Program-made: the position numbers and the translations under genes
In this document: positions 1 to 47,478 of the stretch, one piece after another
Layout: every line of letters begins with the position of its first letter
Numbering within the stretch: the stretch's first letter is position 1
The notes under the pieces: generated by a model
Database searches by the model: none
Seen by the model: the letters and a program-made list of their open reading frames with translations, nothing else
Told to the model about the DNA's origin: nothing
NCBI GenBank assembly: GCA_016782405.1
Contig: JADHYO010000001.1
Location: forward strand, 1-47,478
DNA from: Candidatus Aenigmatarchaeota archaeon
Lineage (GTDB): Archaea; Aenigmatarchaeota; Aenigmatarchaeia; QMZP01
Direction of reading: 5' to 3'
Length of the DNA stretch: 47,478 nucleotides

Positions 1-2
1 AA

Positions 3-1034
3 AAACTTGGTTATTCAAAGATAACCATTGGGCATTGGAAAAGAAGAGGTGTTCTACCTGCTGAAATAGCAAAAAAAATGCTGAAATCAAACGCTCCATA
101 TGATACAGGGGATTTATGGATTAAAAGCGGGAAGAACTCCACTATGCCAGTTCCTCTCAAGGTGGAGATGGATTCTGATTTCCTGGTTTTTGCGGGTTTG
201 TGGCTTGCTGACGGATGCTATGACAGGAATTCTGTTATCATCTCTGTTGTTGAGGAGGAGAACAGGGAAATTGTCAGAAGGGTTGCCAGGAAATTCAGAT
301 TGAAGTGCAAAATGCATTCTGACGGATTTTCCCTGATGATTCATTCAAAGAGTTTGAAAAGCATTATGAAGAATGTCTTGAAGCTTGAAGGAAACTCCTA
401 TACAAAAAAAATGCCTGCCTGGGTTTTCATGCTTTCCAAGAAACAGATGGGCTCTGTTCTCAGGGGCCTGTTCAGTGGAGATGGTTGCGCTTCTGACAAA
501 GAGATAACAATGGCACTGGCGTCACAAAAGCTTATTCGAGATGTCCAGACAATGCTTTTACATTTCGGTGTTATCATAAGGATTAACAAATTACGAAAGG
601 ACAAGACACGGCACTGCAACATTAGCTCACTGAAATCATTGAGGGTGTTTAGAAGTAGCATAGGTTTCTTGACAAAAAAGAAAACCGAAAGGCTGAATGT
701 GCTGTGCTCAAAGAAATCAACGCATGATACAAGTGATGTGATTCCCCTTTCCCTTGGGACGAAAAGAAGGCTGGCTGAAGTTTGTAGAATCTTCAACAAA
801 CAAGATTATATCAATAGGAATAACAATATAGGAAGGGAACATCTGAAGAAAATCATTGCTGCCCTACCAAAAAATGAAACTGAATTGATTAAAGAACTGG
901 ACGCGCTTGCAAACTCTGACATCTACTGGGACAGGATTGTGAATATAAAATCATTCAGAAAATCACAGCATGTGTATGATTTCTCTGTTCCCGGTTACGA
1001 GAATTTCATCTCCAATAATATTCTTGCCCATAAC
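3..1034 (+). mobile_element. Intein with LAGLIDADG homing-endonuclease domain (N-terminal splicing blocks lie left of the window)
   Basis: Two LAGLIDADG-type motifs (FLVFAGLWLADGCYD and VLRGLFSGDGCAS). C-terminal splicing block VYDFSVPGYENFISNNILAHN followed by +1 Thr; extein sequence resumes immediately. Confidence 0.8.
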
Positions 1035-1829
1035 ACCCTCGAGCTTCCAATGGATAGTCTTCGCGCGCTGAACTACAATGTTACCCAACTCAAGAGTCGT
1101 TCTGTTATCACACAGGTGGAGACAGAGATGCCTGCTGACGAAGCTTTACGGACAGCCCTTAGGTTGGGGGATTCAGCTCTGATTGTGGGCGAGGTTCGTT
1201 CTCTAGAGGCTAAAGCACTCTATGAAGCAATGCGCATTGGGGCTCTTTCCAATGTTGTTGCAGGGACCATCCACGGGGAGTCTGCTTACGGTGTCTTTGA
1301 TCGGGTGGTGAACGATTTAGAGGTTCCGAAGACAAGCTTCAAGGCCACTGACATAATCCCTATCTGCAAGATGCTGCGTTCTGCTGATGGTCTCCACCGC
1401 TTCAGGAGGATGACTGAAATCACTGAGGTTCGGAAGGAATGGAGTGATGAGCCTGTTAAAGAGGGCGGCTTTGTGAACCTAATGGAATACTCTGGTAAAG
1501 AGGATCGTCTGAAGCCTACGGACACGCTATTGAATGGTGAAAGTGAAATCTTGAATCGCATTGCTTCCAATGTTAGGGAGTGGTCAGGGAATTGGGAGGC
1601 AGTTTGGGAGAACATCAATCTCCGCGCAAAAATGAAGGCAGAGATGCTCCGCCTCTCTGAGCAGCTGAAAAAACCTGGGCTGATTGAGGCTGATTGGGTT
1701 GTGCACTGCAATCAGCAGTACCACCTTATTGAGGAGAAGGTCCGTGAGGAGATTGGGCATCCAGATCCTAGCAGGGTTTGGGAGGACTGGAAAAGGTGGT
1801 TTACTGTAAATGCGATGGGGAAGAAGTGA
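3..1829 (+). CDS. Type II/IV secretion-family ATPase (VirB11/FlaI/PilT-like), 5'-truncated by the window edge and interrupted by an intein
   Basis: Frame 3 is open from nt 3 up to the listed Met at 78, so the CDS enters from the left edge. After the junction ..NNILAHN|TLELP (Asn codon 1032-1034) the sequence is the C-terminal half of a secretion ATPase: ALRTALRLGDSALIVGEVRSLEAKALYEAMRIGA..VAGTIHGES (Asp-box/His-box pattern). Confidence 0.8.
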   Translation, partial: KLGYSKITIGHWKRRGVLPAEIAKKMLKSNAPYDTGDLWIKSGKNSTMPVPLKVEMDSDFLVFAGLWLADGCYDRNSVIISVVEEENREIVRRVARKFRLKCKMHSDGFSLMIHSKSLKSIMKNVLKLEGNSYTKKMPAWVFMLSKKQMGSVLRGLFSGDGCASDKEITMALASQKLIRDVQTMLLHFGVIIRINKLRKDKTRHCNISSLKSLRVFRSSIGFLTKKKTERLNVLCSKKSTHDTSDVIPLSLGTKRRLAEVCRIFNKQDYINRNNNIGREHLKKIIAALPKNETELIKELDALANSDIYWDRIVNIKSFRKSQHVYDFSVPGYENFISNNILAHNTLELPMDSLRALNYNVTQLKSRSVITQVETEMPADEALRTALRLGDSALIVGEVRSLEAKALYEAMRIGALSNVVAGTIHGESAYGVFDRVVNDLEVPKTSFKATDIIPICKMLRSADGLHRFRRMTEITEVRKEWSDEPVKEGGFVNLMEYSGKEDRLKPTDTLLNGESEILNRIASNVREWSGNWEAVWENINLRAKMKAEMLRLSEQLKKPGLIEADWVVHCNQQYHLIEEKVREEIGHPDPSRVWEDWKRWFTVNAMGKK

Positions 1830-1873
1830 GTTTAGGTACACACCTTTAAATAGACAAAGCACCAAGATTTTTT

Positions 1874-2176
1874 ATGCAAAAAATCTCTTGTCCCTATTGC
1901 AAGTCCAATAAAATGGTTTTCCGGGGATACCGCTACAATGAGAAGTCCAAGAAACGCCTGCGGCTCTGCAAATCCTGCGGGAGGAAGTTTACGCTCCGTA
2001 ACGTCTACTTCAGGATGCGTTTTTCCCCAGTAGAAATCAAGCGGGCAGTCTCTCTCTATAAAAAAGGATTTTCTCTAGCAGAAGCGAAGCTTCGCATGGA
2101 AAGAGAAGGAGTCAGGGTCTCTCGCTGGACAATCCTCAAATGGTACAAAAAATACACCAAACCCGAGGACCGCTAA
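1874..2176 (+). CDS. Small Zn-ribbon + HTH DNA-binding protein (IS1 InsA / transposase N-terminal-like architecture, no catalytic domain)
   Basis: 100 aa. CPYC..(22 aa)..CKSC zinc ribbon, then an HTH-like segment GFSLAEAKLRMEREGVRVSRWTILKWYKKY. Confidence 0.6.
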   Translation: MQKISCPYCKSNKMVFRGYRYNEKSKKRLRLCKSCGRKFTLRNVYFRMRFSPVEIKRAVSLYKKGFSLAEAKLRMEREGVRVSRWTILKWYKKYTKPEDR

Positions 2177-2215
2177 GTTGACAAAACAAAAACCCTCCGA
2201 AACCTGGCGATAAAC
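2170..2215 (+). repeat. Intergenic repeat family, copy 1 (overlaps the stop codon of 1874..2176)
   Basis: CCGCTAAGTTGACAAAACAAAAAC (2170-2193) matches the reverse complement of 18584-18607 at 23/24 nt. The core TAAGTTGACAAAACAAAAAC matches 7805-7823 at about 17/20 with one indel. Downstream CGAAACC is shared with copy 3. Confidence 0.7.
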
Positions 2216-3330
2216 AACTAAAACTCGGGCAATGTCCTTTTCCCCGCCCCCCAAAACACACAGCTTATTTGGCCATGTGCCTTGGGTTGTTGTCTACCCC
2301 TATAACCTAAAAACAAAAGTTCGTCGCATTCAACCATCGATTGCGGAGGGATATTTTTTGGAGCGTGGACTGGGCATGAGTGAAGAGTGATGTTTGGAAA
2401 ACTCTTTGTGAAAATGCATTTGCAGTCTACCCTCACAGAAGATAATCCTTTATTATCAATTTTACACGATCTGCCGGCCCGCACATCATTTGCAACAGAA
2501 AAAAAGGGGGAGAAAGAATCCAAATTCGAATAATAAACCGAAGCTTCATCCCCCTCCCCATCTATCAAGAACCTTCTACCTCTGTTGCGAACAAAAAACC
2601 TTTCCACCTCTTCCTTGTGTGTGGGGGGTTTTACCTCCTCGTTGTCTGTCGGCCCCTACTACTTACACCGACTCTGCGGTTGTGAAAACCACTACCATCA
2701 CTACGGCGAGAACGTCCTTTCTCCTCTTTCACCTCTGCCGTTGCTTCTCGTAGCTTTTTGTCGTCTTGCTGCGGTGGTGTGGTAGTTCTCACTCGTCGCT
2801 TCCCCATATGGGAACCCCCTATCCGATCCTCCCTTGGAAAAAATAGCCATGAGCAGTCGGGAGGACAAAACTGCCTAGGCTTAGAATAGCAACCCCTCTC
2901 CACTGAAGGGGTGCATAATATAATGCGATGTATAAAAACGGTGGGGAAGGTGTCTAATGATTAAAGCGGTTAAGTGTGTCGCAGCCAGCATGGCTGCTAG
3001 GTGGGGTATGTATAGGTGGGAAAGACACCTCCCCAACCAAATCTTGAATTCACGTTTCTAAGAAGTTCACTAGCCCCGCGCGCGGCGTTGCATACTATGA
3101 TGCACCGGGAGGGGTGGGTTGTTAGGAATCCCTGGCCGCCGCGCGCACTGTCAGACAGAATGATCGGAATGTAGTTGGTTGGGGAGACACTGTTGAATGT
3201 ACTCGAATAACTATTCCAATCAATACAGTCTTCCACCCCCCGCAGTCTCTTCCCACCTATTGTCGACTGCGATTCCACCCCACACCACCCGAGGCGAAAA
3301 GGGCATTGGTGAAAAAACTAAAACAACATC

Positions 3331-3420
3331 CTGACCCCGAGAGCAGGCCGAAAGCTTCTAAGCTCCGGGTGGAACCTGCTCACCTACAAATCAGCCTTGA
3401 AAGATTTGTAGTGGGGTCAG
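3331..3420 (+). ncRNA. Three-helix RNA module, copy R1
   Basis: P1 CTGACCCC/GGGGTCAG (3331-3338/3413-3420), P2 GAGCAGG/CCTGCTC (3341-3347/3375-3381), P3 CTACAAATC/GATTTGTAG (3384-3392/3403-3411). Paralog of 3660-3750. Confidence 0.5.
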
Positions 3421-3659
3421 GGCTCTGCCCAGTGACAGTTAAAAAATTAATTCAGCTCCAACCGCAAGGCGCGCAGAGAATGATTGCTCGCTGGAAATGG
3501 CTGGGTATTTCCAACTAGGATGAGGCCAGGTCCAGTCAAACCTGCGCGCCTTTCGCTCATGTGCCGGTGCCATATAGAGAGGTTGTAGCCCGAGAGAAAT
3601 TACCGGCACATCTTCAGCCTTCAACAAGGAAGCGCTCTTACGAGCGTTGCGTTGGGCCT

Positions 3660-3750
3660 CTGACTCCAAGAGCAGGCCGAAAGCTTCTAATCTCTCGGAT
3701 GTGTCCTGCTCACCTGCAAGCCGAGTTCGAAAAACTTGCAGTGGGGTCAC
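3660..3750 (+). ncRNA. Three-helix RNA module, copy R2
   Basis: Same architecture as R1. P1 GACTCC/GGGGTC has a U.G pair only on the + strand. P2 is identical (3670-3676/3705-3711). P3 is rebuilt with different sequence, CTGCAAG/CTTGCAG. The 21-nt block GAGCAGGCCGAAAGCTTCTAA is identical to R1. Confidence 0.5.
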
Positions 3751-3908
3751 AGACAGATGATGGTGGGTGATTGGCAGTGTGATTATCACCCGATCGTCAG
3801 AGTGTTCCAAAAGTCGGAGGGTTCCAGTGTGTATTCAAAAAGCCCCGGGTGGGGATGCGAATAGCTTGATCGGTGTCCAGACCATGTCAAGCGACTCGGG
3901 GCTGGGTT

Positions 3909-4236
3909 AAAATCAAACGATGGGGCGGGCAAAACAGTAACACAATTTTACCTCGACAGTGGTCACTCTCGTAGGTTATAATTGATTCATCATGCCCGCC
4001 CCGCAAAAATCAATGGGTGGCGGGTAAAGTAAAACCTCTCATTCAGGCTACGGTCAAATAGCCACATATCATTTGTTCTGGTGATGCAATACCCGCCACG
4101 CAAAATTCAACTGGGTAAGCGCTTCCATGGTAGGATCTAGTAGATAGACAAGACAACATCAGGAAGGCACTTACCCAGAAAAGACAATCAAGTCACCTGA
4201 TTCCTTGAGGAAAGTCTTTGAAGCTTTCCTGAGGAA
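3909..4236. repeat. Tandem array of 3-4 long hairpins separated by A-rich spacers (period about 90-96 nt)
   Basis: H1 3922-4002 (GGGGCGGGCA/TGCCCGCCCC), H2 4017-4099 (GTGGCGGGTA/TACCCGCCAC), H3 4111-4178 (CTGGGTAAG/CTTACCCAG), weaker H4 4201-4236. Spacers are AAAATCAAAC, AAAAATCAAT, AAAATTCAA and AAAAGACAATCAAG. Confidence 0.6.
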
Positions 4237-4321
4237 GAAACCATCTGCTAACAAAAAGTTTGGTTCCCTGTGGGCATTCCGAAGGAATGTCGTGCAAATG
4301 GTTTGTGAAATTGATGAAACA

Positions 4322-6316
4322 TTACTTGAAGTCAACCCGCTCAAAGTCTGCTTTCTTTGCGAACTTTTCTGGGCTGGCTATATAGACGGTTAGGGGACCT
4401 TGTTTGTATGAAAGCCTAGCGGCTTCCTGCAGAAGGACGTTCCTCACACCCTCTGTCGCGCATATGAAGTATGGGGTTTCCCTCAAACCCTCTTCTATTT
4501 TTTTTCGGTTTGTTGTGTTTTCGATGATTACAGTAAGCTTTTTATTGTTCTGCTTATATATAAGCCTTTTTCCCTCTTGATCAAACTCCCAGCCCACCCC
4601 AGTGAGGTTAGAAACAATCTCTGTTATGTCCTTGTTTGATGATGTTTCCTTCCTGGTGAAATTCTCATCAAACACCTGATCCCCATTATCTGTGAGGAAA
4701 TAGAAGTGCAGTACATTCCTTCCAGTCTTCCCGCGCTTCATACCGACCAGGCCTTGGTCAGCCAGTTTTTTAACATGCCGCTCGAATGTTTTGCCTGACA
4801 TCTTTGTTCTGGAATAAATCCTTGAAGCAAAGCTACCTTTCCCTGATCCAATTGCCTCGATAATCTTCATCCCTTGCTCACTGATTTCCTCCTGAACATG
4901 CTCCTCTGCTACTGATTCTTTCTTGCCTGAGACCTTTTCCACAATCCGGTTGCCCATGAACTTGCTGATTTCCTCATCTGTAACGATTCCCTTTTCCATT
5001 GGGAACTTTGGGAACTCAATAAGGAATGGGCTCTGGAGCGACATCCTGCAAAGTATGAAACCGTGCCCAATAGGTAGTTGCCTGAGGTAAGGGGTTTCCT
5101 CCTCTGAGAGGCCAAGCATGTTGCTGGCGTCCTGGACATCTGAGGATTGCTTTGTGTCCAGTCCAAGGTTCATGTATATATGGGTTGATGTGTTTCCCAG
5201 GGCTGGGTAAGAAACCAATGAGGGGTGCTGGTCCAGATAGATCATGCCAAGCCCAAGCTCCCTAACCTCACGGAATATCAGCTCCATCACAGTTTCAGAT
5301 CCCATTTTCTTTGCCTTATCGCGGTTGAGGACGTGATGCGCTTCTTCCAGGAAAACCACACCTGCGAGCTCTTCCTTTTTCCAGTTAACAAGCAGCCAGT
5401 CCCTTATCCACTGGAGGATGATTTCTATGAAAAAAGACTTGTCATTTGTGTCAAGTGCGTCCAGCTCCAGGATGGTTATTTTTCCTGGCCTGAAAAAATC
5501 TGATGGAAGGATACCATCCTTTACCTTAAAGACCTCTCCCACCTCTTTGAAACAGAGGCTCTCTAAAGGTCGCTCGGCAGTAGCGAGCCAGTTCCGCTCC
5601 CTTGTCGGGAGGTTTGCAGAACCATACTCGTTCAGCCACTCCTTGAGATCTTGGAGGGTGGGATTCTCATGTGACATATAAACATTGTCCATTGACTTCA
5701 AAATTATATGACGGCCACCGCCAAGCAACCAGTAGGCATGGTCAAAGATTGAAGCAAACTCCTTAATCCACTGTGACAATTGGATCCCTGGTGGGGGCTT
5801 CAATGGGTTGAATTTGAACGGGGAAACGTTTCTGCCTATGGTGAAGATTTCTATCCTGTCTCTTAACGGGGTGGAGATAAGGTCTTTATAATTTCTTTTG
5901 GAGAAGTCAAAAATAATTACAGGGATTCCCTGGTCTGACAGCTTCTCTATCAATGAATAAGCAAGGTTGGTTTTCCCATACCCTGAGGAGCCAAAAATCC
6001 CCATGTGTGAGAGGAACGTCTTCTTGTTCAAATAGAAGGGATGCATTCTCTTCCTTCCGTACAATGCCTTCCCAATCTCAACATCCCCTGGTTTTGGTGT
6101 TATTGCCGCCGGGGGCTCCCTCAAGGCTGCATCCCGCAAATCCGGGTCAGAGAAGACAGCTGCCTTGATAACATCAACCAGCTCAAAAATCCTTTTCTTA
6201 GTATCCTCATCAGCCAGGAGGTATGCTCTTCCCAGACGCTGTGCGTTTATTCTTCCTAGAACAGGAACCAGCCTCTTAATCTCCTCGGACACCAGCTTCT
6301 CCTGTGTGTCCATCAT
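4322..6316 (-). CDS. HerA/FtsK-superfamily (DUF87-like) P-loop ATPase fused to a C-terminal winged-helix domain plus an uncharacterised tail domain
   Basis: Walker A GIFGSSGYGKTNLA; Walker B-like VVFLEEAHHVL. C-terminal wHTH-like segment FASRIYSRTKMSGKTFERHVKKLADQGLVGMKRGKTGRNV. Start moved to the ATG at 6316: ATGA overlap with the upstream stop, and GGAGG lies 4-5 nt upstream. The listed 6427 start would overlap the upstream gene by 115 nt. Confidence 0.75.
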   Translation of the reverse strand: MMDTQEKLVSEEIKRLVPVLGRINAQRLGRAYLLADEDTKKRIFELVDVIKAAVFSDPDLRDAALREPPAAITPKPGDVEIGKALYGRKRMHPFYLNKKTFLSHMGIFGSSGYGKTNLAYSLIEKLSDQGIPVIIFDFSKRNYKDLISTPLRDRIEIFTIGRNVSPFKFNPLKPPPGIQLSQWIKEFASIFDHAYWLLGGGRHIILKSMDNVYMSHENPTLQDLKEWLNEYGSANLPTRERNWLATAERPLESLCFKEVGEVFKVKDGILPSDFFRPGKITILELDALDTNDKSFFIEIILQWIRDWLLVNWKKEELAGVVFLEEAHHVLNRDKAKKMGSETVMELIFREVRELGLGMIYLDQHPSLVSYPALGNTSTHIYMNLGLDTKQSSDVQDASNMLGLSEEETPYLRQLPIGHGFILCRMSLQSPFLIEFPKFPMEKGIVTDEEISKFMGNRIVEKVSGKKESVAEEHVQEEISEQGMKIIEAIGSGKGSFASRIYSRTKMSGKTFERHVKKLADQGLVGMKRGKTGRNVLHFYFLTDNGDQVFDENFTRKETSSNKDITEIVSNLTGVGWEFDQEGKRLIYKQNNKKLTVIIENTTNRKKIEEGLRETPYFICATEGVRNVLLQEAARLSYKQGPLTVYIASPEKFAKKADFERVDFK

Positions 6317-6891
6317 GCTGCCTCCCCTCCTGAGATGTCCCTGAATATATCTGCAATCTTCTTTTCTGTCTGATATTGCTCCAGGAGCTCCCTGAGTTCT
6401 GAGCGCAGCTCCACTAGGTCCCTCCAATACTGAACATTCTCCAGGCGCTTCTCCTTCCTGAGTATAGAAATGTCAAGCTTGAAGTTCCTTTTCTCATCAA
6501 TGTCCGCGACCTTTGAAGCCATCGCATCCTTCTCTTTTACATCAATATTAATCTCTTCCACCATCTCCTTGTGGATGACGTCTCTTAGCTTAATTGACTC
6601 TGATATCTCTTCTATTCTTTTTCCAATGAAATCAACCCTGTCAAAAAGCGAACCCATCACATCTTCGCCTAAAAGCGTTAGCGGCTGTATCTTCCGCTCC
6701 TCCATCCTTGGGGTTGCGCGGTGGCGGACCTTTACATCAGTGACCAGTCTCTCTTCAGGGAGTGGTTGTTCCTCAAAAATCGCGCGTTCCTGCCGCCGGG
6801 GCTCCAGCTCATAGAGGTCTTCAATTACTTCTTCTTTATACCTCCTCTCAATCTCAGCCCCAGGCTCTTTGCCTTTCTTATACTTAACCAT
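6313..6891 (-). CDS. Coiled-coil protein of unknown function, translationally coupled to the HerA-like ATPase
   Basis: 192 aa, highly charged heptad-like sequence (EEINIDVKEKDAMASKVADIDEKRNFKLDISILRKEKRLENVQYWRDLVELRSELRELLEQYQ). Its stop TGA overlaps the ATG of the next gene. Confidence 0.65.
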   Translation of the reverse strand: MVKYKKGKEPGAEIERRYKEEVIEDLYELEPRRQERAIFEEQPLPEERLVTDVKVRHRATPRMEERKIQPLTLLGEDVMGSLFDRVDFIGKRIEEISESIKLRDVIHKEMVEEINIDVKEKDAMASKVADIDEKRNFKLDISILRKEKRLENVQYWRDLVELRSELRELLEQYQTEKKIADIFRDISGGEAA

Positions 6892-7056
6892 ACCCGCTCC
6901 TGTTTCCCCAGGAAAGTCATAGGGGAACCACGAAAGTCATTCCTAAGACTTTCGTTATATACTTGGGCTTCCTGTTAATAAAGGCCTCTTCACGAGGGGG
7001 TCCTCTGGATCGCGACTCGGGCATTTAGGCACCGTTAAGATGACAAAATAAAAGCC

Positions 7057-7107
7057 GATGCGCACTGAAAATTTAATTTCTGGTGCGCATCTGACGCTTC
7101 TTTTTTT
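7057..7107 (+). terminator. Hairpin followed by a T7 tract (intrinsic-terminator-like, + orientation)
   Basis: GATGCGCAC (7057-7065) pairs with GTGCGCATC (7083-7091), followed by TGACGCTTCTTTTTTT. Confidence 0.3.
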
Positions 7108-7804
7108 AATGGGGTGGTATTGCCCCTGGGATTTCAGAAAACCCCTGTTTTTTCGGCTGATGCAGAACTAATACAACAACTACGGAGGGATGAGAAGTCG
7201 GGTCATGAGTTTACCCCTTCAAATCAGAACGGGGGCGGAGATACTGACACCCGTAGATTCGATAGAACGCGTCGTATCTACTTGATGCTGTCCTCCTGGT
7301 GGTTTTTGCTGTCTACATTCTTCAGGACGCACTCTTTTCTTGTGCGCTTGCGGACGAATTGGTCGTCATGCGCAGCCATATGGGGGGTCCCTTTCTGGCA
7401 GTTACTGCCATCATGGGGGTTTCGTCCTGTCCCTTACCAATAGGACACACTCTGGCAATCAAGGATGGGTAAGGCACCCATATCATCAGCCCGTGTCGTG
7501 AGCTTTGGGTTCAAAACAAACCAGGAGCTGTGCCGCTAATACAGCTCCTGGCTGTCCCAGGAGAACGAAAGCCTCCCGGTTCCCGATCCCGTCTAAGTCA
7601 GACCATTGATTGGTCAAAGTCTTAGTGTATTTCAGATTCGGTAAAAATATAGCTGACAATATCCTGGGTTCTGATTTAGAATCGGGTTTACGATTCTGGG
7701 AAAAAAATTGAGTTGGAAAAACATGACATGTGTATATTTGGTCTCTGGATTTTAAATAAGTGCTTTACAAAGAATTTTCATAATTCCAAATACCTAAGCA
7801 TCTT

Positions 7805-7852
7805 TAAGGTGACAAAGAAAAACACAGGCGGCAAAAATCCTAAATGGACATT
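7805..7852 (+). repeat. Intergenic repeat family, copy 2
   Basis: TAAGGTGACAAAGAAAAACACAGGCGGCAAAAATCC aligns with the reverse complement of 18570-18604 (CTAAGTTGACAGAACAAAAACACAGGCAGCGAAACCC) at roughly three quarters identity with one indel. Same orientation as copy 1. Confidence 0.6.
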
Positions 7853-7871
7853 GTCGCCTGCGTGCAGGACC

Positions 7872-10229
7872 TTACTCGCCCACGAACTCTCCGTTTTCAA
7901 CGCTCCAGTCGTTGCCGAAGAATCCAGCGAACTTGACATTGCCATTTTCTTTGTCCAGCATACTGATATCAGCTATCACCAGGTCCGGATACCCGATCCC
8001 TGCTGTGAATATTGGAAACATTCCAGCCATCCTCATTCCCTTGGCTGTTGTGCCGGAAACAACCCCCACAAGGGATGTATCGCATCCAGGTTTTGGCCTC
8101 ACTAACAAGACAGCCAAGTCACCCGTTAACTCTCGTTTGTTTCTAACCTTTACAGTGGAGCCCACCTGCACAGGGCTTCCTCCAAGAAGCCCTTCCCAGG
8201 CAGAGTTGGTTCTGGAATTCCCGTAGAGGATGATGTTGCCATACCCTGGCTTGTACTCCTCGTCTGGGATGAGGGGGAAGTTTCCATTCCCATGGTAGAA
8301 GAAGGTTTCCTGGTGGAATCTGGCAGCTTCGAAGTTTGCCTTGCTCTCCTCATCAGAACCCTGAGTCCCATACACAAGGACAGCCTCGTTGGTAAATGCC
8401 TCCTTGAATGGGCCTGTCCGGAGTGATGATTTCTCAGACTGGGGCGGTCTCCCGGGTGACCATTTTCCACCCTTTTTGCGGAACCATGCTTTGCCAGACA
8501 CCTCAAAGGATTGTTTGTCCAGTCGGACAGTCCCGATGGCATCTACCCAGAGGGCTTGGACATTAGTTGTCGTGACCCGTGCACTGTCCCCGTCCTTGGA
8601 GGCTGTTACCTTGCTCCTTTTATGGAACTTTTTCTGCTGTTCAATCCCAACCCAGTGACACTGGGAGGAAACCCCAGGGTTTGCTGTGGTGAAGCTGATC
8701 TTCTCACCGGTTCCAATTTGTTGCTTCCTGAGGAACTTGAACATCTGTGGCCAGTTAACACATGCCATGAAAGGAATGCCATCCCTTTTCCACCGGTGGG
8801 ATGCGCCTTTCTCTTCGTGGTATTTGAGGTTAGGGTGACCCTTCAGGAGTTTCACCGCCCTCCTTGACCAGTGCACACGGACTGTTCTGTCAAGTTGCCC
8901 GTGGAGAACGTAGACAGGTGTTTTTGAGAGGTTCCCCATCCACAGCTGTTTTATCCTGCTTTGAGAGCAAGACCTCCAGAGGATTTCTCCTGTGCGGGAG
9001 GATCGAAAATTCAGTTTCGGTTCTTCAAGGTCCCAAATGGAGAGGTACCCACCCGAGGGTCCGCCCGCAGCAAACATTCCAGGATACCATGCCATGAATG
9101 CCCAGGCCCCGTGGCCGCCCATACCAAGTCCGCAGATATAAATCTTTTTCGGGTCATGGGGGAGCTGCCTCTTGGCATCTTCCAGGGCCTCGAGGACATC
9201 CAGTCGTCCCCAGTCCTCATAACTGAAACCAATGGGCCTCCTATTCATGGGTGCCACAATGTGACACCATTTCTTTCTGGGAAGCATGTCGCAGATGTCC
9301 TTTGTACCCCGGCCAGAATCGTGACATGCAACCAGGATTCCTGCCCCCTCCGGGTTCTTGGCTGGGGTGATCCTGTAACTTTGGATACTCCCATCCACTG
9401 AGCTTCTGAAGGTCTTCCTTATCACAACCCTCTTTGCTTTGGGGTTCACCACCTCCAGGGGAACCTCAAGTGAATCCAGCACCTCCTCACTGTTTTTTAA
9501 TTCCAGGTGAAGTGTTGCCTTATTCGAGGCCGGGGCCTTGATCCGGAAGGATGCCCTGGAAATGGAATGCTCGTGGATTGGGTGGATGCTGGTCTCCACC
9601 TCCCTGTCACCAACACGGGCAAGAATCTTCAATCCAGTGAGCCTATCACCAGCATTAATGATATCAACCCCGCCCCAGCCACTATATTTGCGGCCAGATA
9701 TGAGGGATGGTAGGGTTGGTTCCCACTTGGATTTGTTCACGAAGCTGAGGGACACTTCCTTCTCCACGGGCTTCAACGTTGCTTTGAACCCATTCCCTTT
9801 TCGCACAAGGAAAAGGAGGTGGTTCGTTCCCTCCTTGAGCTTTACAGGGATTGGTACTCTCCCCTCATCAGAGACACCGTAATGCGGGTTTCCCATCCTG
9901 GGCGTCCCGTTCACAAACACATGGGAGTGGCCGCCGGCCTCCAGTATCATCACCTTTTCCTGGTCAGAGTCAACTTCGAAGTGGAGGTAGCAGTCTACTC
10001 TGAACTTTTCCCCCTTCCTGATTTCTATAGGCCCCCATTCTGCACTGCCTATATCAAGCAATTTCTCATCCTTAAACAGTTTACCCTGAAGGAGACTGTG
10101 TTCCACAAGGTCCATCCGAATCTGGTTGAGGTCCTTGTAAACTCCTGCAATCGCTTCCCCTTCTACTAGGGGAATGTCTTGGCTGCTGGAAACGCCACAT
10201 AGCAGCGCCAATAAAACAATGATTCCCAT
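7872..10229 (-). CDS. Secreted multidomain protein with an alpha/beta-hydrolase (esterase/peptidase S9-like) domain; nucleophile Ser appears replaced by Gly
   Basis: Signal-like N-terminus MGIIVLLALLCGVSSSQ. Hydrolase-like region KKIYICGLGMGGHGAWAFMAWYPGMFAAGG ... PVYVLHGQLDRTV ... GASHRW. Confidence 0.65.
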   Translation of the reverse strand: MGIIVLLALLCGVSSSQDIPLVEGEAIAGVYKDLNQIRMDLVEHSLLQGKLFKDEKLLDIGSAEWGPIEIRKGEKFRVDCYLHFEVDSDQEKVMILEAGGHSHVFVNGTPRMGNPHYGVSDEGRVPIPVKLKEGTNHLLFLVRKGNGFKATLKPVEKEVSLSFVNKSKWEPTLPSLISGRKYSGWGGVDIINAGDRLTGLKILARVGDREVETSIHPIHEHSISRASFRIKAPASNKATLHLELKNSEEVLDSLEVPLEVVNPKAKRVVIRKTFRSSVDGSIQSYRITPAKNPEGAGILVACHDSGRGTKDICDMLPRKKWCHIVAPMNRRPIGFSYEDWGRLDVLEALEDAKRQLPHDPKKIYICGLGMGGHGAWAFMAWYPGMFAAGGPSGGYLSIWDLEEPKLNFRSSRTGEILWRSCSQSRIKQLWMGNLSKTPVYVLHGQLDRTVRVHWSRRAVKLLKGHPNLKYHEEKGASHRWKRDGIPFMACVNWPQMFKFLRKQQIGTGEKISFTTANPGVSSQCHWVGIEQQKKFHKRSKVTASKDGDSARVTTTNVQALWVDAIGTVRLDKQSFEVSGKAWFRKKGGKWSPGRPPQSEKSSLRTGPFKEAFTNEAVLVYGTQGSDEESKANFEAARFHQETFFYHGNGNFPLIPDEEYKPGYGNIILYGNSRTNSAWEGLLGGSPVQVGSTVKVRNKRELTGDLAVLLVRPKPGCDTSLVGVVSGTTAKGMRMAGMFPIFTAGIGYPDLVIADISMLDKENGNVKFAGFFGNDWSVENGEFVGE

Positions 10230-10518
10230 TGGGGATTCCTTTCACTGTGAATCATTATCCAAGAAAGTAATAACTAATCAAAACTCCTACCCCAGTCTTC
10301 AGCCAATTACCAAAGTCTAGGTTTTACGCACGAAATTTATTGAGGGATATGAGCATGATATCGGTTATTTGGTGAAAAACTTTAAAGGTTTGGCATTATC
10401 CTCAGTGTTCCATGGGAAAAATGGCTGTTAGCAGTGCAATTGCTGCTGAAAATGCAGAATCGCTGGAAGTTTTATATTTCCAAACACTAAGAATTTTAGA
10501 TAGGATTTTTGTGATTAT

Positions 10519-11148
10519 ATGGCGTTCAAGGGTCTAAAGAAATTACTGGACAGGATTTCATCGCTTTTCAAGAAGAAGGGCGAGTTGAAGATTGGGCTTT
10601 ACGGGCCAGTGAACTCTGGAAAGACCACCCTAGCGAACAAGATATGCAAGGACTGGCTTGGGGAGGACATGGGAAAAGCTTCCATAGTTCCACATGAAAC
10701 AAGGGAAATTCAAACAAAGGAGAATGTTAAGATAGAACGTGACGGCAAATCCCTAACGTTCAACCTGGTGGACACCCCTGGGATTGCAACAAGGATTGAT
10801 TTTGAGGATTTTGTAAAGTTCGGGATGGGGAAGAAGAAAGCCAAATCCCGAGCTAAAGAGGCCACCAAAGGCGTTATTGAATCAATCAAGTGGTTGGACA
10901 ACATGGACATGGTGTTGGTAGTGGTTGACTCAACAAGAGACCCGCTCACCCAGGTGAACCTTACAATCCTTGGAAACCTTGATGCTAGAGGGGTTCCTTT
11001 TCTGATTGTGGCAAACAAGGCAGATCTCAAGCAGTCCCAGCTGAAGCGTGTGGAAGAAGCATTCCAGAATTATAGGACAGTTGGGATTTCAGCGAGGACA
11101 GGTCACCGGCTTGAGAATCTATATGACGCAGTACTGGAGACAGTATGA
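10519..11148 (+). CDS. Small GTP-binding protein (Era/EngB-like TRAFAC GTPase)
   Basis: G1 GPVNSGKTT, G3 DTPG, G4 NKAD. Confidence 0.8.
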   Translation: MAFKGLKKLLDRISSLFKKKGELKIGLYGPVNSGKTTLANKICKDWLGEDMGKASIVPHETREIQTKENVKIERDGKSLTFNLVDTPGIATRIDFEDFVKFGMGKKKAKSRAKEATKGVIESIKWLDNMDMVLVVVDSTRDPLTQVNLTILGNLDARGVPFLIVANKADLKQSQLKRVEEAFQNYRTVGISARTGHRLENLYDAVLETV

Positions 11149-11483
11149 TAAAGATAAAGTTCATCCCATATGAAATTGTCAGGGACGATTTCAAGAAGGT
11201 AATGCGCGCCCTCCAGAGGGAGGCCTTGGTTCTAATTGACGCGAAGCTGAATCCTGAGGAAGAAGCAGATTTGATTAAAAATACAATGGAGAAGTTCTCT
11301 GAGCAGTTCACTGGGATAGAACTTTCAAGCATTGAGGCACCAGAGCTTGGCAATGTTGATAAGTTCAAGAACCTGCTTGTGGAGCGGTTAACCGGGAAGA
11401 AGAGGGGCTTCACAATTATCGGCCCTGCAGGGATTGTTAGAAAAATCAAGAAGAATCCCCAGGAGCTTCTTGTTTACATGTGA
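11145..11483 (+). CDS. Small conserved archaeal protein co-transcribed with the GTPase (DUF2073-like by recollection)
   Basis: 112 aa. ATGA start/stop overlap with the GTPase gene. Confidence 0.55.
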   Translation: MIKIKFIPYEIVRDDFKKVMRALQREALVLIDAKLNPEEEADLIKNTMEKFSEQFTGIELSSIEAPELGNVDKFKNLLVERLTGKKRGFTIIGPAGIVRKIKKNPQELLVYM

Positions 11484-11521
11484 ACACATATAAATATAAA
11501 CCAGGACAGCAAAAACTTCTC

Positions 11522-11986
11522 ATGGAGATCCGAAAAGCCACAGCAGGGGATTTAGAGCAGCTGGCTCTTCTGAACCAAAATCTTGTTTTAGAGCACGTTG
11601 AAATTGACAATTATTATTCAACAGTTGACAATGCTGACTCCCTGTGGAGGGAGGACATAGAAAAACACCTGAATGATCCGGAGAGCGGTTTGTTTGTGGC
11701 TGAAGAAAACAAAAAGATAATCGGATATATCATGGGCTCCATAAGAGAAAGATACAAAATCTTCTCTGCAAGGCGCTACGCAGAGATATGGTCATCCTTT
11801 GTGGACAAGGAATTCAGGCATCAGGGAGCAATGAAAGAGCTCTTCTCCTGCTTCAGGGAGTGGGCGAAGGAAAATGGTGTGGAGCTAATAGAGCTACACA
11901 CTGACCTTAGGAACAAGGAAGTTTTTGAGGCATGGAAATCCCTGGGCTTTGAGCACATCCGGGCTCAGATGAGAATGAGCGTGTGA
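11522..11986 (+). CDS. GNAT-family N-acetyltransferase
   Basis: MEIRKATAGDLEQL start is typical of GNATs. Acetyl-CoA-binding motif-A-like segment VDKEFRHQGAMKEL. The listed ORF begins at a GTG at 11480; the ATG at 11522 is preferred. Confidence 0.7.
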   Translation: MEIRKATAGDLEQLALLNQNLVLEHVEIDNYYSTVDNADSLWREDIEKHLNDPESGLFVAEENKKIIGYIMGSIRERYKIFSARRYAEIWSSFVDKEFRHQGAMKELFSCFREWAKENGVELIELHTDLRNKEVFEAWKSLGFEHIRAQMRMSV

Positions 11987-12029
11987 TTTCTCAGCTCAAT
12001 AATAAAAACCTACAGTAACAGAATAAAGT

Positions 12030-12416
12030 ATGCCCAATAAATGCACCCAGTGCGGGACTATCCATCCTGATACAGCAGACTATCTGCTGAAAGGCTGCAA
12101 TGAATGTGGTTCTCGTTTTTTCTTTTACGTGAAGGAAGAGGCGCTCCAGCAGCTTGAGAGGGAAGTTGAGAAGCTAACCACAACAGAAATCAAGGAAATA
12201 GAAGAGGATGTCCGCGAAATCACTGGGGAGGAAGAAGAAACTGTTATCCTGGACTTGGAGGCTATACGAGTCCTCAGGCCAGGGAAGTATGCAATTGATG
12301 TTACAAACCTTTTCAAGCAAAGACCGCTTGTAATCCGAACAGCTGAGGGCAAATACAAGCTCGACCTTTCAACAATTTCTTTCAGAAAAAAAGGCAAAAA
12401 GAAGAAGGAAGAATAA
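12030..12416 (+). CDS. Zn-ribbon protein (archaeal DUF2072-like) with an acidic central region and a lysine-rich tail
   Basis: CTQCG..(14 aa)..CNECG zinc ribbon at the N-terminus. Confidence 0.65.
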   Translation: MPNKCTQCGTIHPDTADYLLKGCNECGSRFFFYVKEEALQQLEREVEKLTTTEIKEIEEDVREITGEEEETVILDLEAIRVLRPGKYAIDVTNLFKQRPLVIRTAEGKYKLDLSTISFRKKGKKKKEE

Positions 12417-12417
12417 A

Positions 12418-12569
12418 TGCGCCGGGTGAGGTTTCCGTCACCTTTTGGGTGCAGCCTTTTCCTAAAAGGGTGCATCGAACTCACATCGCAGGCTTGGAAG
12501 GCTTAAACCACTCATAGATTGCTCTCGTATTTTCCAAGTGTCTGTGTCCTACCATTAGACTACCGGCGC
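12418..12569 (-). tRNA. tRNA-Gly(UCC) with two putative introns (anticodon-stem/loop junction and T-loop)
   Basis: Minus-strand reading: GCGCCGG TA GTCT AATGGTA GGAC A CAGAC [39 nt] CTTCCAA GCCTG CGAT GTGAG TTCGA [42 nt] AC CTCAC CCGGCGC A. Mature length 71 nt. There is one A.C mismatch in the anticodon stem. Intron boundaries are approximate (about 12501-12539 and 12433-12474). Confidence 0.65.
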
Positions 12570-12610
12570 TTGTTCTAGAATTAGATAAAAATGTTTATTA
12601 AAGGCGTAGA

Positions 12611-13219
12611 TTAGAACTTGAAGTTGAATTCCTCGAACTCGTCAACGTCATCTTCCTCGTTTTCTGGGGGCTTTTTGGCCGAAGGATTCTTCTCCTTTCT
12701 CGCGGGTTTTGGCTGCTCCTCTGGTCTTTCCTCTGCAGGCTCTGGTATCCTCTCTTCCAACTCCTCTCCGATGGTTTCTTGTTCTGTGTTTGTGGAAGCG
12801 CCCTTGATTACAGCCACAACCTTGTCCAGGCTTTTTTCATCCATTTTCCTGACTGGGAGCATTGCTTCCAAAGCAGCGGGGCCCTCATTCAAGAACCTTG
12901 GAATAAGATGGAAATGTACATGCCCAACCACCTGGCCAGCTGCAGAGCCATTGTTCTGGCAGATTGAAAGGCCATGCGCCTTGGTTCCGTTCTTTACTTT
13001 GACAGCTATTTTTTTGAGGGAGGCAAAGAGCTTGGAGCCTTCAGCATCGGGCAGGTCAAAAATAGTTTCAGCATGTTTCTTTGGAATTAGAAGAGTGTGG
13101 CCTGGATTGCGTGGGTTGATGTCTAAGAAAGCAAGTGAGACCTGATCCTCATAAACCTTCTTTGCAGGAATTTCCCCTGCTATAATCCTGCAAAACAGGC
13201 ATTGCTTTTGGTCTACCAT
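12611..13219 (-). CDS. HIT-family (histidine triad) nucleotide hydrolase/transferase with an acidic/lysine-rich C-terminal extension
   Basis: HVHFHLIPR histidine triad. Typical N-terminus MVDQKQCLFCRII, so the start is taken at the ATG at 13219. Confidence 0.8.
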   Translation of the reverse strand: MVDQKQCLFCRIIAGEIPAKKVYEDQVSLAFLDINPRNPGHTLLIPKKHAETIFDLPDAEGSKLFASLKKIAVKVKNGTKAHGLSICQNNGSAAGQVVGHVHFHLIPRFLNEGPAALEAMLPVRKMDEKSLDKVVAVIKGASTNTEQETIGEELEERIPEPAEERPEEQPKPARKEKNPSAKKPPENEEDDVDEFEEFNFKF

Positions 13220-13460
13220 GAAAAGTTTTTTGCTTTCTATACTTAAATATGGGGCTGCCCGGAAACACAAGAGAGACTACTTGCCTTGATTTGTCAATGC
13301 AGTCAACCCTTTTTGAACCGGGGTCTACGGCTATTTCTCAGAGAGACGCTCCAAGGAGTGTCAGACTGTCCCAAAGCCGCGATGCTAACCAAGCTACACC
13401 ACAGCCCCGTCACACGTATATATCTTTTTTTGTTCTTAAAAATACCTGCTAAGGTGTATT

Positions 13461-14942
13461 ATGAGCTATAGACCCATTATAATCGCAAATCGATGCCCTC
13501 CCTACCGAGAAGGGGAGCAGGCAGCTGGCGGCTTAACAGCTGCATTCAGAAACTATATAGAATCCGGGGACCTGACCTGGATAGGCTTGGCAATGGGTGA
13601 TAATGGCGATGGTCTAGTGGATGGGGTGGATAGTATTGAGGTTAGGCCTGGCTACAAGATCCGTTTTGTCTATCGTGACCAAAGAGGAATGGAACAATAT
13701 TACAGTGGGCTATCAAATGGCTTCATCTGGCCTATAACACATATGGATGAACAGAACCTAATCAATCTTCCCTATTACCCTAAACCTGTCTTTAATTGCC
13801 GTGATTTCATGGAGTATGAATGGACAAGTCGTTCATGTTTTTCTGTTGCTGCGATAGATGAGGTGAAATCACTGAAGGAGGTGGGCATCAATAACATATC
13901 TATTTTTATACAGGATTATCATCATTACAGACTTCCAGAACATATCAAGACAGAATTGGGGAATCTCGGTATCAAGGGCGTGAAAATAGCTCATTTCATT
14001 CATACACCGTTTCCCAGATGCAACATTGTCAAGGAAATATTCAAGACAGATAGGGCTACTGAAAAGGATGAACTCCATCATTACGGTCTCCTTATCTCCG
14101 GGATACTACATGCAGACCTTATAGGGTTTCATATTCCCAGATATGTTCAAAATTTCCTTGGGACAGTTAGGGAGTTTTTCCCTGAAGCGGAAATAAATGA
14201 TCTGGGGGATGGTAAGTATTCTATTCAGAGAGGAGATAATATGGTAGTTGTTGGGGATTATCCGATAGGGCTGGATGTTGACGGGGTTTTGGAGGCTGCT
14301 GCCAATGCAGAAACAGATAGAGGAGCTAGTGCTATTATGAAGATGGAAAGGGATGCAGGAAAGAAGATCATTGTTGGGGCAGAACGCCGTGACTACACTA
14401 AAGGTCATCTCAGGAGGTTTGAAACAATTCATCATGTTAGAAATGACGTTGCATATGTTGCGTTTGCACCTCCCTGCCGAGAAGGTACCAAGGCTTACCA
14501 GGACTATAATAGAGCATTCCTCAAAAAAATTAGGAAGCTGGATCCAGAAAGAAAATTCCTACATGTCTCAGATGAAACACTTTCTCCCTCCCGCACAATC
14601 GCATTATTTAGGGATAGCGACGGGGTTCTAATTAACACACATTCAGATGGAATGAACCTTAATATTTTCGAGGCACCTCTTGCCCAAGAGTCGCTTCTTC
14701 CGAATGATCGCTCTACTGTCTATGTTGGAAATTGTGGAGCTCGGTACCTACTGGAGCAGGCTGGTTTTGGGGTTGAGGACGGGGTGGTATTTGTAAATCC
14801 TTCTGATCCAGAGGAAACTGCCAGGAGAATAAGACAGACCCTTGGTAAGAAACGTATCTCAGACCGCGTAATCAATTGGGTGAAAAGAACCAGGTCTGCA
14901 TCTCTATGGACTGATAAAATCTTAGGCGACCTAATGGACTGA
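13461..14942 (+). CDS. otsA: GT20-family glycosyltransferase (trehalose-6-phosphate synthase OtsA-like)
   Basis: Collinear with OtsA by recollection: IIANRCP..AAGGL, FIWPITH, IFIQDYHHYRLPE, FIHTPFP, LIGFH, GAERRDYTKG, HSDGMNLNIFE, VNPSDPEE. Confidence 0.7.
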   Translation: MSYRPIIIANRCPPYREGEQAAGGLTAAFRNYIESGDLTWIGLAMGDNGDGLVDGVDSIEVRPGYKIRFVYRDQRGMEQYYSGLSNGFIWPITHMDEQNLINLPYYPKPVFNCRDFMEYEWTSRSCFSVAAIDEVKSLKEVGINNISIFIQDYHHYRLPEHIKTELGNLGIKGVKIAHFIHTPFPRCNIVKEIFKTDRATEKDELHHYGLLISGILHADLIGFHIPRYVQNFLGTVREFFPEAEINDLGDGKYSIQRGDNMVVVGDYPIGLDVDGVLEAAANAETDRGASAIMKMERDAGKKIIVGAERRDYTKGHLRRFETIHHVRNDVAYVAFAPPCREGTKAYQDYNRAFLKKIRKLDPERKFLHVSDETLSPSRTIALFRDSDGVLINTHSDGMNLNIFEAPLAQESLLPNDRSTVYVGNCGARYLLEQAGFGVEDGVVFVNPSDPEETARRIRQTLGKKRISDRVINWVKRTRSASLWTDKILGDLMD

Positions 14943-14952
14943 ACCCGTAGGC

Positions 14953-15297
14953 ATGCCATTTTATATTGTCTGGCAGTATATAATCTATATGGTCTGCTGG
15001 GCTGTCCCTTTAATAGCTACTGTGGTTGGGTTTGTTGCAAGGAAGGCTTCTCGCAGGGGAGGTGTCCATGGGTTTTGGCTGAATATAATGCTTCTTGGTG
15101 GCGCTCTTTTCGGGGCAATAGATCATTTATGGTATGGTGAGCTGTTCATTATCACCGCTAACTGGGGAATGGATTTAGCTTTGGGCGGTGCAATTACTGC
15201 AGGCATAACTGCAGGCTGGGGCGCTATAGTTTTCAAACCCCAAATATCTGGCTCACTGAAGCAGTTGAGCTACTGCCTTGGTATTTTTAGGAAATAA
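14953..15297 (+). CDS. Small integral membrane protein, unknown function
   Basis: 114 aa with three or four hydrophobic segments. Confidence 0.55.
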   Translation: MPFYIVWQYIIYMVCWAVPLIATVVGFVARKASRRGGVHGFWLNIMLLGGALFGAIDHLWYGELFIITANWGMDLALGGAITAGITAGWGAIVFKPQISGSLKQLSYCLGIFRK

Positions 15298-15304
15298 GCT
15301 GTTT
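15269..15304 (+). repeat. Direct repeat, left copy (covers the 3' end and stop of 14953..15297)
   Basis: GCTACTGCCTTGGTATTTTTAGGAAATAAGCTGTTT matches 16014-16049 at 33/36. Confidence 0.85.
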
Positions 15305-15344
15305 GTTCAGAGAACTTTTTATTGATCTGTGATAAGTAATTGTT

Positions 15345-15698
15345 ATGGAAGAGGTTGCCAAATGGGTTGAAAAGGCAGAGCATGACCTAAATGCTGCTGA
15401 AGTTAACCTAAAAGAAGGTATATATGATGTATCTGCATTCTTTTCACAACAGGCTGCAGAAAAGTCGTTGAAGGCATTATATATATCGAAATATAAAGAA
15501 TTGTGGAAGATTCATGACCTATACGAATTGGCAATTAAGGTTGAAGCTCCAAAAACCATTTCTGACATTTGTGAGAAGTTGACACAGCATTATATAGCCA
15601 CAATGTATCCGAACGATGAAGAATATTCCAAGGAAGATGCAGAGGAGGCGGTTGAACAGGCAAAGAAGGTGATGAAATGGGTAAAAGAGAAATTATAG
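15345..15698 (+). CDS. HEPN-domain protein (partner of the adjacent minimal nucleotidyltransferase)
   Basis: WVEKAEHDLNAAE..FFSQQAAEKSLKAL..HYIATMYP pattern of classical HEPN (COG2250-like) proteins. Overlaps the next gene by 22 nt. Confidence 0.7.
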   Translation: MEEVAKWVEKAEHDLNAAEVNLKEGIYDVSAFFSQQAAEKSLKALYISKYKELWKIHDLYELAIKVEAPKTISDICEKLTQHYIATMYPNDEEYSKEDAEEAVEQAKKVMKWVKEKL

Positions 15699-15994
15699 AA
15701 AATGTGAAGGAGTTCAAAAAGTCTGCTGAGAAGAAGTTTGCATTAGAAAGGGTTTTCATATTTGGTTCTGCAGCCAGGGGAAAAATGAAGAAAGATAGTG
15801 ATGTTGACCTGCTTCTTGTCAGTAATAAGTTTAAAGGTAAAAAATTCTTTAAGAGGGCCATAGGTCTTAGGGCTCACTGGAAGCTTGATTGTCCTGTTGA
15901 TTTTTTGTGCTACACTCCAAAGGAGTTTGATAAATTAAGGAAAATGGTCACCATAGTAAGGGAAGCTGTCAAGGAAGGAATTGAAATAAATTAG
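15677..15994 (+). CDS. Minimal nucleotidyltransferase (MNT)
   Basis: FGSAARGKMKKDSDVDLLLV (GS..x9-11..DxD pol-beta NTase motif). Confidence 0.8.
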   Translation: MGKREIIENVKEFKKSAEKKFALERVFIFGSAARGKMKKDSDVDLLLVSNKFKGKKFFKRAIGLRAHWKLDCPVDFLCYTPKEFDKLRKMVTIVREAVKEGIEIN

Positions 15995-16013
15995 ACCGAA
16001 CATCAACCTATTG

Positions 16014-16049
16014 GCTACTGCCTTGGTATTTTTAGAAAATGAGCTATTT
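16014..16049 (+). repeat. Direct repeat, right copy
   Basis: GCTACTGCCTTGGTATTTTTAGAAAATGAGCTATTT; see 15269-15304. Confidence 0.85.
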
Positions 16050-16290
16050 TTACGCTTGGTAACCTTTAAATTTGTTACCCTCAATTAATAACAAACACAT
16101 CCAGAATTCATACTTCCACAAACTTCATTAAAGCCCACGCAATAGCGGTTCAGAGTGAAACAATTGCTTTGGACAGTTGGCTAGAAGATAGATTGCATCG
16201 TGACGAAAGACATTGAAAGTCTTCGCGGTGTGTTGATTTCTTTAGAAATAATTATGTTTTCGAGGAACTTAATCTGAAAGGACGTGTGAA

Positions 16291-16770
16291 ATGAGAAATT
16301 CGGGTCGAATTGCCATCTGGGAGATACTGCTCTATCTTGTTCTTTTAGCGGGTGTTGTGTTGGGTACTATTGCCATAGTTTCTCGGGAAGCTGATACAGA
16401 AGGCATGAAGAAGGCTGATCTTGGTTGCTGGCTTTTCGAGCCAGCCGATGAGTCATTCGGATTGGTGTTTCGTTCAATAAGGAACAAAACCATACGCCTT
16501 GATTTAGAGACCAAGCCCGGGTGGTGTTCGTTCAATGTTGTTCTCTCAAAGGATGGTTCGGAACTCCAGGTCGTTGTTCCAGTACCCAAGACCTACTCCG
16601 AAAAAAAGGAACTTAAACCTGGGGAAGACATAATCGAGCATGGCAACATCCTCGTGAAATATGTCAAGAAGGAGTGGGGAAAGACTTTCCTTAAAATCAT
16701 TTTTGACAAAGAGGAGCACGACATTGTTCTGCTTCTCTGCGAGGATGAACTGTACTACAAAGTGACGTAG
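16291..16770 (+). CDS. Membrane-anchored protein, unknown function (paralog A)
   Basis: N-terminal TM segment. Shares ADES..LV and ELKPGE..ILVKYVKK..LKIIF..EEHD..LYYKVT with paralog B. The leader CTGAAAGGACGTG..ATGAGAA..TTCGGGTC is also duplicated. Confidence 0.65.
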   Translation: MRNSGRIAIWEILLYLVLLAGVVLGTIAIVSREADTEGMKKADLGCWLFEPADESFGLVFRSIRNKTIRLDLETKPGWCSFNVVLSKDGSELQVVVPVPKTYSEKKELKPGEDIIEHGNILVKYVKKEWGKTFLKIIFDKEEHDIVLLLCEDELYYKVT

Positions 16771-16812
16771 CGGTTTCGCTTTTGTTTCTATCAAACTGAA
16801 AGGACGTGCAGA

Positions 16813-17286
16813 ATGAGAATGAATTCGGGTCAAATTTCCAGTGTTGTTTGGCTTCTTCTTGCTGCTCTAGTGATTTTCACTGCCTGTTCGGGGGGAGATC
16901 CTGTAGGAGGCGCGAAGAGGGCTGTCACTGGTTGCAGCTTCTTCAAGTCAGCTGACGAGTCGACCAAGCTGGTGTATTGGTTCATGGTCGACATCAAGGT
17001 GCGCTTCGATCTCCTGGTCGGGGACAATAAGTCGGGGTTTGTGATTGACATGTCTAAGATGGGTTCGAGGCTCTCGGTGGTTGTCACTGACGATGGGGGT
17101 GGCCCACTACCAAAAGAATTGAGGCCCGGGGATTATATGCTAACAAAAGAGAACACAATTTTGAAGTATCTCCGGAAAGATGGCGCAGAAATTTTGTTCA
17201 AAATTACTGTGGGTGAGGAGGAGTACGATCTCACCCTGTTTATCCACAGTAACGACCTGTACTACAAGATAACGGAGGGAGGTTAA
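16813..17286 (+). CDS. Membrane-anchored or lipoprotein-like protein, unknown function (paralog B)
   Basis: Hydrophobic N-terminus ending in the lipobox-like LVIFTAC|SGG. C-terminal half ELRPGD..ILKYLRK..FKITVGEEEYD..LYYKIT parallels paralog A. Confidence 0.65.
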   Translation: MRMNSGQISSVVWLLLAALVIFTACSGGDPVGGAKRAVTGCSFFKSADESTKLVYWFMVDIKVRFDLLVGDNKSGFVIDMSKMGSRLSVVVTDDGGGPLPKELRPGDYMLTKENTILKYLRKDGAEILFKITVGEEEYDLTLFIHSNDLYYKITEGG

Positions 17287-17287
17287 G

Positions 17288-17572
17288 ATGTTGTGCATTG
17301 AACTCCACTACCCGGGGAATGACCCATCCTTTGTGGAGGACATAAGGAAAGAGGTAGCTGATAGGCTGAAGGTGTTTGCTGATTTCGCCCACAGTATCGG
17401 GTTCAATCACGTGAACTCTAATGTCGGTCACCTCTACAAAGTAATAAGGAAAGTACCCTTTCTCCGTCTCTACGGGTCGGATTTGGATGAGCTTGCTCAG
17501 GTGAGGGGTGCTTTGAGAGGTGTGATGCTCGAAATTCAGGTGATGCCGCTCATAGAGTTCATACCGGAGTAA
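17288..17572 (+). CDS. Hypothetical protein (94 aa)
   Basis: ATG overlaps the preceding stop context (TAAGATG). No recognisable motif. Confidence 0.5.
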   Translation: MLCIELHYPGNDPSFVEDIRKEVADRLKVFADFAHSIGFNHVNSNVGHLYKVIRKVPFLRLYGSDLDELAQVRGALRGVMLEIQVMPLIEFIPE

Positions 17573-17581
17573 CTGTTATTG

Positions 17582-17625
17582 GGGAGGGAGCAGTCCAAAG
17601 TCGGGGCTGCTCTTCCCTTTGTTTT
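17582..17625 (+). terminator. Hairpin plus T-tract after 17288..17572
   Basis: GGGAGGGAGCAG (17582-17593) pairs with CTGCTCTTCCC (17607-17617) with one bulge and one G.U, followed by TTTGTTTT. Confidence 0.45.
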
Positions 17626-17657
17626 CCAAGTTCTTTTGAAATGAGAGGAAAGTGAAG

Positions 17658-18509
17658 ATGAGCAGTGTGTATGCGACGAATCTCAGCATGCGGCGGATGA
17701 TGGTTATTCCCGCTCTACGCGAAAGACAACTCCACGTTGGTGGGTTGCGCGTCCTTTTCAACAAGCAACCCACAGACGTTCGTTACATCATGTTCTACCC
17801 GAGGAGAAGTTATGCCGTTCTCCCCTACAACCTCGGGGGGATGCTCATGTACGGCAGGAATAGCACTCTATACATCCCCGAGAGCAGGGATGGTGGCGTT
17901 AGCGACATCTTCATCGTGGGGGGTTATTGTGGTCACAAATTCGCGGTACGGCTGAGTGGCAGCGATCTGTACCGCACGTTCATCGAAAAGGGGGCGGATG
18001 CACTTTTCCATTCCTTGTTCCCGGAAGCGATCCAGGATTTCGAGAAGCTCTGCGGCGGGCGGCAGATTTGCATTCACATGCACGGCCTGCTGAGCGTTCC
18101 CATACCCCATTTTAAGTGGGACAGAGTAGACCTGTCTCCCATTACCGGCAGAAGCACTTCCCTAGGGGAGCCGAAGCATGTAACTGATGATGCGAGCATC
18201 TTCGGGCTGGGGATAAAACTGACTGGGGAGTCACTGATATACAATCAAGACCACGAAGGCATAGTATGCCTGTTCAAGGGGTCGGTGAATATCGAGGGGA
18301 TGGAGTTCTCCCTGGGGAACAGGATCCACGCCCTCTCGATGATGAAACACCTTTCGAACTCCAATCAACCGCTGATCGACTGCAGCGGATTTCCGAAGAA
18401 GAAATCACCGGAGCCCCCTGCTCGTGACCAGGAGCAAGACCAGGATGGTGAGCAGGATCCGGATGCCGTCGCCGAGCAACCTGAAGCGGCCGTCGTTGCC
18501 GAGGGCTAA
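17658..18509 (+). CDS. Hypothetical protein with an acidic low-complexity C-terminal tail
   Basis: ATG at 17658 is preceded by GAGG about 9 nt upstream (the listed ORF starts at a GTG at 17652). Tail: DQEQDQDGEQDPDAVAEQPEAAVVAEG. No recognisable catalytic motif. Confidence 0.55.
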   Translation: MSSVYATNLSMRRMMVIPALRERQLHVGGLRVLFNKQPTDVRYIMFYPRRSYAVLPYNLGGMLMYGRNSTLYIPESRDGGVSDIFIVGGYCGHKFAVRLSGSDLYRTFIEKGADALFHSLFPEAIQDFEKLCGGRQICIHMHGLLSVPIPHFKWDRVDLSPITGRSTSLGEPKHVTDDASIFGLGIKLTGESLIYNQDHEGIVCLFKGSVNIEGMEFSLGNRIHALSMMKHLSNSNQPLIDCSGFPKKKSPEPPARDQEQDQDGEQDPDAVAEQPEAAVVAEG

Positions 18510-18540
18510 CGGCAGGGATAAAAATTAAGTTAAGCACGGG

Positions 18541-18607
18541 TGGTAATATCCATTTTTGGATATTTGAGGGTTTCGCTGCCTGTGTTTTTGTTCTGTCAAC
18601 TTAGCGG
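18541..18607 (-). repeat. Intergenic repeat family, copy 3 (inverted relative to copies 1 and 2), includes a small hairpin
   Basis: The reverse complement reads CCGCTAAGTTGACAGAACAAAAACACAGGCAGCGAAACCCTCAAATATCCAAAAATGGATATTACCA. Hairpin AATATCCA/TGGATATT at 18545-18564. Confidence 0.7.
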
Positions 18608-18641
18608 GGTCAATAGCATGTAACGGCTTGGATTGATTCCC

Positions 18642-19241
18642 TCAGCCAGCTTTGGTTAAAGAGTGAATTTTCCTCTTTATTTTTTTGTGGCCCCTGACCC
18701 CTGATGTTTTTCTAATGTAAAGAGCCAGCTTTTTTTTGTTCAGGCTTCCTGCCATAGCTTTCCAAATGTCGTCAAGGAATGGATAATTGAAATAAATCAT
18801 GTCTATCAAGGTCTTTTCCAGGTCAGATACCCTCACGCTCTCACCATCCACCTTCATGGTTTCATACCCGAAGTACATTTTTCTTGAAACCCTGCGGACA
18901 ATCACTTTCCTTTCTCCAACGATTCTCTCCCCAACTTTGATTTTTTTCGGTGCCTTGGTAGTGAGTACATTTACATTCGGAATTTGGTCCCAGAAACCGT
19001 GCAGAAATGCCGCTGTCCCCAGGCCAATATACGCCTCTCCAAGGGGGACTGTTATTAAGTAAGGGGTTTCCTTGAAGGAATACCACCCCTTAATTAATGG
19101 GATTATTTTCCCCTTTTCCCTGAGCCTGTGGATAAAGACTTTGGCATACCCATTGCCCATTTCACCCTGGACCGTTTTCAGGCTGAAAACACTGGCTTTC
19201 TCCAGTTTTTCCTGGAATTTTTTGTATTTAACCCTTGGCAT
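18642..19241 (-). CDS. AbiEi-like antitoxin / wHTH transcriptional regulator
   Basis: GWYSF..YIGLGTAAFLHGFWDQIP..VSDLEKTLIDMIY pattern typical of AbiEi/COG5340 proteins. 14-nt overlap with the AbiEii-like gene. Confidence 0.65.
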   Translation of the reverse strand: MPRVKYKKFQEKLEKASVFSLKTVQGEMGNGYAKVFIHRLREKGKIIPLIKGWYSFKETPYLITVPLGEAYIGLGTAAFLHGFWDQIPNVNVLTTKAPKKIKVGERIVGERKVIVRRVSRKMYFGYETMKVDGESVRVSDLEKTLIDMIYFNYPFLDDIWKAMAGSLNKKKLALYIRKTSGVRGHKKIKRKIHSLTKAG

Positions 19242-19848
19242 ACATGTACACCTTCCTCTTTATTGTTTCAAAGTCAGGGCATTTTCCCATCAGAATGATT
19301 TCCTTAAGACCTGCAAAATCCCTTGGAACCTTGATAGGTTTTAATCCCTTCAGGTGAATATCCGCTTTGTCAAGAAGGAAGAATATGTCATACAAATCCC
19401 TTGCTTTTTTTCTCCCCTTAAAAGCATCAATCTTCTCCTGGATTAGATCCCTGGCTGACAGTGTTCCTATAATCAGGGAGTCGCCACCCACCATAAAAAA
19501 CTCACCATCAACAGGGCTGACCTTCCTGAACATTGGCGAAACCTCAACCTCAACCTCTGCCACACCATCACTGAATTTCATATAAACAACATCAGATCCA
19601 GTCACCTTCCCTTTAAGCATGGTGAAGTCTGACTTTTTGAAATGTTCCAGGATTTCTTTTGGCTTGCTGAAATAAAGGTCCAAATCATATGAGAACCTTT
19701 TCCCACCATAAACCCTCCAGATTGCTGTCCCACCATGCAGCACAACATCAAACTTCGAGAGAAGTTCAACTATCAGTTTGTCCTGGAGCTCTGCTATCTT
19801 GAGGAGCTTCCCTTTCAACAGCTTGTTAAGTGGAAATTTGGTGTCCAT
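19228..19848 (-). CDS. AbiEii/AbiGii-family nucleotidyltransferase toxin
   Basis: LHGGTAIWRVYGGKRFSYDLDLYF (GGTA..R.S.DlD motif). Start taken at the ATG at 19848 (MDTKFPLNKLL). Confidence 0.7.
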   Translation of the reverse strand: MDTKFPLNKLLKGKLLKIAELQDKLIVELLSKFDVVLHGGTAIWRVYGGKRFSYDLDLYFSKPKEILEHFKKSDFTMLKGKVTGSDVVYMKFSDGVAEVEVEVSPMFRKVSPVDGEFFMVGGDSLIIGTLSARDLIQEKIDAFKGRKKARDLYDIFFLLDKADIHLKGLKPIKVPRDFAGLKEIILMGKCPDFETIKRKVYMYAKG

Positions 19849-19959
19849 AGTATTATATATACCCAGGTTATATAAAAACATAACCCTCGTATAAAAAGCG
19901 TTCAAGTGTAGCAGAAGGGGCAGAGCGGATTGATGGAAAACTTAAAGTCTCAGTGGTTT

Positions 19960-20883
19960 TTATTTCTGAATGTGACTAACTCTCAATTGTGCTACCTTTT
20001 GCCCCTTAAATCTTGGCATTTCCAAAAACAAATGATATAATACATCTTGTGTGGGGTATGTCATAAATACACCACCTGAAGGATCTACAGGTACCCAAAA
20101 GCCACTTTTGGAATTTAATGGAACATAAATTTCAGGCCACGTATGACCTATAACAGTAGAAGTAAGTTTGGTTTTATCATCACCATATGTACCAATTGGC
20201 TTGTCGCCAACTACTTTGCCGGTCACCCTTCTTGATACCAAACCTAAAGCACTAGATAACCCTACAAAAAAAGTTGAGATTGATTTACAATCCCCTGAAA
20301 CATTTCCCCTTTCAAAATATTCCTTCACAAGATGAGGCATATATTCTGACATATTCCACGTGCTTTCATCTTCATCTCTATCAAAACAGTCCAATACAAA
20401 ACTGTATAGGTTAACCAGAAAATTCCCGAAACTTCTTTCTGGTCTAATTTTTTTCGCAATTTCTTCGCTGCCTTTAACTATCTCTGGAATCTTTTCTTTT
20501 TGTGTATTTGCCAACACAAAAGCTGTTGTTGGTAAACTAACATCTTCACTTTCAACATACCTACTAACAAAGGAATAAGTGGAATTATCATTAGAAACTA
20601 GATTCGCTTTTGTTAAAATAGGATTTTTTTGAGGGTAAGAAACAGGAAATTCTGGAAATCCCCTAACTTCTTCTCTAAATTCTAGAGACCCTTTGTAGCC
20701 AATTTCGATGAGAATATTCTTATCTTGAACTATTGGCATAGTTAACAAGTTAGTGTCAGCATTATGATCGTCTGGAACTGGTATATCATACCATTTTCCA
20801 GCTTCTAAGTCTATATCTATAATCGAATCTGGTTCTGCTAATTCTCCATCCGGATCCGTTACCCTAGTGGCGTATGATAACAT
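19960..20883 (-). CDS. Transglutaminase-like (cysteine protease fold) protein
   Basis: GDCKSISTFFVGLSSALGLVSRRVTG (catalytic Cys context) and GHTWPEIYVP..GFWVPVDPS (His/Asp context). Confidence 0.65.
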   Translation of the reverse strand: MLSYATRVTDPDGELAEPDSIIDIDLEAGKWYDIPVPDDHNADTNLLTMPIVQDKNILIEIGYKGSLEFREEVRGFPEFPVSYPQKNPILTKANLVSNDNSTYSFVSRYVESEDVSLPTTAFVLANTQKEKIPEIVKGSEEIAKKIRPERSFGNFLVNLYSFVLDCFDRDEDESTWNMSEYMPHLVKEYFERGNVSGDCKSISTFFVGLSSALGLVSRRVTGKVVGDKPIGTYGDDKTKLTSTVIGHTWPEIYVPLNSKSGFWVPVDPSGGVFMTYPTQDVLYHLFLEMPRFKGQKVAQLRVSHIQK

Positions 20884-20962
20884 GTTGATAAGAAGGATTG
20901 TTATATTTATAAACTTGTTTTGTTACTACGCCTCCGTATAAATTAACCCCCGAAGGGGCCTC

Positions 20963-21241
20963 TCACATCCGACCGTATATTTTGTGGGCCTGTTCAGCTG
21001 TTAAAAATTCAGTCACCTTCACGGTTTTGCTTTCAATATCAATGATGTAGAAAAACCTGTAATTTCCAATTCTTAGCCTGTAAGCTCTTCTCCGGCTTCC
21101 TTTTATCTCCTTTTCATCTTTTCCATCAGGGAATGGGTTTGCTTTCAAAGCTCGTAACCTTACTTTAATATTATTCGCTTCTTTTTTTAGGAGAATATTT
21201 ATTTTTTCCAGTACGCTAATCTCCACAAGAAGCCTGAACAT
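20963..21241 (-). CDS. RelE/ParE-family type II toxin
   Basis: 92 aa; RRAYRLRIGNYRFFYIIDIESKTVKVTEF. Abuts the upstream antitoxin gene. Confidence 0.7.
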   Translation of the reverse strand: MFRLLVEISVLEKINILLKKEANNIKVRLRALKANPFPDGKDEKEIKGSRRRAYRLRIGNYRFFYIIDIESKTVKVTEFLTAEQAHKIYGRM

Positions 21242-21433
21242 TCAATCCAGCTCCGTGAACTTTCCTTCTTTTGCTATCCTATGCTGGGTTTCAACAAGAA
21301 AGTCCCTTCTTCTAATCCTCATATGCTCTTCTACTAAATTCCGGATAACCGTGTCGTAGGTATCGCCCATAGTCCCAACATTCTTAAGCTTCTCAACAGT
21401 GGACTTCTCTAATTGAATAGTTGTTTTTTGCAT
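21242..21433 (-). CDS. Ribbon-helix-helix (CopG-like) antitoxin
   Basis: 63 aa; N-terminal beta-strand-like TTIQLEKSTVEKLK followed by helices. Immediately precedes the RelE-like gene. Confidence 0.6.
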   Translation of the reverse strand: MQKTTIQLEKSTVEKLKNVGTMGDTYDTVIRNLVEEHMRIRRRDFLVETQHRIAKEGKFTELD

Positions 21434-21482
21434 ATTATATAATAAACATAATAGTATATAAATGTTATATATAATGTATAAG

Positions 21483-21556
21483 AGCCTCTGAAGGGAATCG
21501 AACCCCTAACCTTTCGTTTACGAAACGAATGCTCTACCAGATTGAGCTACAGAGGC
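21483..21556 (-). tRNA. tRNA-Thr(CGU), intronless
   Basis: Minus-strand reading: GCCTCTG TA GCTC AATCTGGTA GAGC A TTCGT TTCGTAA ACGAA AGGTT AGGGG TTCGATT CCCTT CAGAGGC T (74 nt). Confidence 0.85.
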
Positions 21557-21632
21557 TTTAACTTTGGAGCCGCAGACTTCGCTGCGGAGACCTTACATAG
21601 TAATATTAATAACCAGTATTCAAAAAAGACCT

Positions 21633-22067
21633 ATGGAACAAAATTTGAAAGAACAAGAGGAGAAGAAGTTGAAAGAGGGTTGGATAAAAACAAGCATGAT
21701 GATTGAGGTCCTTGCTGTGACTGAGGAAGCTGCCCGCTCCTCTCTGGAGGAGCATGTAAAGCAGATGGAGAGGGAGAAGAAGTCCCTGATAGTTAAGAAG
21801 GATTTCAAGGAAATCCGTAAGGTTGATAAGCCCTTGCCTAACTTAGAGGTGGGTTATTCAAATGTTGTGGCGCTTGAGGTTCTTGCAGCAGACTTTGATA
21901 CGCTTGTATTCATTGCCATGAACTATGCCCCAACCACAATTGAAATCTTCTCCCCGGACAGAATCCAGATGGATGCAGGAGAAGCGCAGGGGATTTTGAA
22001 CTCAGTTTCAGACCTTATCCACAAGTTTGCCCAGCAGGGCCTTGGTGGGGTTGTTATCCGGAGCTAA
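21633..22067 (+). CDS. Hypothetical conserved protein
   Basis: ATG at 21633 preferred over the listed TTG at 21564, which lies only 8 nt from the tRNA. Confidence 0.5.
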   Translation: MEQNLKEQEEKKLKEGWIKTSMMIEVLAVTEEAARSSLEEHVKQMEREKKSLIVKKDFKEIRKVDKPLPNLEVGYSNVVALEVLAADFDTLVFIAMNYAPTTIEIFSPDRIQMDAGEAQGILNSVSDLIHKFAQQGLGGVVIRS

Positions 22068-22075
22068 ACTCGAGA

Positions 22076-23266
22076 TTAGGCCCATTCTGTCAATCTTCTC
22101 TGCTGAAGGATTCTGCTTTGCTTTTTGTAGGCTTGAATTGGAATCCTGAGGAGGGAGTCGCAGTAGTTGAGGGCTTCCTCTATTGTTGCAAACCTTTTCG
22201 GTGGCTGCTTGAATGCGTGCTCTGCAGTCTGGCGAACAACCCATACCCCTAAAGGGACGGAGTAGCCTTCCCCAACTTCGCGGAAAGAGATCACCCGAGC
22301 TTGCCTCTTCACAGAGTCGAGATATCGGACCGCTGGGAGACGCGCTGCATAATATCCACCAGCCTGACTCTCCGCATACGATGTTCTTCCATGATGAGGT
22401 TCATACTCTTCAATTATTTTTGACTGTGTCTGGGTGGACCAGTTGCTTCCAGGAGCCCATGCTTCGAAATTCTCAAATTCCCAGGAGCCTGGCATCATCA
22501 GGATGACAAAGTGATTGTCTAGGTACTGGGACTCAAAGACAATGTAATCATTAACTGATGGGTATGTTCTCACCTGACTCATTAGCTTTTTTGCAATTAT
22601 GTCATCGACTCCTGTTACTGACCATCTTGAGGGGACCAGCTTCTTATTTTCCTGCAGTCCAAGTGTGCCAGAGGAAAGTATGCTTGCTAAACGATAGACA
22701 TCCATTCCCTGTTGGTAAAGTAGGAAGGCCTGCTCACCAGCTTTCAACTCATCTGAAACAATTCTCTCCACCCGGACAGGGATGCTAACGTTGTCTGTGA
22801 CGCGCATTTTCTCTAGAAGCCCAGATGGACCCATTGGCTGGAAGCTTTCTGATAAAGAGAAGGAGAACTGCGGAGTCCTTCGGAAGGAGGTTTCCACGTC
22901 AGCAGGCTTCTTTGCAAGTGCGAGCTCCTGCATTTCCTGTACAAACTTTGAGGAGGAGCGGATGCCTTCAACTTTTTTGGATCGGAGGAGAAAGGAGCGA
23001 AGTTCAATTATTTTCGAGTAATCCATTCCAAACCACGTTGAGGGGGAATCAAGCCCTTCCTTTGGTTCAATTCCGAGCATTGGGCCTGCCAATATGTTTG
23101 GGTAGCCGCGGCGGCCGATGAAGACTGAGTAGGAAGGCCCGAAGAAATCTTTCTTTAGTTTTCCCTGGATATCCTTTTCTAATGTTGGGGAGGGGAAGGG
23201 ATAGCTTTTGTGTATGCAGAACGGGCGGCGGCCTGCACAGAGCGGACAAGAAGGGACAGAGACCAT
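22076..23266 (-). CDS. nreA: Nre-family (NreA-like) archaeal DNA-repair-associated protein
   Basis: 396 aa. N-terminal Cys cluster CPLCAGRRPFC. Overall size and composition resemble COG1602 proteins by recollection only. Confidence 0.4.
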   Translation of the reverse strand: MVSVPSCPLCAGRRPFCIHKSYPFPSPTLEKDIQGKLKKDFFGPSYSVFIGRRGYPNILAGPMLGIEPKEGLDSPSTWFGMDYSKIIELRSFLLRSKKVEGIRSSSKFVQEMQELALAKKPADVETSFRRTPQFSFSLSESFQPMGPSGLLEKMRVTDNVSIPVRVERIVSDELKAGEQAFLLYQQGMDVYRLASILSSGTLGLQENKKLVPSRWSVTGVDDIIAKKLMSQVRTYPSVNDYIVFESQYLDNHFVILMMPGSWEFENFEAWAPGSNWSTQTQSKIIEEYEPHHGRTSYAESQAGGYYAARLPAVRYLDSVKRQARVISFREVGEGYSVPLGVWVVRQTAEHAFKQPPKRFATIEEALNYCDSLLRIPIQAYKKQSRILQQRRLTEWA

Positions 23267-23362
23267 AAAAACAATTATTTTTCTCTTTTTTATTGCTGAG
23301 GGGAGTACGATTCCTCGAGTTCCTTGAGAAAAATTTAAAAGGGGAAACCCTAATTAGAGTGT

Positions 23363-24010
23363 ATGAAATGCCACTCCTGCGGTGCTGGTGCTGAGAAGGG
23401 TTGGAGGTTCTGCCCGAAATGTGGGGCGCCTGCTGCCAGGAGGGCCTTTAATTTCGGTGATATTTTCTCTAAAATGAAGAAGGAAATGGACCAGATTACC
23501 AAGGAAGTGGAAAGTGGGTTTGAGCGGGAAGTTGAAGGGGTGGACATAACACCACACTTTAGGAAGCAGGGCGGCGGTTCTGGTTTCTCAATAAAGATTC
23601 ACTCGGGAACGGGGGTGAAGCCTCGTGTCCAGGTTAAAACATTCGGAAATGTGGACAGGGGGAGGGTGGAGAAGCAGTTACAAGAGCAGCTTGGCTACCG
23701 GCCAAGGGTCAAGGTGGCTGCCGGTGAGGTGGGAAGAGAAAGAAACAAAGAGACAAACATCCCTGCACCCAAAACAACTGAGGAGCCTGTTGCAGATGTG
23801 AAGAAGGCGGACTCAGGTGTTGCTGTTTCATTGGAACTTCCTGGGGTAAAGAGCGAAGATTCAATCCAGGTGAAGGAGCTGGAATCCTCTGTTGAGGTCA
23901 GGGCAATCGCAGGGGAAAAAAGATTCTTCAAGATAATAACAAAGCCAGAACAGTCCCGCCTGGTAGATAAAAAGTTCAGCAAAGGCAAGCTCCACCTGGA
24001 GTTTGTGTGA
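23363..24010 (+). CDS. Zn-ribbon + Hsp20/alpha-crystallin-like domain protein
   Basis: CHSCG..(10 aa)..CPKCG at the N-terminus. C-terminal ADVKKADSGVAVSLELPGVKSEDSIQVKELESSVEVRA...GKLHLEF resembles an ACD beta-sandwich. Confidence 0.6.
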   Translation: MKCHSCGAGAEKGWRFCPKCGAPAARRAFNFGDIFSKMKKEMDQITKEVESGFEREVEGVDITPHFRKQGGGSGFSIKIHSGTGVKPRVQVKTFGNVDRGRVEKQLQEQLGYRPRVKVAAGEVGRERNKETNIPAPKTTEEPVADVKKADSGVAVSLELPGVKSEDSIQVKELESSVEVRAIAGEKRFFKIITKPEQSRLVDKKFSKGKLHLEFV

Positions 24011-24012
24011 TT

Positions 24013-24324
24013 CTATTCTTTTACTTCCATGAGCTGCCTGCAAACCTCGAAAATTTCTGAAGTTGCCTGGTCCATGCTAATTTCCTGGGAAGCAACCCTA
24101 ACAGCTATTCCGTTTGCGTCTTCAAGTAGCTGGGGATAGTTCACAAAGATTCCAGCCCTCTTTCCGCGGAGGTCTCGTTTGTAATGGGAAACAGCTGGTT
24201 GGGAGAGTCCAAGGGTTTCTGCAGCCTTTTTCTGGGAGAATCCCTGATCAATAAGTTTTTTTGCAACAAGTGAGCGCATGCAGGGAAGGACTTCTTGGGA
24301 AATCACTTCAAAGACTGTTTTCAT
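24013..24324 (-). CDS. HTH transcriptional regulator (XRE/COG2522-like)
   Basis: GFSQKKAAETLGLSQPAVSHYKR helix-turn-helix. Start at the ATG at 24324, with the TATA-like TATATTTAAA about 20-28 nt upstream on the minus strand. Confidence 0.65.
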   Translation of the reverse strand: MKTVFEVISQEVLPCMRSLVAKKLIDQGFSQKKAAETLGLSQPAVSHYKRDLRGKRAGIFVNYPQLLEDANGIAVRVASQEISMDQATSEIFEVCRQLMEVKE

Positions 24325-24362
24325 AATACATTCTTGTTGTGGCGGGTTTAAATATAACACTG

Positions 24363-27300
24363 TTAATTCCTTTTTCTTTTCCTATAAAATCTCAAATAAA
24401 ATGCAACAATTATTATAGCAGCTACAATACCACCAACTGCTGTCGCTGCAACAGCCGGTTGTTCTGAGAAGAAACGTCCTGCAGGGCTTCCCCCTGGGAG
24501 GCATTTCCCCTCTTTGCAACCAAAATCGCAAGATTCTTGTTTAAGCCATTGCATTCCATCTGGAGAGCATTTGGTTACATTATTACCGCTGCATTTTAGC
24601 TCATCTGGGATGCATATCTTTTTGGGAGGTTCAGGCTTTGGGGCCGGGCAGTCTTGTGGGCATGAACCCTTCTCCTCGGGGTCACACTTGTTGTCTCCGC
24701 AATAAGAGCAGGATTGTGATTCAACGGGCTTGCTGGTTGTTGTGTTGCATGAGTTCTCATCGACACATTCTCGGGTCTGGGTTCCTTTTTGGCATTGGCC
24801 CCATGGGGTGCAGTTCCAACTCTCTGTACATGTTACAGGGGAGCTGCCACCACCACCGCCACCGCCGCTGGAGCCACCAGTTGTGGCGCAGGCCCCGCAG
24901 TCAGTTGAACAGGAAGAACATGATTCAGAAGAATCGCAGACTGAATCACCGCAAGTGAAGTTCTCTGCAATTGAAAAGGCAGAGAGGTTGGTACTGTTTA
25001 TAATTACAAAGTTACCTGAGGTGCTGAGGCTGTAATTTGCGAGTAGGCTTTCCCAGGAGCCTTCGCATGTTCGGGCAGAGAAGTTCCACGTATGGCACGC
25101 GTATGGGTGGACGCGGGATTCGCTAGTGAATTCTCCCTCAGTATATTGTATGCTCAGGGATACTTTGCTGAAATTGAAACCAGTTTCCATTGAAACACTT
25201 TCCCTGAATGCAATTATCCCTGAGGGCAGACCGGTTGAAACTGAAAAGCCACTGTCTAGGCTTATATTTCTGTTGGTTTCAGCAGATATGTTTGTGCTGA
25301 AAATTGTTGCATTGAAATCTGCGGTCTCAAACGCAATGTCAAAGAACCCAGTTGGGATGGATGCAATGAATTCGCTCACGTTGGTTGTTGACTGTGCCCT
25401 CAGGATACTGGTACCATTATAATAAACCTTTACCCTTGTGACATTTGTTGCGTTTCCTGCATTGTTGTTGATTGACATGCTCACGTTAACTGGTGAAGCC
25501 ACTTCCAGGGATCCGGCCGAAAGGTTGACCTCATTTCCCCAGGAATCATTTGCATGGATTGTTACTGAATACATTCCGAGGAGGCTGGATGTGTTGATGC
25601 TTGAGTTGAAAAGCCCAATCCCTGCTGAGTAAAGTGTTCCTGTGAAATTTGCTGTTGAGTTTGTTATGTTGAAACGGATAGTATCCAATACCCCATTATC
25701 TGAAACTTTTGCAATGATTGTTATGTTTTCCCCAACACTGGCAAGCGGCTGCGAGATGTTGGCTGCGGTGATGTTAGGGGAAGTGGTGTCATTCACTATC
25801 AGGTTGTAGGTTGTGAAATTTACTGAATAGTTTTGGTTCTCTTCAAAAATTGCGGTGATGTTGTATGTTCCTGGACTCTCCAACACACTGATATTTTCCA
25901 CTCTCCCAGACGAGTTCCCTGATAGAGAATTGTTTATGAACAAGAGGATGGTCTGGTTCGGGGAAACAATTACAGTGAAATTAATGCTGCTATTTTCAAC
26001 TGCGGAGATGTTTCCTTGGGTGCTGTTCAGAAGCAGGGTCACGTTGGAGGTTGCCTTGTCTATTGTGAACTCTATTTTTTCTGTTGAGTTCTCGTTGCCG
26101 GCGGTGTCATTCCCAAATGATATCCAATAGAACGTTCCTGCCGGAAGTGTTTCATTGTGGTTTGTCACATTGTTTCCAAAGGATACCATAGTGTAATTCA
26201 TTGCTGAGCCTGACCAATTCCCCTCGATTAAAACAGAGTCCATTCCTGTACTGTCATTCCATGTCACGTTAAAAACAGAGGCTGATTCTGCATATGTCGA
26301 GTGTATATCAGAGGCATTATTCTCCCATGTCGGGTTGGTGGCGTCTATTGTTAAGGTGAAGTTTGATGCTGAGAAATTAGACTCATTCAACTCATTGAAC
26401 GCAAGACAGTTCCATTCGAATTTACCTTCTGGGATTCCTGCCAGCTCCCAGGAAGACGAATTACTTGCTCCGGAAACATCTGAAGTCTGGTTCAGTGCCC
26501 AGTTTCCAAGCGCGCTGGTGTACAGTGATATGTTGGTAAGGTTGTTCTGTATGTCAAAGACTGAGCAATTGAATTCAATGGTTGTGTTTCCTGTCAACGT
26601 GTTGTTCGAAGGGGAATTCAGGGTGATGGTGAGGTTGTTCGACTGCAGCTCATGGGAGCTGATTAGCGAGAAACTTTGGTTGGCTTGTGGGACAGATGTT
26701 CCATTTACCACAACGATCCATTCCCCTGCTGCTGGAGAAGATACTAAAACCTGCTCTATTGGGTTGATGTCATCCTTCTGTAGCTGGGAGGCGGGCTGGG
26801 TGGGGTTGCTGACATTCAATGTCCAGGGGAATGCCTGGGAGCTGTTCGGGGCAGTGACAATCAAATCAAGGTCATTAACCAATGCCTTGGCAGCTAAAGG
26901 AGTTCCTTCATAATCATCCCATGCCAATGTAATCTTTAGCTCTGACTCAGTTCCAGATGCATTAATGGAATATGTTTTGCTGTCACCTGTTGCAGTAATG
27001 TTATCTTCAACAATCACAGTGCTGTTCACATTCTCCCTTACCTTGTCCACTGCAGCTGTTGCATTCACCAGGCCCCAGCCTGTTGTGTAATCAGGTCCTG
27101 TTTCATTCAAATCCTTTGCAGTATGTGTTAGCAACGCTTTCATTGTGGACGGGAGAAGGACATTATTGCTGTTATAATTTTTGTAGTCCTCTACTACAAT
27201 GGCGGCAATACCTGCCACAGCAGGGGTTGCCATTGATGTTCCGCTCTTTACTGTACAGTCACTGTTTGAGTCATCGTCCAAAGAGGAAATAGAAACCCCA

Positions 27301-28631
27301 GGCACAACTACATCTGGCCTAATCCTCCCATCATCAGTTGGGCCCCATGAACTGAATGAACTCATCGCTTCTGAATCATCCACTGCACCGACTACGATGT
27401 TGTTTTTTGCTGTTGCAGCAACTCCAGTTGTGTTATATCCAGGGTAGGGTGCCCAGGTGCTTGTACATGCATATGATCGCTCATTACCTGCAGCCCAAAT
27501 AGAAATGAACGGCCTTCCAAGCGAGCCGCGGACAGTCTGGTCCACAAGCTGGGCAGTTGTCTCATAGTCCCCATTAAATGCACAGGAATACCCATTTAGT
27601 CCGGCATTGCTTCCAATTGAGTTGGTGTTTATACTTGCATTATATATGTGCAGGGATTCATTGTAATCATCCTCTAAGTCAGTTGATGTGTTGTACAGAC
27701 AGTATGGGACGCAGTTGCCATAACCATATGAAACAATTGTCACGTTTGGTGCCATCCCTTTCCTGCAGCTAACCCCAGAGCCTCCAACAGTTCCAGCTAC
27801 GTGTGTGGCATGACTTGCCACAGACTCGCCCCCTTCTCCCTGTGTTACCCTCCCTATTAAATCGTTGTGACTGTCAAGGACCAAGCCACCGTCATAGACC
27901 AGTACAGTCACTCCAGAGCCTTTCAAATTATAGGGCGCTGCCTGTATGGTGTTAACATTTGCAGCGCTCCGTATCCCGTCATTCAACTCGCTCATTGGCG
28001 GTGGGAGCTGGTCTATCCATTTCACCTCACCCTCCCGGGCCAGTTGCCTAATCCGTCCTGGCTTCAGACCAACCTTTAGGGCGTTTAATGTTGGGAATTC
28101 CTCAGTCACAGTCCCTCCTTTTCTCTCCACAATCCCTGCTGATTCTTCCAAGTCAATGTCCTTGAAGAAATAAACAATAAGTGTTAGGGAGCCGTCAGAA
28201 TTTATGCTCCACTCAGCAGGGTTTTCCAGGTTCGGGCTTATTTTATCATCTTCTTCCAGCTGTGCCAGATACGTCACCTCACTTCTCTGGGTGGTTGCAG
28301 AAGGATTGTTCACCTTAGCGATCCAGGCCTGCTCTGGTATGTATTCCAGAAGCTCAATCCCCTCTTCACTAAGCTGCTGCTGCTCTTTTGGGGTTGGGAT
28401 ATGGTCAAGTTGTATTAAGTAATATCCAGGTGGCTGGAAGTCCAACCCTACCCGCTTTCCTGGGGAAATTTGTCTGGATTTCAAGAGTATTTTTTTCTCT
28501 TTTCCCACCACTTTGACTTCCTTGATTTTAAGTTTTGCAACTTTTTTCACCACAAAACCCTCAAAAGCAAGATATTGAATTATGGCAATCGCCACAATCA
28601 AAACAATGATAATAGACACGGCCCTCTTCAT
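24363..28631 (-). CDS. Giant secreted subtilisin-like (S8) serine peptidase with repetitive N-glycosylation-sequon-rich domains, Cys-rich modules, a poly-Gly linker and a C-terminal TM anchor
   Basis: Catalytic triad contexts VTVLVYDGG (Asp), HATHVAGTVGG (His) and SGTSMATPAVAG (Ser). N-terminal signal/TM segment. GGSSGGGGGGGSS linker. C-terminal hydrophobic segment followed by YRKRKRN. Confidence 0.85.
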   Translation of the reverse strand: MKRAVSIIIVLIVAIAIIQYLAFEGFVVKKVAKLKIKEVKVVGKEKKILLKSRQISPGKRVGLDFQPPGYYLIQLDHIPTPKEQQQLSEEGIELLEYIPEQAWIAKVNNPSATTQRSEVTYLAQLEEDDKISPNLENPAEWSINSDGSLTLIVYFFKDIDLEESAGIVERKGGTVTEEFPTLNALKVGLKPGRIRQLAREGEVKWIDQLPPPMSELNDGIRSAANVNTIQAAPYNLKGSGVTVLVYDGGLVLDSHNDLIGRVTQGEGGESVASHATHVAGTVGGSGVSCRKGMAPNVTIVSYGYGNCVPYCLYNTSTDLEDDYNESLHIYNASINTNSIGSNAGLNGYSCAFNGDYETTAQLVDQTVRGSLGRPFISIWAAGNERSYACTSTWAPYPGYNTTGVAATAKNNIVVGAVDDSEAMSSFSSWGPTDDGRIRPDVVVPGVSISSLDDDSNSDCTVKSGTSMATPAVAGIAAIVVEDYKNYNSNNVLLPSTMKALLTHTAKDLNETGPDYTTGWGLVNATAAVDKVRENVNSTVIVEDNITATGDSKTYSINASGTESELKITLAWDDYEGTPLAAKALVNDLDLIVTAPNSSQAFPWTLNVSNPTQPASQLQKDDINPIEQVLVSSPAAGEWIVVVNGTSVPQANQSFSLISSHELQSNNLTITLNSPSNNTLTGNTTIEFNCSVFDIQNNLTNISLYTSALGNWALNQTSDVSGASNSSSWELAGIPEGKFEWNCLAFNELNESNFSASNFTLTIDATNPTWENNASDIHSTYAESASVFNVTWNDSTGMDSVLIEGNWSGSAMNYTMVSFGNNVTNHNETLPAGTFYWISFGNDTAGNENSTEKIEFTIDKATSNVTLLLNSTQGNISAVENSSINFTVIVSPNQTILLFINNSLSGNSSGRVENISVLESPGTYNITAIFEENQNYSVNFTTYNLIVNDTTSPNITAANISQPLASVGENITIIAKVSDNGVLDTIRFNITNSTANFTGTLYSAGIGLFNSSINTSSLLGMYSVTIHANDSWGNEVNLSAGSLEVASPVNVSMSINNNAGNATNVTRVKVYYNGTSILRAQSTTNVSEFIASIPTGFFDIAFETADFNATIFSTNISAETNRNISLDSGFSVSTGLPSGIIAFRESVSMETGFNFSKVSLSIQYTEGEFTSESRVHPYACHTWNFSARTCEGSWESLLANYSLSTSGNFVIINSTNLSAFSIAENFTCGDSVCDSSESCSSCSTDCGACATTGGSSGGGGGGGSSPVTCTESWNCTPWGQCQKGTQTRECVDENSCNTTTSKPVESQSCSYCGDNKCDPEEKGSCPQDCPAPKPEPPKKICIPDELKCSGNNVTKCSPDGMQWLKQESCDFGCKEGKCLPGGSPAGRFFSEQPAVAATAVGGIVAAIIIVAFYLRFYRKRKRN

Positions 28632-28672
28632 GTTTTATTTATGCTCAACGTTTATATTAAGGGTGAGCTGAC

Positions 28673-28981
28673 ATGGAAACAGGTGAGTCTATGACACTCA
28701 AGCGGAAAGACTACACGATCCATTACATTAAACCTTGCACTGTTGAAAAAGGGAAGAAAATGGCAAAGATCCGGCTGAAAAACCCGCCTGCAGGGATATG
28801 CAACAAGTTGAAAAAAACATTCAGTGATGCTAAATGCTTCCCTAACCTAGGCGTTACCAGAATAGAACGTGGCAGGAAACAAATTATTATTTTCCAGAAC
28901 GGGGAGATTGTTATTCGCTCAGCAGAGAATGAGAAGGATGTCATCAAGACAGCAGATGCGATTCTAAAGGCACTGAAATAA
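28673..28981 (+). CDS. Small protein with a single TBP-fold-like lobe (tentative)
   Basis: FPNLGVTRIERGRKQIIIFQNGEIVIRSAENEKDVIKTADAILKAL resembles one TBP repeat (FPG..i.....k.alLIFsSGKiVcTGAKS..d...A..k....L). The start is ambiguous (Met at 28673, 28691 or 28760). Confidence 0.4.
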   Translation: METGESMTLKRKDYTIHYIKPCTVEKGKKMAKIRLKNPPAGICNKLKKTFSDAKCFPNLGVTRIERGRKQIIIFQNGEIVIRSAENEKDVIKTADAILKALK

Positions 28982-29008
28982 TTTATAGCATCCCCCCAAA
29001 CAAATTTA

Positions 29009-29854
29009 ATGAACAAGAGAATTGTTTCTGTTCTGCTTGTTTTATTTGTTGTGTTATTCTCAGTTTCAACAACATTCACAGGACATTTCTTGCAAGAGGC
29101 TACCTTGGATGAAGCTCCGCTGAAAGGAGAAACATTTCTAGTTGAAAGGGTGATCGATGGGGATACCTTGGTGATCGAGGGTGGGGAAAGGGTCCGCCTA
29201 CTTGGAATCGACACACCGGAAACAGGTCAGCACCTCTTTTCAGAGGCAACATCCATTCTGAAGGAATTGGTAGAAGGCAAGCTAGTTAGGTTGGAGAAGG
29301 ACATTACTGATCGGGATAAATACGATCGCCTGCTCCGCTACATCCATATCAATGGAATGTTTGTCAACACTGAGCTCCTGAAGCATGGGATGGCTTCCAC
29401 GCTTTTTTACGAGCCTGATATTCGCTACCAAGAAGAATTTCTCCAGGCAGAAGCTCTTGCAAGGGAAGCTGGTCTTGGTGTTTGGGCATTTCCTGCTGGT
29501 GATTTTTGCCTTGGGATCTTCCGCTTACACTACAATGCCCGCGGAGACGACAATGATAACCTGAACGATGAGTATGTTACATTCAGAAACAAGTGCTTCC
29601 ACCCAATCTCTTTGGACGGGCTTCTACTGAAAGACCATGCCAATGCATCTTTCAGTTTCCCTGACATTATGTTAGCAAACAAATCCACTGTCACACTGCA
29701 CACAGGTTCTGGTAAAGACAGTGCAACAGACCTTTTCTGGGGAAAGACCAGGGCAGTCTGGAACAATAATGGAGATTCCCTGACAATCTGGCACAAAGGG
29801 GAGCAGCTGCTACAGCATACGTATCAAGGCTTTTTAAAAAGCAACCCCAAATAA
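29009..29854 (+). CDS. Secreted/membrane-anchored thermonuclease (SNase-like) with a C-terminal lamin-tail-like domain
   Basis: N-terminal hydrophobic segment. GDTLVIEGGERVRLLGIDTPE and YDRLLRY SNase motifs. C-terminal NARGDDNDNLNDEYVTFRNK is LTD-like. Confidence 0.75.
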   Translation: MNKRIVSVLLVLFVVLFSVSTTFTGHFLQEATLDEAPLKGETFLVERVIDGDTLVIEGGERVRLLGIDTPETGQHLFSEATSILKELVEGKLVRLEKDITDRDKYDRLLRYIHINGMFVNTELLKHGMASTLFYEPDIRYQEEFLQAEALAREAGLGVWAFPAGDFCLGIFRLHYNARGDDNDNLNDEYVTFRNKCFHPISLDGLLLKDHANASFSFPDIMLANKSTVTLHTGSGKDSATDLFWGKTRAVWNNNGDSLTIWHKGEQLLQHTYQGFLKSNPK

Positions 29855-29859
29855 GAGGT

Positions 29860-30507
29860 ATGAATCACGGGGATTTCATCAAGATCGACTTCCTGGGAAA
29901 AATTGTCAGCACAGGCCAGATTTTCGACTTTACCCAGGAGGAGGTTGCCAAAAAAGAAGGGTTGCATAACACTGAACACAAGTATGTTCCAGCCCTGGTT
30001 ATTATTGGTGACAACATGGTGATTCCTGGTGTTGAGAAACATTTGAAAGAGATGAAGATCGGTGAGGAAAAGGAATTTACTGTTCCACCGGAGGAGGCTT
30101 TTGGTCCGAGGAACCCAAAGTTGGTTAAGCTTTTCCCCATGTCCGCCTTCATCAAGCAAAACATAAACCCAGTTCCAGGGGCATTTGTTGAGATTGAAAA
30201 AATGCGTGGCAAAGTCCAGTCTGCTGCTGCTGGACGGGTCAGGGTTGACTTTAACCACCCGCTTGCGGGCAAGGAATTGGAATACTGGATAAAAATAACA
30301 GCGCAGATAACAACAGCAGAGAGCAAGGTTTCAGAACTCTTCTCCTATTATTCCATACCGCATACACCGGAAATTCAGGATGCTGCGCTTACAATAGAAA
30401 CCGATAAGCCAATCCCTCATGAGATGAAAAGCTTCATCGAAGAAATCATTGCAAAGTGGGTAAAATCGATCAAAACAGTGAAATTTTCTGAAAAAAAGGA
30501 AAAATGA
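29860..30507 (+). CDS. FKBP-type peptidyl-prolyl cis-trans isomerase (archaeal SlyD-like, with IF insert)
   Basis: GDFIKIDFLGKI..GQIFDFT, ALVIIGDNMVIPGVEKHLKEMKIGEEKEFTVPPEEAFG, NHPLAGKELEYWIKI. Confidence 0.8.
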   Translation: MNHGDFIKIDFLGKIVSTGQIFDFTQEEVAKKEGLHNTEHKYVPALVIIGDNMVIPGVEKHLKEMKIGEEKEFTVPPEEAFGPRNPKLVKLFPMSAFIKQNINPVPGAFVEIEKMRGKVQSAAAGRVRVDFNHPLAGKELEYWIKITAQITTAESKVSELFSYYSIPHTPEIQDAALTIETDKPIPHEMKSFIEEIIAKWVKSIKTVKFSEKKEK

Positions 30508-30574
30508 TTTTGGGTCACAAAAGGTTTTTAAATCTTACTTTTATTAGTTAACTATTCAAGCTTACGTGAAAAAT

Positions 30575-31669
30575 ATGGTTGAACAACTTCTCAATACAGT
30601 GCAGGGGGTCTCCGAGAGGCGGTCTGAAATAGACGATGAACTACGGAAGATTCTTGAGTCCAGAAAAGCAGAAATAAAAGTCATAGGAGCTGGCGGCGCC
30701 GGTGGAAATACTGTTTCAAGGCTCATGCAGGTTGGAATTGTTGGGGCTGAAACACTTGTAATAAACACAGATGCCCAGGATTTGCTTTATTCTGATGCTG
30801 ATCGCAAGGTTTTGATTGGAAAAGATATCACAGGAGGCCTTGGCGCTGGCGCAGACCCCAAGATTGGGATGGAAGCAGCCAAGGAATCCAAAGATGAGAT
30901 TAAGCGCGCTATTGAGGGGGCGGATATGGTCTTCATTAACTGCGGCCTTGGTGGCGGAACTGGGACAGGCGCTTCCCCTATAATCGCTGATGTTGCCAAA
31001 AAGCTCGGTGCTCTGACAGTTGCTATTGTCACCCTACCGTTCACAATGGAAGGCAAGCAGCGTGGCAGGAATGCTCAGGAAGGCCTTGAAAACCTAGAGG
31101 GTATGGTTGACACATTGATTGTTATACCAAATGACAAGCTCCTTGACATTGTCCCTGACGTCTCGGTCACGACGGCGTTCAAAGTGGCTGATGAAATCCT
31201 TGTTAATGCTGTCAAAGGTATTGCTGAACTGATTACTAAACCGGGCCTGGTCAACCTGGACTTTGCTGACATCCGAGCAGTAATGGGCTCTGGTGGCCTG
31301 GCAATGATTGGTATGGGTGAATCTGACACAGAGAACCGTGCCATGGAATCTGTTGAAAAGGCGTTGAACAATCCGCTACTGGACATTGACATTGAAGGTG
31401 CAATCGGGGCCTTGATTAATGTCTCTGGTGGAAGTGATATCACAATCAAGGAATGCCAAGAAATCGTTGAAGGTGTCTCCTCAAAGATAAACCAGGACGC
31501 CAAGATAATCTGGGGCGCCCAGGTAATCAAAGAGCTTGGCGACACCATAAGGTCAATGCTTGTAATCACTGGCGTGAAGAGCTCGCAAATTTATGGCCCA
31601 AGCAAGACAATCTCTGCTGAAAAACAAAAAGAGATTGAGAGGGTCCTTGGTGTTGATTTTGTCGGATAA
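30575..31669 (+). CDS. ftsZ: Cell division protein FtsZ
   Basis: [10 protein letters not shown], the tubulin signature [17 protein letters not shown] and VIPND. ATG at 30575 preferred over the listed GTG at 30566. Confidence 0.9.
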
Positions 31670-31679
31670 ATTTCTGGAT

Positions 31680-32780
31680 TTACTCTGCTTTAACCCCTTC
31701 CCTGTCAATAGTAGCATCAATTAAGTAGAGGCCTGCTTCTTTCCATGCCTGCTTGATTTTTTCTGAAACTTCAGGGGAAAAACTAACTGCAATCCCACAG
31801 TCTCCGCCCCCTGCGCCGGATAGCTTGCCAGCCCCGCCTGCCCTGTTAGCAATCTCACTCAATGTCTTCAGGTCTGCGGTTTCAATAGGAACCCCTGATT
31901 TCTGGCCTAAATCCTGCAGAAGGGATTCATTCTTCCTGAGAAGATCCAGGACTTTTTCCCTGTTCTGCTCTTTCCAGGCAGGTATGAGCTCCCCAACAAG
32001 GGATGCGATACCTGCAAAAGCCTGATTGTATGCCTCTTTATTATCTGCAGCCCATGCATTCAGTTGTTTTATCATTGCTGAAGTAGAGGCTGATTCCTTT
32101 GTCCAGCCAATATCCAATCTGAAGTCCTCAGAAACCTCCAGTGGCTCCACCATAAAGCCGGGCCATTCCTGTGAAACAATCTCCTTTAGGGAAATCCCTG
32201 CTTCCATCTGTTCCACAAGCCACTTGGCGTCAAATCGTTTGTAGACGAAAAGGCCACCGTACGTGGAGGCTGCTACATCAAACCCACTTCCCACCTTTCC
32301 CTGGGCATTGTAATGTACAATCGCTGAGAGTTTGTAGATTTCCTCCTTTCCAGCCTGATAACCATGAAAATCCAAGACAGCCTTCACCACAGCCACCACT
32401 GTGGCAGCTGAGGAACCAAAACCTATCTTCTTTTGCTGGCCGCCAATCTCAATTTGGGTGTCCTCGCCCCAGGTCCTGATGGAGAATGGTTTGAACTCCA
32501 CACTGTTCTCCCCCAAGAACCTAAGGACAGTCTCGATTGATGCTTTCAAAAACTTAATATCTCCTGCATTTACTTCCCCCTCCGGGCTAAGAACCTTACC
32601 GTCCCACGTTAGCTTGAGGTCCTTGATACCAAAATCATCAATAGTCACCAAGAACTCCTCGGCCTGGCTTATTTCTGCATGCACGCGTTTGTTAACAGCA
32701 GCTACAATCCCAGGATTACCAACCTCAAGAATAGCCCATTCACCAGACACAAACAATTTCCCAGGAGCTGAGACATGCAT
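31680..32780 (-). CDS. Phosphomevalonate kinase (ERG8/GHMP type)
   Basis: GKLFVSGEWAILE, GFGSSAATVVAV, GWTKESASTS and SGAGGGDCGIAVSF parallel the Gram-positive/eukaryotic PMK motifs (GKLYWAGEYAILE, GWTKE, SGAGGGDCGIA). Start at the ATG at 32780, 4 nt after the MK stop. Confidence 0.75.
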   Translation of the reverse strand: MHVSAPGKLFVSGEWAILEVGNPGIVAAVNKRVHAEISQAEEFLVTIDDFGIKDLKLTWDGKVLSPEGEVNAGDIKFLKASIETVLRFLGENSVEFKPFSIRTWGEDTQIEIGGQQKKIGFGSSAATVVAVVKAVLDFHGYQAGKEEIYKLSAIVHYNAQGKVGSGFDVAASTYGGLFVYKRFDAKWLVEQMEAGISLKEIVSQEWPGFMVEPLEVSEDFRLDIGWTKESASTSAMIKQLNAWAADNKEAYNQAFAGIASLVGELIPAWKEQNREKVLDLLRKNESLLQDLGQKSGVPIETADLKTLSEIANRAGGAGKLSGAGGGDCGIAVSFSPEVSEKIKQAWKEAGLYLIDATIDREGVKAE

Positions 32781-32784
32781 AAAA

Positions 32785-33804
32785 TCACCCTTCGACCCTG
32801 ACACCCTCAACACCAAGCTCTGCTTCAAGCGGCTCAAACCCAAGCTCTTTAATTGTTTTTATTAGCTGTTCCTTGTCTTTATGATAACAAAGCATTGTTC
32901 CTCCACCACCTGCACCACACAGCTTGGCAGCCCCTCCTATTTCCCTAACCCTTTCCACAATCCTGTCAATAGCAGGGGTTGAAACCCCAAACTGTTTAAG
33001 GTTTTGTTGGGTAAGGTCGATTAGACTCTGGACTGTATCAAAATCCTTCCCCTTTAAGGCGGTCCTCATTTCTAGGGCAGCCTTTCCAATAGCTTCCACA
33101 GCAGGATCCCTAATTGAGGGGTCAAGCCCCCTAACATCCTGAACCAACTCTCCTGTGGATTTCTCAGGTTTGCCAGTGTAAACTAGGACAACATTCTCCA
33201 GTGAATAAGGAATCTCCTCCTTTAGTGAGTCAATTGTATTTGGGTCCCCTTTCTGGAACCATATCAACCCTCCGAAGCAACATGCAGCATTATCCCCGCC
33301 AGAAGGGGTTCCATGCTTGAATTGTTCAATCTCAAAAACCAGGGAATTCAATTCCTCTTTCCCCAATGGTTTTTCATAAACCTCAGAAACAGCTTTCACA
33401 AGAGCTGCTGCCAGGGCAGCAGACGAGCCCACACCAGCCCCCACAGGGACATTCCCGCTAACTTTAAGGGAAACCCCAGAATCAATCCCTAACTTGTTCA
33501 ATGCGTGTCCAATCGCAACCTTCTTGAAATCGCTACCCTTGACAAGGGAAAAAACCTCTGAAAAATCCTTTTTTTGAAGCCCCTCTTCCCAGAGCTTTAC
33601 AGCTTGCGAGGCAGCTTCTTTACATTCTTGTACTCCCCATTCCAGGTCAGGTCCCATTTCAGGGTCTGAAACCCTGATATTTTCAGCTTTTTCTGCCTCC
33701 ACCACAGTTCTCCTGCCAATAGCTGCGATGATGGCGGGAGTACCATAGACGACTGCATGTTCTCCGATTATTATACATTTGCCAGGTACAGATACTTTGA
33801 CCAT
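32785..33804 (-). CDS. mvk: Mevalonate kinase
   Basis: PGKCIIIGEHAVVYG N-terminus, GHMP motif PVGAGVGSSAALAAA and C-terminal KLCGAGGGGTML. Confidence 0.8.
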   Translation of the reverse strand: MVKVSVPGKCIIIGEHAVVYGTPAIIAAIGRRTVVEAEKAENIRVSDPEMGPDLEWGVQECKEAASQAVKLWEEGLQKKDFSEVFSLVKGSDFKKVAIGHALNKLGIDSGVSLKVSGNVPVGAGVGSSAALAAALVKAVSEVYEKPLGKEELNSLVFEIEQFKHGTPSGGDNAACCFGGLIWFQKGDPNTIDSLKEEIPYSLENVVLVYTGKPEKSTGELVQDVRGLDPSIRDPAVEAIGKAALEMRTALKGKDFDTVQSLIDLTQQNLKQFGVSTPAIDRIVERVREIGGAAKLCGAGGGGTMLCYHKDKEQLIKTIKELGFEPLEAELGVEGVRVEG

Positions 33805-33854
33805 AACTAATAGGAAGGGGTTTGTTTTAAAAAGTTTATTCGTCTACTCTAGAC

Positions 33855-34901
33855 ATGAAGCCAGAACCCTTTAGGATAGATGATTCCCGCATGCCGGTGC
33901 TTTTGGGCAGTGCCACAAAGATTCCGAGCTACGCATACCCCAATTGGGGTATTCCTCCAGGGCGTTACAGAGACAAGAGCGACGATCTTTACTCAGTTGA
34001 ATGGAAGGGTGGTTCCCCCAGGCAGATGCAGTATGTTATTGATGCCGTGACCAGGGCGGGTCTTGGGAACTATTCCGTAATGCTCAGGGACGCTGCAGCT
34101 GAATCTGTTTCTGATATTGTCAAGAGAAAAAAGGGAAGGGTGAACATCTTTGAGCCTGGTGCAGGTGTTAGCACTGAGGTTATCTATAAGAAACTGTATG
34201 AGGAAGGTGTGGACCTTGGTAGAGTGACCTTCGTTATGGTAGAACCTAGTCAATCCCGAGTGGAGGGATCTGCTGCTAAGCTGGAATCAGATTATGGGCT
34301 TCGCAGAGGCAAGCACCTCCATGTTCATTGTGGAAAGGATACAGACTCCCCACGGTTCGCAGAGCCATGCTCCCAGGATATTGTGGTATGCGTTGCCCAA
34401 ATACATCATCATTCCTACCTTGACAAACCATTAACAATGCTACACCATGTCACTGCCCCAGGGGGTTACCTTGTTATTGCAGATTGGCACAATTCAATGT
34501 GGGAACACCCCTCCAGGGTTTATGTATACTTGAAGAATCAATTCGAGTGGGAAACAAAGGACCGCGACCTGGCGGCGTTTGTAAAAGCGTTTCCCAGGGC
34601 TATTAGAGAATTCCCCGAAACATCACCAACCCTTATTGAGGCAAACGAACAAATCAGGCAGTACTGGAAGGATGGTTGGGAAGTGATCAGGGATGAAGCT
34701 ATTTTTAAGGGGGAATTCAAGCCAGATGATGACATCCTGATGCTTGAGGGTCACAGGCCAGTTAGAAAGTATGAAGATGAAATAGAGGCCGTGGGATATG
34801 TCCTCGATGATACGTTCTACAGACGGACTGATTCCCGGAAATTGCTTATCCCAAGGAGCGAGATACTTGCCCAGCTTATTGCGAAAAAACCAAAGGAGTG
34901 A
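33855..34901 (+). CDS. Class I SAM-dependent methyltransferase-like protein
   Basis: Motif I-like VNIFEPGAGVSTE. Later DIVVCVAQIHH and GGYLVIADWH. Confidence 0.5.
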   Translation: MKPEPFRIDDSRMPVLLGSATKIPSYAYPNWGIPPGRYRDKSDDLYSVEWKGGSPRQMQYVIDAVTRAGLGNYSVMLRDAAAESVSDIVKRKKGRVNIFEPGAGVSTEVIYKKLYEEGVDLGRVTFVMVEPSQSRVEGSAAKLESDYGLRRGKHLHVHCGKDTDSPRFAEPCSQDIVVCVAQIHHHSYLDKPLTMLHHVTAPGGYLVIADWHNSMWEHPSRVYVYLKNQFEWETKDRDLAAFVKAFPRAIREFPETSPTLIEANEQIRQYWKDGWEVIRDEAIFKGEFKPDDDILMLEGHRPVRKYEDEIEAVGYVLDDTFYRRTDSRKLLIPRSEILAQLIAKKPKE

Positions 34902-34935
34902 AAGGTTTAAAAAATTTACCTTCCAGTGAATTACT

Positions 34936-35799
34936 ATGGGTTACATAATTGCGGTTAACTGGGACGTGGACAGGGTATGGTACCCAGGCATTTCCAGTAG
35001 CTACTGCGCTGGGCAAAATCCCCAGGACCCCGAGCCACACCTTAAAAGATTCCTTAAAGGGGGGTTGTTCACTGAAGATGATGTCACAAAGTGGGCAGAA
35101 TATGCTGGCAAAGATACTTCCGACCCTATCCAATCAGTTGGTGACCTTGCAGATTGTCTGACTGCATTATATCATGATATAAAAAATCCAGATGGAAAAC
35201 GTGTGTTAGAAAAATCACAGACAGTCGAGGCCAAACAATCGCTCCTGAGGGGCATGACAATGGAACAGGTGAGAGACATTGCTGATGGTGTAGAACTGAC
35301 TCCTGGTTTACAGAAAGCTATTGAAGAATTCAATAAAAGTGGCGTTCGCCAAGTAGCTTTTTCAGATGGGTTTGGTCCATTTGTTTCCTATGTGGCCAGG
35401 AGAGAGGGTATGGGTTACTGGGGTGTTGTTCCTGCTATTGTGAAGGCTGATGGAAAGGAAACAATCTTTACAAATGAAATGATTGACAGTGATGTGGTAA
35501 TGACAGGAAAGGCAGAACCTTACATCAAAGCAGATGCTTTTTTCGCTCTCTCTGAAAGGCGGGGATATAAGCCTTCTGATTTGGCTGCGATTGATGATTC
35601 TGAGACAAACATACCCACACTGAAGAGAATTCAGGAAGGTGGTGGGGTTGCGATTGGCTTCAACCCAAGCGAGTCCGGTGCACCAAAGTTCCGTCAGGCT
35701 GGCATCCCTATACTCCAACAAGAAGAGAGAACACTGGAGCCATTCATTGAGATTGTTTTAGATCCAACCGATGCAACAATCGGAAAGTATTGTTTATAA
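34936..35799 (+). CDS. HAD-superfamily phosphatase-like protein (SerB-like C-terminal motifs)
   Basis: IIAVNWDVDRV (DxD), VAFSDGFG, and K...AAIDDSETNIPTLK (motif IV-like). Confidence 0.45.
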   Translation: MGYIIAVNWDVDRVWYPGISSSYCAGQNPQDPEPHLKRFLKGGLFTEDDVTKWAEYAGKDTSDPIQSVGDLADCLTALYHDIKNPDGKRVLEKSQTVEAKQSLLRGMTMEQVRDIADGVELTPGLQKAIEEFNKSGVRQVAFSDGFGPFVSYVARREGMGYWGVVPAIVKADGKETIFTNEMIDSDVVMTGKAEPYIKADAFFALSERRGYKPSDLAAIDDSETNIPTLKRIQEGGGVAIGFNPSESGAPKFRQAGIPILQQEERTLEPFIEIVLDPTDATIGKYCL

Positions 35800-36437
35800 T
35801 TATGAACCGCGATTCAATTGACGTTCTGGAAAGCAATGAATATTCTGTTCTCAAGGGGGTGGAATACAAACCTGTTGCCTGGGGGTACACCACTCGCTCT
35901 GTGGGGGATGGTAAAGATCTTCTTGTTGCAGAGCGAGTTAAGTTAGGTGATGATCTAAGGACTGGGGAGCTTGTCATCCCTGGGGGTGGTCTGAAAAGTG
36001 GTGAGGACTACATACAGGCTGCCATAAGGGAGGTAAATGAGGAGACAGGGGTCACTGCTGTCCCTGGTAATCGTTCCAAGTTCGCCAATCTTAGCGGGTT
36101 ACCTGTTCTCAAAAATAGGGAAAAAATTATAGCTATCTATGATCCCATGGGATTAGTCTGGCTTTACTACAAGGATTCAGGAAAGGCTTATATGGGACAA
36201 ATGGTGGATCTGGAGCCACGGTCAGAACCAGTAAAACCATCAGGGCAAGATGCGAAGCATCCTCATTACCTACCCCTCGAGGAGGTTATCTCCAATCCTG
36301 AGAAGTTCACCCCCGCTTGTCAGATTCTCCTAGAAATGGCTGAAGAGGCTGAACGTTCCACCTTTGTTAAGGATCAGGACATTTCGCTTTCAAGTTTCCC
36401 AATTGTTCTGCATTCAAGGATTAAAAAATCAGACTGA
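35790..36437 (+). CDS. Nudix hydrolase
   Basis: Complete Nudix box GGLKSGEDYIQAAIREVNEETGV (G-x5-E-x7-REx2EExG). Confidence 0.8.
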   Translation: MFIIMNRDSIDVLESNEYSVLKGVEYKPVAWGYTTRSVGDGKDLLVAERVKLGDDLRTGELVIPGGGLKSGEDYIQAAIREVNEETGVTAVPGNRSKFANLSGLPVLKNREKIIAIYDPMGLVWLYYKDSGKAYMGQMVDLEPRSEPVKPSGQDAKHPHYLPLEEVISNPEKFTPACQILLEMAEEAERSTFVKDQDISLSSFPIVLHSRIKKSD

Positions 36438-36923
36438 CTTAAATAATTTTTTAAAAACCTCTAGGAATGCCGGGGTGAAAACTTCAGGGGTTTCTAAGAT
36501 TTTTTTCTTGATGCTCTCGAGTGAGTGAAACTCAATCACTGCCATCTCATCATCACTCTTTTTGAACGGTCCATCCGAGGTTCCACGGAAGACCATGATG
36601 TTTTGCATGTGCTCCTTTTCATAACTCCTGACAAGTCCAACCTCCTCCAGCGAGGTTTCAATACCGAGCTCTTCCTTCAGCTCCCTGGTTGCTGCCGTTG
36701 AATAATGTTCTCCTGAGCTGACGTGACCTGCAGCTGAGGAGGTGAGGCGTCCAGGGAACGTGTCCATTTTTTCTGAACGCTTCTGGAGCAGAAGCTGTCC
36801 CTGCGAATTGAAAATCAGAATTTGCACGCATCGATGGATTAGCCCGCGGGAATGACATTCCTTCCTACTGGCCTTCCCAATAACCTTGTCATCCTTGTCC
36901 ACCACGTCATAGTATTCTGTCAT
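36429..36923 (-). CDS. Nudix hydrolase of the IDI-type-1-like subfamily (catalytic Cys apparently absent)
   Basis: Nudix box GHVSSGEHYSTAATRELKEELGI. N-terminal YDVVDKDDKVIGKASRKECHSRGLIHRCVQILIFN resembles IDI-1/YfcD-like proteins. SSAAGH sits where IDI-1 has the TNxxCxHP Cys. Confidence 0.6.
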   Translation of the reverse strand: MTEYYDVVDKDDKVIGKASRKECHSRGLIHRCVQILIFNSQGQLLLQKRSEKMDTFPGRLTSSAAGHVSSGEHYSTAATRELKEELGIETSLEEVGLVRSYEKEHMQNIMVFRGTSDGPFKKSDDEMAVIEFHSLESIKKKILETPEVFTPAFLEVFKKLFKSV

Positions 36924-37663
36924 AACAAACCCTCTATCTGCTCAAAAACCTTATCATTTTTGATTATAGGAATTCCCATTTTCTTGGCCTTATCCCTCTG
37001 GGCCTGGTTTGAGTATCCCCATGATACCAATACCGCTTTCACCCCCATTGCATTTGTTTTTTTCGCGGATTCAAACATATCCTCAATGAATAGAATCTCA
37101 CCTGGTTTTACAGAGAAGCGGCCCATTATCTTCTTCATGTGCTCAGTCTTGGAGGTTCCATCCTCCCTTGACAACATGCCGCTTTCTTTATAATCAAATC
37201 CCTTTTCCTTCAGAAGTAATAATGCAGATTCCTTATCTCTTGTGGTTGCTATTAATGTTTTGTATTTTCTAGAGATTCTTTTAAAATCACTTGCTTGAGG
37301 AAACGTTTTGTTAGCCATGACCCATTTTTTCATGTTTCTTTCCCGCCAATCTTTTCTTGCTTTGTAAAAATTATTGAAGAATTCCTCCTTCCCTTTATTG
37401 TATTTTTCTCTTAGTTTATCAAATTCCTTCACTGTTACCTTTCCGAAGTCCTTTCTTTCATGCTGGATAGCCATGGATATAAAGTGATAATCATATGCTG
37501 AAATGACAAAGGCTCTTGCTTTCCTAAAATTCTTTTCCAATTCTTTGGATTTTTCAAGCTTACCCCCCATCTTATTGAAAGCTTCTAACGTAAGCAAATA
37601 GCACTCGTATACACTATCGTTTATAACACCATCAAAGTCCAGGGCAATAATTTTAATTTTCAT
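36920..37663 (-). CDS. HAD-superfamily hydrolase
   Basis: MKIKIIALDFDGVINDS (DxD motif I), LFIEDMFESAKK (motif IV-like). ATG at 37663 preferred, 4 nt after the upstream stop. Confidence 0.7.
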   Translation of the reverse strand: MKIKIIALDFDGVINDSVYECYLLTLEAFNKMGGKLEKSKELEKNFRKARAFVISAYDYHFISMAIQHERKDFGKVTVKEFDKLREKYNKGKEEFFNNFYKARKDWRERNMKKWVMANKTFPQASDFKRISRKYKTLIATTRDKESALLLLKEKGFDYKESGMLSREDGTSKTEHMKKIMGRFSVKPGEILFIEDMFESAKKTNAMGVKAVLVSWGYSNQAQRDKAKKMGIPIIKNDKVFEQIEGLL

Positions 37664-37667
37664 AGTA

Positions 37668-38381
37668 TCATAACATTTCTTTAGACATTTCACTTATATC
37701 ATTAAAATAAAGATCAGCGCCCTTAAGGATCTTTCTGTCAGGGGCCTCAGAGAGTAAAATAATAGAAGTGCAGCCGGCTGCCTTGGCAGCTTGTATATCC
37801 ACCTGGGTGTCTCCCACATAAGCCGTTTCCCCTGCAGGGGTGCAGAGCTTTTCATATATTATATTGATACCTTCGGGTGAGGGCTTCTTAACCATTACAT
37901 CCTCCCCGCCCAGGATAAATGAGAAGTATTTTATTATGGGTTTCATGTCCCTCTCTATAGTGGATTTGCTGGCATTGCTCCAGACAGTAAGGGTATACTT
38001 CTCCAGGGTTTTCAGTGCATCCTCAACCCCAGGGAGAATCTTTGCAAACTTCCCAGCTTCTTGGGAATAAAAAAATTTCTTGTATTCACTCCTTGCCTTA
38101 TCTATAAATTCCTCATCCTTCCCGCTAACATGCTTTTGAACCAAGGAATCATATTCCCCTTCGCTGGAAGGAACACCCTTACCAGCCATTGTAAGGGCAA
38201 GCATCAGCGTCAATGCATTCCTGCTGTTGTTGTACTTCCCGATTGACCTTATCGTTCTGTAGTCCTTTAAGGAAAATGGAAATTCTATTCCCTGCGATAC
38301 AAAACCTCTTCTCATACCTTCCAACCCTGCCGGGGCAGAGTCCCTGAGAACACCATCCACGTCAAATATTATCAGCTTCAT
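37668..38381 (-). CDS. HAD-superfamily hydrolase (phosphoglycolate phosphatase/PGMB-like)
   Basis: MKLIIFDVDGVLRDS, VWSNAS and YVGDTQVDIQAAKAAG. Confidence 0.75.
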   Translation of the reverse strand: MKLIIFDVDGVLRDSAPAGLEGMRRGFVSQGIEFPFSLKDYRTIRSIGKYNNSRNALTLMLALTMAGKGVPSSEGEYDSLVQKHVSGKDEEFIDKARSEYKKFFYSQEAGKFAKILPGVEDALKTLEKYTLTVWSNASKSTIERDMKPIIKYFSFILGGEDVMVKKPSPEGINIIYEKLCTPAGETAYVGDTQVDIQAAKAAGCTSIILLSEAPDRKILKGADLYFNDISEMSKEML

Positions 38382-38477
38382 ACCAACATCGATATAGTAG
38401 TTATTGCAACAATTTCAATAAATGTCTATTGACTCCCTGGGCGACCTTGAAAGGTTTTTTTGGAATCAAAATAATTT

Positions 38478-38540
38478 AAAGACACTTGTCATCCAACTCT
38501 CAAGACACTTGTCATACACCTTTTTAAAGACAAGTGTCAT
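38478..38540 (+). promoter_or_regulatory. Three copies of a 13-15-nt operator-like motif plus a TATA-like box upstream of 38551
   Basis: AAGACACTTGTCAT at 38479-38492 and 38502-38515. Inverted-core version AAGACAAGTGTCAT at 38527-38540. TTTTTAAA at 38521-38528. The ATG is at 38551. Confidence 0.5.
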
Positions 38541-38550
38541 ATATTACAGT

Positions 38551-38979
38551 ATGAAAGTTGAGAAGCACCTTGAAATCTTGAAAGAGGTTGAGGATGAAAT
38601 AGGCTCTGCGCTTGAGGATCAGAAAGGGCTTGCCGCTCATCAGAGGAGGCTTGCATTCATGATTTCCCTGGGTATAACAGAGCTTATTGAGCTCTATTTC
38701 CATGGATTGAAAGTGATGAAGGAGGGTTCAAGAATAAAGCATGAGTGGCTCAAAAAGAAGAACGTCAAGGAGATACTTTCAAATCAAATTATCAAGCCAA
38801 TAGAAAGTGTAAAGGAAATAGACAAAATCCTTGCAATCACCAAGGCAATTGAAGAGAAAAGGAATGACCTTGCCTATTCCTCCCCTGTTGAAGAGGAGGA
38901 AATTTTAAGGGAAGAGATAAGCAAGTATTTTGAAATCAAAAAACTTATTGAAAACATAGTGGGTGGTTTCCATGAATGA
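38551..38979 (+). CDS. Small helical protein, partner of the downstream nucleotidyltransferase (HEPN-like position; assignment unproven)
   Basis: ATG at 38551 preferred, because the listed 38422 start runs through the repeat/promoter region. 17-nt overlap with the next gene. No clear Rx4-6H motif. Confidence 0.5.
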   Translation: MKVEKHLEILKEVEDEIGSALEDQKGLAAHQRRLAFMISLGITELIELYFHGLKVMKEGSRIKHEWLKKKNVKEILSNQIIKPIESVKEIDKILAITKAIEEKRNDLAYSSPVEEEEILREEISKYFEIKKLIENIVGGFHE

Positions 38980-39586
38980 GCAGTCAAAGAGAAAATCCTA
39001 TGCAATTTCATTCACCTCATTCCTCTTGAGAGAGTTGAAAAGCACCTCCAGGATAAAGAGGGTTATACTGTTCGGTTCTGTTGCCCGCTCAGAATCCACA
39101 AAGGAAAGTGATGTTGACATCTTTATTGACATTGAAAAGGAGACAAAGAAACTGAAGCAGGGGATTGAGCAGGTCTTGGAGAGGTTCTACAAAAGCAAGG
39201 AGGCAATTCTGTTCAAGCTACTTGGAACAGAAAACACATTTAACCTTGTAATTGGGAGCCTGGACAAATGGAAAGGCCTTAAGAGAAGCATTCTCTCAGA
39301 CGGGATCGTGCTCTGGGGAAAACTGGAATCCAGGGAGAAGCCTGGGGAAACCCAGCACAAGATTATATTTTACTGGGACAGTATAAAGAAGAACCGCGGG
39401 GCATTTCTCAACAAAATATACGGTTACAGGGCAGTTGGCAAGGAATACAGGGGTCTTCTTGAGCAATGTAAAGGGGAAAGGATTGGAAAGAGTTGCGTAA
39501 TAATACCAATTGCTTACAGAGATGCAATGGTTAAACTCCTGAAAAAATACAAGGTTGATGCAAAGGTAGTGGAAGTGTTCACCTGA
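38963..39586 (+). CDS. Nucleotidyltransferase-domain protein with an extra C-terminal domain of about 95 aa
   Basis: ILFGSVARSESTKESDVDIFID NTase motif. The C-terminal half (IIFYWDSIKKNRGAFLNKIYGYRA..GERIGKSCVIIPIAYRDAMVKLLKKY) is not part of minimal MNTs. Confidence 0.7.
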   Translation: MVSMNEQSKRKSYAISFTSFLLRELKSTSRIKRVILFGSVARSESTKESDVDIFIDIEKETKKLKQGIEQVLERFYKSKEAILFKLLGTENTFNLVIGSLDKWKGLKRSILSDGIVLWGKLESREKPGETQHKIIFYWDSIKKNRGAFLNKIYGYRAVGKEYRGLLEQCKGERIGKSCVIIPIAYRDAMVKLLKKYKVDAKVVEVFT

Positions 39587-39596
39587 TTTATTTTTG

Positions 39597-40598
39597 TCAG
39601 AATAAATGTTCTTCAGTTAATCGGGCGTCTGGGCCTGGCTTGACAACACGGACATCCTCAATTGCAGGGAATTCTTTAACTCGCCTGACAATCTCTTCTG
39701 CATCCTTTTCCAGGCAGATAATCTTTACCTGAGGTCCAGCATCTATTGTGAAGTATGCTTCCAGGCCTTCGTCTCTCCAGTTATGGATAGCGTGGATTAG
39801 TTCTATTGTTCCAGCGTTCCAATAAACAATGCTGGGCTTTGTTGTGAGCATAGTTGCGTGCATTTTTATGCAGTTTTCCTCTGCTGTGCTTCCCACCAAA
39901 GAGAAATTCTTTTCAAGTATTCCTTTCCTAACAGTTTCCAAGTTCTGGTTGACTGTCTCTAGCCAAGCCTTGTACATTGGTGAGGTCTTTAGGGTCTGTG
40001 ACATCCCTGCCCTGGACTTGACTTTCTTGGCTTTTGTTGACGTGATGCATGTAATCATCCTGAATTCGGGCCAATGCTCTGGAGGAGCAATCTGTTGAGC
40101 GAAACAATCGCTTCCATCCTCATTCTCCCCGCGGAGCCACTCCACAAAGCCACCATGAATTGAGCGTGTGGCAGAGCCAGATCCCCTTCGGGCCAGCATA
40201 CTCAAGCCCTTCTGGTCTAGCCCCATCCCAAGGGCACCATTAACAGCAGTGGCCAATGCAGCAAAACCAGCTGCAGAGCTAGCCAGGCCGGCTGCAGTAG
40301 GGAAATTGTTCTTGCTTACAATCTTTGCCTTTAGATCCTTTCCTGAGAGTTGGCGTGCAACAGTAAGGAACTTACCCACATAATCATCATATTCCTCCAT
40401 TCCCTTGGGAAATTCTTTGTCATTTACAATCAGAATATCCTCCTGTAAGGAAGGATCAAACTCTACAGTGGTGTGTGCATGAAAATCATTCGTGGTCATG
40501 CTTATGCTTCCGTTCTGGGGTAGCATGACTTCCTTGTTTCTCTTTCCCCAGTACTTCACCAATGCAATATTTGCATGCGCAATAGCAGATGCTTTCAT
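39597..40598 (-). CDS. mvaD: Diphosphomevalonate (or phosphomevalonate) decarboxylase, GHMP family
   Basis: AHANIALVKYWGKRN, LPQNGSISMT, PTAAGLASSAAGFAALA and GSGSATRSIHGG match MVD-family motifs. Confidence 0.8.
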   Translation of the reverse strand: MKASAIAHANIALVKYWGKRNKEVMLPQNGSISMTTNDFHAHTTVEFDPSLQEDILIVNDKEFPKGMEEYDDYVGKFLTVARQLSGKDLKAKIVSKNNFPTAAGLASSAAGFAALATAVNGALGMGLDQKGLSMLARRGSGSATRSIHGGFVEWLRGENEDGSDCFAQQIAPPEHWPEFRMITCITSTKAKKVKSRAGMSQTLKTSPMYKAWLETVNQNLETVRKGILEKNFSLVGSTAEENCIKMHATMLTTKPSIVYWNAGTIELIHAIHNWRDEGLEAYFTIDAGPQVKIICLEKDAEEIVRRVKEFPAIEDVRVVKPGPDARLTEEHLF

Positions 40599-40631
40599 AC
40601 CAGTATCTTTCCAGTTATCTTTAAATATATA

Positions 40632-40813
40632 AGCCCCGGGCGGGAATCCCTTAGAGAGGCTGCTGTTCCATGCAGCCAGACTTATTCGAACCCGCGACCT
40701 CTGCCTCTTTGCAAACCCTTCCTTGAAAGGGTGCTACCAAGGCAACGCTCTTTGCCGTTTCTTTGGGCGCTTTCTTTTCTAAAGAAAGTGCATACCGACT
40801 GAGCTACCGAGGC
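40632..40813 (-). tRNA. tRNA-Thr(GGU) with three putative introns (D-loop, canonical 37/38, T-loop)
   Basis: Minus-strand reading: GCCTCGG TA GCTC AGTCGGTA [42 nt, 40751-40792] GAGC G TTGCC TTGGTA [28 nt, 40707-40734] A GGCAG AGGTC GCGGG TTCGAAT [39 nt, 40645-40683] CCCGC CCGGGGC T. Mature length 73 nt with all four stems intact. Confidence 0.7.
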
Positions 40814-40892
40814 TTTTCCTTTATACTAGCATCTTGCCAATAAAACTTTTTATCTTCCTGTGCTTTTATTGAGAGGAAAACAATACTATTGC

Positions 40893-41294
40893 ATGAGAGC
40901 ACAGGTGGCCTTTGAGTACATTGTGATTGTCGGGCTTGTGATTGCCTTCCTGGTTCCAGTGTGGTCCTACATTGCCTCAATGAATGATCAGGCTACTCAA
41001 TCGCTTTCAGTATCGCAGGCTCAGACAGCTGCAAAAAAGATTGTTTCAGCAGCTGACCTGGTCTATACCCAGGGTCCACCCACGCAGATAACACTTGACG
41101 TCTTTGTTCCCAGAGGGGTCCAGAACGCCACTATTGTCAATTCCACTGTCTGGTTCCGTGTTTATTATACATCTGGTGTGACAGACGCCACTGCCACAGC
41201 ACTCGGCTCCTTGCAAGGGACGCTCCCTAGAAGTGAGGGTCTCTACAAGTTCACTATCACCGCAGTCTCAGACTATGTTAACATCAGCTACTGA
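40893..41294 (+). CDS. Archaeal type IV pilin-like protein (class III signal peptide)
   Basis: MRAQ|VAFEYIVIVGLVIAFLVPVW prepilin-like N-terminus. ATG at 40893 preferred. Confidence 0.65.
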   Translation: MRAQVAFEYIVIVGLVIAFLVPVWSYIASMNDQATQSLSVSQAQTAAKKIVSAADLVYTQGPPTQITLDVFVPRGVQNATIVNSTVWFRVYYTSGVTDATATALGSLQGTLPRSEGLYKFTITAVSDYVNISY

Positions 41295-41353
41295 TTGCGA
41301 AGAGATCGCTATAGCTACTTCTACCAAAATAAAAAAACAAGAAAAAGCTCAAT

Positions 41354-41839
41354 TTAAGAGACAGTTCCGCTGAGGGTTCCTGAGCTGATAAATCCTGTCA
41401 ATCCACTATCAACATTTGTGTAAGTGATATTTGCATTAGCTGAATAGCCGCTTCCTGATGTTAGCGTAGATGCTCCGGTTGTATACACTAGTTGCATTGT
41501 CTGTCCAGGGGCAACAGTAATTGGTGTAGCGGGTGATGTTATTGCATTTACATGACTCCCTCCAACTCCGGCGCCTCCTGCTGTTATACTGATAGTTGCA
41601 CCTGCACCATTTGTTAGTTGCATTGTGATAACTCCTCCAGAACTTATCTTAAATCCCCCTGCGGGGACACTGTGTGGGTTAAATCCTGTTGCTATGGTTG
41701 TTGTGTAGGTTGACGGGTTGAAGATCCCCAGTGAAAACAGAACTGCCGCCACGATGATTACAATAAGGATAGCCCAGCCATAAGTCATTAGATATTCCAT
41801 GGCTGCTTGTCCCTTTTTGTTTCGGGCAAATGTTTTCAT
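41354..41839 (-). CDS. Archaeal type IV pilin-like protein (class III signal peptide)
   Basis: MKTFARNKKGQ|AAMEYLMTYGWAILIVIIVAAVLF. Thr/Ser/Gly-rich C-terminal domain. Confidence 0.75.
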   Translation of the reverse strand: MKTFARNKKGQAAMEYLMTYGWAILIVIIVAAVLFSLGIFNPSTYTTTIATGFNPHSVPAGGFKISSGGVITMQLTNGAGATISITAGGAGVGGSHVNAITSPATPITVAPGQTMQLVYTTGASTLTSGSGYSANANITYTNVDSGLTGFISSGTLSGTVS

Positions 41840-41959
41840 ATTGATTATATTGGTGGTGGCCCTATTTAAACATTTTTACTTAAAATCAGGGAAAGATTTT
41901 TTTTGGAATCGGTATGGGAAGATGGTATTTTTAAAAATATAACAGTGTTAACTGCTTCG

Positions 41960-42910
41960 CTACGGAATAAGTGACCCAAAGCTCGTCTGGATGAAAGCCT
42001 GCGCTGCGAAGAATACAAGAAGGCCCACTATCATGAATATTGGCACATACTTTGCTCCTGCTTTTTCACTCCCAGAGGCAATTGAACCTATTATTATCCC
42101 GCCGAAGAATGTGGTGATTAACACTGCAGCAAGGCTGAAGAAGAACAGAAACTCTGGGCTGACGGCGATTCCTGAGAACTGGAGGAACGAAACCTGGCTG
42201 CTGGCTTCTTCTGTGAATGTGGCTGCAGAGCCCAGCTTGCTGATAGTGACAGTTAGGAATGTGGAGAGTGCGTAAAGGACTGGCGCACCAACACAGCCGG
42301 CAAACCCAATGAAAATAACATACATTGTCACGTTCGCACGGACTTCCTTGGTTATTCCCTGTTTCCTCCTGATGTCCTCTGCGTTCTGCTCAAGTAGCTC
42401 TGCGAACTGACCACCGGAACGGGTTCCTGATATTATCAGCTGCATGGAACGCTTCAGGATATTGGATCTTATGTAGCGGGGGATAATCATGAAACTCTCC
42501 TCCAGGCTCTTGCCTGTTATCATCTCCTTCCCAGCCTTTTTGATGGCATCAGAAAGTGGACCAAACTCTTTCCTGGCTGACAGCATGAGGGCTCTGCTTG
42601 GGATGTGGCCTGCCCTGGAATTAGCAGCCATTAGCTGCAGTGCATCAGGTAAAATGCTTTCTGCAAAGTGTGCTCTACGTTCTATTGCAAGAAAGACAAG
42701 TCCGTGGAGCAGACTGAAAATACCTGCAAATACTAGGACAAAAACCAACAAAAACAATTCACCAGTGAAAAAACCAATAACAAGCCCAAGGAGTATGGAA
42801 ATAATAAAGGATGCATTGGTGAAGCCCTTCGGGCTTTTCTTGCTACCTGCATTCTCTAACATTTCCTTAACCTTTCTCTTGTACCGCTCAGGCATTGCTC
42901 TGTATATCAT
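41960..42910 (-). CDS. Type II secretion system F-domain membrane protein (FlaJ/TadC-like)
   Basis: Polytopic membrane protein with a cytoplasmic T2SF-like helical bundle. Sits in the pilus operon and overlaps the upstream gene by 4 nt. Confidence 0.7.
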   Translation of the reverse strand: MIYRAMPERYKRKVKEMLENAGSKKSPKGFTNASFIISILLGLVIGFFTGELFLLVFVLVFAGIFSLLHGLVFLAIERRAHFAESILPDALQLMAANSRAGHIPSRALMLSARKEFGPLSDAIKKAGKEMITGKSLEESFMIIPRYIRSNILKRSMQLIISGTRSGGQFAELLEQNAEDIRRKQGITKEVRANVTMYVIFIGFAGCVGAPVLYALSTFLTVTISKLGSAATFTEEASSQVSFLQFSGIAVSPEFLFFFSLAAVLITTFFGGIIIGSIASGSEKAGAKYVPIFMIVGLLVFFAAQAFIQTSFGSLIP

Positions 42911-43794
42911 ATTCCCACCGGCCTCTTGTTTTTTATCAGCCCCACAAACATCACTTGCACCACTGAAATCAGGGCAAGCATCCCAACAAGTAGGAGCTCT
43001 ATACTGAACTCAACACCAATAAATGAGAACATCACCAGGGAAAAGACAATCCCCAGCGTGGGGAATATAATAACCAGCATCATGTAGAAGAGGGAGAGTG
43101 GGTTCAGCTCTGAGCCATACTTCTTTAGGGCAGTCTTCTGATCTGCAGTGATGTTGTCAACAATCTCTTTGAGTATATCACCAATGTCAGCCCCGGATCT
43201 CATTGCATTCACCATCTGCCATATCACCCGCCGGAAGAATAGAGAAGGAGTTTTTGCTGTAATCTTTTCTAGGGCGTCGATCTCAGACATCCCTGTGTTA
43301 ATGTCAGTCACAGCTTTACCAAACTCTTTGGAAAGCCTCCCGTAACCGCCGTAAGCAATGGCGCTCATTGCATTGAACATAGTCACCCCTGAACGCACTT
43401 CTACCAAAAGGTGGTTTAGCACATGTGGGATTTGACCCTCAATGTCCTTGACCTTCCTCTTTACCATAAGGCGGGGGTACATTGAAAAATAAAAGAGAAT
43501 AGAAACCGCGATCCCCGCACTGACAGCAAAACCAATACCAAAGGCAAACTGTAAAATCGGCCTGATGGTGTAGATAACAGCAGAAGTTAGTGGAAGGAGG
43601 AGAATAAAGTAAATAAGTGAGACAAAGAAAGCTAAGCCAAGCCACTCTCTGGAATCAAAGTCAAGCCCACTCTGGTGAAGATGAAATTCCATGGAGGGGA
43701 ACATCTTGCTCATTGTTTCCCCGAACCCTAGGAAGCGGTGGGAGACTCGCTTTGCCCTCACCATTCCGAGGGGTATGAATGGAATCCTTTTCAT
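42907..43794 (-). CDS. Type II secretion system F-domain membrane protein (TadB-like)
   Basis: T2SF-like; the pair with 41960..42910 is typical of split FlaJ/TadBC. Confidence 0.7.
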   Translation of the reverse strand: MKRIPFIPLGMVRAKRVSHRFLGFGETMSKMFPSMEFHLHQSGLDFDSREWLGLAFFVSLIYFILLLPLTSAVIYTIRPILQFAFGIGFAVSAGIAVSILFYFSMYPRLMVKRKVKDIEGQIPHVLNHLLVEVRSGVTMFNAMSAIAYGGYGRLSKEFGKAVTDINTGMSEIDALEKITAKTPSLFFRRVIWQMVNAMRSGADIGDILKEIVDNITADQKTALKKYGSELNPLSLFYMMLVIIFPTLGIVFSLVMFSFIGVEFSIELLLVGMLALISVVQVMFVGLIKNKRPVGI

Positions 43795-43795
43795 A

Positions 43796-45265
43796 TCAAC
43801 CCTTAACCCTTTTCAGTATCTTCTCCGGGTTTGTGTAATAGGTCGAGATAATCTCTCCCACTTTTTGTATGTCCTTTACCTGCTTTTTCACCAGCCACTT
43901 TAGAATTCTTTCCTTCTCATTCAGGTCTCTGTCTATTTCCTTGGGCGCCATGCCTGTATATGTTTTTATCTCCTCCATAACCCTTGAAGATGCCTCCATC
44001 CGAAGGAATGTATCCTTGGACGGTGTCCATCCGAAGATATCATTCAACTCAATATGGTTCCTTATATCTGTGCTTACCACCTCTGACAGTTGGATTAACC
44101 TGCGGATTTCCCTCCTCCTGTCGCGGTGCATGACTGCTATCAAATGCAGGGAAGCTAAAAGTGTGGAGGGAATGTTAATCGGGGGGTTAATAAGCCGTCT
44201 AACAGTCTCCTCTGCTGTGTTAGCGTGCAGTGTGGCGTAGACGGAGTGCCCAGTGTGGACAGCCTCGAAAAGGACCTCTGCTTCCTTGCTTCTCCTTATC
44301 TCTCCGACAAGGACGCGGTCAGGCCTCATCCTCAGGGAGTTCACCAGCAGCTCCAGCATTGTGACCTCACCCTTACCCTCTGAGTTAGGTGGTCTTGTTG
44401 TTAGCGGTACCCAGTGCATGAAATCCGGAATCTGAATCTCGCGAGTATCCTCGATTGAAATGATCCTGTGATTCGGTGGAATGAAACATGAGAGCACGTT
44501 CAAAAGCGAGGTCTTCCCGCTCGCTGTTCCACCTGCGATAAGAACATTCATCTCATACTGAATTGCCAGCCAGAGGAAAGCAGCAATATCTGGGGAAAGT
44601 GTGTTCGCCTCTATGAAGTCAGTTATTGTCCATGGCCTCCTGGCGAACTTCCGGATTGTCAGTGTGTTACCTTTAGAGCTTATTGGAAACAATGTGGCAT
44701 TGGAACGGTCTCCAGTGACAAGGTAAGCATCCATTAAGGGGTTGAGGTAAGTGATCTGGGTCCCAACCCTACGTCCAATCATTGCTGCAAAATTGTAAAT
44801 TTCTGTTTCTGAGGAGAGATTGACATTTGTTTTCAGCCAGCTCATTTTCCTGTGATACACCCAGACAGGCTCCTTGGAATTGTTGATGACAACCTCCTCA
44901 ATATTCTGGTCATGGAGAATCATTTCCAATGGCCCGAGTCCAAGCGAGTTGTGCAGAAGTATTCCTGCCAGGCTGTCCCTTTTTTCACTTGGTAGCTTGG
45001 GGAGGTGCTTGTCAAGAAGCTTCAGGGACTTTTCCTTGAAACTCTTCTTAAGGGATATAATCCCTGATGAGTCCAGGATCTTTGTGGGCGTTATTTCAAG
45101 CTCTGCAATGAGCTTCTCCCTTATCGAATCCAGCAAAGCCCTTGTGGCAACCTTCAGTTGGGGATAATCCATCTTGTAAATCGGGACAAACTCTGTCGGG
45201 TCCTTTCCTATGTTAACCCGGGCCTTCACCCCGTCCACGGTCAAATCGTAACTATTTCCTTCCAC
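43796..45265 (-). CDS. Type II/IV secretion ATPase (FlaI/PilB/TadA-like), intein-free paralog of the ATPase at the left edge
   Basis: Walker A [58 protein letters not shown]. Confidence 0.85.
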   Translation of the reverse strand: [489 protein letters not shown]

Positions 45266-46184
45266 GCTTCTTCACCTTCTTTTTAGCAACTTTGATTCTC
45301 CCCTTCCTACCTTTTTTTATGTTCCTAACTACAGCGAAAAGCAAGACAAGTACAATTATAATGAGCAGAATCATCGGCATCATGCCAGCGCCGGTCTCCC
45401 CAAGTAGTGTAGTGAAATTCGGCACAACTGTTCCAGGTCCCTTCAACAGAAGTACTATCACAAGGACAGCAGCTGCGCACCCCACAAAAAGCCACTTCTT
45501 TTTTAGACCACTTCTTTTATTAACCACCTTCTCTTTTTCACTGAATTTACTCTCTTTTGTATCAACCTTTCCGCCTTTTGTATTGGCTTTTTTACTTTTC
45601 TCTAAATCATACTTGTACATCACAGCCTTCCCAAAGGTTGGGTAATGAACCTTTACGAGTTTGTGTTCTTCCAGGATTTCTGCCCATTCCTCCACCACAT
45701 CCTCATCGACCTTGAATATCTGGCTGATCTCTTTGAATGAAACTCTTCCTTTTGCGTTAATCATATTGTAAAGGCGGTCAGTGTTGGTTTCAATACTTTT
45801 CCCAAGGTCAGTGGGGGTTGCTCTTTTAACCTGGGACGGTTTGATGGCTGCTTTGGCCTTTGCCTGGACAGCTGTTTTAATGCGCTTGGCTTTCTTTGGT
45901 ATTATCTTCATCAACTTGGAGGTTTCCCTGGGCGCCTCGCGCTTCTTCATGCCTTTAAGAAATGTTTTCAGTTCGCTATGATATTTTTTTATTTCCTTTC
46001 CTTCCTGTCTGGCTTTCAATTCTTTAGGCTTCTTTCTGAGGCGCAATGAAGGTCTTTTCCTTGGAGCTTTTTTCTTTTTTGGTGCAAAACTCCTTTTCCT
46101 TGAGAAAAACTTCCTTTTGGGTTTTGCCTTCTTGAAAACCTTCTTCCTAGAAAACCTAGGCTTCTTCCTCCCTCTGACAGCCAT
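45252..46184 (-). CDS. Lys/Arg-rich protein with a central wHTH-like domain and C-terminal TM segments
   Basis: The first 130 aa or so are dominated by K/R/P (KKPRFSRKKVFKKAKPKRKFFSRKR..). TDRLYNMINAKGRVSFKEISQIFKVDEDVVEEWAEILEEHKLVKV is wHTH-like. Two hydrophobic segments and a basic tail follow. Confidence 0.6.
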   Translation of the reverse strand: MAVRGRKKPRFSRKKVFKKAKPKRKFFSRKRSFAPKKKKAPRKRPSLRLRKKPKELKARQEGKEIKKYHSELKTFLKGMKKREAPRETSKLMKIIPKKAKRIKTAVQAKAKAAIKPSQVKRATPTDLGKSIETNTDRLYNMINAKGRVSFKEISQIFKVDEDVVEEWAEILEEHKLVKVHYPTFGKAVMYKYDLEKSKKANTKGGKVDTKESKFSEKEKVVNKRSGLKKKWLFVGCAAAVLVIVLLLKGPGTVVPNFTTLLGETGAGMMPMILLIIIVLVLLFAVVRNIKKGRKGRIKVAKKKVKKRGRK

Positions 46185-46218
46185 ATTATATTATCACTTT
46201 CCTGATTTAAAAGAAATT

Positions 46219-47457
46219 TCAGTCTTCCATCAGCTGGGACAGGCCGAAAGCTGCTGCCGAGCTTGTGTCTATCCTGAACCACTCAGGCATTCCCCTCACT
46301 TCATATCCCTGGTATTCAAGCGGCAAGAAATAAGCCCAGCAAACATGGGTTCTATCACTAGTTATTTCAATCCCTGCTTCCTGGAACTCCTGGGCATTGA
46401 TGAATGTTATGAACTGCGGGTTGGTAGAAAAGTTGTACATTCCCTGCAACCTTTCCAATAAATTTGGCCCGAACAATAACACTCCCGCATCCCCTCCAAA
46501 GTAATGCCCATCCTCAAGCCCCCTCCTGATTGGAAGCGACCACACTGAATTTGTGTTGTTGTCCACGTAAAGTGTTGGGTAGTCCCCAAGGCTCTGGATT
46601 GTCTGGTTTATAAGGGTAACTGGTAAAGGTACACCAGTCACATAGCAGGACTGTGCAGGTGTGCCGGTGTTACCAACCACACATTCCCAGCCGCTATGCC
46701 CAGTAATATCATCCACAACCAATATCTTTTGGGCTTTGTCAGGGTCATCCGCATCAAAGCTGACATTCCCTATTGCGTTGCATGTTGCCAGTGAACCAGG
46801 CAATTGCTGCGCATAAAAGCTGTAGGGATACAGCTCGTATTGCCTTCTAACCAACCCGCTTGTCTCAACCGCAAACAGCGGGTCCTCGAAACCCAGGACA
46901 GAAAATGAAAATTCCTTTCTCTCATCAATCTTCTCAATGCGCGATGTTCCGAAGCGGTTCTTTACTGTAATGTTCAGCCCGTATGTTCCTCCAAAATAAA
47001 TGTCATCGTATGTTGCCACGATGTTGGTGAAATTGAAATCCACCTCAAACCCACCTGTGGCATTAATGATTTTTGATTTCCAGTCATACAACGTGTTGTT
47101 TATCATGAGATAGCTTTCCTCCCCGAAAAGTGTTCCGTTGTAGAGCAGTTCAGTGTAAAGTTCACCAGCGCTTTTGTTGTGATTCTCTATTGTGATAAAT
47201 CTCCCGTCAGTGACAGCAAAATCTGTAAGTGCTAGCAAGGCCCTTTTCGCAGAGATTTCAAATCCTTTATGAAAATCATCTTCAACACTTTTCTCAATCA
47301 AGTGGAGCTGGTCAGCAACGAGCTTCTCCCTGACTCCAGTTTCTGTGTCCTGGATGCTGACAAGGGTTCCTGTGACAAACAGCAGGACAGGGATTGCAAT
47401 GAGAACCGCAATAATTGAATAAAACTGGCCGGACATCTGCCTCTTTCTCACAACCAT
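46219..47457 (-). CDS. Large pilin-like / pilus-associated protein with a class III signal-like N-terminus
   Basis: MVVRKRQMSGQ|FYSIIAVLIAIPVLLFV, then a 380-aa extracellular-type domain with several N-x-S/T sequons. Confidence 0.6.
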   Translation of the reverse strand: MVVRKRQMSGQFYSIIAVLIAIPVLLFVTGTLVSIQDTETGVREKLVADQLHLIEKSVEDDFHKGFEISAKRALLALTDFAVTDGRFITIENHNKSAGELYTELLYNGTLFGEESYLMINNTLYDWKSKIINATGGFEVDFNFTNIVATYDDIYFGGTYGLNITVKNRFGTSRIEKIDERKEFSFSVLGFEDPLFAVETSGLVRRQYELYPYSFYAQQLPGSLATCNAIGNVSFDADDPDKAQKILVVDDITGHSGWECVVGNTGTPAQSCYVTGVPLPVTLINQTIQSLGDYPTLYVDNNTNSVWSLPIRRGLEDGHYFGGDAGVLLFGPNLLERLQGMYNFSTNPQFITFINAQEFQEAGIEITSDRTHVCWAYFLPLEYQGYEVRGMPEWFRIDTSSAAAFGLSQLMED

Positions 47458-47478
47458 ACCCTAACCTCCATTCTTGCA

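Follow-up and report, generated by a model that had tools for sequence, protein, structure and literature searches.

The 2145-nt spacer at positions 2177-4321 of the 47,478-nt window, a piece of an Aenigmatarchaeota (DPANN) chromosome, is non-coding and contains perfect local helices far above chance. It holds a fixed genomic slot across Aenigmatarchaeota, from a HerA-like ATPase operon to an IS1-like zinc-ribbon gene. Units within the spacer multiply through local duplication, and the duplicated units retain their stems via double compensatory changes as their other parts drift. We tentatively favor the reading, held at somewhat less than even confidence, that the spacer is an island of several small-to-medium, lineage-specific, fast-evolving structured noncoding RNA genes that turn over by local duplication. 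The members of this island would include three-way-junction modules, long hairpins, and one nested domain of ~250 nt, and their helices would act as RNA. Such RNAs could be regulators or protein partners, for example via CU-rich or U-rich single-stranded parts, rather than one ribozyme-like machine. At present, our findings are not sufficient to announce a new giant structured RNA.

A hairpin-dense spacer in a conserved gene neighborhood

Two convergent genes enclose the spacer: a gene for a 100-aa zinc-ribbon and HTH protein at 1874-2176 (+), which lies beside the spacer in relatives too, and a gene for a HerA/DUF87-type ATPase with a C-terminal winged-helix region at 4322-6316 (-), which is the anchor of the conserved synteny. 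The zinc-ribbon protein weakly resembles the N-terminal DNA-binding part of IS1/IS6/IS1595 transposases (sub-threshold NCBIfam matches). Mis-assembly is excluded given that the spacer sequence is identical across three public datasets; other contigs of the same strain are also 100% identical to it, and contig L016, which covers 2477-4321 of the spacer, has no gene called downstream of HerA. The DNA comes from samples SRR12042682, ERR13325269, and ERZ24794676, and a 1054-nt contig from ERR13325269 spans 3175-4228. An earlier note on this DNA had described about 2.1 kb without a credible ORF, which was confirmed via codon-usage analysis. The log-odds of every stop-free spacer segment lay between -0.27 and +0.08, compared to 0.00 +/- 0.13 for spurious ORFs and 0.11 to 0.49 for 34 real genes, all of them above the spacer. 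A Pfam scan of the five ORFs internal to the spacer gave no match, and the three longest stop-free segments had no homologue except themselves in sets of 5.8 billion and 1.84 billion proteins. The note's remark that gaps elsewhere are short is nearly true of the window, where the remaining gaps are at most 300 nt, except for a second ORF-free stretch of 980 nt at 6892-7871. We found no sign of a string of pseudogenes, which the note had also considered: six-frame blastp between spacers recovered only the zinc-ribbon gene, tblastn with 134 proteins encoded at this position in other relatives gave no match, and no in-frame similarity emerged from the translated segments.

The description of the region as packed with helices was borne out. 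Perfect stems of at least 9 bp with loops of up to 200 nt number 9 in the spacer, compared to 1.26 +/- 1.18 expected from 200 dinucleotide shuffles (0/200 reach 9), and stems of at least 10 bp number 6, compared to 0.41 expected. Perfect local inverted repeats are ~7-fold enriched, and the spacer tops the 22 equal-sized blocks of the window in perfect stems. All eight helices listed in the note are Watson-Crick paired; seven are exact, and the eighth (2491-2498/2582-2589) pairs at 7 of 8 positions and becomes complete after a shift of 1 nt. The mean folding z in 120-nt windows was -1.2 in the spacer on both strands and -0.26 and -0.14 outside it (Mann-Whitney p ~1e-4). Single units reached z values of -3.8 to -5.4, and whole domains had modest values of -1.6 to -1.9. 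The stems are mostly perfect Watson-Crick pairs and fold equally well on either strand. The GC content of the spacer is 48.9%, compared to 45.5% for the window, with a 100-nt minimum of 38%; a recount of 3061-3120 returned the same 37/60 G+C as the note. A pyrimidine-rich tract at 2550-2830 (66% C+T on the + strand) has CCUCC-like motifs, and similar C/T-rich tracts occur in the spacers of relatives.

The same slot was recovered by tblastn at 11 distinct loci, where the zinc-ribbon gene lies 1.25 to 2.55 kb beyond HerA (0.56 kb in one). At each locus, the HerA-like ATPase gene and the ~100-aa IS1-like zinc-ribbon gene flank an ORF-poor spacer, and a six-frame comparison of the seven closest relatives identified no conserved ORF between the two. 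The relatives' spacers were enriched in hairpins at six of the eight loci tested (L017 and L025 were not), and three further related loci also have long perfect stems. Five of eight spacers are GC-richer than the rest of their locus, the opposite of ordinary intergenic DNA. The closest HerA homologue in the 5.8-billion protein set is at most 77% identical, with the top nine at 69 to 78% pairwise, and the spacers are unalignable even at a HerA identity of 70 to 77%. In all-against-all blastn and nhmmer comparisons of the spacers, alignment was confined to the zinc-ribbon gene and to the ~200 nt that directly follow HerA, and gene order past the zinc-ribbon gene varies among relatives. The motif AAGACTTTCC (HerA sense) lies 100-180 nt past the HerA stop in relatives and occurs again before the operon at 6912-6953, and a partly palindromic GAAAGTC/GACTTTC motif is present at both ends of the HerA operon. 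A CCGAAAG...CCGGGTGG motif common to the window and L001 was found in these two loci only and was judged a coincidence. We considered L060/L064 and L103-105 from a metagenome scan as close pairs for covariation analysis; they have a surface-protein gene at the site instead of the spacer. No unit of the spacer is conserved in relatives, and thus cross-species covariation is absent. Searches of the literature found no description of this HerA, spacer, and zinc-ribbon locus.

Duplicated units and comparison with known RNA classes

About ten candidate units can be distinguished in the spacer. One is a nested-helix domain at 3012-3260, built from helices at 3012-3022/3250-3260 (11 bp), 3029-3040/3175-3186 (12 bp), and 3078-3087/3137-3146 (10 bp, all G/C); a hairpin at 2940-3038 with 16-nt arms that are 88% complementary competes with the 12-bp helix for 3029-3038. 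Further hairpins lie at 2489-2591 (11-nt arms, 91% complementary), 3463-3555 (14-nt arms, 93% complementary, folding z -2.6), 3559-3611 (perfect 10-bp stem), and 3841-3903 (perfect 7-bp stem directly beside an A5 run, which the minus strand reads as T5). Three tandem units with a period of ~97 nt follow: h1 at 3922-4002, a perfect 10-bp G/C-rich stem around 61 nt; h2 at 4014-4102, with 13-nt arms that are 92% complementary around 63 nt; and h3 at 4111-4178, with 19-nt arms that are 79% complementary and a folding z of -5.4. The loops of h1 and h2 are unrelated, and the linker CCCGCCMCGCAAAAWTCAA is common to both. A small hairpin with GGAAAGTCTT is located at 4196-4236; this is the AAGACTTTCC motif (HerA sense) described above for relatives.

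A ~93-nt three-way-junction module is present in two copies. Copy 1 at 3331-3423 has a P1 of 8 bp, a P2 of 7 + 3 bp, and a P3 of 9 bp, with folding z values of -3.8 (+) and -3.9 (-), and copy 2 at 3660-3755, which lies 329-330 nt downstream, is 79% identical and shares an identical 21-mer. Relative to copy 1, copy 2 has two double compensatory changes in P3, and one C-G pair of P1 has become U.G. Two double compensatory changes also separate the stems of h1 and h2, and two modules of the relative L024 differ by four, bringing the total to eight; the first 41 loop nt of the L024 modules are 95% identical. Across the paralogue stems, 92 to 100% of cells are paired, compared to 31 to 55% with the partners slid, in tests that each involve two sequences and have weak shuffle controls (34/500, 118/500, and 133/500). 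The pairing signal was gone in nearly every register when the partner was shifted by 1-3 columns. Local duplications are present in several spacers, including those of L024 and L017. The three tandem hairpins aligned too poorly to serve as the basis for a second covariance model, and the model built from the 93-nt module (R1) matched only the two window copies when searched against the 11 related loci. Neither the 47-kb window nor 0.7 Mb of sequence from related loci yielded a further copy of any unit, so that across these sequences the units are not dispersed palindromic repeats of the MITE or REP type.

The earlier note could not match the region to a known RNA class, and our searches agree. 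Rfam 15 at gathering thresholds, with families for rRNA, RNase P, SRP RNA, tmRNA, riboswitches, self-cleaving ribozymes, group I/II introns, OLE/GOLLD/ROOL, and archaeal sRNAs in scope, returned no family in the spacer, and its sole match in the window was a tRNA at 21483-21556. At E<=10, the spacer gave chance-level C/D snoRNA-like matches only (best 24 bits, compared to a threshold of 43 bits), and the spacers of five to six relatives gave nothing even at E<=5. ARAGORN predicted no tRNA in the spacer. We looked for archaeal box C/D sRNAs as RUGAUGA and CUGA by a terminal stem, with internal D'/C' boxes and guides of ~12 nt; the minus strand of h1 has AUGAUGA by the stem, but its 3' side reads CUGU-UUU and D'/C' boxes are not correctly spaced. 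For archaeal H/ACA sRNAs, we looked for a 9- to 10-bp lower stem, a pseudouridylation pocket, an upper stem with a K-turn or K-loop, and ACA 3' of each hairpin. The tandem hairpins are followed by GCAAAA or GAAAAG rather than ACA, no tandem G.A K-turn was seen by eye in their upper parts, and there was no Rfam H/ACA match. Hammerhead and other three-way-junction ribozymes were also rejected, given that the module joints consist of GA/AA, AC, and U only, in which the core CUGANGA ... GAAA ... UH is missing, and that no Rfam ribozyme matched. The conserved module core, searched as an exact or degenerate DNA pattern, had 12 matches in genome contigs, all in GC-rich bacteria and judged to be chance, and none in viral or metagenome contigs. 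Searches of the spacer by blastn against phage and plasmid collections and of viral contigs for the HerA protein found no match, PADLOC defense-system models returned only generic HerA and HTH matches, and short stretches of complementarity between the spacer and the rest of the window were at chance level.

Strand preference and competing readings of the spacer

The evidence leans toward the minus strand for the units. The earlier note took the imperfect positions of the helices to favor the + strand, which was not supported: G.U counts at helix imperfections have no strand bias, and the folding energies of single elements go either way (they sum to -549 kcal/mol for the + strand and -538.5 for the minus strand). 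Oligo-T tracts are termination signals in archaea. The minus strand has 12 tracts of T5 or longer, compared to 2.2 expected (0/500 shuffles), and these delimit units of about 90-370 nt; among them are the tracts at 3312-3317, 3441-3446, 3837-3841, and 4005-4009. On the minus strand, a tract of T4 or longer comes within 20 nt after four of the seven outermost perfect stems, whereas on the plus strand none of the seven has one. By eye, some unit starts have an AT-rich box ~30 nt away that resembles the TTTAAAWA promoter box of this genome, e.g., at 3441-3453. Among relatives, L017 has the opposite asymmetry in oligo-T tracts, and L021 and L023 have none. From the oligo-U tracts after hairpins on the minus strand, we infer that most units are probably read from it, in the HerA sense.

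Helix enrichment, the shared slot, the pairing of paralogues, and the minus-strand T tracts count for a set of several RNAs. The perfect, strand-neutral stems count against an RNA reading, since DNA palindromes or young mutational hairpins look alike, and so do the failure to find any unit conserved in a relative, the unshared T asymmetry, the two unenriched relatives (L017 and L025), and the modest z values of whole domains. We consider it very unlikely that the spacer encodes one large structured RNA of 1.5-2 kb on the + strand, as the earlier note had proposed. An archaeal polymerase could run through 2760-4321, where the + strand has no tract of T5 or longer, and the A-rich linkers and positive + strand AT skew over 2900-4300, together with the long-range nested helices at 3012-3260, would suit such a transcript. 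However, about one T5 tract is expected in 1.5 kb from base composition, so that finding none is not unusual; the + strand has no folding-energy advantage, and a + strand transcript would enter HerA antisense. The content of the spacer is modular, with duplicated local units, and, in contrast to all known large structured RNAs, no core, junction, or loop was found to be conserved in any relative. The unalignable syntenic spacers argue against a single conserved large RNA, as do the restriction of the module model to two copies, the domain z values, and the 12 minus-strand oligo-T tracts, and a stable slot with unconserved sequence makes a cluster of small-RNA genes likelier; the note's own alternative of a cluster of several RNAs thus fits better. 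Hidden small, fast-evolving protein genes, such as one that encodes a small basic peptide at ~2630-2810 of the minus strand, are highly improbable. Lys/Arg-rich ORFs of a similar kind have been called in L017 and L021, gene callers place ORFs of 80-190 aa in some relatives' spacers, and several ORFs start with M-K/R-rich stretches by eye, but codon usage is non-coding-like in all window segments, the three longest lack homologues, the spacers have no protein-level similarity to each other, and the candidate peptide would cover less than 10% of the spacer.

We also considered that the spacer could act as DNA, which we regard as unlikely. Its inverted repeats and short motifs would then matter as palindromes, cruciforms, or ssDNA hairpins, giving the DNA-handling proteins on either side (the HerA/FtsK-type winged-helix ATPase and the IS1-like zinc-ribbon-HTH protein) a platform for binding or structure, or would mark a replication or segregation site. 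The perfect, strand-neutral stems, the constant linkage to two putative DNA-binding proteins, and the GAAAGTC/GACTTTC motif at both HerA operon ends fit this possibility. Archaeal replication origins have several inverted ORB or mini-ORB repeats around an AT-rich unwinding element beside orc1/cdc6. The spacer resembles them as a long intergenic region with inverted repeats and fast sequence evolution, and the "origin-associated" oapA/B/C genes lie 6 kb away. It differs in having no AT-rich unwinding element (its GC minimum is given above), a GC content above the genome average, no Orc1/Cdc6 domain adjacent or elsewhere among the 33 window ORFs scanned with Pfam, and mini-ORB-like patterns only as scattered single near-matches, with no 8-mer common to all spacers and no other repeated motif shared within or between them. 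OapA is now linked to vesicle formation rather than replication (PMC10927574), which counts against an origin. A DNA-level role would also leave the GC enrichment unexplained, and arms 30-230 nt apart are atypical for dimeric DNA binders. It is likewise improbable, in our judgment, that the spacer is neutral, fast-turnover DNA at a synteny breakpoint, with unselected hairpins and duplications arising from template switching, slippage, or decayed palindromic mini-elements. The lack of any sequence conservation among relatives, stems that are perfect, seemingly young, and without strand bias, the local duplications in several spacers, the differing gene order past the zinc-ribbon gene, and the two relatives without hairpin enrichment are what neutral turnover would leave. 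Against it, many lineages with small, dense genomes retain a spacer of over 1.2 kb at this slot, in a window where all other gaps but one are at most 300 nt, and the spacers tend to exceed coding DNA in GC. No unit of the spacer recurs outside it in the window or across 700 kb from related loci, which does not fit dispersed MITE-like repeats, and the 41-nt loop of the L024 modules, 95% identical despite four compensated stem pairs, looks selected. A broader proposal, which we offer as little better than a long shot, treats the hypervariable hairpin spacer, together with the HerA-like operon and the IS1-like zinc-ribbon gene, as a single functional unit specific to Aenigmatarchaeota. A locus fixed in position would then keep producing new structured RNAs (or ssDNA hairpins) through duplication and divergence, and the flanking nucleic-acid-handling proteins would use these as guides, scaffolds, or substrates.

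Place among known systems and significance

Intergenic sRNA genes have been mapped in Haloferax and Methanosarcina. They have also been mapped in Pyrococcus abyssi (PMC3124441). Like the spacer units, archaeal sRNA genes are intergenic, form stable hairpins, and belong to no Rfam family; they often end in a hairpin and U-tract and are conserved only among close relatives. The spacer differs in that about ten candidate units are crowded into a single slot of 2 kb, and the slot itself persists throughout a phylum-level lineage. OLE, GOLLD, and ROOL are large ornate bacterial noncoding RNAs that were found via long GC-rich intergenic regions (PMC12286853, PMC8632094). The spacer is similarly long, ORF-free, relatively GC-rich, and rich in helices in a conserved neighborhood, but those RNAs have strongly conserved cores and helices that covary across species, whereas the spacer has no cross-species conservation and does not match their Rfam models. 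REP/BIME and MITEs are palindromic repeat elements (PMC3184786) and resemble the spacer as short elements with perfect inverted-repeat bounds in intergenic clusters, some of them tandem duplicates; in the spacer, every stem sequence is unique, copies are local only, and no target-site duplications were seen by eye. The region at 3906-4195 recalls a CRISPR array in that conserved pieces (linker and stem halves) alternate with unrelated pieces of ~50-63 nt at a period of ~97 nt. It differs in that its conserved pieces are only ~80% alike, its best pairing spans the variable pieces, it has three units, and no cas gene is among the scanned ORFs. Tandem Repeats Finder and a direct-repeat search detected no set of at least three near-identical direct repeats of 24-48 nt with unique spacers of similar length.

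The genomes of DPANN archaea are small and dense, and to our knowledge, almost nothing is known of their noncoding RNAs. Given its retained slot, its stable hairpins, and duplicated modules that keep their pairing, the spacer represents a concrete and cheap target for metatranscriptome mapping. If it is not transcribed, it would be an unusual, hairpin-prone "junk" tolerated by a streamlined genome. If the operon, spacer, and zinc-ribbon gene do form one unit, they would add an RNA-protein system of a new type, one that belongs to a DPANN symbiont. If the spacer is transcribed, it would provide the first DPANN-specific small RNA set and reveal very fast turnover of RNA genes at a fixed locus.

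Helix density and coding content of the spacer

The spacer (2177-4321) lies between convergent genes, a 100-aa zinc-ribbon gene on the plus strand (1874-2176) and a HerA/DUF87-type ATPase gene on the minus strand (4322-6316), the real start of which is the ATG at 6316, overlapping the stop of an upstream 192-aa gene. The region is real, given that same-strain contigs from three public datasets (L014, L015, L016, and L106) reproduce its sequence base for base. The helix density of the spacer is above chance. We counted nine perfect Watson-Crick stems that are 9 bp or longer and enclose loops of up to 200 nt, compared to 1.26 ± 1.18 in 200 dinucleotide shuffles, none of which reached nine, and six stems of at least 10 bp compared to 0.41 expected in such shuffles. 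The spacer ranked first in stem richness among 22 equal-sized blocks of the window, and its 120-nt sliding folding z-scores averaged -1.2 on both strands versus -0.26 and -0.14 outside it (p ≈ 1e-4), with single units at -3.8 to -5.4. The helices that an earlier note had listed from the sequence alone were all present where it placed them, except for 2491-2498/2582-2589, whose register was off by 1 nt, and its hand count of 37/60 G+C for 3061-3120 was exact; the note's observation is sound, with strong statistical support.

The spacer is also noncoding, as the earlier note had proposed in finding no credible ORF there. For all 18 stop-free segments that span 50 codons or more, log-odds from codon usage ranged from -0.27 to +0.08, matching the spurious ORFs of other parts of the window (0.00 ± 0.13) and falling short of all 34 real genes (0.11 to 0.49). 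A Pfam scan of five ORFs inside the spacer returned no domain, a gene caller made no call downstream of HerA in L016 (which covers 2477-4321), and the three longest stop-free segments had no homologue other than a self match among 5.8 billion clustered proteins or among 1.84 billion representatives. The check for a string of pseudogenes was therefore negative. The proposal of an unknown class likewise withstood a search of Rfam 15, where the sole match at gathering thresholds was a tRNA 17 kb from the spacer; at E ≤ 10, the spacer yielded only C/D snoRNA-like matches at chance level. ARAGORN found no match in the spacer, which holds no tandem-repeat or CRISPR-like array, and no similar DNA was found in phage, plasmid, viral-contig, species-representative genome, or JGI metagenome collections. 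Dispersed palindromic elements are disfavored, as no further copies were found in the window or in 0.7 Mb of related loci.

Structured units, pairing, and strand

Two direct copies of a ~93-nt three-way junction (stems P1, P2, and P3), at 3331-3423 and 3660-3755, lie 329-330 nt apart, are 79% identical, and share the 21-mer GAGCAGGCCGAAAGCTTCTAA. Three tandem long hairpins, h1 (3922-4002), h2 (4014-4102), and h3 (4111-4178), recur with a ~97-nt period and have similar G/C-rich stems, a common A-rich linker (CCCGCCMCGCAAAAWTCAA), and unrelated interiors of 50-63 nt. A nested domain of ~250 nt is closed by three perfect helices set one inside the other, with 11, 12, and 10 bp (3012-3022/3250-3260, 3029-3040/3175-3186, and 3078-3087/3137-3146). 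L106, a 1,054-nt contig from a third run (ERR13325269) that covers part of the spacer (3175-4228), stops precisely at the 3' arm of the 12-bp helix. Further hairpins occupy 2489-2591, 2940-3038, 3463-3555, 3559-3611, and 3841-3903, a small hairpin carrying GGAAAGTCTT lies at 4196-4236, and a pyrimidine-rich tract (66% C+T, plus strand) spans 2550-2830.

The databases held no closer relative than a best HerA match of 77%; pairwise HerA identity among the top nine was 69-78%, and same-strain contigs were identical. Our pairing tests used paralogues inside spacers, two sequences per test. Between the two module copies, P3 carries two double compensatory changes and P1 a single C-G to U.G change, and 94% of cells are paired. 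Between h1 and h2, a 10-bp stem carries two double changes and is 100% paired. In the related locus L024, a pair of ~85-nt hairpin modules separated by 383 nt has 41 loop nucleotides at 95% identity and an outer stem altered by four double compensatory pairs. When the 3' partner was shifted by 1-3 columns, pairing fell to 31-55% and the double changes were lost in all registers except +2 in L024; two-sequence shuffle controls were weak (34/500, 118/500, and 133/500). Together, these comparisons are suggestive of stem pairing being maintained in duplicated units.

The plus-strand preference of the earlier note did not hold up: per-element energies favored plus in 11 units and minus in 6, the sums were similar (-549 versus -538.5 kcal/mol), and there was no G.U bias. 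Tracts of at least five T numbered 12 on the minus strand, compared to 2.2 expected (0/500 shuffles), and 2 on the plus strand. Runs of at least four T within 20 nt after the outermost perfect stems occurred in 4/7 cases on minus (background, 0.22) and 0/7 on plus. Because oligo-T is an archaeal termination signal, the minus-strand pattern fits several units of ~90-370 nt that each terminate in a hairpin and U-tract. The plus strand is terminator-free from 2760 to 4321, so that a long plus-strand RNA would be possible. The oligo-T asymmetry does not extend to relatives, being reversed in L017 and missing in L021 and L023. AT-rich TTTAAAWA-like boxes stand at a suitable distance from some unit ends (e.g., 3441-3453), judged by eye and about equally readable on both strands. 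If the spacer is transcribed, the strand leans only tentatively toward minus. Many genes of the window have a TTTAAAWA-type TATA box ~30 nt before the start codon (e.g., 1874, 20883, 33804, 33855, 34936, and 41839), which suggests mostly leaderless mRNAs.

The slot in relatives and the surrounding genes

The closest homologues of the HerA-like protein carry Aenigmarchaeota/Aenigmatarchaeota names, and the source is therefore a DPANN archaeon. The window is chromosomal and encodes FtsZ, Nre, mevalonate-pathway kinases, and the oapA/arvA-oapB-oapC cluster. Relatives whose HerA is 55-77% identical keep the gene order oapABC, hypothetical gene(s), HerA, gene-poor stretch, and zinc-ribbon gene. By tblastn against all fetched loci, 11 distinct loci have the zinc-ribbon gene downstream of HerA, at distances of 2149, 2554, 1954, 1484, 2329, 1507, 1276, 1321, 1723, 1251, and 559 nt, usually without an intervening ORF of at least 150 aa; when the window was compared in six frames with seven close relatives, no conserved ORF was found there. 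Spacer GC exceeded the rest of the locus in 5/8 cases (by up to 13 points), hairpins were enriched in 6/8, and three more loci also had perfect stems of 12-14 bp. Spacers were unalignable by blastn and nhmmer except for the zinc-ribbon gene and about 200 nt adjoining HerA, and a covariance model of the module matched its own two copies only. Slot and style are conserved; sequence is not. In relatives with 46-55% HerA identity, a large surface-type protein gene occupies the position instead, and spacers showed no similarity to these proteins.

The surface-type protein of distant relatives has 560-880 aa. Between L060 (5706-8321) and L064 (5731-8364), its N-terminal half is a different domain within flanks 87-92% identical, and alignment of L103/L104 with L105 is likewise lost past the first ~400 nt. 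Local duplications also mark the spacers of relatives. L017 (10298-10548) carries a 61-nt tandem repeat and a 22-mer with CCTCCTGTTTTTTCC twice, 229 nt apart; the L024 modules (8284-8366 and 8668-8750) have CU-rich loops, with T6 after the first. Matches to tRNA of 106-114 nt in L019 (13862-13967) and L017 (17726-17839) probably contain introns.

A second long ORF-free stretch (6892-7871, 980 nt), also hairpin rich, lies on the far side of the HerA operon. Its hairpin at 7057-7091 is followed by T7 on the plus strand with no gene upstream and so may mark where a small RNA ends; another hairpin, perfect over 11 bp, occupies 7521-7551. At the matching site, relatives carry a gene of 160-200 aa, and tblastn with three of these proteins found no trace in 6892-7871. 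GAAAGTC/GACTTTC occurs at 4210-4216, 6912-6918, 6932-6938, and 6947-6953, clustering at both ends of the HerA operon. A palindrome of this type, CGAAAGTC-N8-GACTTTCG, lies just downstream of the operon's TATA-like box, and GAAGACTTTCC follows HerA in L019, L021, and L023, 100-180 nt past the stop. The motif may serve a winged-helix or HTH protein as an operator. The window also encodes, on the plus strand, a type II/IV secretion-family (archaeal pilus-type) ATPase (78-1829) interrupted by an intein that carries a LAGLIDADG homing endonuclease, and the arvA/oapA small GTPase, oapB, and oapC (10519-12416), with a GNAT acetyltransferase between oapB and oapC. In haloarchaea, the arvA/oapA-oapB-oapC cluster drives formation of RNA-carrying extracellular vesicles, tying "origin-associated" OapA to that process (PMC10927574). 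A replication origin is disfavored for the spacer, which has neither an AT-rich element nor an ORB-type repeat, and no Orc1/Cdc6 gene was found among 33 ORFs scanned. At 15345-15698 and 18642-19905 lie a gene with a HEPN domain and a candidate AbiEi/AbiEii toxin-antitoxin pair, for which the AbiEi match is subthreshold.

ALTERNATIVES

The earlier note had offered, with the class unknown, either one very large structured RNA or a cluster of several. The cluster fits better, tentatively as an island of small RNAs; a single long RNA is improbable, in that spacers cannot be aligned between relatives and the module model recovers only its own copies. Small proteins hidden in the spacer would be a distant prospect, with no support from codon usage or from six-frame comparison of spacers. 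We considered that the spacer could act as DNA, for example, as a platform to which the two flanking proteins bind. At subthreshold scores, the zinc-ribbon protein is similar to the DNA-binding N terminus of IS1/IS6/IS1595 transposases, and the GAAAGTC/GACTTTC motifs flank the HerA operon on both sides, although we regard such a role as unlikely. Neutral hairpin-prone DNA, which we doubt to a similar degree, would account for stems that are perfect and strand-neutral and for a total lack of conservation. However, 1.2-2.5 kb persists at one slot in dense genomes, and both the GC enrichment and the L024 pattern of a kept loop with a compensated stem fit neutrality poorly.

Our preferred reading, held tentatively, is that the spacer forms an island, conserved in position, of several small structured RNAs specific to the lineage. 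The analysis itself shows a noncoding, helix-enriched spacer at a conserved position, with duplicated units and compensated stems, whereas transcription, its strand, and any function are what we infer. Its units would turn over by local duplication followed by divergence, with stems kept through compensatory change.

Follow-up and report, generated by a model that had tools for sequence, protein, structure and literature searches.

Two paralogous Y-shaped modules in a gene-free, helix-dense stretch of an Aenigmatarchaeota genome as candidate structured RNA domains

The DNA analyzed here is a 47,478-nt stretch of an Aenigmatarchaeota genome, referred to as the window. Two paralogous modules, R1 and R2, lie within a 2,145-nt gene-free gap of this window, with convergent genes on either side. 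The left neighbor (1874-2176, plus strand) encodes a Zn-ribbon protein of 100 amino acids with a possible HTH domain, which is 82-84% identical in sister genera. The right neighbor (4322-6316, minus strand) encodes a HerA/DUF87 ATPase of 664 amino acids, whose best relatives, at 71-77% identity, come from Aenigmatarchaeota metagenome bins. Elsewhere in the window, a T2SSE/FlaI-type secretion ATPase ORF is split by an intein that carries a homing-endonuclease domain of the LAGLIDADG type (78-1829), HEPN and nucleotidyltransferase genes stand side by side as a typical toxin-antitoxin-like module (15345-15998; locus L176), and the sole tRNA is located at 21482-21556. Contigs identical to the window were found in run SRR12042682, part of a metagenome study of the Black Sea water column (PMC8067304). 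The public contigs overlapping or bordering the region (L005-L007 and L175) are 100% identical to it and are, therefore, uninformative on variation; the members of two further pairs of loci, L003/L004 and L001/L002, are likewise effectively identical to each other. One of these contigs, a 1,054-nt sequence from run ERR13325269 (L175), corresponds to window positions 3175-4228, wholly inside the gene-free stretch, and this run was not returned by look-ups of three other window genes.

Toward its HerA side, the gap is densely packed with predicted helices (Table 1). Folded in 150-nt windows, the gene-free stretch had mean z values of -1.5 (plus strand) and -2.0 (minus strand), compared to values between -0.4 and -0.5 in HerA coding sequence. 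Between approximately 2940 and 4200, closed domains follow one another as a string comprising a 5' domain, R1, a spacer domain of 238 nt, R2 and the hairpins U2-U4, with individual domains reaching z values of -3 to -6. To the left of this string are two TATA-like hexamers resembling the TTTAAATA-type boxes of the genome, which end 21-23 nt before leaderless ATGs. A 36-amino-acid ORF (2957-3067) begins 19 nt past the TATAAAAA box, close to the leaderless-gene spacing of the genome, and had no match among the fetched loci. Mutually exclusive pairings were also seen at 2940-3186, where CTCCCCAACC (3029-3038) can pair with either 2940-2955 (14/16) or 3175-3186 (12/12); these alternatives enclose a GC-rich helix at 3066-3150.

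Table 1 Features of the gene-free gap, in window coordinates.
Feature	Position	Strand	Description
TATA-like hexamers TAATATAA, TATAAAAA	2916-2938	direction unsettled	Candidate promoter; sole such boxes in the 2.1 kb gap
Gene-free helix-dense stretch	2940-4320	.	GC 0.51 versus 0.46 in the window; no genes on contig L007, no Rfam family
R1	3331-3421	+ (strand of the preliminary description, unsettled)	Y-shaped module, 91 nt; covariance-model score 111.5 bits
R1 helices	P1 3332-3339/3412-3419; P2 3341-3347/3375-3381, extension 3348-3350/3366-3368; P3 3384-3392/3403-3411		
Identical 21-nt block, copy 1	3341-3361	+	5' strand of P2 and first 11 nt of loop L2; contains the palindrome AAGCTT
Spacer domain	3422-3659	+	Closed multi-branch fold, 238 nt; -84.0 kcal/mol, z about -3.0
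R2	3660-3750	+ (strand of the preliminary description, unsettled)	Y-shaped paralogous module, 91 nt; covariance-model score 115.6 bits
R2 helices	P1 3661-3668/3742-3749; P2 3670-3676/3705-3711, extension 3677-3679/3696-3698; P3 3714-3720/3735-3741		
Identical 21-nt block, copy 2	3670-3690	+	Second occurrence of the 21-mer
Hairpin units U2-U4	3909-4195 (U2 3922-4004, U3 4014-4102, U4 4111-4178)	.	97-nt period

R1 and R2 are 79% identical (blastn) in an alignment that needs one 1-nt indel, and they are arranged in direct orientation at a start-to-start distance of 329-330 nt. Folded separately, both copies form a Y-shaped three-way junction of common layout (R1, -41.5 kcal/mol, z -4.16; R2, -33.3 kcal/mol, z -3.07), and for neither was an equally good fold found among 200 shuffles. 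Helix P1 measures 8-9 bp in the modules. P2 consists of 7 bp, a 6-nt bulge on the 3' side, 3-4 further bp and a loop of 13-15 nt, while P3 spans 7-9 bp and is capped by a loop of 10-14 nt. The strands that join the helices, (G/A)A, AC and U, are just 1-2 nt long, and the internal loop of P2 is not the same in the two copies. Identical between R1 and R2 are the 21-mer GAGCAGGCCGAAAGCTTCTAA, which occurs exactly twice in the window with three mismatches permitted (0 expected by chance), and CCTGCTCACCT. A preliminary description of this DNA, made from the sequence alone, had pointed out the shared architecture and the repeated 21-nt block, and both were borne out, with correct coordinates and sequences. 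Enrichment of the AAGCTT palindrome contained in the block was ruled out, as the window holds 21 copies at 21 expected. Further along the gap, 12 of the 13 nucleotides of CTTTGAAGCTTTC (4216-4228) are complementary to GAAAGCTTCTAAG of the conserved L2 loop in R1 and R2; read on the minus strand, this site is a near-copy of the loop and lies ~100 nt beyond the HerA stop codon.

The substitutions that separate the two copies respect this fold. All 25 shared pairs of the common structure are standard in R1 and R2 alike, and the six differences that fall within them keep pairing at every one. In P3, double changes turn A-U into G-C at two pairs (columns 59-82 and 63-78). In P1, two pairs show one-sided changes through wobble: C-G to U-G, which had already been proposed in the preliminary description and was found in the pair table, and G-U to A-U. 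The additional proposal that P3 had been fully rebuilt was overstated, with five of its seven shared pairs unchanged and the R1 version merely 2 bp longer. Differences were found at 6 of 50 stem positions versus 13 of 39 unpaired ones (Fisher p = 0.019). The chance that six random stem changes leave all pairs standard is 0.037 for transitions and 0.03% for substitutions in general. A covariation shuffle control, in which 122 of 500 shuffles reached the observed value, is uninformative with two sequences only. Taken from this one pair of sequences, the evidence that the R1/R2 fold is under constraint is real yet modest. The constraint differs between helices: P3 is held as a helix only, while P2 together with the initial 11 loop nucleotides (GAAAGCUUCUAA) is held in sequence, which suggests a repeated recognition surface.

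We examined the coding potential of both strands. No frame is open and shared across both whole modules in either direction, and the ORF covering R2 on the minus strand had no homologs, in agreement with the earlier statement that conservation does not operate at the peptide level. That statement had been based on two plus-strand ORFs, 3306-3518 and 3561-3770, said to read the identical 21-nt block in different frames. This is correct for that 5' block, which they read at offsets of 2 and 1, respectively, but from CCTGCTCACCT onward the two are in frame with each other and have the residues PAHLQ...VGS in common. The common frame and residues of these 3' halves are what could be said for a reading in which the two ORFs, or the minus-strand ORF 3439-3810, encode paralogous small proteins. 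Yet the 5' halves are out of frame with each other, and the shared 3' halves contain one synonymous versus seven nonsynonymous codon differences, so even this stretch argues against a peptide. The minus-strand frame that is open through R2 hits a TGA in R1, and in a search of 1.84 billion representative proteins the corresponding ORF of 123 amino acids matched only itself. The gap (2177-4321) contains 45 open segments of at least 30 amino acids, and not one gave a translated match in any syntenic locus. ORFs of the gap had no Pfam or NCBIfam matches, and the identical public contig L007 carries no called genes across the helix-dense stretch. With a shared open frame, a synonymous excess and homologs all absent, the small-protein reading is close to refuted. 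Of the preliminary claim that conservation is at the RNA rather than the protein level, the exclusion of protein stands, and stems are steadier than loops; a choice of RNA over single-stranded DNA would be tentative.

The spacer between the modules is a structured domain of its own. As the preliminary description had suggested, it is made of nested helices, which together form a closed multi-branch fold containing a helix at 3463-3476/3542-3555 and hairpins at 3561-3612 and 3633-3646, with sub-helices at z values of -3.4 and -4.5. The spacer is present once only; it has no similarity to its flanks, and a tandem duplication of the whole 330-nt unit was thereby ruled out. The recurrence of one motif in direct orientation at either end of such a unit raises the question of a twin processing or self-cleaving element, cut at the same site in both copies to release a structured RNA of 329-330 nt in the manner of a retrozyme or viroid. 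In favor of such an element, 63% of the bases are paired in a circular fold of the unit (-123.4 kcal/mol, z -5.5). Against this stand the very short junction strands and the differing P2 internal loops, so that a conserved catalytic core is not visible. Moreover, no ribozyme family was matched at E values up to 10, the intervening fold is branched rather than rod-like, and no reverse transcriptase or other mobility gene lies nearby. We, therefore, regard self-cleavage as highly improbable.

Downstream of R2, the hairpin units U2, U3 and U4 fold with z values of -5.3, -4.9 and -5.9, respectively. U2 and U3 constitute a second paralogous module pair with common 3' flanks, and their 10-bp terminal stem keeps pairing through two double changes, G-C to U-A and C-G to U-A. 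A AAAATCAA-like linker precedes each of U2, U3 and U4. On the minus strand of U2, AUGAUGA immediately follows the stem, and a weak match to snoZ266 was obtained at this unit (24 bits, E 0.2). The same units can also be read as palindromic boxes with a 97-bp period, and helices throughout the region are nearly all Watson-Crick, with both strands folding about equally well. These properties would suit structures acting as DNA, either as single-stranded hairpins or as protein-binding inverted repeats in replication, transposition or recombination. However, the region exceeds the genome in GC, an AT-rich unwinding element is missing, adjacent Rep, transposase or Orc1 genes are absent, and a three-way junction with loops of 10-15 nt is unlikely to form as a cruciform. 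A role at the DNA level, thus, seems improbable to us, and the folded molecule would more plausibly be RNA.

If transcribed, the modules could be read from either strand. The whole stretch (2940-4200) folds almost equally well in both directions (-468.6 versus -468.5 kcal/mol), and the wobble evidence is a tie with two sites each: the plus strand alone has two wobble pairs in P1, and two C.A mismatches in the P3 extension of R2 become G.U on the minus strand. On the plus strand, positions 2945-4345 contain one T4 run, no T5 run and 14 A4+ runs, while coding sense strands of the genome have 4.0 T4+ and 7.3 A4+ runs per kb. Unpaired positions on the plus strand are 42% A, as on sense strands. 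The A-runs of 2945-4345 are located mostly at domain boundaries. A minus-strand R2 would hold an internal U5, and a minus-strand transcript would meet 14 U4+ tracts. The promoter-like TATA boxes at 2916-2938, the sole ones in the gap, also speak for the plus strand. Together, these features favor the plus strand slightly over the minus strand.

Several observations would nevertheless suit an RNA on the minus strand downstream of HerA, in which each closed domain with its trailing U-tract would be a small RNA unit or part of a 3'-UTR or terminator array. The minus-strand z values are lower for R1 (-5.7), R2 (-3.7) and 7 of 10 domains, and each of the six lineages compared shows more structure on the HerA strand. 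U-tracts on this strand directly follow closed domains in a terminator-like manner: UGUUGUUUUAGUUUUUUC comes after R1, a GC hairpin and then a U-rich tail after R2, and a UUGAUUUU-like tract after each of U1-U4. Also on this strand, R1 is preceded at 17-23 nt by an A/T-rich box. On the other hand, the first T5 run is encountered ~65 nt past the HerA stop codon and is followed by 13 more U4+ tracts, which makes read-through to R2 and R1 doubtful. Further U4-U5 tracts occur inside R2 and U2/U3, R2 has no promoter-like box of its own, and P1 of R2 would contain an A.C mismatch. On balance, we consider a minus-strand origin of the modules unlikely.

To place the modules among known RNAs, we searched Rfam 15, a set of sequence collections and related loci. 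At gathering scores, the whole window gave tRNA-Thr only, and searches of 2200-4400 and 3315-3765 at E values up to 10 returned chance-level scores of 11-24 bits, compared to gathering scores of 40-85. The exact 21-mer was absent from the genome, viral and metagenome contig collections. The 16-mer core GGCCGAAAGCTTCTAA matched one viral and 85 metagenome stretches. All of these were screened (81 seeded loci) with a covariance model built from the two R1/R2 sequences, with unconvincing best scores of 15-18 bits. Two of the top matches, L093 and L114, resemble protein-coding sequence on the opposite strand when inspected by eye. Two more degenerate patterns found no matches in viral contigs. With filters off, the covariance model detected nothing but R1 and R2 in the window. 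It gave unconvincing scores on the eight closest syntenic loci (L001, L003, L004 and L170-L174; filters off for part of them) and on 76 Aenigmatarchaeota loci from GTDB species representatives; two weak matches in the L171 gap (13.7 and 10.2 bits) were rejected because they adopt a different fold when taken alone. Plasmid and phage collections contained no match to the modules, and a literature search on Aenigmarchaeota non-coding RNA revealed nothing relevant. The expectation that the modules would define an RNA family with further homologs in archaeal genomes was, thus, disappointed among the syntenic and GTDB loci, and as far as search tools reach, R1/R2 is an orphan element.

The relatives of the locus show how fast its content changes. 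Zn-ribbon/HerA synteny is kept, and the intervening gap measures 0 kb (L174), 0.26 kb (L008), 0.7-1.0 kb (L016 and L026), 1.4 kb (L171), 1.7 kb (L003), 1.9 kb (L009) or 2.5-2.6 kb (L001 and L010). Using blastn and tblastx, we found no nucleotide or translated similarity between the window gap and those of relatives, nor among the latter. HerA relatives are mutually 70-78% identical and, hence, offer no close genome for comparison. A gap that is absent or tiny in L174 and L008 and unalignable between genera suggests that whatever function it has can be dispensed with or soon replaced. Structure is nonetheless found in the unrelated gaps of L001, L003, L009, L010 and L171, with mean z values of -1.0 to -2.0 versus +0.2 to -0.6 in adjacent HerA coding sequence. 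Two of them contain duplicated modules unrelated in sequence to R1/R2: L009 (9096-9322) has its own pair of ~85-nt paralogs, in which CCGGGG/CCCCGG is replaced by CCGAGG/CCTCGG, and L003 (12305-12426) carries two tandem 61-nt hairpins with a compensatory change. Position rather than sequence, therefore, seems to be associated with structured, locally duplicating non-coding DNA. In locus L063 of another Aenigmatarchaeota genome, a 23S rRNA gene (8130-11086) lies directly downstream of HerA in convergent orientation, at the same position and orientation as the gene-free stretch of the window.

Such turnover could also mark an insertion site filled with non-functional debris, for example mobile-element remnants, where R1/R2 arose by a recent local duplication and the hairpins, inherited from the source element, have not yet decayed. 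The variable, unrelated gaps and the lack of homologs in the searched collections agree with this idea. Furthermore, P1 resembles a 9-bp terminal inverted repeat, and the N-terminus of the neighboring Zn-ribbon protein is similar to an IS1/IS1595 Zn-binding domain, with a score below the curated cut-off. Most of the gap is also bracketed by a collinear inverted pair at 2455-2494 and 4293-4315, ATCAATTT(T/C)ACA...CATTTGCA. The right arm of this pair ends 7 nt from the HerA stop codon; the pair is statistically marginal and has no target-site duplication. Decay without selection is, however, hard to reconcile with the substitutions: a loop divergence of ~33% predicts ~16 stem changes, mostly disruptive, against the six seen, all of which preserve pairing. 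Neither module copy is flanked by a target-site duplication, copies beyond R1 and R2 were not detected in the window, plasmid and phage records show no similarity, and the conservation of the Zn-ribbon gene across genera fits a host gene. The contrast between stems and loops and the missing target-site duplications weaken the debris reading, which we hold to be doubtful.

We tentatively favor, as quite possible although short of probable, a structured non-coding transcript specific to this lineage, of which R1 and R2 would be duplicated domains. Besides R1/R2 themselves, this reading draws on the U2/U3 pair with its two double changes, on the paralogous hairpin modules in the gaps of L009 and L003 and on the excess of structure over coding controls, seen in the window and in the gaps of five relatives. 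The lack of homologs in the searches and the gap being tiny or missing in some relatives speak against it. A local duplication would have produced R1 and R2 from a lineage-specific three-way-junction domain of 91 nt, and the helix-dense stretch of 1.3-1.4 kb would most likely be transcribed as non-coding RNA. The twin modules could then act as structural or binding platforms, in which P2 and its loop may offer a protein or RNA partner the same docking site twice. Alternatively, the self-complementary AAGCUU loops of R1 and R2 might contact each other and clamp the 238-nt domain between them. A bolder version, which we judge decidedly unlikely, would make the ~1.3-1.4 kb stretch a new large structured Aenigmatarchaeota RNA with domain duplication, whose place in sister genera is taken by unrelated sequence of equal structure, with R1/R2 as AAGCUU-pairing docking sites or as a self-processing motif that releases a 329-nt RNA.

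Genomes of DPANN archaea are small and tightly packed, and to our knowledge almost nothing is known about their non-coding RNAs. If the favored reading is correct, a gene-free stretch of >1 kb packed with domains that keep their fold through compensatory changes would offer this group one of its rare candidates for a structured RNA of a single lineage. The sister genera, with unrelated yet helix-dense sequence at the syntenic position, would in that case exemplify RNA structure maintained despite complete sequence turnover. Confirmation of the bolder version, with a large and quickly replaced RNA locus or a self-processing motif of a new type, would be of high interest. As an orphan represented by two sequences, the R1/R2 element is valuable as a concrete, cheaply testable target rather than as an established class.

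We compared the modules to known systems that they resemble in part. Like hammerhead and other small self-cleaving ribozymes in the twin arrangement of retrozymes, R1 and R2 are three-helix junctions in the ~50-90 nt size range that flank a few hundred paired nucleotides as two direct copies. They differ from hammerheads in their junction strands, where the CUGANGA/GAAA core is absent, and in matching no Rfam ribozyme model, and they differ from the rod-like, mobile or multicopy retrozymes in forming a branched unit present in two copies. Tandem riboswitch aptamers, such as those for glycine or the tandem purine and TPP three-way junctions, likewise consist of paralogous junction domains on one strand, whose stems are conserved and whose loops are partly so. 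These aptamers are adjacent, whereas R1 and R2 are 238 nt apart, with no expression platform, no credible downstream ORF to be regulated from a 5' leader on either strand of the gap and no riboswitch family match. MITEs share with the modules a size of ~90 bp, the presence of more than one copy and a closing inverted repeat of 9 bp, here formed by P1. In contrast to dispersed MITEs, the modules have no target-site duplication, occur as two adjacent copies in 47 kb and not in 160 other loci and show compensatory changes in internal helices. A tRNA-like identity is not indicated by ARAGORN or Rfam, the modules having three arms rather than a cloverleaf and no closed 7-nt T-loop. Archaeal C/D box sRNAs also differ, as CUGA occurs only within P1, RUGAUGA is absent from R1/R2, and sno-type matches were at chance level. 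On a larger scale, the stretch is reminiscent of GOLLD, ROOL, HEARO and OLE in being gene-free, at least 1 kb long, GC-richer than its surroundings and composed of many closed helical domains. Those RNAs are Rfam families found across many genomes, while the present stretch has no match, and syntenic regions of relatives are unrelated. The CsrB/RsmZ-type sponges, OmrA/B and Qrr are, we assume, comparable in another respect, as locally duplicated stem-loops that present the same loop and keep their fold through sequence turnover; we take R1/R2 to differ from them in being archaeal, in numbering only two copies, in being Y-shaped rather than simple hairpins and in having no known partner protein. 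Judged by sequence and predicted fold, R1 and R2 appear to stand outside any known family and to be, in kind, candidate small structured RNA domains within a larger structured non-coding region.

Follow-up and report, generated by a model that had tools for sequence, protein, structure and literature searches.

About 18 stem-loops of 53–111 nt tile a noncoding gap of ~2.1 kb (positions 2177–4321, minus strand) between two convergent genes of a member of the Aenigmatarchaeota (DPANN), a host assignment with which the flanking genes agree. This hairpin array is genuine, statistically robust and recurrent in the lineage, and it has no match among the known families of RNAs or repeats. The gap is the sole long gene-free stretch in the window, by which we mean the whole 47-kb stretch of DNA analysed here (47,478 nucleotides). 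A preliminary description of the same DNA, which is partly supported as a whole, had proposed four units of ~80 nt; we found instead ~18 heterogeneous units across 2.1 kb, and the three-unit stretch described originally is one end of an array that reaches approximately position 2200.

Genomic setting and composition of the array

The array is flanked by the following genes.

4322–6310, minus strand: ATPase of the HerA/FtsK superfamily carrying a C-terminal winged-helix domain; this gene lies upstream of the array
1874–2176, plus strand: InsA-like Zn-ribbon and HTH protein of 100 aa; convergent neighbour, syntenic in relatives

The HerA-like ATPase gene is conserved across the Aenigmatarchaeota and belongs to a two-gene operon, in which its partner encodes a coiled-coil protein. 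The best named match of the ATPase, the DNA-translocating ATPase CedD, fell far below the cut-off. The product of the convergent gene resembles the N-terminal part of IS1-family transposases (InsA), and the origin-associated genes oapA and oapC lie ~6–8 kb from the array. Searches of the window ORFs with Pfam, NCBIfam and PADLOC revealed no cas, integrase, reverse transcriptase or Nop-domain protein, and a PDB sequence search with four unannotated proteins returned nothing. We rejected an inovirus provirus, as the ATPase gene is chromosomal and syntenic throughout the phylum, and also a replication origin, as there is no Orc1/Cdc6 gene, AT-rich unwinding element or shared ORB-like repeat.

The window contains 19 hairpins in which a perfect stem of 9 bp or more closes a 25–90-nt loop, and 7 of them lie within 3078–4178. 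Dinucleotide shuffles of the whole gap gave 0.4 ± 0.5 perfect stems of at least 9 bp, compared with the 7 that we observed. When G-U pairs were permitted, stems of 10 bp or more were also in excess, both on the minus (HerA-sense) strand (33 versus 9.3 ± 2.9 in shuffles) and on the plus (antisense) strand (16 versus 6.2 ± 2.1). Sliding-window folding z-scores and local minimum-energy folds did not single out the gap, and only the statistic for long closing stems sets it apart. Analysis of coding potential revealed no plausible ORF in the gap, where the ORFs look random. A search of the gap for tRNA or tmRNA found none, and tblastn and blastn comparisons of the gap with 160 related loci found no protein or DNA similarity. 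The contig sequence is identical in assemblies from three independent studies and is therefore not an assembly artefact; the metagenomes that contain it come from aquatic and marine habitats.

Towards its distal end, away from the HerA-like gene, the array contains the following units.

3659–3755: E2, second copy of E1, 79% identical
3559–3611: hairpin with a 10-bp perfect stem, ATGTGCCGGT/ACCGGCACAT
3466–3552: hairpin with an 11-bp perfect stem, AAGGCGCGCAG/CTGCGCGCCTT
3329–3422: E1, a 94-nt three-way junction (−45 and −48 kcal/mol, z approximately −5), paralogue of E2
3077–3147: hairpin with a 10-bp perfect stem, GCGCGCGGCG/CGCCGCGCGC
2944–3034: hairpin with a 12-bp stem, symmetric internal loops of 25 nt and 25 nt, and a 7-bp apical stem
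2492–2588, minus strand: hairpin GCAACAGA.../...TCTGTTGC, more stable on minus (−35 versus −24 kcal/mol)
2346–2451, plus strand: hairpin stable on plus only (−37 versus −22 kcal/mol), a counter-example to a single transcribed strand
2209–2298, minus strand: distal hairpin, stable on minus only (−40 versus −22 kcal/mol), carrying the third GGGGGGCGGGG word

Except for two paralogous pairs, H1/H2 (described below) and E1/E2, the units bear no relation to one another, and no hairpin is copied elsewhere within the window. E1 and E2 retain three base pairs despite changes on both sides. In the hairpin at 2944–3034, the stem has 8 perfect base pairs and, beyond a single position that pairs as G-U on minus but is mismatched on plus, further pairs; a T5 run comes next on the minus strand. 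The window has seven occurrences of the G-rich word G(G/T)GGCGGG, compared with 1.4 expected, and five of the seven lie in the gap, in inverted pairs.

The end of the array that adjoins the HerA-like gene has the following composition.

3841–3903: H0, 10-bp stem AGCCCCGGGT/ACTCGGGGCT, including one plus-strand G-U pair; followed on minus by a T5 run
3904–3921, minus strand: linker H0–H1, plus GGGTTAAAATCAAACGAT, minus UUUGAUUUUAACCC
3922–4002, minus strand: H1, 10-bp perfect closing stem GGGGCGGGCA/TGCCCGCCCC (3922–3931/3993–4002), 61 nt between the arms
4003–4016, minus strand: linker H1–H2, plus GCAAAAATCAATGG, minus CCAUUGAUUUUUGC
4017–4099, minus strand: H2, stem GTGGCGGGTA/TACCCGCCAC (4017–4026/4090–4099), 63-nt interior
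4100–4110, minus strand: linker H2–H3, plus GCAAAATTCAA, minus UUGAAUUUUGC
4111–4178, minus strand: H3, 9-bp perfect stem CTGGGTAAG/CTTACCCAG (4111/4170)
4201–4236: H4, weak fourth unit

The closing stems described earlier for H1, H2 and H3 are all present and perfect over 9–10 bp, and the start-to-start spacings of 95, 94 and 90 nt agree with the proposed period of ~90–96 nt. Of the three clear units and one weaker unit in that description, H1–H3 fold better than dinucleotide shuffles (z −4.8 to −5.3 on plus and −2.7 to −6.5 on minus; approximately −4.9 on both strands for H1, −5.3 and −6.5 for H3), whereas H4, with z-scores of −1.3 and −0.4, does no better than shuffles. The stem of H2 grows to 13 bp if one mismatch is allowed. 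H3 extends into a 19-nt imperfect arm, giving ~17 bp with mismatches or, on the minus strand, 12 bp with one G-U.

H2 is a paralogue of H1 by its stem and linker only. The two stems differ at two positions, and both changes are compensated, as had been claimed and as we confirmed by direct reading and computationally. By contrast, the 63-nt interior of H2 is unrelated to the 61-nt interior of H1, which holds an inner hairpin, and the similarity of the two is at the shuffle level (z 1.2), in keeping with the divergent interiors reported earlier. The conserved A-rich spacers are likewise real: the linkers AAAATCAA, AAAAATCAA, AAAATTCAA and GACAATCAA are present, and the junction formed by the 3′ arm, the linker and TGGGT is identical at 23 of 27 positions between H1|H2 and H2|H3. 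Linkers in the array measure 11–18 nt, and one linker, GAUUUUUGC, resembles an Sm-type binding site. Tandem Repeats Finder reported no tandem array in this stretch, which is expected because the units have only their ends in common.

The corresponding gap in related genomes

Relatives share the type of element and its position but not its sequence, save for one GGCGGG stem. Relatives with a HerA-like protein 55–81% identical to that of the window have both flanking genes in synteny, and their inter-gene DNA shows no nucleotide or protein similarity to that of the window. The length of the gap among these relatives ranges from ~255 nt (L086) to 2.6 kb (L088). In L086, a 72%-identical relative, only ~255 nt separate the two genes, and the array is therefore dispensable. 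Several relatives have more long-stem hairpins in this gap than expected (5 versus 0.8 in L002, 3 versus 0.1 in L155 and 4 versus 0.8 in L021), and some have paralogous hairpin pairs of their own. The pair in L087 has a 14-bp closing stem with three compensated pairs, a T-run after each copy, and U-G wobbles conserved in both copies on the HerA-sense strand. In L155, the closest relative, the gene is followed by three tandem wobble-containing hairpins and U-tracts, and also by a GTGGCGGGC hairpin and then TTTTGA. We rejected the hairpin clusters of L076, L079 and L149 as not comparable, as they are low-complexity A/T runs of AT-rich genomes.

The window and 1.26 Mb of fetched loci together contain five hairpins closed by GGCGGG...CCCGCC. 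Every one is in this same gap: the window has two, and L155, L001 and L088 have one apiece, thus four lineages in total. In this set, pairing holds in 92% of cells, and around an invariant core 4 of 10 pairs carry changes in both partners; the covariation score was reached by 0 of 500 shuffles. In 121 loci, hairpins are denser downstream of the gene (0.51 per kb) than elsewhere (0.26 per kb), and T4+ runs follow 16% of the downstream hairpins on the sense strand versus 6% on the antisense strand. A search of relatives, as suggested in the preliminary description, thus recovered hairpin-rich gaps and the GGCGGG stem, but no similarity to the gap sequence of the window.

Comparison with known RNA and repeat families

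Among known systems, stem-loop TIGR arrays consist of tandem units with variable yet palindromic stems and variable interiors, some with a secondary hairpin; their linkers are processing sites, and they are prevalent in reduced-genome parasites (PMC12045711; bioRxiv 10.64898/2026.09.09.750476). The array described here likewise comprises tandem units with unit-specific but always pairing stems, short linkers and variable interiors, and has no CRISPR-like direct repeats; both kinds of array occur in reduced-genome hosts. Tandem units with variable palindromic stems, one of the features by which TIGR arrays are recognised, are thus found here. By contrast, the array lacks CNA and YG boxes framing two 8–10-nt spacers, and it lies between conserved chromosomal genes rather than in a mobile element. 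Using our own re-implementation of the published TIGR rule (a box C of CNA, an 8–10-nt spacer and a box D of YG, all twice and next to a stem), we found no match coinciding with H0–H3, E1/E2 or any other hairpin, and the gap was not enriched in such matches. A sequence-level search of the scanned window ORFs found no Tas/Nop-domain gene.

The earlier conclusion that the array is not CRISPR is borne out. Tandem Repeats Finder detected no near-identical direct repeats of 23–47 nt, only the H1|H2 and H2|H3 junctions are alike, pairing spans the unit rather than a repeat, and cas genes are absent from the window ORFs (Pfam, PADLOC). Box C/D sRNAs were also rejected. AUGAUGA follows the stem only on the minus strand of H1, where CUGU stands in the D position; C/D motifs are not enriched, and Rfam C/D matches were below threshold (24 bits versus 43, E 0.06). 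For archaeal H/ACA RNAs, we looked for an ACA (ANA) box 3′ of a ~9-bp lower stem, ~14 nt from the top of the pocket, with a K-turn or K-loop above. By reading, no ACA stands 3′ of the stems on either strand and there is no GA/GA K-turn, and the 3′ pocket strands, at 16–26 nt, are too long. A search of the window, the gap and 14 related loci with Rfam, under gathering and E-value thresholds, returned only tRNAs and sub-threshold snoRNA noise. We took a GAGGAAAGUC word at 4207, reminiscent of RNase P, as a chance occurrence.

Integron attC sites are imperfect hairpins of ~57–141 nt with conserved ends and variable centres, which occur in arrays and adopt one fold from different sequences. The array hairpins are of similar size and also combine conserved ends with variable centres, but there are no cassettes between them. 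Additionally, RYYYAAC/GTTRRRY core sites are missing by reading, and Pfam detected no tyrosine recombinase or IntI, so we rejected attC. REP/BIME elements are palindromic clusters at gene 3′ ends in enterobacteria, often between convergent genes, and are thought to stabilise upstream mRNA and attenuate read-through; individual REPs are 20–40-nt hairpins with one consensus and hundreds of dispersed copies. The array is similarly a cluster of palindromes in extragenic DNA between convergent genes. Its units, however, are 53–111 nt long, mutually unrelated and confined to one locus, and REP/BIME was rejected as there is no single consensus and the units have no copies elsewhere in the 47 kb.

Inverted ends, a hallmark of MITEs, are present. 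Further copies were not found in the places searched, which for the four metagenome assemblies holding the genome means E1 only; an exact-word search with E1 in public genome and viral collections also gave no match. The lack of other copies of E1 argues against a dispersed MITE. An exact-word search of genome collections with the junction repeat gave 57 scattered single matches in unrelated bacteria, consistent with chance, and the hairpin interiors had no match in phage, plasmid or viral-contig DNA.

Classical intrinsic terminators, comprising a GC-rich stem, a 3–8-nt loop and a T-run, were not enriched (6 in the sequence compared with 3.7 ± 1.8 in shuffles), and none of them is an array hairpin. 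In archaea, consecutive oligo-U terminators are reported from Term-seq to yield alternative 3′ UTR isoforms (PMC7237163). The series of U-tracts on the sense strand of the gap, with 12 T5+ runs in 2.1 kb as candidate termination signals, is similar to such an arrangement, except that here hairpins are the dominant, selected feature. Archaeal terminators are not known to need helices around loops of 33–90 nt or to span 2 kb.

Strand, proposed mechanism and alternatives

On which strand the array acts, and whether it does so as RNA or as DNA, the evidence points both ways. The gap contains 12 T5+ runs on the HerA-sense strand versus 2 on the other strand, and a T-run follows within ~20 nt on the HerA-sense strand after H0, H1, H2, H3, E1 and the hairpins at 3466–3552 and 2944–3034, in agreement with the earlier report that U-rich tracts come after hairpins on the minus strand. 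The relatives did not reproduce this T-run bias, and L003 has the opposite one. Folding energy shows no strand preference in the core hairpins here, nor does it in a set of 87 downstream hairpins from relatives. The closing stems consist almost entirely of Watson–Crick pairs, which also fits palindromes at the DNA level, and G-T extensions of the stems are equally common on both strands.

We tentatively propose that the array comprises HerA-sense RNA modules, each a closing helix with a U-rich linker, which have grown by local duplication and serve as serial termination or 3′-end-protecting elements. Each module would consist of a long-range closing helix of 9–14 bp, a loosely structured interior of 33–90 nt and a short single-stranded U-rich linker. 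An archaeal RNA polymerase leaving the HerA-like operon would encounter successive oligo-U tracts, with partial termination at each, and the helix directly upstream of each tract would cap the new 3′ end against 3′-to-5′ decay. This may yield a nested set of 3′ isoforms or else stable hairpin RNAs, and read-through into the convergent InsA-like gene would be held back by the stack. The array would be lineage-specific and fast-evolving, with units multiplying by local duplication and selection acting on closing-helix pairing and the linker only; under the proposal, interiors would drift to randomness because only these features are selected. Transcription, its strand, termination and 3′-end protection are all four features that we infer.

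Several observations are consistent with this proposal. The enrichment of hairpins is far above chance, and G-U-dependent stems are more numerous on the HerA-sense strand. H1 and H2 kept their stem and linker with random interiors, as would be the case if nothing but the helix and the U-tract counted. Pairs retained through two-sided changes in E1/E2, in the L087 pair and in the GGCGGG stems, the L155 hairpins with their U-tracts, and the higher hairpin density downstream of the gene in the 121 loci point the same way. The suggestion in the preliminary description that the array is a stack of terminators behind the HerA-like operon gains modest support from the sense-strand T-run bias in the window, the 121 loci, and L155 and L087; the loops, however, are far too large for classical intrinsic terminators, for which loops of 33–90 nt are far outside the range. 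The large loops, the 2-kb size and dispensability in L086 argue against our proposal, as do the hairpin at 2346–2451, which folds well only on the plus strand, and the wobble of H0 on plus. With twelve oligo-T tracts in the gap, one continuous transcript of 2.1 kb is unlikely, and the linkers, at 11–18 nt, are too short to hold promoters of their own. Archaeal termination is not known to require hairpins.

One alternative, which we consider rather unlikely, is that the units are DNA palindromes, extruded as cruciforms or as folded single-stranded DNA, that act as structural or recognition elements for neighbouring DNA-binding proteins, replication or DNA transfer. The GGGGCGGG duplexes or hairpins may then be candidate targets of the winged-helix (wHTH) domain or the InsA-like protein. 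The perfect Watson–Crick stems, the lack of strand asymmetry in energy and the equal G-T extensions would all be expected of DNA, and one compensated change is a transversion pair (G-C to T-A), which copying from arm to arm yields as easily as any other. G(G/T)GGCGGG, which is in excess (7 versus 1.4) and recurs at this location in four lineages, is similar to the 8-mers that winged-helix domains of FtsK-type translocases recognise. Both neighbours encode DNA-binding or DNA-translocating proteins, and oapA and oapC are 6–8 kb away. Most stems are unrelated in sequence, however, so one sequence-specific protein cannot read them all, and the spacing of 33–90 bp between arms is long for protein dimers. 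The vicinity has no AT-rich unwinding element and no Orc1/Cdc6, relaxase or recombinase gene, and both the one-strand T-run bias after hairpins and the conserved wobbles of L087 point to RNA.

It is also unlikely, in our view, that the gap is non-functional spacer, composed of decayed genes or old, tiny insertions with terminal inverted repeats, in which palindromes would arise, and stay perfect, through template switching during replication (quasipalindrome correction) or through repeated insertion into a AAAATCAA-like target; as nothing is encoded there, selection would not purge them. Such a spacer would be consistent with gap lengths of 0.26–2.6 kb among relatives with no conserved sequence, and with the dispensability of the array in L086; a mutational bias would show only in the gap, as the sole long noncoding stretch of the window. 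AAAAT(T)CAA-like words flank H1, H2 and H3 and are readable as target duplications of 8–9 bp, the size that IS1 makes, and the adjoining gene resembles the IS1 InsA protein. These words do not adjoin the inverted repeats of H1, however, and neither is any hairpin copied elsewhere in the window nor E1 in the four metagenome assemblies or the genome and viral collections. The GGCGGG stem and its covariation, kept at 55–81% identity of the HerA-like protein, are hard to explain without selection, and 2 kb of junk in a streamlined DPANN genome would be unusual.

A processed small-RNA array in DPANN, in which the variable interior would be a guide or decoy and the helix and linker a handle for an effector, seems to us improbable; the array would then be distantly analogous to TIGR or CRISPR arrays but would lack the proteins known from them. 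We give still less credence to guide-type small RNAs akin to or convergent with stem-loop TIGR, with the interior as guide, cleavage at the linkers and an effector elsewhere in the genome: although the architecture fits the published description of stem-loop TIGR, the ends of H1 and H2 are conserved around unrelated interiors and the array is hypervariable among relatives, the interiors of 33–90 nt exceed the published maximum of ~43 nt and match no phage, plasmid or viral-contig DNA, the re-implemented motif rule gave no hairpin-coincident matches or gap enrichment, and the ORFs scanned by Pfam, NCBIfam, PADLOC and PDB sequence search include no Nop/Tas-like protein.

DPANN archaea have tightly packed genomes of ~1 Mb, and a 2.1-kb gene-free stretch of selected stem-loops therefore stands out. 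U-tracts and aCPSF1 are regarded as the basis of archaeal termination; if the units are serial terminators or 3′-end caps, as we tentatively propose, they would represent hairpin-assisted ending of transcripts in archaea. If they are processed RNAs, they would constitute an undescribed RNA array in an uncultivated lineage, and if they are DNA recognition elements for an FtsK/HerA-like translocase, they would mark a chromosome-handling site in that lineage. Either way, a conserved gene pair flanking a variable array in many metagenome-assembled genomes offers a testable locus.

Hairpins in related loci

Tandem hairpins also accompany the HerA-like gene (a HerA/FtsK-superfamily ATPase) in L155, the closest relative, whose HerA-like protein is 81% identical to the window's. 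L155 is filed as a TA06 bacterium, and the contig is probably archaeal and mis-binned. Three GGAAUCC...GGAUUCC hairpins with U-tracts lie in tandem 3' of the HerA-like gene in this locus, which also holds a GTGGCGGGC...GCCCGCCAC hairpin with TTTTGA behind it (hairpin regions at about 3930-4130 and 4593-4664). In a second related locus, L087, we found a pair of hairpins of ~80 nt each (7671-7751 and 7796-7879) that are 83% identical. The closing stem of these hairpins is 14 bp long, and three base pairs are compensated; both copies keep U-G wobbles on the HerA-sense strand and have a T-run after them.

We also observed a conserved 106-nt hairpin, GGGGAGAG...CTCTCCCC, common to three Aenigmatarchaeota loci, in which it lies upstream of the HerA-like gene cluster. 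This hairpin may be a structured RNA that lacks annotation.

Positions of the 106-nt hairpin
L009: 2370-2475
L010: 2065-2170
L093: 2765-2870

Short motifs in the window

Within H4, the weak fourth hairpin of the window's array, GAGGAAAGUC (4207-4216, +) exactly matches the core of the CR-I motif found in RNase P RNA. We attribute this match to chance, because Rfam shows no RNase P RNA there.

A motif of ~25 nt, CCGYTAAGWTGACARAAYAAAARC, occurs in three copies, all intergenic, and GTTGACAAAACAAAAACCCTCCGAAAC (2177-2203) looks like a solitary CRISPR-repeat-like word.

Copies of the CCGYTAAGWTGACARAAYAAAARC motif
2170-2193, +: copy 1, which overlaps the InsA-like gene at its stop codon
7031-7056, +: intergenic
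18584-18607, -: intergenic

Other genes of the window

The gene for a PilB/T2SSE-type secretion ATPase (78-1829, +) is split by an intein containing a LAGLIDADG homing endonuclease (matches to Intein_splicing and LAGLIDADG_3). The window also encodes two toxin–antitoxin-like pairs.

Toxin–antitoxin-like pairs
15345-15994, +: overlapping HEPN-like and minimal nucleotidyltransferase-like genes, translations judged by eye
18642-19905, -: AbiEi/AbiEii pair, from Pfam matches

Adjoining the operon is a gene for a secreted protein of 785 aa (7872-10229, -), which weakly matches extracellular PHA/PHB depolymerase-type esterases. As the closest relatives lack it at the syntenic position, this gene looks like a lineage-specific insertion.
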